The position numbers were made by a program, and so were the translations under genes. Shown here piece by piece: positions 1 to 64,000 of a stretch of DNA of 64,000 nucleotides. The first letter of the stretch is position 1. Each line of letters opens with the position of its first letter. The notes under the pieces were generated by a model. It did no database searches and was not told where the DNA came from. It saw nothing but the letters and a program-made list of their open reading frames with translations. The DNA is from an uncultured Verrucomicrobiae bacterium (lineage in GTDB: Bacteria; Verrucomicrobiota; Verrucomicrobiia; Limisphaerales; Palsa-1400). The stretch spans positions 480,001 through 544,000 of the forward strand of contig CAVPOM010000004.1 of the NCBI GenBank assembly GCA_963707025.1, written 5' to 3'.

Positions 1-146
1 CAGCCGGCTGGCTCGGCGGCGGCCAGGGGCTCGATCCGCCCGATGGTCCGGCCATTGCGGGTGATGAGCAAAGACTCGCCCTGCTCAAGTTGGTTCAAGA
101 CCGCCTTGGTTTCCTGGTGCAATTGTTTTGCCGTGATGATGCTCAC
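1..146 (-). CDS. Phd/YefM-family antitoxin (type II TA), truncated by window edge
   Basis: Manual translation from GTG at 146: MSIITAKQLHQETKAVLNQLEQGESLLITRNGRTIGRIEP..., matching the Phd pattern (..L.....G....ITRNG.....I.P). Not in the supplied ORF track. Confidence 0.75.
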   Translation of the reverse strand, partial: MSIITAKQLHQETKAVLNQLEQGESLLITRNGRTIGRIEPLAAAEPAG

Positions 147-292
147 ATCCTGAAAGTAAGACCTTCAAAGTGTCTCCACAAGCCCAAGACTTTCCAGAAA
201 AGCACTTCGTCCATTTCCTGGCGGAAGAACCAGCTCTGGATTCCCTGCGACGGCTGCTTGGGATTCCACCCATCCGGTATCAAGTTTCGAGT

Positions 293-2922
293 CTATGGCA
301 CTTCGGGAAGCAGGCCGCTTTCCAGTGGGACGGGCTTTGCCTCCAGGCGCGCGACGGCGGGTTCCAGGCCGGGCCGGGCGGCGGTGAGGGTGATGACGCC
401 GGGAGTCAGGGTCGAACGGATCGCCACGCGGTTGATGCCGCACTCGGTGTCGAGGTACAACTTGTTGACAGAGTTTGTCCGGCCGCTGTTGTAACCGCCG
501 CGCCAAGTCGCCGGGCCGGTTACGCTGAAATCCACGCGGGCGGCGTCGGTCGGGCAGCGGCGGCCCTGGGCGTCCACGGCCTCGATGTCGAAAAAGGCCA
601 CGTCGGAGGCGTCGGCTTGCAGGCCGTTGGGGCCGGTATGCGCAGTGAGCTTCAGGCGCCTGGGTTCGCCGGCGGTTTGGATTTCGTCCTGGGCGGCGGT
701 TTGGCCATTGCGGGTGGCGACGGCCTTGATGGCGCCGGGTTCAAATTTGATTTCCGGGAAGGCAAAAATATAGCCGGTGTCTCCGTAATCAGTGGTTCGG
801 TTGTTGTAGGTGTCCACGAAGTGCAACGGCTGGCGGGCCGCGCCCAAAGATTTGCCGTTGACGAAAAGTTCCACCGCGTCGCAATGACTGGCCGCGACGA
901 AAATGGTTTTCACCGTGTTGGACGGGTAGGTCCAGTGGCCGATAATGTGGATGTCCGGGTCCGGGTTTTGCATGACGCGATAGACATAATAGGCCTGCTT
1001 GGGCAGGCGCACCGCATCCACTTTGCCGCTGACGCGGCAGACTTCGCTGCTGTCCTGGCGGCCGTCGGCGTTGGCATCGGACCAGTAAATGGAGGCGTAG
1101 CCGGACCATTTGGAGTGGGCCGGGTCCGGGTTGGAAATGCGGTTGCTGAAGTAATCGTGGTAGCGGGCGGCGGCGGCCAGGCAGAAAGTCTCCGAGTTCC
1201 AGTGATAAGTGTCTTTGGGGCCGGGCTTGAAGCCGTAGTGGGGAGGGGAGAAGTCGTCCCAGAATCTCCGGGCGGCTTCGTCGCGAAAATCCTCCGTCTC
1301 GATCAGCGGCGCCTTGTCGCGGCGTTCGGCGCTGTAGCCGCGAAAGATGTCGGTTTTCCCGCTCAACCGGTCGGTGCGCGGGTCCTGGCCGATCATCACG
1401 CCGTAGTACTCCGCAATGGGCGTCAGGGCGGTGTTGGCCGCGTTGTCGCTGTTGCCGCGCGTGCCCATGACGCGGCCGCCCTCGGGGTCCCATTGCTGGC
1501 GCAAGGCCACCATCTGCCGCATGTGCTCCGGCGTCACCACCGTGTTGCCCGCTTCCCAGAAAACTATGCTGGGCGTGTTGCGATAGAAGATGATGGAGTC
1601 GCGCATGACTTCCAACCGCTGTTGCCATTGCAGCGCGGCGACATCCGGCGGCAGACGGCGATCCAGAACCGGGTCGCCCTCCTTGTCGCCGGCGGGACAG
1701 ACTTCAATGAGGCCGGCTTTGTCGCAGGCCGAGACATCGGCGCGCTGGGGCGAGATGTGCATCCAGCGGACGTAGTTGGCGTGGGTGCTGCGCACCAGCG
1801 CGGCGTTGAAGTCATGCATCCAATCCGGATAGGCCTGGCCCAGCCCGGCCCAATCGTCCGAGGCCCGTTGCGCGTAGCCGGTGAGCCAGACGAAATGGTC
1901 GTTCAGCCAGACGCCGCCCTGGCCCGCGCCGCCCTTGAATTCAGCCTTGCGAAAGCCGGTGCGCGTCCGGCAAACGTCCACCACTTTGTCGTTGACCGTC
2001 AGGACCGTGTAAACGTCGTAGAGATACGGATCGTTCACATCCCAGAAACGCGCGGCCGCCAGCGGCCCGCCGGCGGCGAGGGTTCCGGTCTGGCCGCCGT
2101 CCAAAGCAGAGGCCTCCCCTTGGAATTTGGCCCGCACCACGCCCCCGGCGTCCACCACCACGGCGGACAAGGCGACCGATTGGGCATCGGCGGATTCATT
2201 GCGCACCTGCGACTGGATGGACAGATCGCAGCTTTTATTGGCGATGGAAAAATGCGACGGAACGATGTAAAGGCCCGTCGTCTTGAGGTTCTCGTAGAGG
2301 GGCAGGGTTTGATAGATCTTGCCCGTCAGGATCAGGCGGATGTCATGATTCAGCCCGCCGTAGTTGGGATTGAAGGCCCGGCCCATCCATTCAAATTCCG
2401 CGCCGGATTCCTCCTTGTAATTGTTGCTGTTGTCCACTTTGACGGCCAGGAGGTTGTCGGCGCCGCCAAAATTCACCAGTTCGGTCAGGTCCAGCCCGCA
2501 GGGGGTGATGCCGTTTTCGTATTTGCCGGCGAATTTGCCGTTGACCCAAAAACGGCCCGCTTGTTTGAGCCCTTCAAACTCCAAAAAAACTTTCCCGCCT
2601 GCCGCCTGGCCGGCAGCTTGAAATGCTTGCGATACCAGGCGATGCCCGCGTAGGGGCGCCGGTCGCCGCCGCTGTGGTCAATGAGGCCCTGGTAAGAGTC
2701 GGTGTCGTTGTAAGTGTGCGGCGCGCTCACGCTCGCCCAGGCCGAGTCGTCGCAATCCATCTGTTGGGCATTGGCGGCATCCTCGCGGATGAATTTCCAG
2801 CCGGCGTTAAAATTATAAATGGCGCGCGGCGAAGGCGGGGGCGCGAAGGGCGGGCTGCCGGCGCCAGCGGCCAGCGCCCCGGCGGCCAGCAACCCGGCGG
2901 CAAGAGCGGTTGCAGTTTTCAT
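293..2922 (-). CDS. Secreted glycoside hydrolase family 2 (beta-galactosidase-like), one frameshift near 2605
   Basis: Signal peptide MKTATALAAGLLAAG and YNFNAGWKF...WYRKHF in ORF 2485..3273. Continues as VFLEFEG...RNTPSIVFWEAGN...KVDAVRLPK in ORF 293..2584. Confidence 0.85.
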
Positions 2923-2986
2923 TTTGTGATATTCTGCAAGGTAAAACGGCGGCAGCACTCGGTCGAGGGAATTATGGGTGTACGCC

Positions 2987-3023
2987 AAAAAGCCCCCGCC
3001 CAGTCTTGCGACTGCGCGGAGGC
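2987..3023 (-). terminator. Intrinsic terminator
   Basis: Minus strand reads GCCTCCGC-G-CAGTC-GCAA-GACTG-G-GCGGGGGC-TTTTT: a long GC stem followed by a U tract. Confidence 0.85.
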
Positions 3024-3840
3024 AAATTGGGGATGGGAGTTCGCCACTCTCTCTTTCCCACGCTGACATTAGGCGCGCCCTCGCGGGGCTGCCAGCTTCC
3101 CGACGCCATTCTCCACGGCAAGCGGAGTCTTCGGCCTCATAGCAGGGCCGTCCAGCGCCTTGCGGTCGCTGAATCATCGAGTGAGGCTTTTCAGCTCGCT
3201 TGGGCTGGTGGTTGCGACACCGGCTTGCGAACCAGGTGAAGACACGCTTGTGACTGCGGTTCCGCGTCTTCACCGTTTAGCGCTGGGTCGGCCGCCGCTT
3301 TTGGCGGCGCGTTGGCCCAGTGCCACGGGTCTCGCCTCTTATCTCTCAGGTTGCATTTCGCTCACAAGCCAGCGGCGCCGTTTTTAACATCGCCGGCCTT
3401 TTGGAAGGTTTTCACGAGACCATGCCTGGGCCTGCGTGTCCTTCCCGGTTGCGAAGACGCCGCTTTGTCCCGCCTTTCGGCGTCTTTACTGGCGACCGGT
3501 TGCAGAGGCCGGCAGAGTCGCTCCTTCCGTGCTGATGCGCAGTAGCAACCGTTTACCCTCTGGGTAACTGCGATTCCCCCAGGCCCGAAACCTGCCTGAG
3601 CTACTTGACCCGGCTCGGAACGGTTTCTCTTTCGTTCCTGGCCGCTCAGTTCCTCTTTCGCGTTACTGACGGCGCGCGAACGCCGCCAGAGGAACTGGTG
3701 AATTCTGCCTCCGGTCTCCGCTCCTTGCGAAGCGGACTTAGAGGGGCTGGGCCAACCAGCCTGACTCAACCTTTCCCCAGTCACCTGGGATTATCTTGGA
3801 TGTTCCGCAACTTTCTTGCGTCCGCCGCGGGCATCCGCGT
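3024..3840 (-). ncRNA. Candidate large structured non-coding RNA (~800-850 nt), family unassigned
   Basis: No credible CDS. Minus-strand hairpins: CCCAG-GTGA-CTGGG (3776-3789), TCCGCTTC-GCAA-GGAGCGGA (3717-3736), CAGTTCCTCT/AGAGGAACTG (3647-3697), CAGGT-TTCGG-GCCTG (3580-3594), CGCC-GAAA-GGCG (3471-3482), GGTGAAGACGCG/CGTGTCTTCACC (3235-3274), CAGCG-A-CC-GCAA-GG-CGCTG (3153-3171), CCC-GCGA-GGG (3078-3087). Ends at a terminator. Confidence 0.7.
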
Positions 3841-3841
3841 T

Positions 3842-3869
3842 CTTTCAAGGAACTGTCCACAAATTAGCA
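3842..3869 (-). promoter_or_regulatory. Putative extended -10 promoter plus boxA-like element for the candidate ncRNA
   Basis: Minus strand TG-C-TAATTT (3869-3861), then AGTTCCTTGAAAG (3854-3842), resembling the rrn boxA type GTTCTTTGAAAA. Confidence 0.45.
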
Positions 3870-4037
3870 CAACTGGCAAAAAAAAGTATCAAATGTTATG
3901 CACAGGTTTGTTCACCGCCGACCCCACTTATTCACCGCCGCCCGCCGCCACAATCCTCAACATTGACGGGCTTTTTTCCGCATTCAGTCAACATAATTCC
4001 GACGCCCGATCCGCCGCGCCCCGCCCGCGGTGGATAA
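3853..4037. promoter_or_regulatory. Cluster of DnaA-box-like 9-mers
   Basis: TTATGCACA 3896-3904 (fits TTATNCACA), TTATTCACC 3928-3936, TTGTTCACC 3908-3916, CTGTCCACA 3853-3861, and reverse TTATCCACC 4029-4037. Confidence 0.45.
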
Positions 4038-4081
4038 GTTTTTTTCGCAAAAACCGCGAAATCCTGCCGGAGCGCCGGCCC

Positions 4082-4312
4082 TCAGGCCGCCGCCGGCGCC
4101 GCCGGCGCCACCGGGGCCGCTGCCGCTGCTGGGGCCGTTGCTGCCGCCGGGGCCGCCGCCGCCGCTGGGGCCGTTGCTGCCGCCGGGGCTGCCGCCGCCA
4201 CTGGCGCTGCAACGGCCTTCTTCGGCGGTTTGGTCTTGGCAGCGGTCTTTTTGCGTTTGATGTGTGCGACGCGCCGCTGGCGCTTGAGGACTTTGTTATA
4301 TTGCTTGCCCAT
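4082..4312 (-). CDS. Small basic protein (76 aa) with Lys/Arg-rich head and Ala/Pro repeat tail
   Basis: MGKQYNKVLKRQRRVAHIKRKKTAAKTKPPKK followed by APAAATAPAAAA x2 (36-bp tandem unit, ~4113-4190). Confidence 0.7.
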   Translation of the reverse strand: MGKQYNKVLKRQRRVAHIKRKKTAAKTKPPKKAVAAPVAAAAPAAATAPAAAAAPAAATAPAAAAAPVAPAAPAAA

Positions 4313-4355
4313 AATTCGTTGCCTTATGCTCGGTTCAGTTGTTAATTGGAGCAAT

Positions 4356-4925
4356 ATGAAGTTTTGGCTGCGTTCATTCAATATCTATTTGTTGGCGGCT
4401 GCGGCCGCTCTGGCCAGCGGCTGCGGTTCAAACTTCTTCGGCATGAAAAAGGAATACTCCACTTTGCGCGTTTATTTGGAGGGGTCCCCGGCCGAGTCGT
4501 CCATGGTCTATGTGACGCGCGCCAAGACCCCCATGTACGTCGCCGCCGAGCCGTTCCTCACCGAAGAGGATGTCAGCCGGGCCAAGCTGGTGGACAATCC
4601 GGACGACACCTTCGACATCCAAATCACCTTCAATGATCACGGCGCGCTGGTGCTGGACATGACCACCACCACCAGCCGGGGCAAGCATCTCATCATCTTT
4701 TCGCATTTTCCCCCGAAAGGCTGGAAGCAACCGCAGGACACCGGCGTTGACGCCGTGGCCAAGCCCGAGCCGGGGCAGCCCCGCGTTTCCGGCTGGCTGG
4801 CCGCGCCCTTGATCCGGACCGGCCTGTCCAATGGCTCGCTCAAGTTCACCCCGGACGCCACCCACGAGGAGGCGGAACGGATCGTGCGGGGATTGAACAA
4901 CACGGTGGCGGATGCGGATAAATAG
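4356..4925 (+). CDS. Lipoprotein resembling a stand-alone SecDF P1 head subdomain
   Basis: Lipobox LASGC. FLTEEDVSRAKLV...IQITFNDHGALVLDMTTTTSRGKHLIIF...AAPLIR resembles the SecD P1 head pattern. Confidence 0.6.
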   Translation: MKFWLRSFNIYLLAAAAALASGCGSNFFGMKKEYSTLRVYLEGSPAESSMVYVTRAKTPMYVAAEPFLTEEDVSRAKLVDNPDDTFDIQITFNDHGALVLDMTTTTSRGKHLIIFSHFPPKGWKQPQDTGVDAVAKPEPGQPRVSGWLAAPLIRTGLSNGSLKFTPDATHEEAERIVRGLNNTVADADK

Positions 4926-4939
4926 GCCTGGCCACTGCT

Positions 4940-5952
4940 ATGTCGCGGATGCGGTTATTTTTTTTGGCGGCGGCGGTTTTGGGGTGGAGCGCGGCGGTCC
5001 GGGCGCAGCCGTTTTTTTTGCCGACGGCCAATCACGCCTTGTTCGAGAAGGGGAAGGAGGCGGATTTTTTTGTGCCCACGCCCGGCAAGACGTGGGAAAC
5101 CGGCTGCTTCGGCTGCGTGCGCACCGACCGCCGGCAAATGCACGAGGGGCTGGACATCAAATGCCTGCAACGCGACAGCCGCGGCGAACCGGCCGATCTG
5201 GTCCTGGCCACCGCCGCCGGCACGGTGGTTTACCTCAACGACCGCCCGGCCCTTTCCAATTACGGGCGTTATCTGGTCCTGCGCCATCTCATCGGCGGCA
5301 TGGAAGTCTATTCCCTTTACGCCCATTTGCACTCCCTGCGTAGCGATCTCAAGGCCGGCCTGGCGGTGCAGGCGCAGGAACCGGTGGCCGTGATGGGCCG
5401 GACCTCCAACACGGCGGAAACCATTTCCAAGGAGCGGGCCCATGTCCATTTTGAGTTGAATTTGTTTTACAGCGATCATTTCGCCGCCTGGTACAAAACG
5501 CATTTTCCCGGGGAACGCAATGATCACGGAGTGTGGAACGGGGAAAACCTGGTGGGGTTCGACCCGAGCCTGGTCCTGCTGGCCGAGCGGGAGGAGGGGA
5601 CAAATTTCGACTTGACATCCTGGCTGCAACACCGCGCCGCCTTGTGCCGCGTGCTCGTGCGCAAGACCGATGTGCCCTGGGTCAAGCGGTATCCCATGCT
5701 CCTCGCCCCCAATCCGACCGCGCAAAAAGAGGGCGTGGCCGGATATGAAATCGCGCTGGACTACAACGGCCTGCCCTTCGCCTGGGTGCCGCGCGCCGCC
5801 TCCGAGATCAAGGGGCCCGCCAAATACCGCCTCCTCTCCGTCAACGAAGCGGAGGAAACGCAAAACCCCTGCCGCAGGCTGGTCCGGCAGCAGGCCGCCG
5901 CTGGCAACTGGCCCCCTACGGCATCAGCTTGCTGGACCTGTTGACGCAATGA
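4940..5952 (+). CDS. M23 family metallopeptidase, probable frameshift near 5890
   Basis: Signal peptide; HEGLD (HxxxD), YAHL and HVHFE (HxH). An alternative frame gives the plausible end RRWQLAPYGISLLDLLTQ* at 5952. Confidence 0.85.
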
Positions 5953-5964
5953 GGTCATGCCGCC

Positions 5965-7080
5965 ATGAAAAGAACCAGGCCCGTCCTTCTCGCCGCGCTG
6001 CTCCTGGCCGCCCCGGCGGCGGTGCAGGCCCAATTCAGTTACACGACCAATAACGGCGCGATCACCCTCACCGGATACACGGGGGCCGGGGGTGCGGTGG
6101 TCATTTCCAATTTCGTCACCGGCATCGGCGGGTTTGCGTTCTATAACAACACCAGCCTGACCGGCGTCACCATTCCCGGCAGCGTCACCAGCATCGGGGA
6201 AGGCGCGTTCTTTTACTGCACCAACCTGGCCGGCGTCGCCATTCCCGGCAGCGTGGCCGGCATTGGCGACTATGCTTTCGATAGCTGTTTCAGCCTGACC
6301 AACGCCACCATTGCCGACGGCGTCACCAACATCGGGCAGGCGGCGTTCGAGGAGTGCTCCAGCCTGGGCAGCATCACCGTTCCTGGCAGCGTGGCCAGCA
6401 TCGGGCCGTCGGCTTTCGATAGCTGCTTCAGCCTGACCAACGCCACGGTTGACTTCGGCGTCGCCAGCATCGGGGCGGCGGCCTTCTCTTACTGCGAAAG
6501 GCTGGCCGGCGCCGCCATTCCGGCCAGCGTCACCAACCTCGGCGACCATGCGTTCTATTACTGCTACCTCCTGACCAATGTCACCATTCCGGAGAGCATC
6601 ACCAGCCTCGGGGAATCTGCGTTTCAGAACTGCTCCAGCCTGGCCGGCGTCACCATTCCAGGCAGCGTCACCAACCTCGGCGAGGCGGCGTTCTCCGATT
6701 GCGCCAGCCTGGCCGGCGTCTATTTCAAGGGCAACGCTCCCGCCGCGGATTCGTCCGTGTTTGCTTCCGACAGCAACGCGACGGTCTATTATTTGCCTGG
6801 CGCCACCGGCTGGAGTTCGCCCTTTGCCGGCCTGCCGGCCCTGCTGTGGAACCCGAAGATCCAAACCGGCGACGGCAGCTTTGGCGTGCAAAACCAGCAA
6901 TTTGGATTCAACATCACCGGGACCGCCAACATCCCCATCGTGGTGCAAGCCAGTGCAAGTCTGGCCAACCCCGTTTGGACTCCGCTCCAGACCCTCACCC
7001 TCACCAACGGTTTGTACTATTTCAGCGAACCTTATCAGTCGAACCTCTCCGCCCGCTTCTACCGCATCACTTCCCAATGA
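5965..7080 (+). CDS. BspA-type leucine-rich repeat surface protein with ...RFYR C-terminal domain
   Basis: Signal peptide; ~8 repeats of type VTIPGSVTSIGEGAFxxCxxL; ends FSEPYQSNLSARFYRITSQ. Confidence 0.9.
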   Translation: MKRTRPVLLAALLLAAPAAVQAQFSYTTNNGAITLTGYTGAGGAVVISNFVTGIGGFAFYNNTSLTGVTIPGSVTSIGEGAFFYCTNLAGVAIPGSVAGIGDYAFDSCFSLTNATIADGVTNIGQAAFEECSSLGSITVPGSVASIGPSAFDSCFSLTNATVDFGVASIGAAAFSYCERLAGAAIPASVTNLGDHAFYYCYLLTNVTIPESITSLGESAFQNCSSLAGVTIPGSVTNLGEAAFSDCASLAGVYFKGNAPAADSSVFASDSNATVYYLPGATGWSSPFAGLPALLWNPKIQTGDGSFGVQNQQFGFNITGTANIPIVVQASASLANPVWTPLQTLTLTNGLYYFSEPYQSNLSARFYRITSQ

Positions 7081-7301
7081 GCCGTGCCTTCAGAACATTC
7101 CTCGCCGTGCTGACAAAACCCCGCTGCGTGGGTCCGCCAGGCACCTGGCGGCAGGCCATCCGATCCGCGCTCGTTCAACAGCTTTTGGTCCAGGCGTTCA
7201 CCAGCATGATACTCGATGGAGGTGTTCTATGCTGCATCTGCTGTTTGCTCGACATTATCAGCGGAAAGCCAAATGACGTTGGGACGTTTTGTTTGCTATT
7301 G
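7077..7301 (+). pseudogene. Possible truncated membrane-protein gene running into a repeat element
   Basis: ATGA overlap with the LRR gene stop; MSRAFRTFL...ALVQQLLVQAFTSMILDGG, then the frame enters the palindromic element. Confidence 0.3.
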
Positions 7302-7522
7302 GCAATCCCAACGGGATTGCATCTTGCAGCCCACGGTTGCGAGGAACGAGCTACCCTGGGTGAGATCGCAGAAGAATCACCACCCTGCAAGGGTTGGATC
7401 TGTTTCCTCAGGCTTTGATATTCGACCCTTGCAGGGTTGTGTAACTTGAATGCATTGACCCACGGTAGGCCTCTGGAAATCGGCCAACCTTGGGCTGAGT
7501 GATTCAATCCCTTCGGGATTGC
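7302..7522. repeat. Nested palindromic REP/REPIN-like element (~220 bp)
   Basis: CAATCCCAACGGGATTG (7303) and CAATCCCTTCGGGATTG (7505) at the ends; inner inverted pairs CAGCCCACGGTTG/CAACCTTGGGCTG and CTACCCTGGGT/ACCCACGGTAG; central ACCCTGCAAGGGT and ACCCTTGCAGGGT. Confidence 0.8.
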
Positions 7523-7934
7523 ACGACGGTTATGGGCCGCGATTTGATGAACCAGCCGTTTCGTTGTTTCCGGCTGTGCGGCCACGTCTGGTTTCAGGAA
7601 TCGAAAAATTCGATGCAGGCACATTTTTTATCAATTTAAGCATTTAGCAGGCCGGGTTTACGGTTGCGACATGAGAATACTGAAACGCCTGCGCTTTCTC
7701 GCCAGCACTCTGTTGGCACTGTTGACCTCCGGCTGCCTGATTGTTGAGCTCGCGCCCTCGCACTCCTCCTGGCCAAAACCCGTCGCAGCGAAAGATCTTC
7801 GGCAGTTCGAGGGGGTCTATCGAAACCACAGTCTCGAGGCCGGGAGCGACTTGGACTTGGAGCGCGGCACCCAACTTTTCGACTTCCTTGCCGGCCAAGG
7901 CCATTCCCACGGCGACAACGGAATGCGGGTCGAA

Positions 7935-9412
7935 TGAGGTGGACCCCATCCTTTAGACCACGGAGCGCGGAGAATAAGATAGACTCTGGAGGTCCGCTGT
8001 CATTTGTATTTTTGTTTGTCTGTTGTTCATTCCGCGCTTCCAAACCCTTTCGAAAAGAGAGAACGAGCCGCGCCTGGCACCGCCCGTCCTCCCTCTCCGT
8101 TTTCTTAGGGTTTCCAACCTTACCGCCGCAGGCGGTCTGATTTCAAGTTTTTCCGGCCTGCCTAGCCCTCCTTGGGCTGCATCGCTTCCCATCGGGCCGG
8201 TTGGGCTCCGTAGGCCCCGGGATCAGAATACACGGCCGCGGGCGTCGCATAGTGCAAAGCCGCGTGCGGACGCAACCGGTTGTAATCCTCAAACCAGCGC
8301 GCCAGCCCGCGCCCGGCCTCGATCCCGTCCAGGTAATCTTGCAGATATATGTCCTCATGCTTGACGCTCCGCCACAACCGCTCGATAAACCGGTTGTCCA
8401 TCCACCGCCCCCGGCCATCCATGCTCACGTCCACCCCCGCCGATTCCACCGCGTCGATATACAGCGGCGAAGTGAACTGCGACCCCTGGTCGGTGTTGGC
8501 GATCAGCGGGGCCTTCCGCCCGCTCTACAGCGCCGCTTCCCAGGCGTCCACGCAGAAGGCGCTCTCCAACGTGTTGCTCAAGCGCCACGCCAGCACATAC
8601 CGGCTCCACCAATCCATCACCGCCACCAGATACATAAACCCCTGTGCCATCGGCACATAGGTGATGTCCGCGCACCAAGCCTGATCGGGCCCGGTGATCT
8701 CCAACTCGCCCAACAGATACGGATAGATCTGATGGCCCGGCCCCGGCAGGCTGGTCCGGGGTTTGCGGTAGATGGCCTCGATGCCCATGACCCGCAACAG
8801 CCGCACCACCCGCTTGCGATTGACTTCCCAGCCCTCCCGGCCCAACAGCACCCGCAACTTGCGGCTGCCATAGACCGGATGGTCCAAGTGCAACTGGTCC
8901 AAACGCCGCATCAGCGCCAGATTCTCCGGCGTCTCGGGGCACGGTTGGTAATAGTAACTGCTCCGGCATAAATCCAGCAGGTCGCACTGATGCCGCACGC
9001 TCACCTGCGCATCCGGGCCGACCAACTCCGCCAGGCTCTTTAAAGGCCCAGTTGTTTGGATTTTTTTTTCAGCCAGTCCAGGTCCACCGTCAACTGCCCG
9101 ATCTTCTGGTGCAATTGCCCGATCAACTCCTCCTGGTCCTGCGCTGCCCGCATGCCCCGCCTCAAACAGGTCGGGCAACCGGTCGCGAATCGTCGCTTTC
9201 CATTGCGTGACCTGGGTCGGATGCACCGCGTACTCTCGCGCCAGCTGCGCGACCGTCTTAAGCCCCACCAGGGCTTCGAATCCCACTTTGGCCTTGAAGG
9301 CCGCACTGTGCCGCTTCCGTTTTGTTTTCATCAGTCTGCTTTCTCTCATTTCCAGCAGACCAACAAAAGTCTATCTTCTTCAGCAGTGGTCTAGTTTTTG
9401 GGGACCCCCTCA
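7935..9412 (-). mobile_element. IS3-family insertion sequence, 1478 bp, 3-bp target duplication GAA
   Basis: TG...CA ends; imperfect 27-bp IRs TGAGGTGGACCCCATCCTTTAGACCAC and TGAGGGGGTCCCCAAAAACTAGACCAC (20/27); GAA at 7932-7934 and 9413-9415. Confidence 0.95.
8162..9331 (-). pseudogene. IS3-family transposase OrfAB, degraded
   Basis: OrfA MKTKRKRHSAAFKAKV...LDWLKKK with A9 slippery site (9061-9069); OrfB DDE motifs WCADITY, NTDQGSQF, IERLWRSVK. Extra base near 9160 and in-frame TAG at 8525-8527. Confidence 0.9.
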
Positions 9413-9877
9413 GAACTCCATTTTGCGCCAGACGGGAGTTCGTTGCACGTACGCTTGTTTGACCGGCAAGACCGCGAGATTGATTCCGCCACCTTGCAGC
9501 GCGGCGCGGCTTTCGCTTTCTCCGATGGGGCACTGGTGCTTTACGGCCCTTTTTCGGGCCTGCGGAATAATTCCGGCAACTTCGGCCCTAACGCACAATA
9601 TCAACGAGACAAATTGCACCTTGCGTCAACCGGCGGCCTCCTTGGGCACGAACGCCAGGATGAGGTTGGACTTTTATTCGACGTTATTCCTGTGGCAAGC
9701 ACGAGTGGATCATCCATGTTTTGGCCCAAGCTCGCCCCATGAGGATTTTGTGTCAACGCTCCGTGCCGGTGTCCATCCTCACTATAACGGCTCCTCTGGC
9801 GCAGTGCGCCGTTCAGACTCTTGCGGCAGTTCGCGACGGCTTGCCGCGCTGACCTTCGGCGTCTTTCCGTGGCCCAC

Positions 9878-9909
9878 CACTCCATCACTCCATCACTCCA
9901 CCACTCCAT
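9878..9909 (+). repeat. 8-bp tandem repeat CACTCCAY x4
   Basis: cactccat cactccat cactccac cactccat. Confidence 0.9.
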
Positions 9910-10030
9910 CCGCGCTCCAATTTGTTGCAACTCGTTGCAAATCAACGAACGGCTGTGTCAGAACGGGAAACAGCGGCTTTCCCAGTCTCCGTGCTCTCCG
10001 CGTTCTCCTGTTCAAACCTCTTCTTCATTC

Positions 10031-10087
10031 CCTGTCCTCCGTCCTGTCCTCCGTAGGCCCGGCGAAGGTGGAAGGCCCTGCGGAGGA
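10031..10087. repeat. REP-like palindrome with a 12-bp tandem duplication
   Basis: CCTGTCCTCCGT x2, then TCCTCCGTAGG...CCTGCGGAGGA inverted arms. Confidence 0.6.
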
Positions 10088-10267
10088 GGATGCATTCTGG
10101 ATTCCCCCTTCTTTTCCATCCGTGTGATCCGCGCCATCCGTGGCAGCATTCTTCTGCTGCGGTCTGCCAGCATCCGCATCTTGCCCCTCCGCTATGGGCC
10201 GATTAAGTTACTCAAGTGTCTAATGCTTAGGGCCTTGCCAAAATCCGCATTTTTTCGCGTTTTTTCG

Positions 10268-10295
10268 TTGACGGCACTAATTTATATGCTAAAAT
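10268..10295 (+). promoter_or_regulatory. Sigma70-type promoter
   Basis: TTGACG-N16-TAAAAT with extended TG, preceded by T tracts. Confidence 0.55.
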
Positions 10296-10415
10296 TCGCA
10301 TAGTGAGAAGAGGAACGGCAACAGTGGCAGCGGACGGCGGCGGGAATCGGGACGGGATTCCTCCCGCGCTGCCTTCGCCATCCACCGGCCTCGGGCGCAT
10401 TTCACTTGTTTTGGC

Positions 10416-10545
10416 GCTGCTTTGACTCGGGCAGCTTTAAGCGATTCCAACGATTGAAAACTGGTCCTCGCGAATTGGTCATTTGTCATCTACAACCTCT
10501 TCCGATAACCAATAACAAATCTTCGATGACCAATTCTCAATCGAG
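10416..10545 (+). repeat. Dispersed repeat family A, copy 1 (inverted copy at 38690-38819)
   Basis: Aligns by eye to the reverse complement of 38690-38819, including the exact 26-mer AACCTCTTCCGATAACCAATAACAAA. Confidence 0.85.
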
Positions 10546-10730
10546 CGGTAAATCAACGGAAGGTCCTGTCCATGAATAATTTACATTCCAGACTGGGCTA
10601 TCTCCAACCAGGGTCAATCAGGCCCAATCAAGGTGTTTTTTTGAACCAAAGGACCCACCAATCCATCACTCCAAAACCTTCGCGAGCCACTCAGGTATTC
10701 CTATCTCGCGCATTAAAACCGACCCCAGAA

Positions 10731-10790
10731 TTTTCACCTAATTTCACCTAATTTCACCTAGTTTCACTTGATTTCACCTAGTTTCAGTTC
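10731..10790 (+). repeat. 10-bp tandem repeat (ATTTCACCTA) x6, degenerate
   Basis: ttttcaccta atttcaccta atttcaccta gtttcacttg atttcaccta gtttcagttc. Confidence 0.9.
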
Positions 10791-10911
10791 GAAGGGTGGG
10801 GGGGGCCTGGCCGGATTCTCAGCCCTATTCCACAGGCCTTTATTTTTGCTGGCTCCGAAACGCGGACCCTGTACCATGGCGCCGTCCCATGACGAAAAGC
10901 TGTTTGTCTCT

Positions 10912-12519
10912 ATGAAAATAAAATTGTTCTTCCGCCTCGTTTTGCCGGCGCTGCTCTTCGCCGGATGCGCAACTGAATCGTCCCGGCCAATCGTCGCGGT
11001 AAAACCAGAGTTGCCCCTGAGAGACCAATTTTACAATGTCCGCGCCTTCGGCGCCGTGGGCGACGGCCAGACGCTGGACAGTCCGGCGATCAACAAGGCC
11101 ATTGACGCCTGCGCCGCGGCGGGCGGCGGGACGGTTTTGTTTCCGGCCGGAACTTATTTGTGCGGCTCCATTCATCTCAAAAGCAACATTCATCTGCTGA
11201 TTGACGCCGGCGCGACGATTCTGGGCGCGCCGCAGGCAATGAACGCCTACGACCCGAAGCGAAGCCTTCGACGGGCCGGCGTTATCAGGACGGCGGCCAC
11301 ACCTATTTTCACAACAGCCTGATCTGGGGCGAGAACCTCACCAACGTTTCCATCACCGGCCAGGGCATGATCAACGGCGGCGGGCTGGTGCGCAACGACC
11401 GCGCATCGTGGACCGCATGAGCGGCTATTTCAACTTTGGGTCAACCACCAACCGCACCGTCCCCCGTCCCGCCGATGAACAACCTCCCGTCCGCGCTCGG
11501 CAACAAGGCCATCGCCCTCAAGCTTTGCCGCAACGTCCTCATCCGCGACATCACGATTTTTCACGGCGGCCATTTCGCCATTCTCGTCACCGGCTGCGAC
11601 AACCTGACGGTGGACAACGTGACGATGGACACCGACCGCGACGGCATTGACATTGATTGCTGCCGCAACACGATGGTTTCCAATTGCCGCATCAATTCGC
11701 CGCGGCGACGACGGATCTGTGCCCGAAGAGCACCTTTGCCCTGGGGCGAAATGTGATCACGGAAAATCTGACCATCATCAATTGCCAGGTCTCCGGATTT
11801 GAGGAAGGCACGCTGCTGGACGGCACGATGAAGCCCGGCCGGGGACACAATGGCCGGATCAAGTTCGGCACGGAGTCCAACGGCGGTTTCCGCAACGTGC
11901 ACCATGGCCAACTGCACGTTCCGCGGCTGCCACGGCCTGGCGCTGGAAGAAGTGGACGGCGGCATCATGGAAAACATCACCATCAACAACATCACCATGA
12001 TGGACGTGCGGCGATTATCCGATTTACATCACGACCGGCAAACGCAATCGCGGCCCGGACGTGACCGGAGCCGAGCCGGTGCCAGAAACATTTTCATTTC
12101 CAACGTCATCGCCACGGCGTGGACAAGGAGAGCGGCATTCAGATCATTGGGATGCCGGACCATCCGATTGAAGGGGTGCGGCTGGAAAACATCCGCATCG
12201 TCTTCAAGGGCGGCGGCACCAAGACGACGCCGCGCAGATCCCCCGCGAACTGGGCACCGGCTATCCGGAACCGCGCGGCACCATGCCGGCCTACGGAATT
12301 TTTGCCCGCCACGTCCGGGGCCTGGAACTGGCGAACATCCAATTTAGTTTTGACAGAGAAGATTTGCGCCCGGCCATGGCCTGCGAGGACGTGGATGGGG
12401 TGGAGATTGACGACTTCAAGGCGCAGTTGGCCCAGGGCGTGGCGCCCGCGCGTTGGGAAAATGTCAGAGGCAAAACCGTGCGCAATTCGCCGGTCCTGTC
12501 AGCCCCTGAATCAAACTAA
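10912..12519 (+). CDS. GH28-like (polygalacturonase family) lipoprotein, many frameshifts
   Basis: Lipobox LFAGC; YNVRAFGAVGDG, GGGTVLFPAGTYLCGSIHLKS, DTDRDGIDID, ICPKS and RIKFGTESNGGF spread over several frames. May be a pseudogene. Confidence 0.8.
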
Positions 12520-12713
12520 CCAGCGCTGCATCCGCCGATGAACCCGGCCACTCCGATCAGTCCCAACCGTTTGACGGGAGAACATGGGGCGCCTTTGGAA
12601 CCTCGCAGGATTCCAATTAAAGGCGCCGTCCAAATTTTATATCGGCCGGAATGCCGTTTTACTTTACCGGCCTCGCGGCGCTGATGGGGAGGCCGGGAAA
12701 ATGATGCGAAAGA

Positions 12714-14126
12714 TTAGACGTCATAGTAGAGATGGAATTCGTAGGGATGAGGGCGCAGGCGCAGGGCGTCCACCTCTTTGCGCTTGGCCGCGATCCACAT
12801 GTCCAGGAAGTCGGTGGTAAAAACGTCCCCTTTGAGGAGAAAGGCATGATCTTTTTGCAACAGATCCAGGGCCTCGCCCAGGCTGGAGGGGACTTGCGGG
12901 ATTTTTTTGAGGTCTTCCGGCGGCAGTTCGTACATGTTTTTGTCCATGGGCTCGCCCGGCTCGATTTTGTTCAGGACGCCATCCAGCCCGGCCAGGAGCA
13001 GGGCGGCGAAGCAGAGATAGGGATTGGCGGCGGGATCGGGGGGCCGGTACTCAATGCGCCGGGTTTTGGGATTCTCACTGTAAGTGGGGATGCGGATGGC
13101 GGCGCTGCGGTTGCGGGCGCTATAGGCCAGGTTGACGGGGGCTTCGTAGCCGGGCACCAGGCGTTTGAAGGAGTTGGTGGTGGGGCTGCAAATGGCGCAG
13201 AGGGCCTTGGCGTGTTTGAGGATGCCGCCAATGTAATAGAGGGCCATCTGGCTCAAGCCGGCGTATTCCTTGCCGGCGAAGAGGGGCCGGCCGTTTTTCC
13301 AGAGGCTTTGATGGGTATGCATGCCCGAGCCGTTGTCGCCGAAGAGGGGCTTGGGCATGAGGCAGACGGTCTTGCCGTGGCGGCGGGCGACGTTTTTGAT
13401 GACGTATTTGTAAACCATCATGTTGTCGGCCGTCTTGACCAGGGTGTCGAAGCGGAAATCAATCTCGGCCTGGCCGCCGGTGGCCACTTCATGGTGCTGG
13501 CGCTCGATCTTGATGCCCAGTTGTTCCATGATCAGGCACATCTCGGTGCGGATGTCCTGCTGGGTGTCGTGGGGGGCGACGGGGAAATAACCCTCCTTGT
13601 GGCGGATTTTATAGCCGAGGTTGGGGGCCTGGTCCCGGCCGCTGTTCCAGATGGCCTCCTCCGAGTCCACCGAGTAGAAGGTGCCGTTGCATTGGGCGTC
13701 GAACTGGACGCTGTCAAAAATAAAGAATTCGGCCTCCGGCCCGAAGACGGCGGCGTCGGCCAGGCCGGTGGAGCGGAGGTATTTCTCGGCGCGCCCGGCG
13801 ATGCCGCGGGGGTCGCGGGTGTAGGCTTCCTTGGTGCCGGTCTCGGCGATGGTGCAGGTCAGGGAGAGGGTGGGCACGGCGCAAAAGGGGTCAATGAAGG
13901 CGGTGTCCGGGTCGGGCATGGCCAGCATGTCGGAGGCCTCGATGGATTTCCAGCCGCGGATGGAGGAGCCGTCAAAGCCGTAGCCCTCGGCAAAGGCCTC
14001 CTCGGTCAGCTCGGAGATGGGCAGGCTGAAATGCTGCCAGGTGCCGAAGGTGTCAACAAACTTAACGTCAATCATTTTGGCGCCCTGCTGTTTCGCCAGG
14101 GCCAAAACGCTTTTGGGGGTGTTCAT
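12714..14126 (-). CDS. glnA: Glutamine synthetase type I
   Basis: [51 protein letters not shown], adenylylation-type NMYELP, RPHPYEF. Confidence 0.98.
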
Positions 14127-14261
14127 CGCTTGTTTTGTATATTGTTTTTACTTGTCGTCGCCGGCCAATGGTGCCTCCGTTGTGGAGGGTTTAATTTCAT
14201 TTGGTTCGCTACACGTTCTATCTCGAGCAATACGGCCTTCTCCAGAGGCACGGCTGAATTT

Positions 14262-14288
14262 AGCAGTTGGAATGCCACTTGCGTGCCG
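14262..14288 (-). promoter_or_regulatory. Sigma54 -24/-12 promoter(s) of glnA
   Basis: Minus strand TGGCATTCCAACTGCT (14277-14262) and overlapping CGGCACGCAAGTGGCA (14288-14273), both GG-N10-GC. Confidence 0.7.
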
Positions 14289-14418
14289 CTTGTCAAAAAA
14301 ATTGTGATACGCAGGCAACTCAGCCTCGGTTAGGCGGTTTTTGTGGCGGATTTTTCTTTTTTAAACGGCGAAATGGAATATGGGCTGTATTTTTTTGCTC
14401 AGACTGTGCAGATTTTTC

Positions 14419-15294
14419 TCAAGGGTCTGGGAACTCGGGCAGCGGCGGGGTCGCGCCTTCGCAGGAACAGACATACCGGGCCACCTGGTTGGCCCGGCGG
14501 TTGATGGCGTCCAGCGGCTTTCCCGTCAGCACGCCCACGGCCAGCGCCGCGGTAAAGGCATCGCCGGCCCCAACGGTGTCCTTGACCGCGACGGATTGGC
14601 CGGGATCATCAGCCCATTGGCCCCCGCCATGGAGCAAGCTGCCCTGGGCGCCGCGGGTCAGGCACAACAGGCGCTGGGCGTGCTGCCGCGCCAACTGTTC
14701 GATTTGCTGGCGCACACTCCCGCGCAAACCCAGCATGCCCGCCAGGACAGGCAGTTCGGCCTCGTTGCATTTGACGATGTTGGCCAGGCGCAGCGATGTT
14801 TCGATGAGGTCCCGCGAGAAATAGTGCTGGCGCAGGTTGAGGTCCAGAACCCGCAACGCGCCGGGGCGAACCGCCGCCAGCAGCGCCTGAATGGTGCTGC
14901 GTGCCGGCTCGCGACGCTGGCCCAGCGTGCCAAAGACCACCGCGTCTGCTGCGGCGACGGCGGCGAGAGCGGTTTTTTCCAGGGCCAGAAAGTCCCAGGC
15001 AACATTCTCGTGAATGGTGAAGCGCGGCTGGCCGCCGGCCGAAAGCTCCACGCTGGCAGTTCCCGTCGGGGCGGACGGATCGGCTTGAATTTCCGCAACC
15101 GACAGGCCCAGAGCTTGCAGCCGCTGGAGGATTTCCGCGCCCAGAGGATCCTGTCCGACGCGGGAGATCACGCAACTGCGCGCACCCAGGGCGCGCGCGT
15201 GCAAGGCGAAATTGGCGGGCGCGCCACCCAGTTGTTTGCCGGACGGCAGGAGGTCCCAGAGAATCTCGCCGAGACCGATTACGTTGAAACTCAT
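14419..15294 (-). CDS. PfkB family carbohydrate kinase (fructokinase-like)
   Basis: GLGEILWD, GGAPANFA, DLNLR, DTVGAGDAFTA. Confidence 0.95.
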   Translation of the reverse strand: MSFNVIGLGEILWDLLPSGKQLGGAPANFALHARALGARSCVISRVGQDPLGAEILQRLQALGLSVAEIQADPSAPTGTASVELSAGGQPRFTIHENVAWDFLALEKTALAAVAAADAVVFGTLGQRREPARSTIQALLAAVRPGALRVLDLNLRQHYFSRDLIETSLRLANIVKCNEAELPVLAGMLGLRGSVRQQIEQLARQHAQRLLCLTRGAQGSLLHGGGQWADDPGQSVAVKDTVGAGDAFTAALAVGVLTGKPLDAINRRANQVARYVCSCEGATPPLPEFPDP

Positions 15295-15542
15295 TCCATA
15301 ATTATACGTCCCTCACCCGGTCGCGCACGCCAATACGCCGGCGCCGCGCCCGACAGCGGGTTTGGCCTTTACTGGGAACATCCATCACAGGCTGCCTCAT
15401 GCAGATGCGATGGTGAATGCTTTGGCTGCTGGACTCGTGGCAACTCACACCATGGATTGGAACAGGCGCCGTCTTGATGGCGATTGGGATTAAGACGGGG
15501 ACATAGCCTCCACTCCGGCGCGCTTGACAGCGGCGGCGTGAA

Positions 15543-16883
15543 ATGGGAGGCTGGGTGATCGTGAACGCGGTCATCTTCTGGCTCGATGTCGCCTTGCTGG
15601 CCTTGCTGGCGGGAACCGCGCAGGGGGCTGAGGCCGGAGGGACGCCGGGCCGCCACGCCTTGAGTACCGTATTTCTGCTCAAACCCGCGCTGGTCTTCGA
15701 TACGGCCAACGGCCAGACGCACGCCGGCTGGTCTGTGCTGGTCAGGGGCAATCAAATCGCCGCGGCCGGACCTGCCGCGCAGATGGAAGCGCCGGCCAAC
15801 GCGGAGAGGATCGAATTGGCCGGCATGACCCTGCTGCCCGGATTAATGGACCTGCACTCCCATATTTTCCTGCACCCTTACAATGAGGCCTCCTGGGATG
15901 ACCAAGTCCTGAAGGAGCCGGTCGCCTATCGTTCGGTCCAGGCGGTGCTGCATGTCAAGGACACGCTGCTGGCCGGCTTCACCTTGCTGCGCGACTTGGG
16001 CACGGAAGGGGCCGGGGCTGCCGACGTGTCCATCAAGCGGACGATTGAGGAGGGGCTGATTCCCGGTCCCCGGCTGGTGGTGGTCACCAAAGCCATTGTG
16101 GCCACGGCCAGTTATGGTCCCGGCCCGCGGGGTTATGCCGAGAACGTCCTTCTGCCCAAAGGCGCGCAGGAGGCATCGGGCATCCCGGAAATCCTCAAAG
16201 CGGTGCGGGAGCAGGTGGGTCTGGGCGCGGATTGGATTAAGGTCTATGCCGATTACGGCCGCGGCCCGGGAGGCCAGCAGGCGGCCACCTTCAGCCTCGA
16301 AGAGCTGCGGGCCTTGGTGGAGGAATCCCATTCGGCCGGCCGCCCGGTGGCGGTCCACGCCACCACCGCCGAAGGGATGCGGCGGGCCGTGGAGGCGGGA
16401 GTGGATACCATCGAGCATGGCTTCGGGGGGACGGAGGAAGTTTTCCGGCGGATGGCAGAAAAGGGGGTGGGTTATTTGCCGACGCTCACGGCGGTTGAGG
16501 CCACGGCCGAATACTTCCATGGTTACAAGCCCGGGGAGAGTGCCGCCACCCCTGAAATGGTCAACGCGCTGCGGGCTTTCAAACTGGCCCTGGATAACAA
16601 GGTGACCATCGGCGCCGGCAGTGACGTGGGAGTTTTTGCGCACGGCAGCAACTATCGCGAGCTGGAATGGATGGTGCGAGGCGGGATGAGCCCGAGCCAA
16701 GCCATCCTGGCGGCCACGGCGACCAATGCCAGGATCCTGCGAATGGAGGATAAGTTGGGAGCCGTCCGTCCTGGAATGCTGGCGGACCTCATCGCCGTGC
16801 CGGGCGACCCCACCACCAACATTCAGGCGTTGCGGGATGTGCGCCTGGTCATGAAAGACGGCGTGATTTACAAAAAGCCCTGA
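15543..16883 (+). CDS. Metal-dependent amidohydrolase, probably exported; start uncertain
   Basis: [41 protein letters not shown]. Confidence 0.9.
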
Positions 16884-16889
16884 ATCGGA

Positions 16890-16943
16890 GATTGAGAATA
16901 AGAATAAGATTAGGATTAGGATCAGGATTAAGATTGGGATTAG
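16890..16943 (+). repeat. 6-bp tandem repeat (GATTAG-like) x9
   Basis: gattga gaataa gaataa gattag gattag gatcag gattaa gattgg gattag. Confidence 0.85.
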
Positions 16944-17029
16944 ATGGGTTTGGCCTTGTGGAAATGGCTTGTGGGCGCACAACCTCGGGGCTAACGTAAT
17001 GTCCGGCGCATCACACCGCCAGGTTCACG

Positions 17030-18502
17030 ATGAAGATTCTCCTCGTCAGTCCGCAGACGCCAGACACGTTCTGGAGTTTCAAGCATGTGCTGCGGTTTGT
17101 TGCCAAGCGGGCCTCGTTCCCGCCGTTGGGCTTGCTCACGGTGGCGGGCATGCTGCCCCAGGATTGGGAATTGCGGCTGGTGGACATGAACGTCAAGCGG
17201 CTCAAGGACGCGGATTTGCTCTGGGCGGACTTCGTGATGGTCAGCGCGATGATCGTGCAGAAGGATTCGGTGCGGACCATCGCGGGGCGGTGCTTGGAGC
17301 AGGGCAAACCGGTCATCGCTGGCGGACCGTTGTTCACCACCGGACATGAGGCCTTTCCGGAAATTCCCCATTTCGTGCTGGGTGAGGCGGAAGAAATCAT
17401 GCCGCAAGTGGTCGAAGACCTGCGGCACCAGCGGCTGCAACGCCTCTACCAAGCGCCGCGCTGGCCGGATCTGGCGCAAACCCCCGTTCCGCGCTGGGAT
17501 TTGATTGACCTCCGGCATTACGTGACGATGCCGGCGCAGTTTTCGCGGGGCTGCCCGTTCAACTGCGAGTTTTGCGACATCATCGTGATGAACGGCCGCG
17601 TGCCCCGAACCAAGGCGCCGGCGCAATTGATCGCCGAGCTGGAAGCCCTCCGGGTGCGGGGCTGGAAGGAAATGGTCTTCATCGTGGACGACAATTTCAT
17701 CGGGGACAAACGGCAGACGCGGGCGTTGCTGCGGGAAATGGTGGCCTGGCGGCGGCGCACGGGGGCCGAAATGGGATTTCTCACCGAGGCCTCGGTGAAC
17801 CTGGCGGACGACGCGGACTTGTGCGCGTTGATGGTGGAAGCCGGTTTCACCAAAGTGTTTGTCGGCATCGAAACACCGTCGGTGGAAGGGCTGGAGGAAT
17901 GCCGCAAACTGCAGAATCGCGGGCGCGATCTGGTGGAAGCGGTGCGGCTCTTGCAACAGCGCGGGCTGGAAGTGATGGGCGGATTCATCGTGGGCTTCGA
18001 CAGCGACAAGACGGACATCTTCAAGCGGCAGTTCGACTTCATCCAGCGCTCGGGCGTGGTGACGGCCATGGTGGGCCTGCTGACGGCGCTGCCGCAAACC
18101 CGCCTCTACGACCGCCTGAAGAAGGAGGGCCGGCTGGAGGCGGAAACCAGCGGCAACAACACCGACTCGGCGCTGAACTTCAAACCGAGGCTCAGCCGGG
18201 AATTCCTCCAATCCGGCTACCGCGACCTGATGAAAAGACTCTACGAGCCGAAAGTCTATTACCAGCGGGTGCGCACCTTTCTGCAAAATCACAAGACGAC
18301 CGCGCCGAGCCTGCGGCTGTCGCGCGCGGACTTGGTGGCCTTCCTAAAATCGTTATGGCTGCTGGGAATCTGGTATCGCGGGCGGGTGGCCTACTGGCGG
18401 TTTTTCCTGGGCACACTGTTGCGCCGGCCGCATCAATTCCGTCGCGCCATAGAGTTCGCCATACTCGGATATCACTTCCGCCGTGTCGCGCAGGAGTGTT
18501 AG
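17030..18502 (+). CDS. B12-binding-domain radical SAM protein
   Basis: N-terminal PPLGLLTVA cobalamin-binding-type domain; SRGCPFNCEFC (CxxxCxxC); VDDNFIG; GFIVGFD. Confidence 0.9.
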   Translation: MKILLVSPQTPDTFWSFKHVLRFVAKRASFPPLGLLTVAGMLPQDWELRLVDMNVKRLKDADLLWADFVMVSAMIVQKDSVRTIAGRCLEQGKPVIAGGPLFTTGHEAFPEIPHFVLGEAEEIMPQVVEDLRHQRLQRLYQAPRWPDLAQTPVPRWDLIDLRHYVTMPAQFSRGCPFNCEFCDIIVMNGRVPRTKAPAQLIAELEALRVRGWKEMVFIVDDNFIGDKRQTRALLREMVAWRRRTGAEMGFLTEASVNLADDADLCALMVEAGFTKVFVGIETPSVEGLEECRKLQNRGRDLVEAVRLLQQRGLEVMGGFIVGFDSDKTDIFKRQFDFIQRSGVVTAMVGLLTALPQTRLYDRLKKEGRLEAETSGNNTDSALNFKPRLSREFLQSGYRDLMKRLYEPKVYYQRVRTFLQNHKTTAPSLRLSRADLVAFLKSLWLLGIWYRGRVAYWRFFLGTLLRRPHQFRRAIEFAILGYHFRRVAQEC

Positions 18503-18583
18503 CCAGGACATGGCCTGCGCGCGCCCGCATCGGATGGGTGGCACAGGCGCCCCCGTCCCGGTTCATTTCGGAATCAAAAAGTG

Positions 18584-19129
18584 CTACGCAGACGGCGGGT
18601 GCGGCAGCCCGCCTTTGGAATTGAGGAACGTGTTGGTCCGCAATTCGACCTGTTGAATCACCTCGAACATCTGGAAGTTGTCCGGAGCGGTCTGCAGTTT
18701 CTCGACCAGTTGGCTGTCTCTGGCCAAACGGCCCAGGCCGGCGACCACCAATAGATATTGGGTTGAGTCGGTTTTGGGAACAGCCAGCAGAAAAACCAGC
18801 CGCACGGGGCGAATGGCCTTTGCCCCCCACCGCAATGGCTCTTCGCTGCGGCCCAGCGCGAAAGCCAGCTCCTTGAGGCCCGGCAACCGCGCGTGCGGAA
18901 AGGCCATGCCTGCCTCCATGTCACTGCTCACCAGGAATTCCCGGTTCAGAGCCGCTTCGTAAAACGGCAGTAAATCGGGCACGCGTTTTTCATGTTGCAT
19001 CGCCTGGCTGAGTTCCTGAATCACGCTGGCCGCATCGCAGCCGCGCAAGCTGGGAACCATCAGACCCGGGCTGGTAAAATCGGCCAGGGTCACTGAAGCG
19101 GCGGGATGGATGCAGGTATCAGGCGACAT
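18584..19129 (-). CDS. PTS EIIA domain protein (fructose/Ntr type)
   Basis: REFLVSSDMEAGMAFPHAR phospho-His motif; VRLVFLL. Confidence 0.85.
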   Translation of the reverse strand: MSPDTCIHPAASVTLADFTSPGLMVPSLRGCDAASVIQELSQAMQHEKRVPDLLPFYEAALNREFLVSSDMEAGMAFPHARLPGLKELAFALGRSEEPLRWGAKAIRPVRLVFLLAVPKTDSTQYLLVVAGLGRLARDSQLVEKLQTAPDNFQMFEVIQQVELRTNTFLNSKGGLPHPPSA

Positions 19130-19514
19130 GCAAATCCGCTTTCTGCCGGGTTCGTCTGGCGCCTGATTTGGCGGGGGCCTTGATCGGCGGCGGTGAATCG
19201 GTCAGGCTGTACGGCTCGTCCTCCGCCCGAAAAAGATAGCGGCCGCAATGGTCGCAGACATGAAGCTCGGTGGCATAGGCCAGACTGGCGAGCGTGCCCG
19301 AAGTTATTCGCAAATGGCACTCGCTGCAGACACCGTGGCGGGCGAAGGCCAGGCCCTTCTTGCCGCGCGCGATGAGCCGGTCGAAGTGGCCGAGGATCGG
19401 GGCGGGCACGCTTTCGCGCAGGTCCAGAATCTCAGCTTCGTCGTCCAGTGACAGAGCCTTGGCCTGTAGTTCGAGTTCCTGTAGTGCAAGGAGTTTTTCC
19501 AAGATATGTTTCAT
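19119..19514 (-). CDS. C4 zinc-ribbon protein (short DUF164/CT398/HP0958-like)
   Basis: N-terminal LEKLLALQELE; GVCSECHLRI...CDHCGRYL. Confidence 0.75.
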   Translation of the reverse strand: MKHILEKLLALQELELQAKALSLDDEAEILDLRESVPAPILGHFDRLIARGKKGLAFARHGVCSECHLRITSGTLASLAYATELHVCDHCGRYLFRAEDEPYSLTDSPPPIKAPAKSGARRTRQKADLHVA

Positions 19515-19526
19515 GGTTCATGGTGA

Positions 19527-19542
19527 TGCAAAGGCCGTGCCG
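19527..19542 (-). promoter_or_regulatory. Sigma54 promoter
   Basis: Minus strand CGGCACGGCCTTTGCA, near-consensus TGGCAC-N5-TTGCW, 13 bp from the ATG. Confidence 0.85.
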
Positions 19543-19639
19543 GGAAAGGGTGCATTTGCGCTAACCCGTTGCGTTGAAAAGGGTTGAAGCATTCGCACGC
19601 CAATCTGTTTTCATGTGGTGCGGCCTTATTTCCGAGTTT

Positions 19640-19677
19640 TGTGCATTGTTTGCACCGCCTCCTGAAAACTTGTGCAA
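19640..19677. promoter_or_regulatory. Putative enhancer (bEBP binding sites)
   Basis: TGTGCA-TTGTT-TGCACC at 19640 and a second TGTGCAA at 19671. Confidence 0.6.
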
Positions 19678-19798
19678 ACCAAAAAGAGTCTTTGCCGCGC
19701 TGGCGTCAATTCACATTCGACACCAGCGCTGCTCTCGGTCTTCCCAATACGGATAAGCTCCGGCGCTGGTTGGCAACCGGAGGGGACCTTTCCGTGGC

Positions 19799-20041
19799 TT
19801 AATGGTTGCGCCCGCTGCGGGGTTTGCGAACCTTGCCCGACGCAGGCGGCGCCGTTTGCTGCTGCGGTGGTTTTTGGGCTGGCGACGCTGTGGGCGGATT
19901 GGCTGCCGCCAAGGTAGCAGCGGCTGGCGCCAGAGGTTTCGGGGCGCCGCCTATGGCGCCCATTGGGTTCTGCGGGGTGTTCACAGTTGTGGGAGGCAGG
20001 GTTGCTGGAATTGGATTTGCTGTAACAATTTGATCACTCAT
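19799..20041 (-). CDS. Small Pro/Ala-rich, probably disordered protein (80 aa) with basic tail
   Basis: ATG preceded by an A-rich leader and a sigma54 site; MSDQIVTANP...KVRKPRSGRNH. Confidence 0.55.
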   Translation of the reverse strand: MSDQIVTANPIPATLPPTTVNTPQNPMGAIGGAPKPLAPAAATLAAANPPTASPAQKPPQQQTAPPASGKVRKPRSGRNH

Positions 20042-20093
20042 AAGCTTTTGTTGTTTTAAATTGGCTCGTTAATTCGGCCACGGCCGCAATGGT

Positions 20094-20109
20094 TGCATTT
20101 GCGATGCCA
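20094..20109 (-). promoter_or_regulatory. Sigma54 promoter
   Basis: Minus strand TGGCATCGCAAATGCA (GG-N10-GC). Confidence 0.75.
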
Positions 20110-20205
20110 TCGCGCGTTGGTGGTGCCGAACATTTTTTCGCTGAACGACTTAGCGTCAGAGCATGTTTATGGGGACCGCTTTAAATCAGCGTCCACAAGT
20201 CTTTT

Positions 20206-20243
20206 TGGGCAAATTCTGCACAAACCGGAGGCGGCCTGTGCAA
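20206..20243. promoter_or_regulatory. Putative enhancer (bEBP binding sites)
   Basis: TGGGCA-AATTC-TGCACA at 20206 and a second TGTGCAA at 20237. Confidence 0.6.
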
Positions 20244-20268
20244 CGCATTCCATCAGGAGCGCCTCTCC

Positions 20269-21669
20269 TCATGGTTGCTCGCTGGCCGGCTCGCCGGTCT
20301 GCGGTGACTCCTGTAACAAGTCATATTGCTTGAGCTTGTATTGCAGGGTGCGCCGGCTGATGCCGAGCACCCTGGCGGCTTCGTCGCGGTTGCGCGTGAC
20401 GTGAGTGAGGGTTTGACGGATGAGCAGTTTCTCCACTTCGGCCAGTGACATGCCGGGACGCGCCGTAAAGGTGGTGGCGCTTTGGTCGTGGGTCCGCAGG
20501 AAGTCGGGCAGGTCCGCCACCTCGACGGTCGAGCTTCGATGCGTGATGACCAGCCGTTCGATCATGTTGCGCAATTGCCGCACGTTGCCCGGCCACGGAA
20601 ACCGCTGGCAGAGCTGCATGGCTTCCGCCGACATCTTCTTGCGCCGCCGCTTGTGCTTGGCGGTGAAGTGCAGAAGGAAATCCTCAATCAGCACCGGGAT
20701 GTCCTCGGCCCGCTCGCGCAGGGGTGGGACGACGACGGGCAGAATTTGCAGGCGATAGAACAGATCTTCCCGAAATTTCCCGGCCGTCACCGCCTTCTGA
20801 AGAGGCTGGTTGGTGGCGGCGATGACGCGCACATTGACGCGCACCAACTCGGTGCCGCCCACCATCCGAAACGCGCCGTCCTCCAGCACCCGCAACAAAT
20901 CGCCCTGGCCTTTGGGGGAGAGGTCGCCGATTTCATCGAGAAAGAGTGTCCCGCCATCGGCGAGTTGAAAGCGGCCCGGCTTGTTGGCCACCGCGCCGGT
21001 GAATGCGCCTTTGACGTGGCCGAACAATTCTGCTTCGAGCAACTGTTCGGGCAAGGCGGCGCAATTGACCGAGATGAACGGCCGGTCGCTCCGCCGGCTT
21101 TTCAAGTGAATCGAGCGGGCGACCAGTTCCTTGCCCGTGCCGCTCTCGCCTTCCAGGAGGACGGTGACGTCGCTCTGGGCCACTTCATCAATGGAACGCA
21201 GGATGGAGTGAACGCTTTCACTGACGCCGAGCAACTGGCTGGGTTCGGACCGCTTTTGCAGACGCAGCCGTAACTCGTTGTTCTCGGCAATGACGGCCTG
21301 AAATTCCAGCGCCTTGGTCACCTGTGCGCGCAGGCGCTGCATGTCCAGCGGCTTTGAGACATAATCGTAAGCGCCTTCTTTCATGGCTTGCACGGCGCTT
21401 TCCACCGTGCCGAAGGCGGTCATCATAATGAAGAGGGTGTCGCGGCTTTTCTCCCTGGCTTCCTGGAACAATTGCAGCCCGCTCATCCCCGGCATCTTCA
21501 TGTCGGTGAGCACCAGGTTATAGAGCCGGCTGCCGATAAGCTGCAAAGCCGCCGGCGCGTCGTTGGCCGCGTCCACCGCGTAACCTTCGCGCTGGAGCGC
21601 TTCCTGCACGCCGGCGCAGAGGCCGCGCTCGTCGTCCACCACCAGAATATTGATCTTGGATTTATCCAT
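20269..21669 (-). CDS. Sigma54-dependent response regulator (NtrC family)
   Basis: REC domain ILVVDDE...LTDMKMPG; GESGTGKE, GAFTGA, FLDEIG, FREDLFYRL, WPGNVRQL; Fis-type HTH AARVLGISRRTL. Confidence 0.95.
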   Translation of the reverse strand: MDKSKINILVVDDERGLCAGVQEALQREGYAVDAANDAPAALQLIGSRLYNLVLTDMKMPGMSGLQLFQEAREKSRDTLFIMMTAFGTVESAVQAMKEGAYDYVSKPLDMQRLRAQVTKALEFQAVIAENNELRLRLQKRSEPSQLLGVSESVHSILRSIDEVAQSDVTVLLEGESGTGKELVARSIHLKSRRSDRPFISVNCAALPEQLLEAELFGHVKGAFTGAVANKPGRFQLADGGTLFLDEIGDLSPKGQGDLLRVLEDGAFRMVGGTELVRVNVRVIAATNQPLQKAVTAGKFREDLFYRLQILPVVVPPLRERAEDIPVLIEDFLLHFTAKHKRRRKKMSAEAMQLCQRFPWPGNVRQLRNMIERLVITHRSSTVEVADLPDFLRTHDQSATTFTARPGMSLAEVEKLLIRQTLTHVTRNRDEAARVLGISRRTLQYKLKQYDLLQESPQTGEPASEQP

Positions 21670-22413
21670 GCACGGCCTGTTTGGCCCGCAAGGGCAACTG
21701 CACGGTAAAGACCGCGCCGCGGTCCGGCGCATTGGCGACAGAGACAGTGCCGCCGTGGGCGATGACAATTTGCTGAACGATCCAAAGCCCCAGGCCGCTG
21801 CCTTCGGCCTTGGTCGTGAAGAACAACTCGAAGATGGCCGACTGCTTTTCCAACGGAACCCCGGGGCCGGTGTCGCGAGTCTCAATGGCCAGGATTTCAT
21901 TGGCGGTGTCAACATGCGCGCTGACGCCCACTTGGCCCCTGCCTTCCACCGCTTGGATGGCGTTGACGACCAGATTGACCAGAGCCTGCGTGAGTTGGAC
22001 CGGATCAGCGGTGAGCGGGGGCAAGGATTCAGGCGCTTGCATTATAATCTCAACCCCGCGCGCCGCGGCTTCCGGACGCAGCAATTCGCAGACATGATGG
22101 ATCACTTTGGCCACTTGGACCTGCTGCAAGTCGAGCGAGGACGGCCCGGCCAGACTGAGGAACTGTTTGACGATATTCTCCAGGCGGTGCAACTCGCCGC
22201 GAATGATTTCAAACCGGCCGGCGGCCTTTTCCCTGACCAGGCGCCTTGCGCCAAGTCCTCCTCCAGCAATTGCACATGGATGTCGAGCGAACTGAGTGGA
22301 TTGCGAATCTCGTGCGCCAGACGGGCCAGCAGGCGCGAGAGCAAAAGCTGTTTCTCCTGCGCCGCCAGCTTGCTCACGTCCTGACCCAGCGCAGTTGCCA
22401 AGATTTTTTCCAT
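21662..22413 (-). CDS. Histidine kinase (HisKA + HATPase, no evident sensor domain), frameshift near 22230
   Basis: LAHEIRNPL in one frame; NLVVNAIQA, DTGPG and FFTTKAEGSGLGL in ORF 21662..22192. Confidence 0.85.
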
Positions 22414-22527
22414 CGCGACACGAAGGATGCCAGAGACGCGGCCTCGAATCCAGACCTGTTCGCGATCCGGCCGCCGATTTTTAAGCTGGAGTAATTTCGC
22501 ATTCAGAACAGAATTGGAGATGAAACC

Positions 22528-24276
22528 ATGAAAGCGGGAAGCGACGCCTTTGAGCCTTTTGCCCTCCCGGACTGCGCTCCGGCCGTGTTGCCGCCGGAAG
22601 TGCGGGAGCGCGGGCATGTGTTGTCGCTGCTGGGCGTGAAGTATCTGCGGCTGAAGACGGAGGACGGCGGGGATCTCTACTTGACGCATTTCGGCCTGCC
22701 GTTCTGGCAGAATCTCCTGCCGGAAAACTGGTATGCCCGGGAGTGGTTCGAAGCCAAGCGGGAGCGGTTGGAAGGCACCAGCACGATTTACAAAGTGCCC
22801 ACCCGCCGGGTGAGCGGCCGCATGTTGAGCCTCGTCGTCAAATGGTCGCGCGTGGGCGAATACGTGCCGCTGGATACGCTCACGATCAACCGCTTCATGC
22901 ATGCCGAGTTTAACAGTCCGTTTGAGGAGTTCTCGCTGCTGATGGAGTTGCGCCAGGGCGAAACCGGCCCGCCGGGCATTCACATCCGCACCCAGCAACC
23001 GCTGGCCATTTATGTGCCCAGCGAGCGGCTGCAACTCTGGGAAACCGGGCGTTCCGAATCCAAGCTGCGGGCCAAGTTGATCCGCCATTCCGAGGTCGAG
23101 ATTGATATTCTCCGGCAATACGTCGTCCTCTACGGCTGGATCAAAGGGTTGAACGCGGTGGAGATGGCGCAGCATTTGCTTTTCCCGGAGCGGGCGCGGG
23201 CCGAGTTCCTCGCCGCCGCCACCAGTCTGGCCACCCACGAACTATTGCTCAAGGGTTACCGGGTGATTGATATGAAGCCGGCCCATATCATCCTCAGGCA
23301 CGGCCGCAACCAGCCGCTGTTGCGCGACCGGCACGGGCAGTTCGCCTACGCCCTGGTGGATTACGAATTGCTGGAGCGCACGCCCGAACACGAGCAGGCG
23401 GTGCGCGCTTCCAACCGGCAGCTCTACCTCCAGCACATGGCCCGGCGGTTTGAATCCGATGCCGCCGGACCGATGCCCGCCCACTTGCGCGCCACCAACG
23501 TGCTGGGAGTGGATTATATTTTTGGCCGCGCGGAAAGCACCGGCGGCCTCCTCTGGGTCGTCGGCAAGGACCCCGACCTGTTCAATTATTTCCTCCCGGA
23601 ACGCTGGCGGCGAACGCCCAAGAAACGGCTGTCTTCGCACAACCAGGTTTTCCACACCCGCACCAAGGATGACATCAACCTGGTCTGGAGGGTTTCGCGG
23701 ATGGGCGACTTGCCCTGGCTGGTGAATCCCAAGGCGGTCCAGCAGCCGGCGCGGGATTACGGCTTCAACAGCCCCTTTGAAGAATTCGCGTTTGCCTTGC
23801 AATTGGGCCGGGGCGGCACCCGGACGATCTATCCCCGCGCCATCTACATGACCGGCAGCAAGCGGGATCCGGGGCGGAAAACCACCGACCAACGCCGCGG
23901 CGCGGCCTTGGCGCACCTGCGCACTCCGGACGGCGAGCCGGCGGTCCGCCACGATTGCGATTACATTACCATCTGGGGCTTCTGGAACGGCCCGGATCAG
24001 CTTTTGGCGGCGCACGACGGCCGCTATTACACGTCGCTCAATGCCAACCGCGCCTCGGCCCGCCACTTTATCACCCGACAGATGATGGCCGGGTTGATGC
24101 AATCGAAGGCAAACAAGCTGGCGCGTTGCGGCCTGGAGGACCTCAACCTCAAGGCCGATCATCTCCTGATCTCCTTTGATTCCGAGCACAACCTGGTGCT
24201 GGACACCTTCGGCAAGCCCGAAGTGCGCCTCTGCAATTTTGAGCTGGTCTGCCGAAAGGACGCGCGACCTGAGTAA
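22528..24276 (+). CDS. Hypothetical protein with two tandem protein-kinase-like domains
   Basis: Internal duplication: LVVKWSRVG/LVWRVSRMG, FNSPFEEF x2, DMKPAHIIL/NLKADHLLI, LVDYELL/LCNFELV. Confidence 0.7.
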   Translation: MKAGSDAFEPFALPDCAPAVLPPEVRERGHVLSLLGVKYLRLKTEDGGDLYLTHFGLPFWQNLLPENWYAREWFEAKRERLEGTSTIYKVPTRRVSGRMLSLVVKWSRVGEYVPLDTLTINRFMHAEFNSPFEEFSLLMELRQGETGPPGIHIRTQQPLAIYVPSERLQLWETGRSESKLRAKLIRHSEVEIDILRQYVVLYGWIKGLNAVEMAQHLLFPERARAEFLAAATSLATHELLLKGYRVIDMKPAHIILRHGRNQPLLRDRHGQFAYALVDYELLERTPEHEQAVRASNRQLYLQHMARRFESDAAGPMPAHLRATNVLGVDYIFGRAESTGGLLWVVGKDPDLFNYFLPERWRRTPKKRLSSHNQVFHTRTKDDINLVWRVSRMGDLPWLVNPKAVQQPARDYGFNSPFEEFAFALQLGRGGTRTIYPRAIYMTGSKRDPGRKTTDQRRGAALAHLRTPDGEPAVRHDCDYITIWGFWNGPDQLLAAHDGRYYTSLNANRASARHFITRQMMAGLMQSKANKLARCGLEDLNLKADHLLISFDSEHNLVLDTFGKPEVRLCNFELVCRKDARPE

Positions 24277-24630
24277 TCTTTTTTGACAATATTTTAGTGA
24301 GACAACCGGACTTATTAAGACGTTAAGCAAACGTCCGTGATAATTCCCCGCGCATTGTGAATTTCGATAGTCCTGCCATGCCTGTTTGTTGCCGGCAAAA
24401 TTGCCGGGCAGCATCAACATGGGCATTTCGGCGGGCATGTGGATGGTCCCTCGCTGGAGTTTCTTTGGCAATACTACTGGAACAAGCTGTGGGTCGTTCC
24501 CGCCAGGCGACCGGGGTACGCGGCCCGGGGTACTGAGAGTCCCTCCTCACCCGGGTAGCGCGGGGAGTTCACAAAGCAAGGCCAAACAAGTCCCCGGCGA
24601 TCGGGCGCCGCGGTTCGCAATGCCCGTGTG

Positions 24631-27600
24631 TTAATGGATCGTGCCCATTGAATTGGTCCAGCGGTATTCAGCCGCGCCGTTGAGCGGCAAACGCCATCGC
24701 GAGCCGGTCTGCACGGGAATGGCTTCGGACGCGCTCCCCCCGGCGCATTGCACTTTGGCGGGTTGCGCGAAGCGTGTCCGATCAAACTCGAGGGTGAAAT
24801 TGCGCTCGCGCGGCCAAGTCTTGAGAACCCATTCGTTGCTTTCCTGATGGAGCCGGATGCTGCCGTCAGTTCGCGCGCCTCCAAAATCCACCACGCTGTT
24901 CAAGTTGTTCAGGTGCCGGCCATACCAGGTGGAGGGATCGAAAGCGGTCATATTCGTTTCGGCGGTGAACGTGACTGACGCGCCGGCGTTGGCCAGGTGC
25001 AGCACCCCCAGGCGGATGCGCAAAGTCCCGTCATCCGATCCTTGCAGTGGCACGCGGTGGCCATCGCCCGCGGCCTCAAACAGACCTATGAGCCAGTCAT
25101 AATCGCCGTCGGCCAGGCCGCCAGGGAGGGTGACATTCCACGGGCCGTCGTTGATGGCCTGGCCCGCCTGCCATTGCGAAGTGGGCGGCGAAACCGCGTG
25201 GTCCTGCTGGATGCAAATAATTCCGTTGGCGCAAAAATGGACGAAACAAGTGTAGTTTTTGGCCAGCCGATCCTGCACGTCCCACCGGTAGGTGAGCCGG
25301 AAGGCGCGCGCGCCGGTTTGCTCAAAAGAGGCGACGCTCGGATGCACGCGACGGTAACTGGACAAATTCCAGTCGGCGGCTGCCCGGGCGTTCAAGAAAA
25401 GTGTCTCGCCGGTGTCGGCGAAGTCGGCGATCACGCCATCGCGCATCGTCGTGCCGGCAGCGACCCCGGCGCCCTCGGCCACCCAGCCCAGGTCCGGCAA
25501 AAGCCACGAGCCTGCGGCCAGAACATTGGAGGAGCCGTTGGCGGTGACAACCAGGCCGTTTTCGTACCGAACCCGAACGCGGTTCCAGACGCCGGCGTCG
25601 TCGAGCTTGGCCGCGGCGGTGGCATCAATCCACGCGCCGTGAGTTTCGTAGAGGATCTCGCGGGGCCGCGCCAGCGCGTAGCGGGCCATGACCGGCGAAA
25701 GCAAATGATGTTCCAACCAGGCCAACGGAACGTTGGCATAGACGGAAGCGTCGAGGAACCCGGCGTGTCCATACGCCACCTCCTGCATCCGGTAGCGGTC
25801 CAGCACCACCATGGGCACGGGTCCCGCCCAATTGCTCTGGTAAGACTCGGTGGGCCACCAACGGCTGTAGTAGCCCATGCCGTGGTTGAACTGGAGTGGA
25901 TGGATCTTGAGCAGATCAAAATCCACGGCCAGAGGCGCGGTGAAGCCGCCGTTGCCGGCCCAACCGCTCCCGAACTGGGCTTCCACGCCGTCCAGGCAGC
26001 CGCTCCAGTACCAATGATTGTTGCCTTCCCCGAAGACAGGGCCGTGATGCGTGTCGCGTTCGTAAGCCCAAAGTTGCCGGTGAACATCCCACACCCGGCT
26101 GCACTGGCCGGCCCCGGTTTGGCCGGCGCGGTCGTCCACATGAAACCACGGCGGCACTGCGCTATGCACGTCCAGGTAGTCGGCCGGCGTGTTGTAACGA
26201 CGATGAATCTCCGGGGACTGGGTGGCGGCCAGGCGCAGGATGGCATTGGGCTTGACGGCAAAGGATTGGATGCGGGTGCCGAGATTGTACCAGGCGCGTT
26301 GCAGGTTTCCGGCGGAGTCGAGGGCGATGTCGTTCGTGTCATAGAAATCGTAGTTTGGGTAGTAATCCACGTAGTTCTCATGGAGCGCACACCGGATGCC
26401 CAGGCGCGCGCCGGTGGCGACCAGGTTGCTCATGCCGGCATCACCCCCGTAACGGGCGTTGGCCGGATAGTGCATGGGCAGGGCATTGTCGTAGCCGCTG
26501 CGCTGCCAATCGTGAATGAGAGCCACGCAGTTGGTGATGCCATAGCCGGCCAGCTTGCTCAGGTTGGCGGCGATGTTGGCGAAACTGCCGCCCCAGACGT
26601 CCAGCACGATCTTGTTGGCCAGAAAATCGCGCCAGGGCGAAGGCGGGTTCGGTGGATTCGGCAGGACCTCCGCCAGATGCCAGGCGGCCGTGAAAACGGC
26701 GCGCTCCCGCAGTTGGGCGCGCGTGCCGTCGGTGAGCGCGTCGTAGCTGGCTTTGGTCCCACTGTATGATGTGGCGGCGGAACTGGTCCAATCGAGCAGC
26801 GCGCCGACAAAGAGACCTTCTTGCGGGAGATAATGGACGGCGCCGGGATAGTAGGGCACCGGGACCTGGCGTCGCCGCACTACTGGCCCCCAGGCGCCGA
26901 GGTCGAGCGCGGTCACCCAGGGTTGATCGCAGGAGAGCGCCAGCACCAGGCTCTTGCCCGCCCATCGCCCGGTGATGCGAACGGTGGCAGAGGCCGAGCC
27001 GGCGTCGAAAGTTCGCCAGAGCGTGCAGCCCTGATTGGTCAGGAGCCATCCGCTGGCGACCGGCCGAGCCGGCCTGGCTCCACACAAGCGCCGCCGAGTT
27101 TGCCAATGGCAGCGTGAGGGGTGTGTCGCCCGCCATCTGCGCGTGGAGCGTGAGTAGGCCAAACAGACCATCGTTGGCGGACTGCGGGGCACGCCATTGA
27201 TACTCAAGGACCCCGTCAAGGCCCGTGTAACGGAAACGGGCCACGCCGTTGGACAGGCTGATCGCGGAAGTCCCCGGGAATCCGCTTTGGGGCGCTACTT
27301 CGGTCCTTTCTCCGGCCCACAGGTTGGAGAGGGCCAGAGGCGGGGGCGGAGGGCGGGCTGGAACGGGCGGGACATAGCCCTCCAGCACCAGTTCGCGGTT
27401 GCCCCAGAATGAGTAGTCAAATGAAGGATTGTTTTTAGGGCCGGGATCCACCTCGAAGCGCACCGTCAGGTTGGACCCGCGGCGGGCGCTGAAATCGAAT
27501 TCAAACTCGCGCCAGACATCGTTGGTCTGGTGATAGTCGAACAGCTTGCGGCCGTCGGCGTAGAGGCGGAAAGTGACCCCGTCGGAGTTGGTCACGTTCT

Positions 27601-27964
27601 GCGAGCGCATCGCCGTGGCGCCCCGCAGCAGGATGCGCCTGGCCTCGGATGGAAGACGGATGACGAATTGCTGGAAGGCGATGCCCGTGCCCTGGCGCCA
27701 GGGGCAGTGCAGCAGGAAGGCCCGCTCTCCATTTTGCGTGCCGAATGGCTCGCACGCCACGCCCGTGCGGTCCTCGAAAAAGCCCGACCAGCCCACTGGA
27801 AACTGCTGCTCGGCCTGGCCGCGGTAGGCAAATCCGACGGCGTAAACCCCCAGCTCATCCAGATTCAGCACCGCCAGGTCGGGACGGACGGCTGGTTGCG
27901 CCCTGGCGCAGGCCACCAAGGCGGCGGCGCTCAGGGCAAGCAGCGCCCGGCGGATAGGCTTCAT
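24631..27964 (-). CDS. Large secreted putative glycoside hydrolase (GH101/GH129/DUF5696-like barrel), frameshift near 27070
   Basis: Signal MKPIRRALLALSAAAL in ORF 26441..28039; core WQRSGYDNALP, ALHENYVDYY, YLDVHSA, FGEG in ORF 24631..27219. Confidence 0.65.
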
Positions 27965-28132
27965 ACGATTGGACGCCAGCCTATCCCGGTCGGCCAAGGG
28001 TGGCAAGAAATGAGATATTCCCAACCTATGGCTGCACACCCCGTCCGGGATGCGCCGGATCGGCCAGCCAATCTGCAGGCCAGCCTCGTTTTTATACTAG
28101 TTTTGCAGAGCGGTTCCAGGCAACCTAAAGCC

Positions 28133-30277
28133 ATGAAGAAGAGTCTTCCCGTTTCGGCGCGGCTGCCGGCCCTGCTGGTTCTGTTTGCTCTTTCCGTGTC
28201 TCAGCCGGCTGGAGGCGCCGGAGTAGTATTGGAAGACGATTCGCTCCTCGTCGCATTCGACAGCGATACCGGCGCGTTGACGCGTTTGGAAAATAAATCC
28301 ACGCACTGGACGATCGAGCGCCGTCCGGAGTTGGGCGTGTCGTTCCGTCTCCACGCGCCGCTGCCGGACCGCCGCGATAATTTTGTGCTGGGGCAGAAAC
28401 AGCGCGCCACGGCGGTCAATAAAATTTCAAACCACGAGGTGCGTTTCCAGTGGCAGGATTTGTTGAGTGAACACGGCGGGACGCTGCCGATGATTTTCAG
28501 CGCCACTGTGACCTTGAGCAATGGCGTTCTAATCTTTGGCGGGACGCTCCAGAACAATTCTTCGCTCATGGTTGAAACCATCGAGTACCCGTATTTTGGC
28601 GACTTTAACCCGCCGGCGCCCGGCAGCTCGCTGCACACCCGGCACATGTGGTACGGCAACCTCGCCTCCAGCGAGATTTATCCCGGTTTTAACAACCAAA
28701 AAGGCTATTGGGGCGTTGATTTTCCGATGCAGACCATAGATTCCAAACAAAGTTTGTTTTGTTTGATTCAGGCGCCAGAAGAAGGTTTGTATGTGGAAAT
28801 GCATGATCCGACCCAGCGTTATCTGCTGGAATACACTTTCGAGCAACATCCGGGAGTCGTTCAGTCCATCAACAATTGGGCGCCCCAAAGTGATGCCATC
28901 TCCGGTTTGCCGGTGCATCTGGAATTTCGGACGTGTCATTTTCTCTTTGTTCATCCGCATGCGGCCGTGGACCTGGCTCCGGTCGTGCTGCGCTCTTACA
29001 AGGGTGACTGGCATGCAGGGGTGGATTTGTATAAGGAGTGGCGCGCCACCTGGTTCAAGCCGCCCCATTTTCCCCAGTGGGTTAAGGAGGTCAACGCCTG
29101 GCAGCAATTGCAGATCAATTCACCCGAGGAGGAGTACCGCGTGGCCTATACGAATCTGATTCACTACGGTCAGGAATGCGCCACCAATGGCGTCAGCGCC
29201 ATCCAACTGGTGGGATGGAATCGCGGCGGACAGGACGGTGGGGACCCTGCGCAGGAGACGGACCCTGGCCTGGGCACCTGGCAGGAATTGCATGATGCCA
29301 TTGCGCAAATCCAGGCCCAGGGGGTTAACATCATCCTCTTCGCCAAGCTCAACTGGGCGGACATGACCACCGCCTGGTTCACCAATGAACTTTTCAAATA
29401 CGGAGCGACTGACCCGTTTGGCATTCCTTATGAACAAGGCGGCTACAGCTATCACACGCCGACGCAGTTGGCCGGCATCAACAACCGCCGGCGGGCGGTC
29501 ATGGATTTTGTCAGTCCGGAGTACCAGGCGATTGCGGCCGGGGAATTTGTGAAATTAATGAAGCTTGGTTCCACCGGCTGGCTCTGGGATGAGATTTGTC
29601 ATCACGGCCCGGTGGAATACAGCTTTGCCGCCAACCACGGCTATGCTCCTCCCGGCTACATCTACGCCGGCGATATTCCGCTGACCGCGCGATTGCGCGC
29701 CGCGGCCGACAAGATGAAGCCGGATTTCCTTTTCAGCGGCGAGGGTCCCCAGGATTGGCTGATGCCATATTACGTCTCCTACTTCCGCATCAATGGCGGT
29801 TCGACGCCCGTTTGCCGTTACCTGGACCCGCAGGCGCCGCTGATGGTTGCGGTCACCGGCTTGGACGATCGCGAGATGCTCAATCTCATATTGTTGGACC
29901 GCTATATTATCAGTTACGAGCCTTACAACTTCAAAGGTCATTTGACGGATTTCCCGCTCACCCTGGCCTACGGCCGGAAGATTGACGCCTTGCGCAGGCG
30001 CTACAAGGCTTATCTGTGGGACGCCGATTTTCGCGATACTTTGGGCGCCAGTGTGAACGCCAATGGTTCACATCGTTATTCTGTATTCGTTACTGCCGCC
30101 GGCAAGCGCGCGGTCGTCGTAGTCAACCAGGAAGCCAGCCGGACCATCACCGCCGGAGTTGAGTTGCCGCAGGCCCGCGAGTTTCTGGTAGCGTCGCCGG
30201 AACAACCCGAGGCCGTCGCCACCACCGGGCCGTTGCAAATCCCAGCCCGCTCGGCCGCGGTGCTGATGGAACAGTAG
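28133..30277 (+). CDS. Secreted putative glycoside hydrolase (DUF6259-like TIM barrel)
   Basis: Signal MKKSLPVS...; GDWHAGVDLYKEW, QLVGWNRGGQDGGDP, WLWDE, FSGEG. Confidence 0.65.
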   Translation: MKKSLPVSARLPALLVLFALSVSQPAGGAGVVLEDDSLLVAFDSDTGALTRLENKSTHWTIERRPELGVSFRLHAPLPDRRDNFVLGQKQRATAVNKISNHEVRFQWQDLLSEHGGTLPMIFSATVTLSNGVLIFGGTLQNNSSLMVETIEYPYFGDFNPPAPGSSLHTRHMWYGNLASSEIYPGFNNQKGYWGVDFPMQTIDSKQSLFCLIQAPEEGLYVEMHDPTQRYLLEYTFEQHPGVVQSINNWAPQSDAISGLPVHLEFRTCHFLFVHPHAAVDLAPVVLRSYKGDWHAGVDLYKEWRATWFKPPHFPQWVKEVNAWQQLQINSPEEEYRVAYTNLIHYGQECATNGVSAIQLVGWNRGGQDGGDPAQETDPGLGTWQELHDAIAQIQAQGVNIILFAKLNWADMTTAWFTNELFKYGATDPFGIPYEQGGYSYHTPTQLAGINNRRRAVMDFVSPEYQAIAAGEFVKLMKLGSTGWLWDEICHHGPVEYSFAANHGYAPPGYIYAGDIPLTARLRAAADKMKPDFLFSGEGPQDWLMPYYVSYFRINGGSTPVCRYLDPQAPLMVAVTGLDDREMLNLILLDRYIISYEPYNFKGHLTDFPLTLAYGRKIDALRRRYKAYLWDADFRDTLGASVNANGSHRYSVFVTAAGKRAVVVVNQEASRTITAGVELPQAREFLVASPEQPEAVATTGPLQIPARSAAVLMEQ

Positions 30278-30283
30278 CAGGGA

Positions 30284-30430
30284 ATGACGGAGCGGAATGT
30301 TGAGGCCAGGACCATCACCGAATCAGGAATACCGCTGGCCAGGGCGGCTGGCGTCAGATTGTTGCCGGTGGAAGGGGGCCGCGCGGTTCTGGAGGCTGGC
30401 TCCGGAAGCTATCGTTTCGCCTCGATTCAC
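30284..30430 (+). pseudogene. C-terminal remnant of a GH78 alpha-L-rhamnosidase-like gene
   Basis: ITESGIPL...GVR...EGGRAVLEAGSGSYRF resembles GH78 C-termini. Confidence 0.55.
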
Positions 30431-30486
30431 ACCGAGTCCTCCCTGAGCGGGCGGTTCGTTGGCGCGTCTGGGAAAGGATAAAGATT

Positions 30487-32895
30487 ATGTTTGAAAAACT
30501 CAATCAGCCACCGGGAATTTCCCGCCGGAAGTTCCTCCGCGCGGGCGTGCTGGGCGTGGCGGCCGCGGCTTCGAGCGCGGCCCTTTGGCCCGGCCTTCTC
30601 GCGGCCCAACAGACCACCGGCGCCGACGGCTCATGGTGGCCGCTGGATCAGGACTGGCTTTTCGGAGGGAAATTCAACCCTGCCGCCCTGGCGCCGTCTT
30701 TTAATGACGCCGCCTTTTCCCGGATTACGCTGCCCCATTGCGTGGCCCGGCTTTCCTGGCAAAAGTGGGACCCGGCGGCGTGGGAGGATCTTTGGATTTA
30801 CCGCCGGCATTTCAGCCTCCCGCGCCAGTTCAAGGGAAAGCGCGTCTTGCTGCACTTTGACGGGGTCATGGTCGGCGCCACTCCGGTCATCAACGGCCAC
30901 GCCTTGCCGCAACATTTGGGCGGCTATCTTCCTTCGCGCTACGACATCACCGAATGGCTCGCCGTCGGCGACAACGTGCTGGCGGTGGCGGTGGATTCCC
31001 GCTGGGGCAATGTCCCGCCCCAAGGCTCGCCGAAAGGTCCGGCAGGCGTTGATTATCTTGAACCGGGGGGCATTTTCCGCCCTGTTCGCCTACAGATCGT
31101 GCCGCAGGTTTTCATCAACGACGTTTTCGCCAAGCCAGTGGACGTGCTCGGGACCGGTCGCCGGATCGAGGTCGCTTGTTCCATTGACGCCGCCTCGCTT
31201 CCGGCAAAACCGATTCAGGTCCGGGTCGAACTGCGGGATGGCACCCGCGTTCTGGCGCGCGCGGATCGGGAATTGAACCTGGAGAAGGCGGGCCAAGCCG
31301 AGGCGGCCTTAACCTTGTCGAGCCTCGGAAACGTCGCGCTCTGGGAGGTGGACGCGCCTCGCCTCTACGATGTTGTGGCCGCGCTCTTTATAGACGGCAA
31401 GCGGGTGCATGATTACCGGGTCCGAACGGGAATCCGGGAAGCGCGCTTTGAGGTGGATGGATTTTTTCTGAATGGGCGGCGGTTGCAGCTTTTTGGCTTG
31501 AACCGCCATGAAATATATCCCTACGCCGGCGGCGCCATGCCTGGGCGCGTGCTGCGTCGTGACGCGGCCATCCTGCGGCGCGATTTCAACTGCAACATCG
31601 TGCGCTGTTCCCATTATCCGCAATCGGAGGCCTTTCTGGACGCTTGCGATGAACTGGGATTAATGGTGTGGGAGGAGACGCCCGGATGGGGCTATCTGGG
31701 CGGCCAGGCGTGGAAAGAGTTGGTGGTGGAGAATGTCCATGACATGATCTGCCGGGACCGGAACCACCCGGCCATTGTCATTTGGGGGGTTCGCGTCAAC
31801 GAATCGGCCAATGATGTGGCCCTCTATCAGCGCACGACCGGGATGGCCAAAGCGCTGGATGGCTCCCGCGCCACTTCCGGCTCCATGACCTCGGGTTCGA
31901 GGAATAATTGGGAGCGGGACTGGCATGAGGACGTCTTCGCCTTTGACGACTACCATTCCGATCCGGATGGCTCTGTGGGCATCGAAAGGCCGACGCCAGG
32001 CGTGCCGTACCTGCTGGCCGAGGCGGTGGGGCAATTCAATTACACTCAGCGCAAGGGGTTCGACGCCAAGTACCGCCGGGCTGGAGATGTCGTTCTGCAA
32101 GAGCAACAAGCCCTGCGCCACGCCCAGGCGCACAGCAAAGCCGCCGCCTATCCGGCCTGCTCAGGGGTGATCGCTTGGTGCGCCTTCGATTACGCCAGTT
32201 TGGTCAATCCGTACGACGCGGTCAAATGCCCGGGCGTGGCGGATGTTTTCCGCATCCCAAAACTGGGCGCGACGTTCTATCAGGCGCAAACGGATGCAAA
32301 GTCGCGACCGGTCATCCTGCCCAACTTCTATTGGGATTTCGGACCGAATACACCTCAAGGCCCCGGCAAGAACGCCGCCATCTTTTCCAACTGCGACCGG
32401 CTCGATCTTTTCGTGGACGGCCGCCCAATTGCCACGCTCCATCCCGACGCGCAGAATTATCCGCACCTCAAACACCCGCCTTTTTTCGCCGATCTGGAAT
32501 TGGACGGCGCCAGCCGGCCGGAGCTTCGCATTGATGGATACCTCGCAGGCAGGCGGGTTTTATCCCGTGCCTTCTCCTCCGACCCGGCCCGGGACCGTTT
32601 GTTCCTGCAAGCGGACGATCAAGAGTTGATCGGGGACGGCGCGGACGCCACCCGGCTGGCTTTCGGGGAAGTTGACAAATTCGGCTCGATGCGCCCCTTT
32701 GTCTCTGGAGCGGTTTCGTTCCAGATTGACGGGCCGGGAGTTATTGTGGGGGACAATCCGTTTCAGTTGGCGGCCAGCGGAGGCATGGGGGCTGTCTGGC
32801 TCAGGACCCTGCCGGGCCGAGCCGGAAGCATCAAGGTGACCGCCACCCATTCTTCCTTAGGCGGGAAGCTGGTGAAAATCAAAGTAATCAGATGA
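30487..32895 (+). CDS. GH2 glycoside hydrolase with Tat signal
   Basis: SRRKFL; GLNRHE, VRCSHYP, DACDELGL, RDRNHPAIVIWGVRVNE. Confidence 0.92.
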   Translation: MFEKLNQPPGISRRKFLRAGVLGVAAAASSAALWPGLLAAQQTTGADGSWWPLDQDWLFGGKFNPAALAPSFNDAAFSRITLPHCVARLSWQKWDPAAWEDLWIYRRHFSLPRQFKGKRVLLHFDGVMVGATPVINGHALPQHLGGYLPSRYDITEWLAVGDNVLAVAVDSRWGNVPPQGSPKGPAGVDYLEPGGIFRPVRLQIVPQVFINDVFAKPVDVLGTGRRIEVACSIDAASLPAKPIQVRVELRDGTRVLARADRELNLEKAGQAEAALTLSSLGNVALWEVDAPRLYDVVAALFIDGKRVHDYRVRTGIREARFEVDGFFLNGRRLQLFGLNRHEIYPYAGGAMPGRVLRRDAAILRRDFNCNIVRCSHYPQSEAFLDACDELGLMVWEETPGWGYLGGQAWKELVVENVHDMICRDRNHPAIVIWGVRVNESANDVALYQRTTGMAKALDGSRATSGSMTSGSRNNWERDWHEDVFAFDDYHSDPDGSVGIERPTPGVPYLLAEAVGQFNYTQRKGFDAKYRRAGDVVLQEQQALRHAQAHSKAAAYPACSGVIAWCAFDYASLVNPYDAVKCPGVADVFRIPKLGATFYQAQTDAKSRPVILPNFYWDFGPNTPQGPGKNAAIFSNCDRLDLFVDGRPIATLHPDAQNYPHLKHPPFFADLELDGASRPELRIDGYLAGRRVLSRAFSSDPARDRLFLQADDQELIGDGADATRLAFGEVDKFGSMRPFVSGAVSFQIDGPGVIVGDNPFQLAASGGMGAVWLRTLPGRAGSIKVTATHSSLGGKLVKIKVIR

Positions 32896-33122
32896 AATCC
32901 CGTCGCGGCACACGGCCAAATCAGATCGTCGGCTGCCGTTGTCAATCTCCCGGGAATCATGGCAGTCTCCAGGGGTCTTGCGCGCTGCTGAGGGGAAATG
33001 TCCGGGCAGATCCGCAAACGTGATCGCCTCGGAGGGTTGCTGAAATTCAACTACCGGGAAGCTGAGTGAGCTGTTTGACGATGGGAGGAACCGGGACCAC
33101 CATGGTTGCCCACCTCAGGTTT

Positions 33123-35699
33123 TCAGAGTCTCGGCCAGGTATAGGGCTGCGATTTTATGGTAGCCACGCCTGGCTTGAGACCGAAAGCCTCGGCCCGAAT
33201 GGTAATGGCGCCGGGGGTTGTACCGGCCCGGATGAGGACGGTGGCGATGCCGGCCTCCGCATTGGCCGGGTTAGCCCGGATCCTGGCGTCATCAATGATG
33301 GTTCCCGGCCCCTGCACCGTGAAGGTAACCAGGTCGTTCCCGTTGGGATAGGTCGTCCCGCGCGCGTCACACAGGCGGGCATACACCCGGACGAAGTCAG
33401 ATCCATCGGCGGTCAGATCGCGGCCTGCTGTGTCTGCCTGAAGCTCCAAGTGGGTGGACACTCCGGGCGAATGGATGGTTTGGGTGGCGGCCACCTGATC
33501 GTTGATAAGCCCCTCCGCCTTCAGCGCACTCACTTCGGTGCCCGGACGGGCCACGCCGGTCGAGTAAAGCATGGAATGCTCTCCCAATTGGCCGATCTGG
33601 AAGGTGAAGGGCGGGTGCGGAATTTTGTGACCCGGGTCCGGTTTCTGGGTAGCCAACACCTTGCCGTTTTGGCTCAGCCGCACTTCTTCGCAATTACTGA
33701 ACACCGTGACCGTGGTTGGAGACTGATAGGTGGCGTAGTTGGCAATGAACACCATGGGGCCGCTGTCAACCCCGGGAACAAGGACGTCCGCCGGGCGCTG
33801 GCTTTGGAACATGTAGTAGTCGAACTTGGGCAGCCGGAAGAGGTCCAGGAACCCGCCATAGAACGGTTGGTGGTGGTAGCCGCGATAGCAGTCCACGCCA
33901 GCCCACAGGCACGCCCCGCAAAGACGCCCGGTGCCCGGCCCGTCCGGGCCATTGGCCTGTGCGTAGATGCCATCCATCCGGCTGAGGTGTGACCAGGCCT
34001 GGACGAGCAGGGGTGTCTCACCCCATCCCCGGGGCACGCGGCTGCTGGACTGCTGGTCTGTCCAGTTGTCCACCTGGTCTCCCCACTCCCGGACCCAGAG
34101 CGGCTTGCTGGCATTGTTGCCGCTGTAGTCAATATCCCAGCCATTAAAGCCTTGGAGGTTTCTGACGCGGTCTCCAGCGGCATAACACTGACCTCCGGGG
34201 TATTCCTCATGGACGATGTTCTGGAGCTGGATGGCGACAGGCCGGTTGTCGGTCTCATTCAACTGGGCTTCCCACAGGATGGCCGAGGCGTAATTGCGAT
34301 AGCAGCGCACCATGTCGCGGGCATCCTGCAGGACGCGCTCTTTGAACAGGTCATCGCCCATGAACTGCCAGCCCGGGTTGGAGACGATGGCCAGGATTCC
34401 CAGTTCGTCACAGGCATCCATGAAGGCCGGATCCTGGGGATAGTGACTGCGGAAGGAGCGTTAATCCCGGCATCCCGCAGCTTCCTGGCATCCCGAAACT
34501 GGGCTTCCGGCGAGAGGGCATATCCAACATAGGGATGATCCTGGTGCCGGTTGGCCCCAATGGAGATGAAGTGCTCCCCATTAATGAACAGGCCCTGATC
34601 CTTGTCAAATCGAATTGTGCGAATGCCAAGGCGCGTGCGGAACGTCGTCCGCGGGCGCGTGGTCGCTGCTCACGACGGTATGCAGCACATAGAGCGAGGG
34701 ATGATACGGATGCCACAGCGCCGGCTGCTTCACCTCCAGCGTTAGCACGACCGGACGGGAGGCGCCGGCCTCCAGAGGCAGATTGGTCTCCGCAGCCGCG
34801 GCCACTGTGCCATCGGGGGCGAGGAGAGTTTGCGAAACCTTGCAGTTGCCCGGCGCTTCCATTTCATTGGCCACATCGGTCTGAATCCGCACGGTGGCGG
34901 CGGCAGCGGAGACCTCCGGATAGGAGACAAAGACTCCGCCACCCGCCGGTTTGTTCGCCAGTATCGGATCCGTGACGTGCAGCGGGTTCAGGACCTGCAG
35001 ATGAACTCCGCGGTAGAGTCCCCCGAAGTAAGTGAAATCCAGGGCGTCCTGCGGTTTGCCGGGAGGCACCTCCGGGTTGTTCGAGTTGTCGAGCCTGACG
35101 GTGACGATGTTCTCCCCGTCGAAGCGCGCCTGCTTCGAAAGGTCCACCGTGAATGGCAGGTAGCCGCAGTAGTGACTGGCGAGGTGGACGCCATTGAGCC
35201 ACACATCCGCAGTTGCCATGGCGCCTCCGAACCGCAGGTAGATCTTGCGGTCCCGCCACAGATCGCTCAGGGCGAAATGCTTTCGATACCAGCACACGCC
35301 CTGGTAATTGACGCCGCCGCTGGCATTCAGTGGTTCCAGCCGGACCGTGTGCGGAAGATTCACCATCTCCCAGGCGGCGTCATCCAGTTTGGCGACATCC
35401 ACGGTCTGCGCATCGCGCCGGATGTTGGGTGGCAACTGGTCCAGGACGCAGAAGCGCCAGCCCTGGTTGAAGTCAAAATCCTTGCGTATATCGGACGGTC
35501 GAGGCCAGGTTGGGCTTGCAGGGGCCGTTTCCACCGTGGTTTGAGTCTGGTCCGAAGCAGGGGATGTGGTGCCCGTGGTCAGGATGCAGGAGAGCAGGAG
35601 GAATGCAACCAGCAGCGATTGTCCTCCACTGGCCAGGCCGCGATGTCGTTCGCTTGACCCAACGCTTTCCATGAGGTGATTGATGAGAAATTGCTTCAT
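33123..35699 (-). CDS. GH2 glycoside hydrolase, frameshifts at ~34460-34650
   Basis: DFNQGWRF, WYRKHF and FGGLYR in ORF 34605..35741; DACDELGI, ILWEAQLNE and LDLFRLPK in ORF 33123..34421. Confidence 0.85.
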
Positions 35700-35965
35700 C
35701 ACAGCGATCCCAAAGGTGGCTGTCTTGAGCGGTTGTTGCAAGCAAAAAGCCCCGCAAACCGACGGTGAGATAAGACTTCTCCCAGACAGAGCAGGGACAA
35801 GAAGCCGGACTGTGCCTGCACCACTTTTACTTCAATTTGCCTGATTAACAAGGATACGGAGGCAGAAGATGGCGCGGTGTGTCGGCCTGGGGACAGTGAA
35901 GGTGTTGGCGCCGGGGCTCCAATAAGCTGGGTTTGGTCGGCGCTGAATGGGCCATTCCGAGAGAT

Positions 35966-36100
35966 TAGGGCGGTTTAAGAAATTGTGCAGCCCTAAATGA
36001 GGATGGCAGGGCAAGCACTCCGTGCGCGCCGCGGCGGGTCCCGATAATTCGGGACCCGCCCTGCCGCGTAATGCGGCTACAGCATTTGTGAACTAGACCG
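35966..36100 (+). repeat. Dispersed repeat family B, copy 1 (direct copy at 48851-48984)
   Basis: Shared blocks TAGGGCGGTTTA.GAAATT, CCCTAAATGAG.ATGGCAGGGC..GCACTCCGTGCG.GCCGC and GCGTAATGCGGCTACAG.ATTTGTGAA. Confidence 0.85.
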
Positions 36101-36143
36101 CGGCCACAACCGTAAAACCGGTCTTGCAGAAGTCGCGTGTTGT

Positions 36144-38630
36144 TTACTGGTTGCCGGACGGGCCGGGGGTATTGGTGCGAAGGATACTCACATATTTGAG
36201 CGCCACGTCATTGGTGGAGTGCTCTTGCAGCACCTCCTCAAACTGGGCCAGCGCTTCCGGGTTGCGATGCTGGTTGAACAGCGCGATGCCCAAATTCAAA
36301 CGGGCCTCCAGCAATCCCGGCTTCAGCCGCACCGCCTCCGCGAACTCCTGGGTCGCGCCAGCCGCGTCGCCCTCCCGTCCCATTTCCAAACCAAGGGAAA
36401 AGTGGGCCTCGGCGAACTTCGGATCCAATCGCACGGCTTCCGCGTAATGGGCTTTGGCTTCCTCATGCCGCCCCAACTTAATCAGGCTCAGGCCCAAATT
36501 GACCTGCACTTCCGGATCAGCCGGATTCAGGCGGAGGGAATCGGTGAAATTAGTGACGGCGGACTCGTACCAGCCCTTGCTGAAGGAAACCTTGCCCAGC
36601 GCGCTGAAGCTCTCCGGGGTGCGGACCCGGTTGACGAGGGATTCCTGGAATTGTTGGTTTGCTTCCTCCAGTTTGCCCAAGGCCTCGAGCGCTTTGCCCA
36701 GACCCAGATGCGCCGGCCCCCAGTAAGGTTTGAGCCGCAGTACTTTTCGGAACTCCGCGGCGGCTTCTTCGTTGCGGCCCAGTTGCGCTTCCAACACCGC
36801 CAGACTGTTCATCGCCTCCACCGCGTCCGGTTTCAACCGGATGGCCTGTTGCAAGGCGGCCATGGCTTCCCCGTTGCGTTTCGCCCCCTCCAGCGCCACA
36901 CCCAAACTCCGCCACGCGTCGGCGCTGTGCGGCAGCAGGCCCACCACCCGCTGCAATGATTCAGTCTCGCCGGCCGCGTCCCCGGTCTTCTGCTGGAGGA
37001 ACGCCAGGTTTTCTTGCAGAATCCAGTCATTGGTCGCGGCGGCGGCGGCGGCCTTGGTCAGGGCTTCTTCCTGGCGGAGAGCGTCCGGCCGGGTGGCGGG
37101 CAAGAGTTGTTCCACCTGCCGGCGCAAAAGCTCATACTGCTCCCTATTATTGACTTGCTGGGAGAAGGGAGGCTCGTTCAGGCGGCTGAGAATGTCCATC
37201 TCCCCGTCGCGCCGCGTGGAATCTGTCCATCCCAGCCGCCGGGCGCAGTCCTCCGCGGTGGGCCAGGGGTGCGACGCCCGCCCGGGCAAACCCTGCGCCA
37301 CTTGTTCCGCCAGAGTCAGCGCCACCAGATAGTTGCCTTCAAAGGTCAGATGGACATGCTCGTAGAGAAATTTTCCGCCGGGGATGCCGTGCGGGCATTG
37401 CTGTGCCATCGCGGCTTCCGCGTCCACCAACCGCACGCCCGCGCGCGCCCGGTTGGACGCGGCCTGCCGGATGATTTGGTTGAGGCGGCTGTCGGCGCGG
37501 AAGCGGAGAACATCTTGATCGCAAGCCAGGTTAAACTGCCGTAGCGCCTCCCCATCCCGGCCCAACGCCAGGGCGCACTGGCCCTGGCGAAAGTGCGCCT
37601 CGGCAAACGTATCGTCCATCTGGTCCGCTTGTCCAAAAGACGCCGCCGCTTCCGCCGCCCGGCCCGCTTGCTGCGCCTGGATGCCGGCCTGGTAAAAATT
37701 GTCCCAGCGCGCTAATTCTTCGGCGGACATCCCCGTCCGATGCTCCGAAGCGAAGGGGCCGCAATCCGCCAGATTGCGGGCGACGGTGCTGACCACGATT
37801 TTCGCCCCGCTGCGCAGGCCAAGGTCAATAATGTCGTTCAGGTTGCGTTCGAAGCTGCCATAGACCACCGCCATGCGCGGGTCCTCCTGGCGGACGTGGT
37901 GGTGCAGGAACATGATCATGCCGCCCCATTCGCTCTGGTTGAGCGGCCGTTTTTGAAAATGGCGCAACAGGCTGCCCAAGGCCTGTCCAAGGCGCGTGCC
38001 CTTGAAGGCCACCGCGGCGCGGACCAGCGCCAGATTGGCCGCTGGCGGGCCAAAAACCGTGCCCGAACCATAAGGCCCCACCACTTCGTTGTTGCCCATA
38101 TAGATCACCCAGAAGTCCCCGTGTTGCGCCGCGCAATCCCTGGCAATGGGCAGGATGACGTGGGAATCGATCGCCGTCATGGCCGTATTGACCACTTCAA
38201 AATGCTGCTCCGGGTAACGCCCCTCCAACAAGGCTTGCAAAACCCGGCACAGGCCGAATTCAGGCTGCGGATCGCCGTAAGCCGCCGACTCGCCAAAGAC
38301 GAAAACGCGGATCGTATCCGGCGCCTTGACTTTGGGGATGACCAGCGGAAAGGGGCTGCGCGCCATTTCCGGGCCGAAAAAGCGCCAGCCAAAACGGTCG
38401 TTCTCGATCAGGCAATCCTTCCCATTGATCCGCAGCGGCAGAAAGAAGGACATGGGGTGGCCGACCCCCGCCAGGCGCAAGCCGGCCTCCACGGCCACCA
38501 AGAGCAGCGCCGGCCCCAGCACCGCCGCCGCCAGGCGAAAAAGCCAGAGCCTCCGGCGCGGCCGCGGGAGCGGATGGGCCGGCGGCGACCGGCCGCGCGC
38601 GGAGGAACCCTTGGAGCGGGGCGATTTCAT
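36144..38630 (-). CDS. Membrane-anchored SGNH-like domain plus TPR protein
   Basis: TM segment; FVFGESAAYG, MGNNE, EHVHLTFEGNY; multiple TPRs (AEAHFSLG, LEARLNLG). Confidence 0.85.
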   Translation of the reverse strand: MKSPRSKGSSARGRSPPAHPLPRPRRRLWLFRLAAAVLGPALLLVAVEAGLRLAGVGHPMSFFLPLRINGKDCLIENDRFGWRFFGPEMARSPFPLVIPKVKAPDTIRVFVFGESAAYGDPQPEFGLCRVLQALLEGRYPEQHFEVVNTAMTAIDSHVILPIARDCAAQHGDFWVIYMGNNEVVGPYGSGTVFGPPAANLALVRAAVAFKGTRLGQALGSLLRHFQKRPLNQSEWGGMIMFLHHHVRQEDPRMAVVYGSFERNLNDIIDLGLRSGAKIVVSTVARNLADCGPFASEHRTGMSAEELARWDNFYQAGIQAQQAGRAAEAAASFGQADQMDDTFAEAHFRQGQCALALGRDGEALRQFNLACDQDVLRFRADSRLNQIIRQAASNRARAGVRLVDAEAAMAQQCPHGIPGGKFLYEHVHLTFEGNYLVALTLAEQVAQGLPGRASHPWPTAEDCARRLGWTDSTRRDGEMDILSRLNEPPFSQQVNNREQYELLRRQVEQLLPATRPDALRQEEALTKAAAAAATNDWILQENLAFLQQKTGDAAGETESLQRVVGLLPHSADAWRSLGVALEGAKRNGEAMAALQQAIRLKPDAVEAMNSLAVLEAQLGRNEEAAAEFRKVLRLKPYWGPAHLGLGKALEALGKLEEANQQFQESLVNRVRTPESFSALGKVSFSKGWYESAVTNFTDSLRLNPADPEVQVNLGLSLIKLGRHEEAKAHYAEAVRLDPKFAEAHFSLGLEMGREGDAAGATQEFAEAVRLKPGLLEARLNLGIALFNQHRNPEALAQFEEVLQEHSTNDVALKYVSILRTNTPGPSGNQ

Positions 38631-38689
38631 ATTTCACTTCTTCGGGTGGCTCCAGACGGCCAAGTCAATACTTCCAGATTTCGGACGTT

Positions 38690-38819
38690 CTCGATTGAGA
38701 ATTGCTCACGGAAGTTTTGTTATTGGTTATCGGAAGAGGTTTACATGACCAATGACCAATTCTCAATGACCAATTCTCAATCGCATGAATCGCTCAAATC
38801 CTGCCCAAGGCAAAGCAGC
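38690..38819 (-). repeat. Dispersed repeat family A, copy 2
   Basis: Inverted homologue of 10416-10545; internal ATGACCAATTCTCA duplication. Confidence 0.85.
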
Positions 38820-38833
38820 GGCTTCGTAAGTAT

Positions 38834-38874
38834 TTGATAATCAATGGAGCGGGTGAAGCGAATCGAACCCTCGT
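38834..38874 (-). repeat. att-like 41-bp direct repeat containing a tRNA-Gly 3' end, copy 1
   Basis: TTGATAATCAATGGAGCGGGTGAAGCGAATCGAACCCTCGT, identical to 47360-47400; minus strand ACGAGGGTTCGATTCGCTTCACCCGCTCCA is T-arm + acceptor + CCA. Confidence 0.9.
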
Positions 38875-39110
38875 TCCGGTGACATTTTATATACCGTTGA
38901 TAATTAACATGTTACACATTATGCTGTCATAGCGGGGTTCGTTTATAGAGTGGCTCATAAACCAAACGAGTTGCAGAAAGTGGCTTAAAGTAGTGCAGAA
39001 TTCGACTTCGACACATGCGATTCCCCGCGTGATCCGCGCTTCTCATTTCGAGGATGCTCCAAGTCGGATTTCGCACCCGAACGGGAGAATGCGTCATGGC
39101 TTGCGGCGGG

Positions 39111-39818
39111 TCATTCGAGGCCGCCCCGGTGATCGGTCCTGCCGGTTTGGCGTCTAATCGCATGCCGTTCGGCTGCCTGTTCAAACTGGGCTGCCAAGCG
39201 TTTGGTTTCCTTCTTGATCGCTGCGGAAATTCGGTGGCGCGTTACGTAAACATTGGCGAGAGTAACGCCCAAGGATTGCGCGACCTCGGTTCCCGTCCAT
39301 TCCTTGAGAACGAGCAGGTCGAAAATCTGGAATTGTCTGTCGGTGAAATCTTCCTTCACCCGCTCCAGGGCGACGGCAAAAAGGTTCTTGCGCCATTCGG
39401 TTTCGAAGAGCGCGTCCAGGTCAATCGAGGCCGGATCGGGGACGCGGTTGATTGTGGAGGTTCTCGCCGTGTCATCGTCCACTTGGGGACCGGCGATGTG
39501 AGCCGTTTCCCGGTGACGCTTCTTGATCTGATCCTTGATGCGCCAGGCGGCTTGGTTCAAGAGCCAAGTCTTGAACTTGCACACTTTCGGATCGTAACGG
39601 TATTCCGGCAGATGCCGCGACATGGCGATGGCCGTCTCCTGCACGATCTCATCGGCTTCCGTCTCGGTCAAGCCGGACTGAATGGCAAAGGCCCGCATCA
39701 TCTTGCCGTAAATGCGATAGAACTCGTTCCAACCGTCGGCGTCATCCGTCTTGAGCCGCCGGAGCAAACTGGGCCGCGTTTGAATGGAGCTGGGTTCATC
39801 CATCGCCATGAAGATCAT
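39111..39818 (-). CDS. ECF sigma factor (PVC type)
   Basis: TRPSLLRRLK...WNEFYRIY, EADEIVQE, FKTWL; region 4 EVAQSLGVTLANVYVTRHR. Confidence 0.92.
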   Translation of the reverse strand: MIFMAMDEPSSIQTRPSLLRRLKTDDADGWNEFYRIYGKMMRAFAIQSGLTETEADEIVQETAIAMSRHLPEYRYDPKVCKFKTWLLNQAAWRIKDQIKKRHRETAHIAGPQVDDDTARTSTINRVPDPASIDLDALFETEWRKNLFAVALERVKEDFTDRQFQIFDLLVLKEWTGTEVAQSLGVTLANVYVTRHRISAAIKKETKRLAAQFEQAAERHAIRRQTGRTDHRGGLE

Positions 39819-39829
39819 ACTATCATTTT

Positions 39830-39888
39830 AACGCCGATCCGCGAGGATTCTTACAACTATTCTGTAAGCATTGCCGCGCCGGGTCGTT
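39830..39888. promoter_or_regulatory. Back-to-back ECF-type promoters TGTAAG-N16-CGTT
   Basis: Minus: TGTAAG 39855-39850 and CGTT 39833-39830. Plus: TGTAAG 39863-39868 and CGTT 39885-39888. Confidence 0.7.
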
Positions 39889-39922
39889 TAAACAGATGAA
39901 TCGAACGGACAATCATCCATAA

Positions 39923-42900
39923 ATGATTATGAAAACACGAATAAGCCGATGCCCGGGTATCCCGGCGGTTTTGCGGGCGTCAGCCACTTTGCTCGCCTCC
40001 GTCTTCGTTCTCGCCCGCGCCTACAGCCAGGAGACACTTTATAGTTTCACGGGCGCTCCGGGACAGTTCATTACATTGATGCTGGCAACAAACGGCGACT
40101 TTTATGGCACCACCAGCGCGGGCGGAACGGGCGGATACGGAACGGTGTTCACAATGACGACCAACGGGGATTTTACCACTTTGGTTTCATTCGCCAATAC
40201 CAACGGCAGTCTGCCCTCCAAAGGCGGGTTGATTCAGGCCAGCGACGGGAATTTCTACGGAACAACCTACAACGGCGGCAATCTGGCGCAGGGTGGCGGA
40301 TTAGGTCTTGGGACGGTGTTTAAAATGACGCCCGCCGGGGTGTTGACGAGGCTGCATGTATTCGGTGGCACCGACGGCGGACACCCCTCGGCCGCCTTGG
40401 TGCAAGCCAGCGACGGCAACTTCTACGGAACCACCTATTGGGGGGGCAATCTGGCGCATGGCGGCGGCTCCGGGCTTGGGGCGGTGTTCAAGATCACGCC
40501 TGCCGGCGTGTTCACGCCGTTATATGCGTTCAGCGGGACCGATGGAGGCCATCCCGACGCCGGATTGGTGCAAGGGAGCGACGGCACTTTCTACGGGACA
40601 ACCTACTACGGCGGCGATCTGGCGGCGCCGCTGGGCGGGGGCAACGGGCTGGGCACGGTGTTCTCGATCACGACCAACGGGCAATTTACACTAATGGTTG
40701 CGTTCAACGGCGACAATGGCGGGAATCCCGACGCCGGATTGGTGAAAGCGAGCGACGGCAATTTCTATGGGACAACCTATTGGGGCGGTGATCTGACGCT
40801 GAATGGCGGCTCTGGCCTTGGGAGCGCGTTTCAATTCACGCCGGACGGAGGGTTCACGCTGCTGGCAACCTTCAACGCCACCAATGGAGGCCACCCTTCC
40901 GCGGGGTTGGCCCAGGGGAACGACGGCAACTTCTACGGGACAACCTATTGGGGCGGCGATCTCACCGTGAACGGCGGCAATGGCTTTGGGTCGGTTTTCA
41001 AGATGACATCAGACGGGACAGTCACCACATTGGTTGCGTTTACGGGCGGCAATGGAGCTTATCCTTATTTTGGAGTGCTGCAGGCAAGCGATGGCAGCTT
41101 GTATGGCACAACTTCTCAAGGCGGGGCTGGAGGCGGGGGCACCATTTACCGGCTTGCCATTGGGCCGGCGCTGAACGTTTCGCAGCAACCGGGTAACCTT
41201 TCCGTCAGCCTGGGTGCCAATGCCCTCTTCCAAACTACTGCTCTGGGCAGTGATCCGTTAGCCTATCAATGGCGATTCAATGGGACCGCCATTATGGACG
41301 AGACGAATCCAGCCGTCACCATCTCCAATGTTCAACTGACAAATGCCGGAAGCTACACGGTCGTCGTGACGGACATTTCCGGCTCAGTCACCAGCCGGGT
41401 AGCGACATTGCAGGTGGATCCTGCCTTTACCAAGATCACCACGGGAGCCATCGTGACCAACGTGGGAACCGGCACAGCTTGTGCCTGGGGGGACTATGAC
41501 AATGACGGGTTCATAGATCTCATCGTCACCAGCGCCTATAGCACGGCAAATCATACCGCTCAAAGCAACCTCCTTTTTCACAATAACGGGGACGGCACGT
41601 TTACGCAGATTACAGGCACCGATGTGACGGTTGAGGCGCGGGACTGGCGCGGCTGCTCCTGGGTGGACTACGATAATGACGGCTTTCTTGACCTCTACAT
41701 TGTCAGCACCACGGACAACGGTTTCACCGCTGAGAATGAGCTTTTTCGGAATAACGGCGACGGCACGTTCACAAAAATGACTGCGGGCGTGGCAGGCGAT
41801 ATTGTCCCGGGCGGGGGCAGTTCCGAAGGACCCGTTTGGGCTGACTTCGACCGCGATGGCTTTGTTGACCTCTACATTGCCAGGTACGGCACCGGCTGGC
41901 TTTATCGTAACAATGGCGATGGAACTTTTGCGCAAGTGACCGACGGCGCCGTGGCCGACTATCAGGACAACCGGGGCAGCTACAACGCCGCCTGGGCTGA
42001 TTACGACAATGATGGCTGGCCGGACCTTTTCGTCACCTCCAAGAACGACACCTTTCAGAATGGAACCAATTATCTCTATCATAACGACGGGGCGGCGGGA
42101 TTCTCCCGGGTCCTCTCGGGTCCCGTCGTCACGGACAATGAGTATTCCGTTGGGTGTGCCTGGGGCGACTATGACAACGACGGCAATCTGGATTTATTCG
42201 TGGCCACTGGTCTGAACCACCTGGCCGGGTGCTCCCTCTACCATAATAACGGGGACGGCACGTTTAACAAGATGAGCAGTAACGAGGTCGGCAGCCTGGT
42301 CAGCGACCTGGCGCCCTTTGCGCAGTGCGCCTGGGGCGACTTCGACAACGACGGCTACCTCGACCTGTACGTAACGGTTCTGCTCACCACTGGCGTCAAT
42401 CGTCTCTATCACAACAACGGCGATGGTACCTTCACGCGCGTGACCACAGGGAGCCTCGTCAATGATGTCGGGCCATCGGTGGGATGCGCCTGGGGCGACT
42501 ACGACAATGACGGATTCCTTGACCTCTTTGTCGCCCGTGGAGGGGATACTCTGCCAACGGCCAATGTGCTGTATCGGAACAACGGGAACAGCAACGCCTG
42601 GCTGCGCATCAAATTGGTGGGAACGGTATCCAGCCGGTCCGCCATCGGGGCCAGGGTTCGGGCCAAGGCGTCCATTGGGGGGAAGACTTTCTGGCAGTTG
42701 CGTGAAATCAACACCGGCGACGGCTTTTGCGCCGGTCCGCTCGAAACCCACTTCGGCCTGGGCAACGCCACCAACATTGACACGCTGCGGATCGAATGGC
42801 CTTCCGGCGCCGTGCAGGAGTTTCCCAACGTCGCGCCAAGGCAAATCCTGACTATCACCGAACCGCCGCAGTTGCTGGCGGGCTTGAGCAATGGCGTCCC

Positions 42901-43078
42901 GCAATTCTCCATCAAAGGCGGACGCTTCATGCAATACGACCTCCAGGCCTCAACCGACCTGATGGCATGGTCGCCCCTCGGCACGGTGACGGTTACCAAT
43001 ATGAACGGCACGGTCCAGGTTGTTGATCCGGGCGCTTCCGGTTCGGATCACAGATTCTACAGGGCGGTGTCGCATTGA
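39923..43078 (+). CDS. Secreted GloVer-repeat / Ig / FG-GAP / ASPIC-UnbV multidomain protein
   Basis: DGNFYGTT..GG...G.VFK repeats; PLAYQWRFNG Ig domain; WGDYDNDG repeats; SAIGARV...HFGLG...IEWPSG; ends RFYRAVSH. Confidence 0.92.
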   Translation: MIMKTRISRCPGIPAVLRASATLLASVFVLARAYSQETLYSFTGAPGQFITLMLATNGDFYGTTSAGGTGGYGTVFTMTTNGDFTTLVSFANTNGSLPSKGGLIQASDGNFYGTTYNGGNLAQGGGLGLGTVFKMTPAGVLTRLHVFGGTDGGHPSAALVQASDGNFYGTTYWGGNLAHGGGSGLGAVFKITPAGVFTPLYAFSGTDGGHPDAGLVQGSDGTFYGTTYYGGDLAAPLGGGNGLGTVFSITTNGQFTLMVAFNGDNGGNPDAGLVKASDGNFYGTTYWGGDLTLNGGSGLGSAFQFTPDGGFTLLATFNATNGGHPSAGLAQGNDGNFYGTTYWGGDLTVNGGNGFGSVFKMTSDGTVTTLVAFTGGNGAYPYFGVLQASDGSLYGTTSQGGAGGGGTIYRLAIGPALNVSQQPGNLSVSLGANALFQTTALGSDPLAYQWRFNGTAIMDETNPAVTISNVQLTNAGSYTVVVTDISGSVTSRVATLQVDPAFTKITTGAIVTNVGTGTACAWGDYDNDGFIDLIVTSAYSTANHTAQSNLLFHNNGDGTFTQITGTDVTVEARDWRGCSWVDYDNDGFLDLYIVSTTDNGFTAENELFRNNGDGTFTKMTAGVAGDIVPGGGSSEGPVWADFDRDGFVDLYIARYGTGWLYRNNGDGTFAQVTDGAVADYQDNRGSYNAAWADYDNDGWPDLFVTSKNDTFQNGTNYLYHNDGAAGFSRVLSGPVVTDNEYSVGCAWGDYDNDGNLDLFVATGLNHLAGCSLYHNNGDGTFNKMSSNEVGSLVSDLAPFAQCAWGDFDNDGYLDLYVTVLLTTGVNRLYHNNGDGTFTRVTTGSLVNDVGPSVGCAWGDYDNDGFLDLFVARGGDTLPTANVLYRNNGNSNAWLRIKLVGTVSSRSAIGARVRAKASIGGKTFWQLREINTGDGFCAGPLETHFGLGNATNIDTLRIEWPSGAVQEFPNVAPRQILTITEPPQLLAGLSNGVPQFSIKGGRFMQYDLQASTDLMAWSPLGTVTVTNMNGTVQVVDPGASGSDHRFYRAVSH

Positions 43079-43139
43079 AGATTTTTCTTCCTGTGTGGGA
43101 AGAGAAAAGAACAGACCAAACAGAAACAAAAAACAAACA

Positions 43140-43733
43140 ATGATACCTATGAAAAGACTGAACATCTCATTCACTTCAAATCGGCTGATGCGAAAGCTCG
43201 CCACCTATCTGGCGGCCACCGCGACTGTCGCGATGGCCGGGCTGGCGGCTTCCGTCTGGCTGGGCCGTGCGGACGCCGCAGAACACCATGAGCAACGGGA
43301 CTCTGATAGACGGGCCGACGAATGGCTTTTAGCGACTTACGATGAGGCGCAGGTCGCCGAACTCAACCAGTTGTTGGCGGACTACCATGGAGCCCTCGCC
43401 TACGGTGGCAACATCACGGCGATGGCGAGCCTGTGGGCTGAGGACAGCACCCTTACGTTAAACAATGGCACCCCGTATGTTGGCAAAACCGCCGTGCTGG
43501 GCTTTTTCACCAGCAGCCCTTACTTTAGCCATAACTGGGTCTCCCTGGCGCCGGAGTGGAAAACCACGATCACGGTGCATGGCACTACGGCGGAAGCGAC
43601 CACGGAGTGCATTGCCACGGATCCGGTGGCCAACGTGATCAAGGGCGTCATCCAAGTCAATGTGATCGCTGAACAACGTCATGGCAAATGGGTCTTCATC
43701 TCCATGGATAATTTCACCGAGCCGCAAATCTGA
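43140..43733 (+). CDS. Exported SnoaL/NTF2-like protein; start uncertain
   Basis: Hydrophobic leader; LNQLLADYHGAL..GNITAMASLWAEDS, YVGKTAV, GKWVF. Confidence 0.7.
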   Translation: MIPMKRLNISFTSNRLMRKLATYLAATATVAMAGLAASVWLGRADAAEHHEQRDSDRRADEWLLATYDEAQVAELNQLLADYHGALAYGGNITAMASLWAEDSTLTLNNGTPYVGKTAVLGFFTSSPYFSHNWVSLAPEWKTTITVHGTTAEATTECIATDPVANVIKGVIQVNVIAEQRHGKWVFISMDNFTEPQI

Positions 43734-43768
43734 AAGACACGGGATGTCGGGGGTTCCTTCGAGAAACC

Positions 43769-43803
43769 GGGAGCCGCGCAGACAACTGGTGGCTCCCTTT
43801 TTT
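43769..43803 (+). terminator. Intrinsic terminator
   Basis: GGGAGCCGC...GTGGCTCCC-TTTTTT. Confidence 0.75.
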
Positions 43804-43938
43804 GTGGCAGCGGACTGCCGGTGTCAAGTGTCGTGGCTCGATGATTCCGGCGAAATCGCTGCCTGTCGTGCGCTCCGGCATGCGGTGGCGAACGAGCGGA
43901 GCTAGTTAACTCCTCGATTCATAAACATCACAAATTCT

Positions 43939-43967
43939 TGCAAGGATTCTCCCCTCGCATCGTTTAA
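43939..43967 (+). promoter_or_regulatory. Third ECF-type promoter
   Basis: TGCAAG-N16-CGTTTAA. Confidence 0.65.
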
Positions 43968-44033
43968 GCGCCAGGAGTTCATAAAGCGATTGTGAATTGA
44001 AAACCAACAAGAACTCAGACGAATCAGAAAACT

Positions 44034-44222
44034 ATGAAAGCAAAAATCAACTTGCTCGCCTGGGCGAGCGGCCGGACGGTCGTGGTGGAAGCCTGCACGA
44101 ATCTGGCCAATCCCGTGTGGTTTCCAGTCGCCACAAACACCCTCGCTGGCGATTCGATCTATTTCAGCGATCCGGAATCGTCAAATTATCCCGGCCGCTT
44201 TTACCGGCTCCGCCCGCAGTGA
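44034..44222 (+). CDS. 62-aa stand-alone ...RFYR C-terminal domain (possible internal-deletion remnant)
   Basis: [18 protein letters not shown].....YFSDP..SN...RFYR aligns with the C-terminus of 5965..7080. Confidence 0.65.
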
Positions 44223-44254
44223 AGCAAATTCAACCACGAGAAAGGAATGTTAAA

Positions 44255-45124
44255 ATGAAAACTGAAATGCTACACTTGAGAATGCATTGTATCGGCAAGC
44301 GAACAGATCTGCACGACGCATCTTTTTCTCCGCAAACGGCGGAGGGAGGCTGCGCCGCGTTCACGCTCACCGAACTGCTCGTCGTCATAGCCATCATCGC
44401 GATTTTGGCGGGGCTGCTGCTGCCCGTGTTGTCCAAGGCCAAAGCCAGCAGCCAATCCACGTTCTGCATCAATAATCTCAGACAACTTCAGCTCGCCTGG
44501 AATTCGTACGTGAATGATAACCGGGACTTTTTCCCGCCCAATATCTCGATGTCAATCCAGGGACACCCGGAAAGCGTCTCCAACTCTTGGGTGCTGGGCA
44601 ATGTCCAATACGACACCGACACGTCGAACATCGTTGCCGGCTGTCTCTACCCCCGGGTCAACGCGACCCGCACCTTTTGCTGTCCGTCGGACAAGGCGAC
44701 GACCATCGGAACAACCAAAGTTCCGCACACGCGTTCTTACAGCGCCGACGCCTGGCTGGGGTCCGTTTTCCAGGTGTACGGTGTTTTTGAGCCGGACCCG
44801 GCCACCCACCCCCCTGGTTACACTTTCAAAACCAAGGCTACGTTCGTCACAACACCCGGCCCAGCGGAGGTCATCGTTTTCATTGACGACAACGAGCGGA
44901 CGATAGACGACGGCAACTTCGTGGTCGGGAGGATAAGCTGGTTTGACTATCCTGCCGACCGGCATAATCAGGGAGCCAACCTGTCGTTCCTCGACGGCCA
45001 TGTAGAGCACAAGCGCTGGGCGGCGCCAAAAACCGTCCACTTCTGGGCCTACGGCGCCGACCCGCAAGTCACCGGAGACGAGGCCGATCACGCCTGGCTG
45101 GTGGCGCGGTTTCCAACCAAATAG
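44255..45124 (+). CDS. Prepilin-type N-terminal cleavage/methylation protein with H-X9-DG domain
   Basis: [52 protein letters not shown] upstream. Confidence 0.92.
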
Positions 45125-45134
45125 AGGTGGCTTT

Positions 45135-47180
45135 TCATTTCCCGCCGGACCGCATCATCCTCGTGAATCCGATTTTCTGGAGGATGCCTTTGAAGCGCGG
45201 ATTGTCGCGCGGGCCGTCCCAGCATTCGTCAAAAAGCAGAGATGTCAAGGGGGTTTCGAAGCCGTCATCACGCTCATGCGTCTGATAGGATTTTTCGAGC
45301 CAGGACAGGGCTGAGTTGGTGTCGCCCAGGTGTATCTGCACAACCGCCTTCCAGTAGAAACCCAGATTCGGATTGTTCTCCGCCAAGCGCCATTCCTCCT
45401 GCCAATAGGCGCGCGCCCCGCCCAAGTTGTAAGCGCGGAGCAGATGGTCGAAGCGGTTGCTGACCGACGATGGGTTCTTCGTGTACAAAAGCGTGCTGGC
45501 TTTGAAATTCTCAATGGCGTTGGTATAGTCACCCTGCGCCAGATAGGCGCGCCCTAGGTAATTGTAGGCAATCCCATGATGAGGATCCCACTGCAACGTT
45601 TTTCGATACCACTTGATCGCGTTGGTAAAGTCGCGATCGGCATAGTAGGTGTGCGCCATGGCCCGGTAAATAGTGGCCTTCGACGGGAGAATATCCTGGC
45701 TGCATTTTAGCTGGCCGCGCGCTTTCTCCGTGCGGCCCCACAACGTCAGCATGAAGGCATACCACGTATGCGCGAGCTCGTAACTCGTGTCCGCCTTAAT
45801 CGCCTTTAAAGACGAGTCTTCCGCCAGCGGGAAATCCCAATCGTTGAATTCGAGGATGGAGGCGGCGCAATGGGCCGCCGCCGATTCGGGCGCCAGTTGG
45901 TTCAAGGCCTGGGCGATTTCCCGCAACTCGCGCTCCGTCATGGGGATGACATTCGGCGAATGTTCCCGCACCTTCAGTTCGAGCAAACCCGCGTAGGGCC
46001 GCGCGTACCGGGGGTCCAGTTTGATCGCGCGGACGAAATTCGTATATGCCTCCGCATACCGTTCATACGTGTCCCCGCGAATGATCAGCATTCCCCTGGC
46101 GCACAAGGCCGTTGCCATGTCGTTGGTTGAAGGCCCTCCGTCGGACCTTTCAGACCGTGCCACGAAGCTGTGTGAGACGCCGACAAAAGCTCCCGCCAGC
46201 AGCGCCACCACGGCCATGACCACACCCGCCTTCCTGGCCAAGACCCGGCGCTGTTGTAAAATCCTTCGGCGTTTGACTGAGTGACCCTGTTGCAACCGTT
46301 CCAAATCCGCAAGCATGTCCTCCACCTTGCCGTAGCGCGCGTGGGCATCCGTCGCGCAAGCGCGCAGCACGATTTCGTTCAATTCAAAAGCCGGTTTTGC
46401 GTCCGGCCAGGCGCCGATGTCTCGCGGCAACTTGGGATATTCCCGTCGGTCCAGACCCGTGACCGCCTCATAAACAACCCGGCCAAGGGCAAAGATATCC
46501 GCTTGCGGCGTGCCCGGTCCTTCCGGCGGCAGATACCCTTCGGTGCCGACAATCGAACGATTGTCGCTCATGTCCGTGACGAGGCCAATGTCCGCCAACT
46601 TCGGGCGGCCATTCACAAAAATAACATTCGAGGGTTTGACGTCGCGATGAACGAGGCCGTTGCGATGCAGGTGTCCGAGCGCCTGTGTCAGGACCGTGGC
46701 AATTTCCAACGCCTTTGCCGCCGGCACCCGACCCTGGCCCAGTTCCGCCCGGAGAGTGCGGGGAACGTAGGACTCAACGTTTTGGCCTCCATGCACGTCA
46801 TCCGCCAATTCCATCACGTAATAGAAATAGCCCGCTGCCTCATTGCGGCCAATATGGAAGAGCGCCAACTGGCTGGGATGCTCGCGGGAGATTTTCTCAA
46901 AACGTTGAATGCCCTCAAACTCGCGTTGATAAGGACGTTCGTCGTCAAAGGACCGCCGCGAAACAATTTTGGCCGCGCGCAGGACGCCGGTGGCTTTGCT
47001 GCGCGCCAGCCATACTTCGCCATACGCGCCGCCGCTGATGCGCCGGAGCAATTCGTAATCGGGAATCAGTGGCTGATCGGCCGGACCGGCCTTCCCGTCC
47101 CGCCTCACCGACGGCTGTCCCTGCACAGAGCCCGATTCGTCGGCACGCTCGTTGTTTCCAGTTATGCCTTGCTGATTCAT
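45135..47180 (-). CDS. Membrane Ser/Thr protein kinase with C-terminal TPRs
   Basis: GGAYGEVW, AAK, HRDVKPSN, DIGL, GYLPPE, DIFALG; TM segment; TPRs. Confidence 0.95.
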   Translation of the reverse strand: MNQQGITGNNERADESGSVQGQPSVRRDGKAGPADQPLIPDYELLRRISGGAYGEVWLARSKATGVLRAAKIVSRRSFDDERPYQREFEGIQRFEKISREHPSQLALFHIGRNEAAGYFYYVMELADDVHGGQNVESYVPRTLRAELGQGRVPAAKALEIATVLTQALGHLHRNGLVHRDVKPSNVIFVNGRPKLADIGLVTDMSDNRSIVGTEGYLPPEGPGTPQADIFALGRVVYEAVTGLDRREYPKLPRDIGAWPDAKPAFELNEIVLRACATDAHARYGKVEDMLADLERLQQGHSVKRRRILQQRRVLARKAGVVMAVVALLAGAFVGVSHSFVARSERSDGGPSTNDMATALCARGMLIIRGDTYERYAEAYTNFVRAIKLDPRYARPYAGLLELKVREHSPNVIPMTERELREIAQALNQLAPESAAAHCAASILEFNDWDFPLAEDSSLKAIKADTSYELAHTWYAFMLTLWGRTEKARGQLKCSQDILPSKATIYRAMAHTYYADRDFTNAIKWYRKTLQWDPHHGIAYNYLGRAYLAQGDYTNAIENFKASTLLYTKNPSSVSNRFDHLLRAYNLGGARAYWQEEWRLAENNPNLGFYWKAVVQIHLGDTNSALSWLEKSYQTHERDDGFETPLTSLLFDECWDGPRDNPRFKGILQKIGFTRMMRSGGK

Positions 47181-47359
47181 GAGCGAACGCGGAAATATGG
47201 CACCCCTGTTGCCTCATTGCGAGATTTAGATGGACGAAGAATTCGTAGGAAGCTGGCGGCTTGCCGAAATGCGAAAGGGAATTGGAGTGTTGACAGTGCT
47301 CGCAGACCGCCAAACAACCCTCACTTTACTGCACTCTTACTGCACTCATTCGTAACTGC

Positions 47360-47400
47360 TTGATAATCAATGGAGCGGGTGAAGCGAATCGAACCCTCGT
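47360..47400 (-). repeat. att-like 41-bp direct repeat, copy 2 (degenerate tRNA-Gly remnant)
   Basis: Identical to 38834-38874; the flank 47401-47417 weakly resembles an anticodon arm. Confidence 0.9.
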
Positions 47401-47501
47401 CTCAAGGTGTGGGGCCACTCTTTGAATAGGCAAGCATGTCCGATGAACCCTTTCGATTGAATTCGCTGGTTTTTGGCGTCCACACATAGTATCAGCACTC
47501 C

Positions 47502-48788
47502 ATGAAACTCATCCCTCTCGCGCTGCTGACCCCGATGATCACGTTGGCCAGCGATTTCCCTGCGCCTTCGTCCTTGCCCGTCGTGTCCACGCTGCCAGAT
47601 CCGCTCGTGGCGCGCGATGGCACCGTGATCAAGACGCGCGAGCAATGGGAGAACATGCGTCGGCCCGAGCTGCGCGCGCTGTTTGAGCACTATATGTATG
47701 GCCAGCAGCCGGCGAAGCCGGCTGGGACAGGTGTCAAGCTGCGGGTCGAGGACAAGGCTGCCTTGGGCGGTGCGGCGACCCTGCGGGAATTTGATGTGGA
47801 ACTCGGGCTGGAAAGACCGGCGCGCTTGCTGGTGGTGACGCCCAATGGGAAGTCCGCGCCGGCGCCCTGTTTCCTCGGACTAAACTTTGGCGGCAATCAC
47901 CAGTTACTCGACCACCCCGGCATTGCCGTGCCAGAGACTTTGGTGCAGCGCGGAGACGGTACTGGGGGCGTTGGGGCTGCGGGTCAGGATCGGGGCAAGG
48001 AAACCGACGTTTGGAACATCGCCCAATCCATCCAGCGCGGTTACGCAGTCGCCAGCTTTTTCCAGGGCGACGTGGTGCCGGATGATCCGGCGAGCGCCGA
48101 ACCTATCCTCCGCCGGCTCAGCGGCAGCCCGGCGACGGAGCGCGGCCCGGCCGACACGGCCACGATCATGGCGTGGGCCTGGGGTTTCTCGCGGATGCTC
48201 GATGCGCTGGAAACGCTGCCGGAGATTGATGCCAGGCGCGTCGCCACCGTCGGCCACTCCCGTAATGGCAAGACCGCCCTCCTCGCGGCCGCTTTCGACG
48301 AACGCTTTGCCCTGGCGATTGCCAGTCAGGCCGGCTGCGGCGGCAGCGCGCCTTCCCGGGTGGCACCCGAGTTGGCGAAACCCAATGCCCAAGGCCGACC
48401 AATCGTGGAAACGCTGGCCATGATTAACAAGAACTTTCCGCACTGGTTTGCGGGGAACTTCAAAGCCTTCAATGACCAGCCGGCCCGATTGCCTTTTGAC
48501 CAGCACTGCCTGATTGCCCTGTGCGCGCCGCGGCCGGTCCTGCTCTCCTGCGCCAGTGAAGACCTTTGGGCAAATCCCGCCGGTCAATTCGAGATGCTCC
48601 GGGCGGCCGATCCGGTCTATCGCCTGGTGGCAGGCGACGGCCTGGGCGCACGGGAAAAGCCGGAAATCGGCAAGTTGTTGCCCAGCCGGCTCGGTTACTT
48701 CATTCGAGAAGGCAAACACTCCATGAACGGGGTGGATTGGGCGGCTTGGCTGGACTACGCGGACCTCTGGTTGCGCGCGAAGCGGTGA
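47502..48788 (+). CDS. CE15 glucuronoyl esterase-like alpha/beta hydrolase
   Basis: LPDPL, AWAWGFSR, GHSRNGK (GxSRxGK), LPFDQH, DLWANP. Confidence 0.88.
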   Translation: MKLIPLALLTPMITLASDFPAPSSLPVVSTLPDPLVARDGTVIKTREQWENMRRPELRALFEHYMYGQQPAKPAGTGVKLRVEDKAALGGAATLREFDVELGLERPARLLVVTPNGKSAPAPCFLGLNFGGNHQLLDHPGIAVPETLVQRGDGTGGVGAAGQDRGKETDVWNIAQSIQRGYAVASFFQGDVVPDDPASAEPILRRLSGSPATERGPADTATIMAWAWGFSRMLDALETLPEIDARRVATVGHSRNGKTALLAAAFDERFALAIASQAGCGGSAPSRVAPELAKPNAQGRPIVETLAMINKNFPHWFAGNFKAFNDQPARLPFDQHCLIALCAPRPVLLSCASEDLWANPAGQFEMLRAADPVYRLVAGDGLGAREKPEIGKLLPSRLGYFIREGKHSMNGVDWAAWLDYADLWLRAKR

Positions 48789-48850
48789 TGGTTGTGGGCC
48801 GCGGCGAGGACAGGATGCAATCTGGGCAGTTGACAGTGAAGCAGGTCTTT

Positions 48851-48984
48851 TAGGGCGGTTTACGAAATTTATATCCCTAAATGAGAATGGCAGGGCGCGC
48901 ACTCCGTGCGGGCCGCAGCGGGCAATCCCGGCCTGCCGGGACCCTGCGGCGTAATGCGGCTACAGTATTTGTGAAACCGCTTTA
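48851..48984 (+). repeat. Dispersed repeat family B, copy 2 (MITE-like)
   Basis: Imperfect terminal inverted repeats TAGGGCGGTTTACGAAAT / ATTTGTGAAACCGCTTTA (13/18). Confidence 0.8.
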
Positions 48985-49078
48985 GCCGGAATGGCCCGGG
49001 CCTTGGAAGAACAACGCCATCAACTGGCATTTCTCCGCCCTGTTCACTTCACGCCAGGTCCAGACAAACAGCGAGGTC

Positions 49079-50266
49079 CTACAGCCCGTGCCAGGCAATT
49101 TCCAGGGCCATGACGGAATAGGACGTCACGAGCACCGGATCGCGCTCCATCCAGCGCTCGTTTTCATTCCTCCAGGAACCGTCGGTTTGTTGCAGCTTCA
49201 TCAGCTTCGACACCAGTTGTCTCCGCCAGTCCACCGACTGGCCGTCCTTGAGCGGCAATTGGTTGACCCCATAGACCGAGAGCGCCTTGCTCATCATCTG
49301 TAAATAATAATAATAGCCCGACGCACCCATGCCCGGATTCTCGTCCAGCGTGTAATTATTGCGCAGCCAGTCAAACGCCGCCGTCACCCTGGGATCATCC
49401 CGCTTCAGATCGGCGTAAATGTAACTCAGGAAACCGGCGTAGGTGATGGTGCCGTAGGACCGGAAAGTCACCCGGCCGGCGGCGTTCGTGTCGCTGCCGG
49501 CCGAACTGCGCCCGGGGAAATAAATGAAGCCGCCCTTGTTTTTCGCGTCGTCCGAGGCCCACGGTTGCTGGTTCACAGCAGGCAGATTCTGGCACCGCTC
49601 GATGAAATGGATGGCCGCCTCCCAATTCAAATCCTTGACGCCAACGAGCGGCTGGTCCTTCACCAGGTCCTTGCTGTAATAAAGGGCCTCCAGCGCGGTG
49701 TAGGTGTTGTTCATGTCCGTGTGCGGCCCGGTGGCGCTGCTGCCGTAGCCCACGCCGCCGTCGAAGGGCGAACCGGTGTTCTCCTTCCCGCCGGCCTGCT
49801 GGCCTATGATCCATTGCCTGGCCCGCAACGCCACCGCGTCATACTCCGGTTTGTGGGCCGCCAGCAGCGCCATCAGGCAGATGGACGTGTTGTAATTCTC
49901 ATCTTCCTTGGCGTAGATCCCGCCGTCAGGCTTGACGCTGGCAAGAATGAATTTGTAGCCGCGCGCCACCGTCTCCGGCGCGCGCTCCGCGGCGTGCGGG
50001 GAAGGATTGCCCATAAACGCGCTCACCGCCAGCGCCGTCAACGCCGGATGCTCGGGAGTGGACCACCAGCCGTTGCTGTTTTGACTTGACTGCAACCAAA
50101 GCAGCCCGCGGTCAATGGCAAGCTGGACCTCGTTGCGATAGGAAATGTCCGGCGGCGGCAGGACGGACGCGGCTTGGCCCGCGGCACGAGGGATGCAAAC
50201 CGGCCAAAGCACGGTCAGAATCACCATCGGGAGGATGCTTTTGACTGTTAAAATGCGGTTCTTCAC
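49079..50266 (-). CDS. Exported prenyltransferase/squalene-cyclase-repeat (alpha/alpha barrel) protein; start uncertain
   Basis: RGLLWLQSSQNSNGWW, DGGVGYG, FIERCQN, LMKLQQTDGSW (QW-like repeats). Confidence 0.8.
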   Translation of the reverse strand: MKNRILTVKSILPMVILTVLWPVCIPRAAGQAASVLPPPDISYRNEVQLAIDRGLLWLQSSQNSNGWWSTPEHPALTALAVSAFMGNPSPHAAERAPETVARGYKFILASVKPDGGIYAKEDENYNTSICLMALLAAHKPEYDAVALRARQWIIGQQAGGKENTGSPFDGGVGYGSSATGPHTDMNNTYTALEALYYSKDLVKDQPLVGVKDLNWEAAIHFIERCQNLPAVNQQPWASDDAKNKGGFIYFPGRSSAGSDTNAAGRVTFRSYGTITYAGFLSYIYADLKRDDPRVTAAFDWLRNNYTLDENPGMGASGYYYYLQMMSKALSVYGVNQLPLKDGQSVDWRRQLVSKLMKLQQTDGSWRNENERWMERDPVLVTSYSVMALEIAWHGL

Positions 50267-50340
50267 AACTTTCAGATTCAACACGATTAAACCCTCCCAA
50301 GCCGGCGCGCCACGCCGCCGGATTTCCACTTGACTGAGCC

Positions 50341-50904
50341 TCAGGGCGGCGCTTGTGCCGTCTGCAACACCGCCATCATGGCTGCCCGCGCCTTGGAAGC
50401 GTCGTCGGCCTCCCCATGCACGCAGCCGGCAAACACGCGCCCGCCCGTCGCGAACAGGACCACCTCCGCGTTGCCCGGATCGCCATCATCGGCCTCGTTG
50501 CCCGATCCAATGACATGCTTGGCGGGCACGCCCGCGACAACCATGTCCATGATGGACGCGGTCTTGAACTTGACAAACTCGCTCTTAATAACCTCCGCCA
50601 CGCCGGGAATCGCGTCGTTGACCGTCTTGGCCTTGGGCACGGCCCAGACGTAAAGCGTCAAATTGGTGGCCTGAAGATGGAGGTAACCATTGGTTGTTGT
50701 TACTTTGGCCGCCGCCGGAACCTTCAGAACCAGCGCCGGTCTGCCGTCCACTGACAGCGTGGCGCTGGTGCCCTCCGACGCAGAGATGGTGGCTTGGCCA
50801 CTGTCAGTCTGGCATCCGCTGGCGCAGCACGCGATGATGAAGGCGGAAGCGATGAGGCGCAGTGTGTTCAAGGCGGCGCGGCTGTTTGAGGCTGCCATTG
50901 TCAT
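50341..50904 (-). CDS. Hypothetical lipoprotein
   Basis: Lipobox-like CASGC after a hydrophobic stretch. Confidence 0.65.
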   Translation of the reverse strand: MTMAASNSRAALNTLRLIASAFIIACCASGCQTDSGQATISASEGTSATLSVDGRPALVLKVPAAAKVTTTNGYLHLQATNLTLYVWAVPKAKTVNDAIPGVAEVIKSEFVKFKTASIMDMVVAGVPAKHVIGSGNEADDGDPGNAEVVLFATGGRVFAGCVHGEADDASKARAAMMAVLQTAQAPP

Positions 50905-51170
50905 AGACTGGGATTTCCCATTTGATTTCTTGCCCACGACCGGCGTGGGCCTTTTTTTGACTTTGTTCCTTCCACACAGGTTTGCAAGCCATTTTCCCAG
51001 TCCGGCCTCGATTTTTCTCCAGCAAAGGGGTGTGCCGATGCCTTTTCGTGCTCCCAACCCCTTTTTTCTTGCGGATCTGAAGACACCTCTTCCGTGGTTT
51101 CCATTGTGTTCATGCGGCTCCAACTTAGGTCAATCACGTTGTCTTGTGAAACGAATATGGGAAATCCGGT

Positions 51171-53072
51171 TTAGGGTTTGGGCGCAAGGAGGGCGTCGAG
51201 GCTGCTTGGACCGGAGCCGGTTTTCTCCAGCTTCGGGTAGCGCAGCCCGCCGTCGTAATTGAGGGCGATGGTGCGGTAAATGTCGCCGGTCTTTACCAGC
51301 AGGCTGAGAGGCGATTTCCTGGCCTTGATTGCAGCCTTTAGCTGGTCGGTATCGAGGGCGCGGCCGTTGACGGCGATGAGCTTGGTGCCGACCGTGAGGG
51401 CGGCGTTGAAGGCCGGGCTGTCCCAGGCAACTTCGGTGATCTCGCCTTCCTTGCCCAGGACAAAACCGCCTGAATAAGTCAGGTCGGTGATCTTGCGCGC
51501 TTTCTCGTTGGATTTGAACCACTCCGTCGGCGTGTCGGTATAGACAAGCCGGTAGCCGCCACGGGCGAAGCCGTCGAGCGGGGCGTGATCGCTGACATGC
51601 TCCAGGCGAGCCTGGAGGAAGGCGGCCCAGTCATTGCTCTGGACTTGATTGAGGGTGCGAACGACATCGTCGAAGTTGTACGTCAGTTCGCCCCAATCGC
51701 GGTCGTTCCCGCCGAAGAAGGCGCGGGCGAAATCATCCAGCGATCTGGCGCCGTGGGAGAGTTCGCGGATCAGGCTGTCAGTATCGAGCCAGATGAGGAG
51801 TCCTTCGTTGTAGTAATCCTCGGAACGCTGCCAGCTTCTCCAGCCTTTGGGCCGGCGCTGGGCGATAATCGGATCATCGGTTGTGTCGGCCAGCGGACGC
51901 CACTGGCGGCCGGCGTCCGTGTCGAGGCGGGCGGCGAGGCTGGCCAGGCCGCCGAGGGTCTCCTCTTGCGAATTTAGTCCCGACCGCGCGGCGAGCACGA
52001 AACCCCAAAACTGAGTCTGCCCCTCGTAAACCCAGAGCAGGCTGTCCTGCATGGGCGTGCGGTAGTCAGGCGTCCAAAGGTCGGCCGGCCGGCGGTACTT
52101 GCCGTTCCAACTGTGGGTATACTCGTGCGGCAGGAGGCCGCGCGCCGTGAGATTGTCCTTCCATTCGGTGAAATAACCGGCACTGACGCCATCCTCGGAA
52201 CTGCGATGGTGCTCGAGCCCGATCCCGCCCTGGCGCGCGCTCAAGGCCAGCAGGAAATCATAGTGGTCGTAGTGTTGGGCGCCAAAGAGTTTGACCGCCT
52301 GCGTCACCAGGTTGCGGTGGAGTTGGATCTGCTCCTCGGTGGCGGCAAGTTGTTCAGGTTGGTCTGCGACGATGTCCAGGCGCACGCCCGGAGCAAGGGT
52401 CTCAACCCGGACATTGGCGCCGGCCATGATCGGGCTGTCCACCAGTGTATCGAAGGTGACTTGCTGGAAGTGGATCGTCGCGCCTTCCTGACGGGCGACC
52501 TCCAGCGCGGTCGCGGCCTTCCAACCCTCCGGCAGTTTCACCGAGGGATCCACCCTGATTCGGCGAACATAGCAGCCGGCTGGATAGAGCGCCACGGCGT
52601 TCCATTGCAGATTGAGCATGTCCGGGGCCGTGACGATGCGGCCCTGGCTGACATCCGTCGGCGCGAGAAACTGGAACTGAACTTCAACACTGGACGTTCG
52701 CTCGGGAACCTCGATATGGAAGGCGAAGACATCCACCGGATCGCGCCGCCAAGCCAGCGCGCGCCCGCCGGCCTGGAACGTGATTCCAGCCAGTTCCGAG
52801 ATGGGACCGCTGTCCGTATGATGGCCAGGCAGCCACTTCGGGTAGAGGAGGGTGAGCGGGCCGGCCGCGGCCACGGGCAGGGTCTCACTGACGCGGAAAA
52901 CACCACGGGCGTTGTCGGAGGCATCCACCGAAATAGTGATGACTCCCGGCCAGGCCACGTCGCGGGCGGGCGGGATCGTGTCCGCGATGGGTTGGGCCTC
53001 GGGCGCGCTGTTTTGGGCTTCAGAGAAGAGCGGTAAAAGGACAAAGAGTATCGGGAGGGCTGGATTGCTCAT
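51171..53072 (-). CDS. M61 glycyl aminopeptidase family protein with PDZ domain
   Basis: LVDSP, GLEH, HEYTHSWNGK, LWVYEGQT; SPAFNAAL..G..LIAVNG PDZ. Confidence 0.92.
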   Translation of the reverse strand: MSNPALPILFVLLPLFSEAQNSAPEAQPIADTIPPARDVAWPGVITISVDASDNARGVFRVSETLPVAAAGPLTLLYPKWLPGHHTDSGPISELAGITFQAGGRALAWRRDPVDVFAFHIEVPERTSSVEVQFQFLAPTDVSQGRIVTAPDMLNLQWNAVALYPAGCYVRRIRVDPSVKLPEGWKAATALEVARQEGATIHFQQVTFDTLVDSPIMAGANVRVETLAPGVRLDIVADQPEQLAATEEQIQLHRNLVTQAVKLFGAQHYDHYDFLLALSARQGGIGLEHHRSSEDGVSAGYFTEWKDNLTARGLLPHEYTHSWNGKYRRPADLWTPDYRTPMQDSLLWVYEGQTQFWGFVLAARSGLNSQEETLGGLASLAARLDTDAGRQWRPLADTTDDPIIAQRRPKGWRSWQRSEDYYNEGLLIWLDTDSLIRELSHGARSLDDFARAFFGGNDRDWGELTYNFDDVVRTLNQVQSNDWAAFLQARLEHVSDHAPLDGFARGGYRLVYTDTPTEWFKSNEKARKITDLTYSGGFVLGKEGEITEVAWDSPAFNAALTVGTKLIAVNGRALDTDQLKAAIKARKSPLSLLVKTGDIYRTIALNYDGGLRYPKLEKTGSGPSSLDALLAPKP

Positions 53073-53197
53073 GGGAATCTATGAGAATTAGCGTTGCTGA
53101 AAGCGTCAATCTCAAAGAGTCTAAAACTTCCGGTGCGCGCCCACAAGAAGATTTTCCACCCCGCAACGCGGGCCGGCGCATTCCAAGGGAGTTGTCA

Positions 53198-53437
53198 TTA
53201 TTCCCCACACAGCGCCTTCGCCACATTTTTAATATTTTGGGCGCGAATCTCATACGCCGTCTGCCGTTCGCCGGGATTGCCGGAGACCAGTTTCCAGGAA
53301 AGGCGCGGCTGGCGGACGCCGATCCCGATGGGATCTTCAAGATGTTCGCAGCGCAGGTCCCCGACGCGCACCGGGGCGGCTGACGACGCGATGCCTGCCA
53401 ACACAAGGCACATTATCCAGAGAGCGGATTTTCTCAT
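53198..53437 (-). pseudogene. N-terminal remnant of a GH78 alpha-L-rhamnosidase-like gene
   Basis: Signal peptide + LRCEHLEDPIGI...PRLSWKL...RQTAYEI, then an abrupt end. Confidence 0.7.
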
Positions 53438-53526
53438 GATACTCACACAGGTTTGATCATCGGGTGTGAGACAATGCTCCACGCCGCCGCACGCCCGAAG
53501 AAGGGAAAAAATGGACTGGCCGGATT

Positions 53527-55089
53527 TCAATGGGCCGTGGCCTGCACGCGGTAGAAAGACTGGCCGGAAGGGGGGGCGGGATCGGTCAACACAATAAGGT
53601 TTCCGTTGGTGGCGGCGGTCAAGTTGACGACAGGCGACCAAACAGGATTGGCTGCTTGCGCGGTCCGCCATAGCGAGTATGCCAGATTAGGGCGGAAATT
53701 CGCGGAAATGACGATTTGATTGTTCGTCCATTGAATGTCGGAAATGTTCGGCAAGGTGGCCGCCGCCGCCGCGGCCGCCGCCGCAAAATTGACCCGGCCC
53801 CAGCCGAAATAAGGATCCCAACCGGGCGCACCGAGGTCGGTTGCCGTGCTTTGCAGAATGCCAATGACGTCATCCGGGTTGAGAGTGGGATTAAGCCCGA
53901 GAATCCATGCCACCACGCCGCAGACTAACGGAGCGGCAAAACTGCAGCCGGTCCCGTAGGCATACCCGCCCGAGGTTGTGGTGGAGTATATCTGGTAACC
54001 GGGCGCGGAAAAATCAATATAGGGACCGTACATGGTTCCCTGAAATTGGTCCGCCGCATCGGTCATGGAGATGCAATAAACGTCCGGCTGGTTGGCGCCA
54101 TCGAGCAGTCCGCTGCCATCAATCGCCGACATGACGAGGATGCCGGAGGTGTTGGTCTTGAGATAATTGCCGGCGGCTTCCAAGACTGGGTTGGTGCCGC
54201 CGCTCCAACTGATGTTCACGACGCGCACCCCGTTGTCCGCCGCCCAAATGGTGGCTTTGTACATGTCGCTGATGGTGCCGTTGATGTTGATGGGAAGAAA
54301 CCGGCAATTGGCCGCGCCGGCAACTCCCACGCCGTTGTCAATGACGGCGGCAGCCATGCCGGCGCACATCGTCGAATGCGCAATGCCGGCGCTGGAATTG
54401 ACGGGCGCATTGGCAACCACGTCCCACCCGCTGATCGTGTTGGCGGCCAAGTCTGGATGATCCATTTGAAAGGGGGTATCCACGATCGCGATGGTGACAG
54501 AAGGCCGGCCCAAATTGCAGATCCAGGCCTGGTAACTGCCGATGACCTTATGATGCCACTGCGTGGCGATCAGCGGATCATCCGGCGAAAACTGCCGCTG
54601 TTCAAAGGTGTCCAATTCCGCAAACTCGACATCCGCGCGCGCCGCCAGAGCCTGAACGGCTTCCCATTTGCGCATCGGTTCGACACGCAAGGCGCTGAGG
54701 TGCGCGAGGCCGCGGAACTTGACCAGAACCACCTCGGGATTGAAGAGCGAGATTTTGCCGGACGGCGCCTGGAGTCCGCCGAAACGTCGTTGCTGGAAAT
54801 TGAGGTGGGCCAGAGTATTGGCCTCGAGAAGAGGAACAGCGCGGTTTGTCAACTGTCCCGAAGCCAGGTCGGAAAACACAATCAATTCAGGAATATGGCG
54901 CCCGGGAATGTCCCGGGGCAGAGCCGTTTGGGGAAGCCGGGACAAATCCGGAGGTAAATTGAGGAGCCGGCCTGAGGCTGAGGCGTAAGGCAACTGGATT
55001 GCGTGACTGGCATCAGACGCGCCCCCGGCCCGCGCCAGGAAGAGAACGGCCAAGATACAAAGACACCGGATCGCGGGGGACAAGCTCAA
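53527..55089 (-). CDS. S8 subtilase-like peptidase with ...FYR C-terminal domain
   Basis: IAIVDT, HSTMCAG, IDFSAPG, GCSFAAP, GWDPYFGWGRVN. Confidence 0.88.
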   Translation of the reverse strand: MSLSPAIRCLCILAVLFLARAGGASDASHAIQLPYASASGRLLNLPPDLSRLPQTALPRDIPGRHIPELIVFSDLASGQLTNRAVPLLEANTLAHLNFQQRRFGGLQAPSGKISLFNPEVVLVKFRGLAHLSALRVEPMRKWEAVQALAARADVEFAELDTFEQRQFSPDDPLIATQWHHKVIGSYQAWICNLGRPSVTIAIVDTPFQMDHPDLAANTISGWDVVANAPVNSSAGIAHSTMCAGMAAAVIDNGVGVAGAANCRFLPININGTISDMYKATIWAADNGVRVVNISWSGGTNPVLEAAGNYLKTNTSGILVMSAIDGSGLLDGANQPDVYCISMTDAADQFQGTMYGPYIDFSAPGYQIYSTTTSGGYAYGTGCSFAAPLVCGVVAWILGLNPTLNPDDVIGILQSTATDLGAPGWDPYFGWGRVNFAAAAAAAAATLPNISDIQWTNNQIVISANFRPNLAYSLWRTAQAANPVWSPVVNLTAATNGNLIVLTDPAPPSGQSFYRVQATAH

Positions 55090-55104
55090 AGTTCGTAGGT
55101 TCGG

Positions 55105-57003
55105 CTACGGCCTCTTGATGCGATAGAAAACATCGGGAAGGCCGTTTCCGAGGTTGGTTATCCAAAGGAACGAATTGGTGAGGGTGTAGCCTAACCGTGG
55201 ATACCAAGCCACCGTGCCGGAGAGGTTGGTCGTGTACTGCAAGGTGTAGTTGGTGTGGGCAAGCCCGTACGCCAGCAAGTTCGGGTTCTGGCCGGACAAG
55301 GAGCCTTCGAGAATGGGCGGATCGGCGTTGAGCACCCCATAGCGATAAAAGACGGCCTGGTTGCTTGAACTGAGGCCGGTGACGAATTGGAACGAATTGG
55401 CCAATGGAATCCGCCTCAACAGGGTCCAAGATGAACCGAGATCGGTGGTGTAATCAATTTCGTAGGCTTGACCCGGGGTGCCATAGAGCACAAGGACCTC
55501 GTTTGCGCCCGGCGGCTCGATTTGCACGTCCACGATCGGCGGGGCCGCGGTGAACTGGAATGCCCGGTAAAAAATCGCCGGCTGGGTTCGATCCAGGTTC
55601 GAGATTACCGCCGTGAGATTGGTCATGGGCACACGCACCAGATCAGTCCACCCATTTGTCCGGGCCAGGTTCACCGAGAATTGAATCTGATAGCTGTCGC
55701 CGGGGATTCCGTAGAGCACCAGATTGCGGGCGCCCTGAGGGGTCAGTGTTGAGTCGAGCAGGGGCTGGGGTCCAATGATGACCAAGCGGCCCAGTCCCGA
55801 CGCAAGATTGGCCGGCCTCGATCCGTCCGCATTGACTCCTTGCAGCGATTGCGGCGCAAGCTGCACAAAGGACGATGACTGGCTGGAAACGGTCAACAAA
55901 CTCAACTGCGCAATTTGTTGATTGCCGAGAAAAGTCTGTCCGGGCGCGGCGGTAAAACCGATTTGCAGACTTGTGGGCGAGAGAAACTGAAACAAAGTCG
56001 AAGCGACCAACGACGGATTGTCCGTAATGAAGAACGTCGTGAAATCAGCGACGGGCAGGTCCAGCACGAACTGGACATTGGTCAGGCTCGTCCCGGCCGT
56101 CAATTGGATCGGGATGACGCTCATCCCTCCCGCCAGCACAACATCCGAGCCAAAGGCCAGCAGCACGGGCGGGCCTCCGCCAAGCGTGCCGCTGGTGGCC
56201 GACCCCACCAGGAAGTTGGTGGGGAACACCAGGCTGTAGGATTGCGAGAGGCCATGCGGGGATGGCCCAAGGACGGTCGCGGTGAATTCCTGGTTTCCAA
56301 CCGGCAGATAATTCGTGCCGCCGGCCGCGGCAATCAAGTCTGCCACGTTGAAGAACGCCTGGTTGGTCGCCGCGCCATCACCCACCACCGCGGCCAACAC
56401 GCTGGGGGTGTTGGTGTTGGAGAGTGTGATAATGGCCCCGGCGGGGCTGGCATCATCGAGGGTGATGACCAGTTGCTCGGACTGCAACACAAAGGAGGTT
56501 TCCTGGGCGGTCATCACCGAAGGCAGCGGGCCGGACGCGGGCCATTGTGCGGTTTGGCCGTTGGTATTTGAAACCTGAAGTTGGTAATAATAAGAGGCGC
56601 CGGGAGAGCAGTCGGAAACCCGCGCCTGGAACAGGCCAAGGCTCATGGTTTGCTGACGCAACGCGGTCAGATCGAGGAGGCGGTCATAGGAATTGGTCAA
56701 CGCCGGATCGCCCGTGTGCATCGGATAGTATTCCACGCCCACCTGCCCCGCCAGATTGGTGGCACCTCCCGCGTCGGCGAAAATGGAAATCGAGGCGGTC
56801 ACCGAGGCGCTGGGCGGCGGCGAGACGGAAGCGACGACCGAGAAGCCGCCGGGAGTGACATTGACCGTCCTGACGTTGGTGATGACGATCTGGGCGGCGG
56901 CGGAAAAAGCGCCGAGGAACAGACACGCCAGGACCCGCGCCCAACCGCCGCCGGGCCGCGCGCGGCGCTGCGGATGCCTGGAATTTAGAATTGACGCTGG
57001 CAT
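55105..57003 (-). CDS. Secreted beta-sandwich protein (FN3/cohesin-like) with three tandem ...FYR domains
   Basis: Signal peptide; SPGASYYYQL; IPIQL......NVQFVL; three LYG.PG..Y.....L...W...FYR units. Confidence 0.7.
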   Translation of the reverse strand: MPASILNSRHPQRRARPGGGWARVLACLFLGAFSAAAQIVITNVRTVNVTPGGFSVVASVSPPPSASVTASISIFADAGGATNLAGQVGVEYYPMHTGDPALTNSYDRLLDLTALRQQTMSLGLFQARVSDCSPGASYYYQLQVSNTNGQTAQWPASGPLPSVMTAQETSFVLQSEQLVITLDDASPAGAIITLSNTNTPSVLAAVVGDGAATNQAFFNVADLIAAAGGTNYLPVGNQEFTATVLGPSPHGLSQSYSLVFPTNFLVGSATSGTLGGGPPVLLAFGSDVVLAGGMSVIPIQLTAGTSLTNVQFVLDLPVADFTTFFITDNPSLVASTLFQFLSPTSLQIGFTAAPGQTFLGNQQIAQLSLLTVSSQSSSFVQLAPQSLQGVNADGSRPANLASGLGRLVIIGPQPLLDSTLTPQGARNLVLYGIPGDSYQIQFSVNLARTNGWTDLVRVPMTNLTAVISNLDRTQPAIFYRAFQFTAAPPIVDVQIEPPGANEVLVLYGTPGQAYEIDYTTDLGSSWTLLRRIPLANSFQFVTGLSSSNQAVFYRYGVLNADPPILEGSLSGQNPNLLAYGLAHTNYTLQYTTNLSGTVAWYPRLGYTLTNSFLWITNLGNGLPDVFYRIKRP

Positions 57004-57009
57004 GTCAGT

Positions 57010-57849
57010 TTAATGAGTGGTGGCGCCGGAGGCCGGTGCCGGCGTTTGGAATTGCGGAACGACCCGCGAAGCGGCGCGCTGCAACCCCGGCTGGCCATGC
57101 CGCGCGAGAATCAGTTCGCCGCCGGCCAGGATGGCATAGCGCCTCACCCCGCCGGCCTTGAGGGCCCGGGCCGTCTCCTGCGCTGTGCCGTCGGCGCTGT
57201 CAATCAAGATCAGCAGCGCCGGCACGCCGGATACGGCCAGGGAGCTTTTTCCCGGGACAAAACTGGCCAGGCGCATGCCGGGGAATTCCTGGCTCAGGTC
57301 GGTCAGCGGCTGGCTTGGGGCATTGGTGTCGCCGGCCACGGACGGGCGTGCGGATGAGGGTGGTTTGCGCAAATCAACCAGCACCACCTCTCCCGGGTTG
57401 GCTGCTTTCAACCCGGCATAGGTGATGTAGTTGAACGTCTCGGACTTCATGCCGGCTGCGCGGGTGGTCAGGGCTTGGGCGCTTTCCCAGGTGGCAAATC
57501 CTCCTTGGAGAACTTCGGCCGTGATTCCCGGCTTTCTGCCAAGAAACGCGGCGGCGTCCTCCACCGCATTGACGGCTTCCCGGCCCAAGCCGTCCCCGTA
57601 AACGACAACCTTGCCCAGGGGCGGCAGGTTTTTGAGCGGGCAGAGGGAGGCGGGAATATTTATGGCCCCGGGAACATGGGCCTGGCTGTAAAGCTCCGGG
57701 CTGCGGACATCAATGACCGTGATCTTCGCGCCGCCAGCCAGTTGGCTCTGCAAATCAGCCACCGTGATGCCGGCGGCGGCCAGGGTCATGGCCCCGCCGA
57801 AGGCAGCCAAGGCCGCCAGCCAAACGATGATGGAATTCTTGGAGCGCAT
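57010..57849 (-). CDS. Secreted tandem rhodanese-like protein lacking the catalytic Cys
   Basis: VIDVRS..Y...HVPGAINIP, VVVYGDG, LQGGFATW; second domain LVDLR...LAGG. Confidence 0.8.
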   Translation of the reverse strand: MRSKNSIIVWLAALAAFGGAMTLAAAGITVADLQSQLAGGAKITVIDVRSPELYSQAHVPGAINIPASLCPLKNLPPLGKVVVYGDGLGREAVNAVEDAAAFLGRKPGITAEVLQGGFATWESAQALTTRAAGMKSETFNYITYAGLKAANPGEVVLVDLRKPPSSARPSVAGDTNAPSQPLTDLSQEFPGMRLASFVPGKSSLAVSGVPALLILIDSADGTAQETARALKAGGVRRYAILAGGELILARHGQPGLQRAASRVVPQFQTPAPASGATTH

Positions 57850-57853
57850 AAGA

Positions 57854-60800
57854 TTATTGGGCTTGGGGTGTAAACTGCTGAACCGGCGCGGCCAGATTGA
57901 CCATCAATACCGCCACGTTCGGAATCGGGAAATCATTTCCAACCAACTTTCCATTCTGCACTTCGGCGACAAGCCAGGGGCCTGATTGGCCATCGAGCAT
58001 GCGCACCGAGAGGGCATTGTCCAGCCCGAGCTGGCGCAGAAGCTGGAAGGCGCTGTATGAATCCGGGAAGCCGGTGTAGCCGAAGACGCTGGCGCCGGCG
58101 GACAGGTTCAGGGGAGAAGTATTGTTGACGCCCAGATCGAGCACTTGATCGCTGTTAAACTTCACCCAAAGGAACGTGCCGGCAACCAGGGTGAAATCGG
58201 GGCCGGAGGGCGCTCCGTTGATCCAACTGGCGGTCTGACTGGTCACCTGGGGCACGAGGGAAGTGTATTCGGTAATGGATTGCACGCCGCTGCCCGCCCA
58301 CAGCGAGAGCAGGTTGTAGGCATTCTGCCCGTAGGCCGCCATGGCGGGCGTCACCGCCACCACGTTGCGATTCTGAAACACCGGTTGCAAGGCCGGCAGG
58401 GCTGCCGCCACAACGCGGGACTGGGCGGAAATCGTTTCCAGCCAAACGGCCCGGCCGTCGGCCAGGCTTGGCAGGGCCTTGAGCGTGGACGTCCGCGTCA
58501 CGGGCACCACCACCAGGCTCGGCAGATGAACCAAACGCGCATTGCCGGTTTGCGGTCCCAGGGAATTCTCCGAACAGACCAGCCAGGGGCCGTTGAGGAA
58601 GGGCTGGAATTCATCTTCCGGAGTGCTGGTGATCTGAATCTCGCGATTGCGCAGCAGGTCAAATCCGTAAATATCCAATTCCACATTCCGGTTGTCCTGC
58701 CAGACAATCCAGTTGTCATAAATGGCCGGATGCAGTTGCGCGAAGATATTCGTCGTAATCCGTCTGACCACGCCGCTTTGCAGGTCGGAGAAATAGATTT
58801 CGCCGGGGCCTTGGTCCCGGAAATCCTGCCACACCACCCGGGCAGCCTGCACATCGGCATCAACCTCATCCTGGGTGGATGGGGAAACGGCGAAGGTTTG
58901 TGAGGAGAGCATGTTGCGGGCAAAGACCTGCCAGGCAGCGCCGGTGTTGCCGGTGGCGCGGGCTTGGTACACCACCCACGGCCAATGGACGGCCGGGTTC
59001 ACCTCGTCCAAGGCCGTGGTGCTGGTGACCGCCTGGGGTCCGGTGTTTCCGTTCAAGTCGGCGAGGTAAACATCCCAGTTCCCGTTGGCTTGCTGCGCCT
59101 GCCAGACCACATAACGGCCGTCGGTGCGCGGGTTCTGCTGGATGGTTGAGGCATGTGTCACTGGGATGATGGAATTATTGGCAGCGGTGATGTCCTGCGC
59201 GTAAATATCGGAGTTGCCATCACTCTGGTCCTGCCACACCACCCAACGGCCCCGGGCGTAAGGATTCTGGGGGCCGCGCGGAAAATCGGCCACGACCTGA
59301 TTTGTGCCCGAAAAGGCGCCAATTTGCGCCAAACTCACAGCAAAATTGGTGTTGCCCAAACCATCACTCAAAGCAATCCGCACGGTGTACCAACCCGGCG
59401 GTTCGATCACACCCGCGTCATTGCGCCCGTCCCAGTTAAAGGAAGTGGTTTTGCCGGCGACGTTCGTGAAGGCCACGCTGCGAACCGCAGGCAGGGAACT
59501 CATGTCGAAACCGTAGAGGGGGTTGATGACCCAGGACACGGTGGTCGGGTTGTTGGTTGGCTGGTAAACCCCGCCGACCTCGCCGAGGACGCCCACGATC
59601 TGCGGTGTGGCGGCTAGGTTGGTCAGAACAACGGGGCTGGCCACACTGGCCGGAGCACGATAATACCCGTTGTTGATGGTCCATTGGTAATTGGTTACGC
59701 CTGCGCCGGCCACCGTCAATTGCGCCGATCCCGCCGCGGCAGGAGTGGCGGGCGTGCCGGTGATGGTCGTCGTCGGCGCCGCCGGATCAACCACCCACCC
59801 AACCGTCACCGCGCTGCTTGGATCCAGATAGGCGCCATATTGGGAACGGCCCAGGACGGAAAGGGTGCTGGCGCCCTGAGGCAGACCGGACAAAGTCAAA
59901 GGAGAACTGACCGGGAACTCAGCACTCCAGGCGTTCGCGTTCAACTGGTATATATAGAAATCTACATTCTGACCGCCAACGGTTATTGAGGCGGCGGCGC
60001 TCGCCGTGGGCGAAGAAGGCGCATTGGACAAGGTGACCCAGCCGACGACTCCCTGGAAAACATCAAGTTGGGCATTAATGGCGGTCGGGCTGGAAGAGAC
60101 GTGGAAATTGATCGGGGTCGTTCCCGGACGGATGGACAAGGCTCCGCCGGGATTATACATGGGCGTTGCGGGGATGCTCACCGAGTCAAAACCCAACGAA
60201 CCCGGCCCGGGCAGGATCAGTGTCACATTGTGGTTGGTCTCCTGGTTGCCGCTGGTATCCACCGAATAGAAACTCAGTTGATAGGTTCCCGGATTGCTCA
60301 GGCTGAATGGGAGAGCCAGCCCGAAAGGCGCGCCGTTAAGGCTGTCAAGATTTGTCACCGGACTGGCATCCTGCGTGAGGAAGTACATTTGTGTCGCCCG
60401 GCGTGACGTAATAAACGCCATTGGTGAAGGTGGAGGGTCCGGCAAACATCAGCGTGGTGACCGGGGCGTTGGTGTTGGGCGGAGGGTTTGTGTAAGTGAC
60501 AGCGTAGGTGTAGTTGCCAAGGTTGACGAAGTCGAGAATGTTCAAATAAGTGTCCTTGAAATTGGATCCCGGCTCGTAATGAAGACTGGTCCAATAATTG
60601 TTCGTGTTCAGGACCTTGCCGTCCGAACGCACGATGCTGGCGATGGGCAGTTTGGCCTGGCCCGGATCATTGAGCCGCATATAGCCCCAGTTGGCAATGG
60701 TGGCCGTCAGATTCACCTGGTAAGGGTTGGCCGAACCCGAAACGGTGGCATTGCTCAGGACGTTCACCGGGTAAACGCCGCCATCACTCTCATAAAGCGA

Positions 60801-61841
60801 ATCGGGAATCAAATTGTTGATGGAATCAAGGGCGCCGGAGGTGTCGGCCAGGAAGTCCCGGATGTTGTCGCGGCCCGGCAGGTCGTCCAGGACCTCGTGC
60901 AAAAAGAGATAAGCGTCAACCGATTTGATGAGGGAGGTTTCCGCGCCGCCCAACGCGCTGGAGTGGGTGTAAGTGGCGCTGACGGATAGGAACGTGCCGG
61001 AGAGAGTGCAAATCATGTCCCAGGCGCCCTTGGTCGTCTGACCGGGTTGCAGATTCCCCAGGTTTACGGTCAGGTTGCCGTTGGCCAGAGGGGAATCGTT
61101 TACGCGCGAACCCAGCAGTTGCGCAACCAGGATCAGATTCTGGACATTGGAAACAATCTTGGGCTGCTGTGAATTAATGATCACGTTGTTAGCCACGCCA
61201 TAGCCGACGTTCTGCACCAGAACGCCAAAGGTGAAGGGAATCGGGCTGCCCAATCCTGTAAACGGATCCATGCCGGTGACATCCCTGGGCTGGAAGTAGG
61301 TGATCTGCAACTGGGCATCGGGAGCGACGGTAATGGGAGCGGGAATCACCAGAAGCGAGGAGGAGGGGATGACCACACCGTTGATCTTGCCGCTCAAGGT
61401 GGCGCCAATTTTGTAACGCACCCCGGCGGGAGAGGTTCCCCCGGCCGACGTGGCGGGAATGAGGAACCAGCCGATCTGGGCGGTCTGCCCCGGCATGATC
61501 ACCCCGCTGCCGTTGACATCCGAAATGTTCTGCAAGGTGGGCGGCTGGACAAAAAAGTTGGAGGAGGAATCGTTGACCGTTCCATTGGTGGAGAGGGCCG
61601 GGTTTTCGAACGTCAAATTGGCGTGAAAATCGGTGATCGGATTGTTCGGGTCGTTGTCCGTGATTTGCAGGGTGGCTTGAAAACCGATCCGCTCAAGCGT
61701 CAACTGCTGCGAGAGCACGATCTGGACTTGGGCGCAAAGCCCCTGTTGCTGCTCCTGGCCGAAGGCAATCCCGTGGACGCACACCAGGCAGATGACGCCC
61801 AGCCAGCCAGCCAGGAATCGCAAGCGAAGAGGCGTTTTCAT
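57854..61841 (-). CDS. Large secreted protein (Ig-like, FlgD-like, beta-propeller), frameshift near 60395
   Basis: Signal MKTPLRLRF... in ORF 60345..61904; FNWDGRND.G....GWYTVRI and VVWQD..DIY repeats in ORF 57854..60445. Confidence 0.75.
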
Positions 61842-64000
61842 TTCCCCACCTCCGGTGTTTTGCTGGCGCTGCTGACGGCCGTGGCGGGCAGGGTTTGGCC
61901 GCACAGGTCATGCACCAGCACGTCATTGGCGTAGAACGAAGTATCCCAGCCAAGCCTCAAGGTGTAAACCTTCATGCTTTGGTCCATCGGCAGATTGGCG
62001 GCGACGCGCACGCGTTCGCCCTGGGAATTAAAGAGCCAGTCGCCCGGTTGCAGGCGGGAAACCGCGGTCCAGCCCCTGCCATCCACCCAGAAGAGATGCT
62101 CGGCCGTGGCCTCCACGCTGCGCGCCGCCGCGCCGTTGACGCCCGAGAGGCGGATTTCATGCACGTTCGCAGATTGCAGTGAGTAATTATTCACCACCAC
62201 CGCGATGTTATCCGTCCGTTCGCCGCTGCGGACGCGATCATTGGGGCGGATGCCGGCAATAGGTTTCCATGAGCCGTCGGCCATCAAGACCTCCGTATCC
62301 GCCGCGAAACAGCCATTGCCGGTGGGCTGGAAAGCCTGGTTGGACTGCTGCGGATCGGGCGCGGGACTAACCCCGCTAACACCGGGAACGCCTCCCACAT
62401 TGGAAAGGAGGGTCCCGATGATGCATCCGATGTAACTTGCGACAGCGGACGGGGCTGCAGTAACTATGTCCGCCACGCCTTCGGCAAATTGGACCGTGGA
62501 CATGGCAATGGCGGCGGCGCCCGCCAAGGCGATCAGGGTATTGTCCTTTTGACAGCGGCCCTCGGCGTTGGCAATGGCGTTGAGGCCTTCAATGAAGTCC
62601 CCGATGCCGCCGAGGAATCCGCCCAAGTCAGGCAGGCAACCGGCCAAAACATCTCCAGCACCCTGCTGGGTTTGGCCATTGGGGCCCCAATAGGTGACCG
62701 TGAAGGGAACATCCACAGACTGTTGCGGGAGCAGGACGGGCATGTAGGTGATGAGCGGCAGGTAGCTTGCCAAATTGTCCTGCGAGCCTTTGATGTTGAC
62801 GTTTTCCATCTGAATAAGCCCCTGGTTGCCCACCGTCACATTGTAGTTGGCCTGGAAACCCGGGGTAACATTATTGAACCGCATGAAAGGAGGCGCGACT
62901 GTCAATACGGGAACCGGCACGAAGGTCTCATAAGTCTCGGTGACAGAGATGTCGTAGGTGTCCGAGAAAGGCACCGGGACGACGGTGAAGTTGACCGTGA
63001 CCAGGCTCCGATTGAGCCGCGCATGCTGGTAACCTGTCTGGTCGGCCACGATGGTCATCGGTCCCGAGCTGGCGGAACAGCCGGGCGCCGAGGCCTGCCA
63101 GCTCCACGCCCCTTCTTCCAGGTTAGTGATGGTGACCAAGCCATTGGTGTCCGTGTAATACGGCCCCAAATCCGCCTGGAGCAAGTCATTGTGCAGGCGG
63201 ATGGCCGCCCCCACCAGCGTGGTGCCGACGATGTCGTCCACATAAAACTGCATTCCACCGGTCAGGCTGGAAGTCACGATGGCATAAACACCCGCCGGGA
63301 ATGGCTGGTTGAGATTTGTTCCCTGAACCAGGATGCTGTCAGAGTAGAAGGCCAGCGGTGTGCCCGATGGCGGAGTGAAAACCACGGTGAGGCTGTTGGA
63401 CTGTCCCTGTGGCAAATCCGGAAGATGGATGGTTCCATCGGGCGCGACCGCCAAGTTGAGCTGCATCCAGGAATTGGTCGGCGGCGTCAGGGTGACACCT
63501 TTGAGGTCAGTCAAGCCGTTGTTGGCTATAATGATCTGGCCGCTCTTCTGGTCACCCCGGTTGACGCTGACCTCCAAGTAGCCTTGCGCCGGTGTCGTGA
63601 CGGCCAGGACCGGAACCGCCGGGAAGAGCGTGACCGTGCCGGTGAAGGTGGCCAAGGCTCCTTCGGCGGAGGTGAAGGCAAAGGCAATTTGCGCGGTGTC
63701 CGGCGCGTCAATGGCCGCCGCCATCTGCAAGTTGATGGTCTGGTTTTGCCCCGGCAGGACCATGAAGCCCCCCGCGGTGAGGTTGGTTCCGGTGACTTTG
63801 TCCAGAGGAACCTGGGTTGTGCCGGACAGCGTATAGGCGCTGAAGCTGCAGGTAAATCCGGTCAGCGGAACATCGCCGGGGTTGACCAAGGCAATGGAAA
63901 AGTTCAACGTGCCGTTCTTGGACATCTTGATGTCGCCTTGGGCGGGATTGGAGTAAACCCGGAAAATAAAGATTTGCGCCTGGTTGAGTTGGTCCACGAC
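61838..64000 (-). CDS. Large secreted protein with C-terminal Hint domain (5' end outside window)
   Basis: GCFAADTEVLMADGSWKPI...ATAEHLFWVDGRGW...LQPGDWL...VYTL......FYANDVLVHD; ATGA overlap with the next gene. Confidence 0.88.
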   Translation of the reverse strand, partial: VVDQLNQAQIFIFRVYSNPAQGDIKMSKNGTLNFSIALVNPGDVPLTGFTCSFSAYTLSGTTQVPLDKVTGTNLTAGGFMVLPGQNQTINLQMAAAIDAPDTAQIAFAFTSAEGALATFTGTVTLFPAVPVLAVTTPAQGYLEVSVNRGDQKSGQIIIANNGLTDLKGVTLTPPTNSWMQLNLAVAPDGTIHLPDLPQGQSNSLTVVFTPPSGTPLAFYSDSILVQGTNLNQPFPAGVYAIVTSSLTGGMQFYVDDIVGTTLVGAAIRLHNDLLQADLGPYYTDTNGLVTITNLEEGAWSWQASAPGCSASSGPMTIVADQTGYQHARLNRSLVTVNFTVVPVPFSDTYDISVTETYETFVPVPVLTVAPPFMRFNNVTPGFQANYNVTVGNQGLIQMENVNIKGSQDNLASYLPLITYMPVLLPQQSVDVPFTVTYWGPNGQTQQGAGDVLAGCLPDLGGFLGGIGDFIEGLNAIANAEGRCQKDNTLIALAGAAAIAMSTVQFAEGVADIVTAAPSAVASYIGCIIGTLLSNVGGVPGVSGVSPAPDPQQSNQAFQPTGNGCFAADTEVLMADGSWKPIAGIRPNDRVRSGERTDNIAVVVNNYSLQSANVHEIRLSGVNGAAARSVEATAEHLFWVDGRGWTAVSRLQPGDWLFNSQGERVRVAANLPMDQSMKVYTLRLGWDTSFYANDVLVHDLCGQTLPATAVSSASKTPEVGK

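Follow-up and report, generated by a model that had tools for sequence, protein, structure and literature searches.

A full-length MISL RNA gene (RF03079) in an uncultured bacterium of the Verrucomicrobiota, with a conserved leader and terminator beyond the Rfam model

What is encoded by a stretch of bacterial DNA that folds densely as RNA and holds no credible protein? The question is raised by positions 2987 to 3869 of the DNA analysed here, a stretch of 64,000 nt that is referred to throughout as the window. A sequence-only reading had proposed an independently transcribed giant RNA, either a divergent GOLLD-like member or an undescribed class, and had named cmscan against Rfam beforehand as a check. 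That search returned a strong match, which confirmed the RNA and removed its novelty. The match is to RF03079 (MISL RNA), at 3036-3796 on the minus strand, with 590.1 bits and an E-value of 1e-178, where the gathering score of the family is 274.6 bits. The model is covered end to end (positions 1-751 of 751) and the match is not truncated. When the whole window was scanned at Rfam gathering thresholds, the MISL RNA was the sole match, and it is present in one copy in the 6.96-Mb, 18-contig assembly. The locus belongs to an already catalogued family, as a full-length MISL member and not as a new class. It is very probably a single-copy chromosomal gene for the MISL RNA, which is a large structured non-coding RNA found in Verrucomicrobiota.

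The region from 2700 to 4200 was also scanned permissively, with relaxed filters and E-values up to 1. The models for GOLLD, ROOL, OLE and introns gave no match in that region under those settings, and neither did the raiA motif RNA. The scan added two noise matches, one of 22 bits to an sRNA model over the terminator (E 0.84) and one to an RNaseP-T fragment (17.9 bits, E 0.33). There is next to no chance that the locus represents a giant ornate RNA of a new class, or that it is a diverged relative of GOLLD, ROOL or OLE. The similar size class, the wealth of GNRA loops and the many helices do fit such a proposal, but the full-length match of 590 bits is to another, existing Rfam family, and those three RNAs stay unmatched even at E-values up to 1. 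A GOLLD-like identity is further opposed by the single chromosomal copy without phage neighbours, given that integrase domains occur in just 2 of 55 flanking ORFs, both from two closely similar loci. The locus was also considered as a divergent RNase P RNA, tmRNA, 6S RNA or SRP RNA. This was rejected, given that canonical genes for RNase P RNA, tmRNA, two 6S RNAs and SRP RNA lie elsewhere in the same genome and that the RNaseP-T fragment is all that the region yields.

The taxonomic range of MISL RNA in Rfam is the Verrucomicrobiota. The family reportedly goes back to a survey published in 2017 by Weinberg and coworkers. The term 'MISL' is absent from the main text of Weinberg et al. 2017, the supplement of which may carry the original description. 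In the Ribonanza preprint, MISL RNA from Rfam serves as an example for SHAPE and chemical mapping, and the accession RF03079 occurs once in a genome paper that is apparently unrelated. A search of one collection of papers found no functional study of MISL RNA.

The features that make up the locus, all on the minus strand, are the following.

3036 to 3796, minus strand: core of the MISL RNA, RF03079 model positions 1 to 751 (cmscan, 590.1 bits; covariation in 29 homologues).
2987 to 3023, minus strand: intrinsic terminator, a 14-bp stem with one G-G mismatch, a GCAA loop and T5 at 2991-2987 (sequence and covariation).
3798 to 3836, minus strand: leader hairpin L2, in which GGAUG...CAUCC closes an inner stem-loop, located 5' of the Rfam model (leader folding).
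3839 to 3853, minus strand: leader hairpin L1, GUUC-CUUGAAA-GAAC, which bears the boxA-like word GTTCCTTGAAAG at 3853-3842 (minimum-energy folds).
3861 to 3869, minus strand: putative extended -10 element, TG-c-TAATTT (read from the sequence, with TGnTAnnnT in the same place in relatives).
About 3884 to 3890, minus strand: putative weak -35 element, GATACT/ATACTT (read from the sequence).

The fold of the core was examined by aligning 29 MISL loci from related genomes, from -65 to +52 around the Rfam model, with MAFFT. The mean column identity of this alignment is 78%. RNAalifold, run without the Rfam structure as input, returned 215 pairs in 36 helices, and at least one compensatory change is found in 108 of the 215 pairs. 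Shuffled alignments give 43±4 such pairs, with none of 500 shuffles reaching 108, and slid partners give 33-53. The share of cells that are paired is 96.5%, as compared to 90.2% with shuffled partners and 36-45% with slid partners. The helices agree with the Rfam consensus structure where the two were compared by eye. Because the homologues are related and some may be in the Rfam alignment itself, this covariation confirms the MISL fold and adds no new evidence for it.

The collection of homologues and the covariation check had likewise been suggested in the sequence-only reading, and most of what that reading said of the fold was borne out. The minus strand of 2987-3869 does hold the dense helices that it described. 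Its 10-bp stem at 3647-3697 and its 12-bp stem at 3235-3274 each coincide with helices of the Rfam MISL consensus and with RNAalifold helices, as do its GNRA-closed hairpins (GUGA, several GCAA, GAAA and GCGA). In contrast, its remark that the stem at 3280-3323 'prefers plus' carries no weight, as this is a covarying helix of the minus-strand MISL RNA (helices 24 and 25). Folding of 2987-3857 is more stable than that of shuffled sequences on both strands, with z-scores of -4.9 for the minus strand and -4.7 for the plus strand and with none of 20 shuffles as good in either case. Since both strands fold beyond chance, energy alone does not pick the strand; it is picked by the Rfam match, the terminator and the promoter.

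Two tertiary contacts were considered. A kissing loop between the loop of L1 (AUUGAAA) and a conserved UUUCRG hairpin loop was rejected by comparison to MISL copies found in a more distant family within the same class, in which the L1 loop is CUUGAUA and the other loop stays UUUCG. The one loop changes while its partner is constant, and therefore there is no compensation. A candidate loop-to-bulge pseudoknot, UUCGCG (alignment columns 204-209) with CGCGAA (columns 223-228), is 91.4% paired and makes a weak case, with double changes in just two pairs, a number that 83 of 500 shuffles reach.

That the locus codes for a protein, or carries a small ORF, has virtually no probability. The window does hold a GTG-started frame of 140 aa at 3362-3784 on the minus strand. 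However, no conserved ORF was found inside the MISL RNA among the 29 homologues, the longest frames of which differ in place, frame and length. Open frames are not kept at a mean column identity of 78%, and the substitutions are of the compensatory kind that is typical of RNA helices. The earlier observation that the segment lacks a credible protein stands.

Conservation runs past the Rfam model on both sides, for about 59 nt at the 5' side and for about 49 nt, terminator included, at the 3' side. The conserved two-hairpin leader and the terminator beyond the model imply a primary transcript of about 870 nt, roughly from 3857 to 2988 on the minus strand. At the 5' side, the start of transcription is predicted near 3857 from the promoter sequence, and the arrangement of the listed elements suggests that the MISL RNA is transcribed from its own extended -10 promoter. 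The -35 element is weak, and a consensus scanner called no sigma-70 site at this promoter.

The leader occupies 3797-3855, the 59 nt 5' of the Rfam model, and holds two conserved hairpins. L1 has the form GUUC-loop-GA[A/G]C across loci, with a conserved 7-nt loop, and 25 of 27 leaders form it in their minimum-energy fold. A pair in its stem (helix 2) alternates between U-G in 15 sequences and U-A in 13. The longer L2 is present in all 27 of the folded leaders, with stem sequences that vary between genomes; MAFFT did not align L2 in register, and pair counts are given only for the other helices. At the 3' side, the terminator helix (helix 35) is 98.6% paired, with compensatory changes in 11 of 12 pairs among the 29 homologues, and is followed by a T-run in most of them. 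The stem has one G-G mismatch, and a simple promoter and terminator scanner did not report the terminator. Both leader hairpins and the terminator are kept in five MISL copies of the more distant family.

The boundary elements lie where the sequence-only reading had placed them, with TG-n-TAATTT at 3869-3861, the boxA-like word at 3853-3842, the terminator stem at 3023-2992 and T5 at 2991-2987. Its unit of 2987-3869 is essentially right, given the extended -10 element, the conserved leader and the covarying terminator. Its picture of an independently transcribed, structured RNA of about 870 nt, with a boxA-like leader and a terminator of its own, is supported, the promoter being deduced from its motif. 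Only its choice between a divergent GOLLD-like member and an undescribed class fell, to the full-length RF03079 match. After transcription from this promoter, the RNA would be released at the intrinsic terminator.

The boxA-like word is a fixed part of the leader. GTTC[ACT]TTGAAA is found in all 28 of the loci from the same order that have upstream flank, and in all five MISL loci of the distant family its place is taken by GTTCCTTGATA. The single rRNA operon of the host carries three similar words, GCTCATTGAAAA in the 16S leader and GTTCTTTAACAA and GTTCTTTGACAA in the 16S-23S spacer, and similar boxA words are carried by the rRNA operons of four other genomes. The MISL consensus and the word of the host rRNA leader are alike at 10 of 12 positions; a degenerate boxA pattern, which was composed after the MISL word was known, hits 44 places in the genome. 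The core TCATTGAAA is common to the MISL word, GTTC[A/C/T]TTGAAAG, and to the rRNA leader boxA of this order, and the MISL word lies about 5-15 nt from the predicted start of a long untranslated RNA, as in rRNA leaders. There are also differences. The MISL word is half paired within hairpin L1, whereas the usual boxA is single-stranded, and no boxB or boxC was identified in the MISL leader. In the distant family, the MISL word is CCTTGATA and the rRNA words are CTTTGAAA, such that both have changed, to different letters. By analogy to rRNA operons, the word at the 5' end could load a Nus antitermination complex, which would shield the long untranslated transcript from Rho and help it to fold; this is a reasonable conjecture, held at somewhat less than even confidence.

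A second set of elements lies 5' of the promoter. The consensus of the DnaA box is TTATNCACA, and the following words resemble it when read in reverse complement or on the reverse strand.

3896 to 3935, minus strand: three direct repeats, GTGAATAA (3935-3928), GTGAACAA (3915-3908) and GTGCATAA (3903-3896), the reverse complements of which resemble DnaA boxes.
4029 to 4037, minus strand: fourth DnaA-box-like word, TTATCCACC, at -241 and in the orientation opposite to the three repeats (reverse-strand match).

The GTGNAYAA repeats occur at fixed distances of -140, -120 and -108 from the start of the MISL model. Among the 28 loci of the same order, at least one strict box is present in all and at least two are present in 22. 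The boxes are degenerate in the distant family, with 0-1 strict boxes in the five loci. The tandem arrangement GTGNAYAA-N3-5-GTGNAYAA occurs six times genome-wide, each time just 5' of promoter-like hexamers, where a rough estimate of the number expected by chance is below one. These tandem sites lie at the MISL RNA, the mraZ-rsmH operon, a ketoacyl-synthase gene, a CBM48-like small ORF and one long leader; the ketoacyl-synthase site contributes two overlapping matches from three tandem boxes. Clusters of at least three boxes number two in the 7-Mb genome, at MISL and at the ketoacyl-synthase site. No Rfam RNA was found downstream of the other four tandem-box sites.

The boxes were also considered as a general promoter feature of stable RNAs. 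This was rejected, as GTGNAHAA is absent 5' of the genes for RNase P RNA, tmRNA, 6S RNA and SRP RNA, and one word is present in the 420 nt 5' of the 16S gene. The simplest reading of the GTGNAYAA repeats is a putative binding array for a regulator, for which DnaA or MraZ-type repeat binding are candidates. As such, the fixed repeats may be the sites of a transcription factor that tunes MISL expression; that the factor is DnaA is possible and rather doubtful. It is very improbable that the box cluster marks oriC and that the MISL RNA is an origin-proximal transcript. Such a proposal draws on the four DnaA-box-like words within about 140 bp 5' of the promoter, but along the 908-kb contig the cumulative GC skew does not turn at 483 kb, and dnaA lies on a different contig (C8) with just single boxes 5' of it. 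In addition, the same tandem boxes are found 5' of mraZ-rsmH, the ketoacyl-synthase gene and other genes, which is regulon-like and not origin-like. No cluster of more than two strict DnaA boxes in 400 bp was found genome-wide.

The regulator-array reading concerns what lies upstream of the RNA; genes on either side of it were compared across loci. The 55 flanking ORFs include Pfam matches to GH2, PALP, integrase, ThrRS, ECF sigma, helicase, Asn synthase, FadL and others, and BLAST clustering leaves 39 of the 55 as singletons. Such varied neighbour genes argue both against a role in cis and against a mobile element. In the window, a gene of the GH2 family lies on the MISL strand and starts 65 nt past the T-run, and a GH2 gene is also downstream of MISL in one relative (L015). 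From this placement the MISL RNA might be read as a leader or riboswitch-like element that acts in cis to control the glycoside hydrolase gene downstream. However, the RNA is closed by a conserved, covarying intrinsic terminator, and the downstream genes differ in almost every genome, many of them on the opposite strand, such that cis control is extremely unlikely.

Upstream, a pair of genes recurs in 12 of the 27 loci with enough upstream flank. In the window they are located as follows.

About 4356 to 4925, plus strand: divergent lipoprotein gene with a weak SecDF-P1-head-like match, a recurrent neighbour.
4312 to 4082, minus strand: small, very basic ORF on the MISL strand, a recurrent neighbour.

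The small basic ORF is 30-76 aa long, with the N-terminus MGKQYNKV.KR.RR.A..KRKK and variable Ala/Pro tails, and searches of Pfam and NCBIfam found no family for it. It lies on the same strand as MISL, at most 4.5 kb upstream, in 16 of the 28 genomes with a MISL match over the cut-off. As a MISL-specific partner by phyletic profile it was rejected, since 39 of 41 genomes carry it, among them 11 of the 12 that lack a MISL match. In the latter, no MISL was found beside the small ORF in the 11 regions examined. The small ORF is widespread regardless of MISL, and therefore co-occurrence gives no support to a partnership and the link is one of synteny only.

The distribution of MISL was determined at several depths. 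A match is present in 29 of 41 genomes of the same order, the host counted, and is over the cut-off in 28 of the 41. Among the same-order genomes that are at least 90% complete, MISL is matched in 19 of 28 and not found in 9, and therefore it is dispensable in some lineages. A wider sample of the phylum gave MISL in 8 of 150 other genomes, six of them in a single family, of which eight genomes were in the sample, and one in another class, and none of 14 control genomes has it. A 26-nt word from the 5' end of MISL was found at 85 places in species-representative genomes. Among the 80 word matches listed, 69 are titled Verrucomicrobiota, Verrucomicrobiia/-ae, Limisphaerales, Pedosphaera or 'subdivision 3', and the other 11 carry different metagenome-bin labels. 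These 11 labels are suspected to be binning or labelling errors.

What such an RNA might do can be approached by comparison to the catalogued family and to other large RNAs. The present locus agrees with RF03079 in its full-model match, in the same helices that covary and in homologues titled Verrucomicrobiota. It differs in that the conserved RNA is longer than the model, with the two-hairpin leader at its 5' side and the terminator at its 3' side. Rfam gives the family the type 'Gene; sRNA', while the size, the complexity of the fold and the apparent abundance would look more like those of a housekeeping structured RNA. GOLLD, ROOL and OLE are likewise large, many-helix bacterial non-coding RNAs with transcription units of their own. 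MISL differs from them in the lack of any sequence or structure match, in its single chromosomal copy without phage context and in its phylum. A cryo-EM preprint reports that GOLLD, ROOL and OLE form oligomers, and it does not mention MISL (10.1101/2024.12.08.627333).

As a finding, the locus is ordinary, in that it adds one more copy to a catalogued family. As a family, MISL is a covarying RNA with 36 helices and a length of about 750-870 nt that is widespread in one of the main lineages of soil and peat bacteria. It is about an even call that MISL is an abundant folded RNA with a role in trans, most likely as a ribonucleoprotein core or ribozyme-like machine and not as a base-pairing regulator. 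A more elaborate proposal, which is a long shot, is that MISL serves the Verrucomicrobiota of soil and peat as an RNA machine of housekeeping grade. The transcript would be protected by Nus and boxA like rRNA and folded co-transcriptionally, and its output would be tied to the state of replication or the cell cycle through the DnaA-type boxes that it has in common with the promoter of the mraZ division operon. Its role would be that of a ribozyme or of a scaffold in an undescribed ribonucleoprotein, for which the upstream basic protein of about 30 residues would be a candidate partner. Testable leads on MISL are offered by the hairpins of the leader with their rRNA-like boxA word, by the boxes at fixed upstream positions and by the small basic ORF that recurs upstream.

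The raiA motif RNA of C. difficile is described as a structured non-coding RNA with an abundance like that of rRNA and tRNA (PMC12968392). MISL resembles it by functional analogy, as an 'abundant orphan RNA'. The two differ in that the raiA motif RNA is unrelated, much smaller and from other phyla.

Public sequencing runs were searched for the presence of MISL in environmental RNA with positions 2900-4000 of the window, and 24 runs were listed. Of these, 20 contain 20-26% of the sampled words; each of the 20 is a metatranscriptome, and they come from 16 studies of peat, soil, sediment and wetland. For four runs, each of a different study, the contigs were placed at an identity of at least 85%, as follows.

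Run X1: 28,037 contigs placed, from 4.36 million records.
Run X3: 42,437 contigs placed, from 2.25 million records.
Run X5: 9,784 contigs placed, from 3.43 million records.
Run X9: 7,635 contigs placed, from 5.01 million records.

In the four runs, the contigs cover 3020-3811, with slight cover up to 3855, and the flanks at 2800-3019 and 3856-4100 are nearly empty. The placed sequences are the MISL RNAs of relatives, and contigs cannot show level, strand, starts or ends. As the flanks are not conserved and the contigs carry neither ends nor strand, the contig cover does not map the transcript. Several contigs from three of the runs end at 3795, an edge that in contigs looks the same whether it comes from a processed 5' end or from graph branching at the limit of conservation. 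Expression in the organism itself was considered as the source of these matches and rejected, given the 20-26% of sampled words and the uncovered flanks of the host, which point to relatives, with the host not evidently present. Many variants of the MISL family are plentiful in environmental RNA libraries, and MISL seems to rank with the heavily represented non-rRNA sequences there.

A recurrent neighbor of MISL, the large structured non-coding RNA encoded on the minus strand, is a small ORF upstream of it on the same strand, flanked in turn by a divergent gene; a split gene lies on the other side of the RNA.

Window 4082-4312, minus strand: small, very basic, conserved ORF.
Window ~4356-4925, plus strand: lipoprotein-like gene, its signal peptide carrying a lipobox (...ALASGC).
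Window 293-2922, minus strand: GH2-family glycoside hydrolase gene downstream of MISL, with a break near 2485-2592.

The small basic ORF is single-copy in 39 of the 41 genomes of the order, and MISL often lies directly downstream of it. Its counterparts at MISL loci of related genomes (L002, L003, L005, L007-L010, L022 and L026-L028) share the N-terminus MGKQYNKV.KR.RR.A..KRKK, followed by variable tails rich in Ala and Pro, and the length across loci ranges from 30 to 76 aa. Searches of Pfam and NCBIfam returned no family for the ORF, which may encode an unannotated small protein. The lipoprotein-like gene, which is divergent to both the small basic ORF and MISL, is kept at the same place in 12 of 27 loci; its match to the SecDF P1-head domain is weak and falls under the cut-off.

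The GH2 gene is read in two frames, 2488-2922 and 296-2584, each with GH2 domains, and the frame shifts near a run of seven T residues at ~2585-2592. Either the gene is a pseudogene with a frameshift, or the break is a sequencing error in the homopolymer.

Tandem GTGAAYAA repeats, which resemble DnaA boxes, also occur outside the window, directly upstream of promoter-like hexamers, at four positions on three contigs of the source genome.

C18:339334
C18:677948
C7:83982
C5:539012

The sites lie at mraZ-rsmH, a ketoacyl-ACP-synthase gene (leader ~450 nt), a further gene (leader ~470 nt) and a CBM48-like ORF of 91 aa. No Rfam RNAs were found in the leaders of these four non-MISL sites. Together they look like a small regulon with sites in common with the MISL promoter.

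Within MISL, the hairpin loop UUCGCG is complementary to CGCGAA, which lies in the 3' strand of an internal loop in the stem of the same hairpin.

Alignment columns 204-209 with 223-228 (window ~3676-3681 with 3658-3663), minus strand: UUCGCG loop and CGCGAA partner.

In the alignment of 29 homologues the pairing is 91% kept, with two G-C to A-U double changes but also five A-C mismatches; support is weak for reading it as a pseudoknot or as an alternative to the hairpin's pairing.

One related genome (G009) carries, beside the full gene, a second MISL piece of 76 nt (L030, C1:3154355-3154430) that lies ~205 kb from the full gene; its 40-bit match is confined to the model's 3' end (positions 674-750). 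In the source genome, two 6S RNA genes score above the Rfam cut-off, at C7:411512-411695 and C10:97630-97811.
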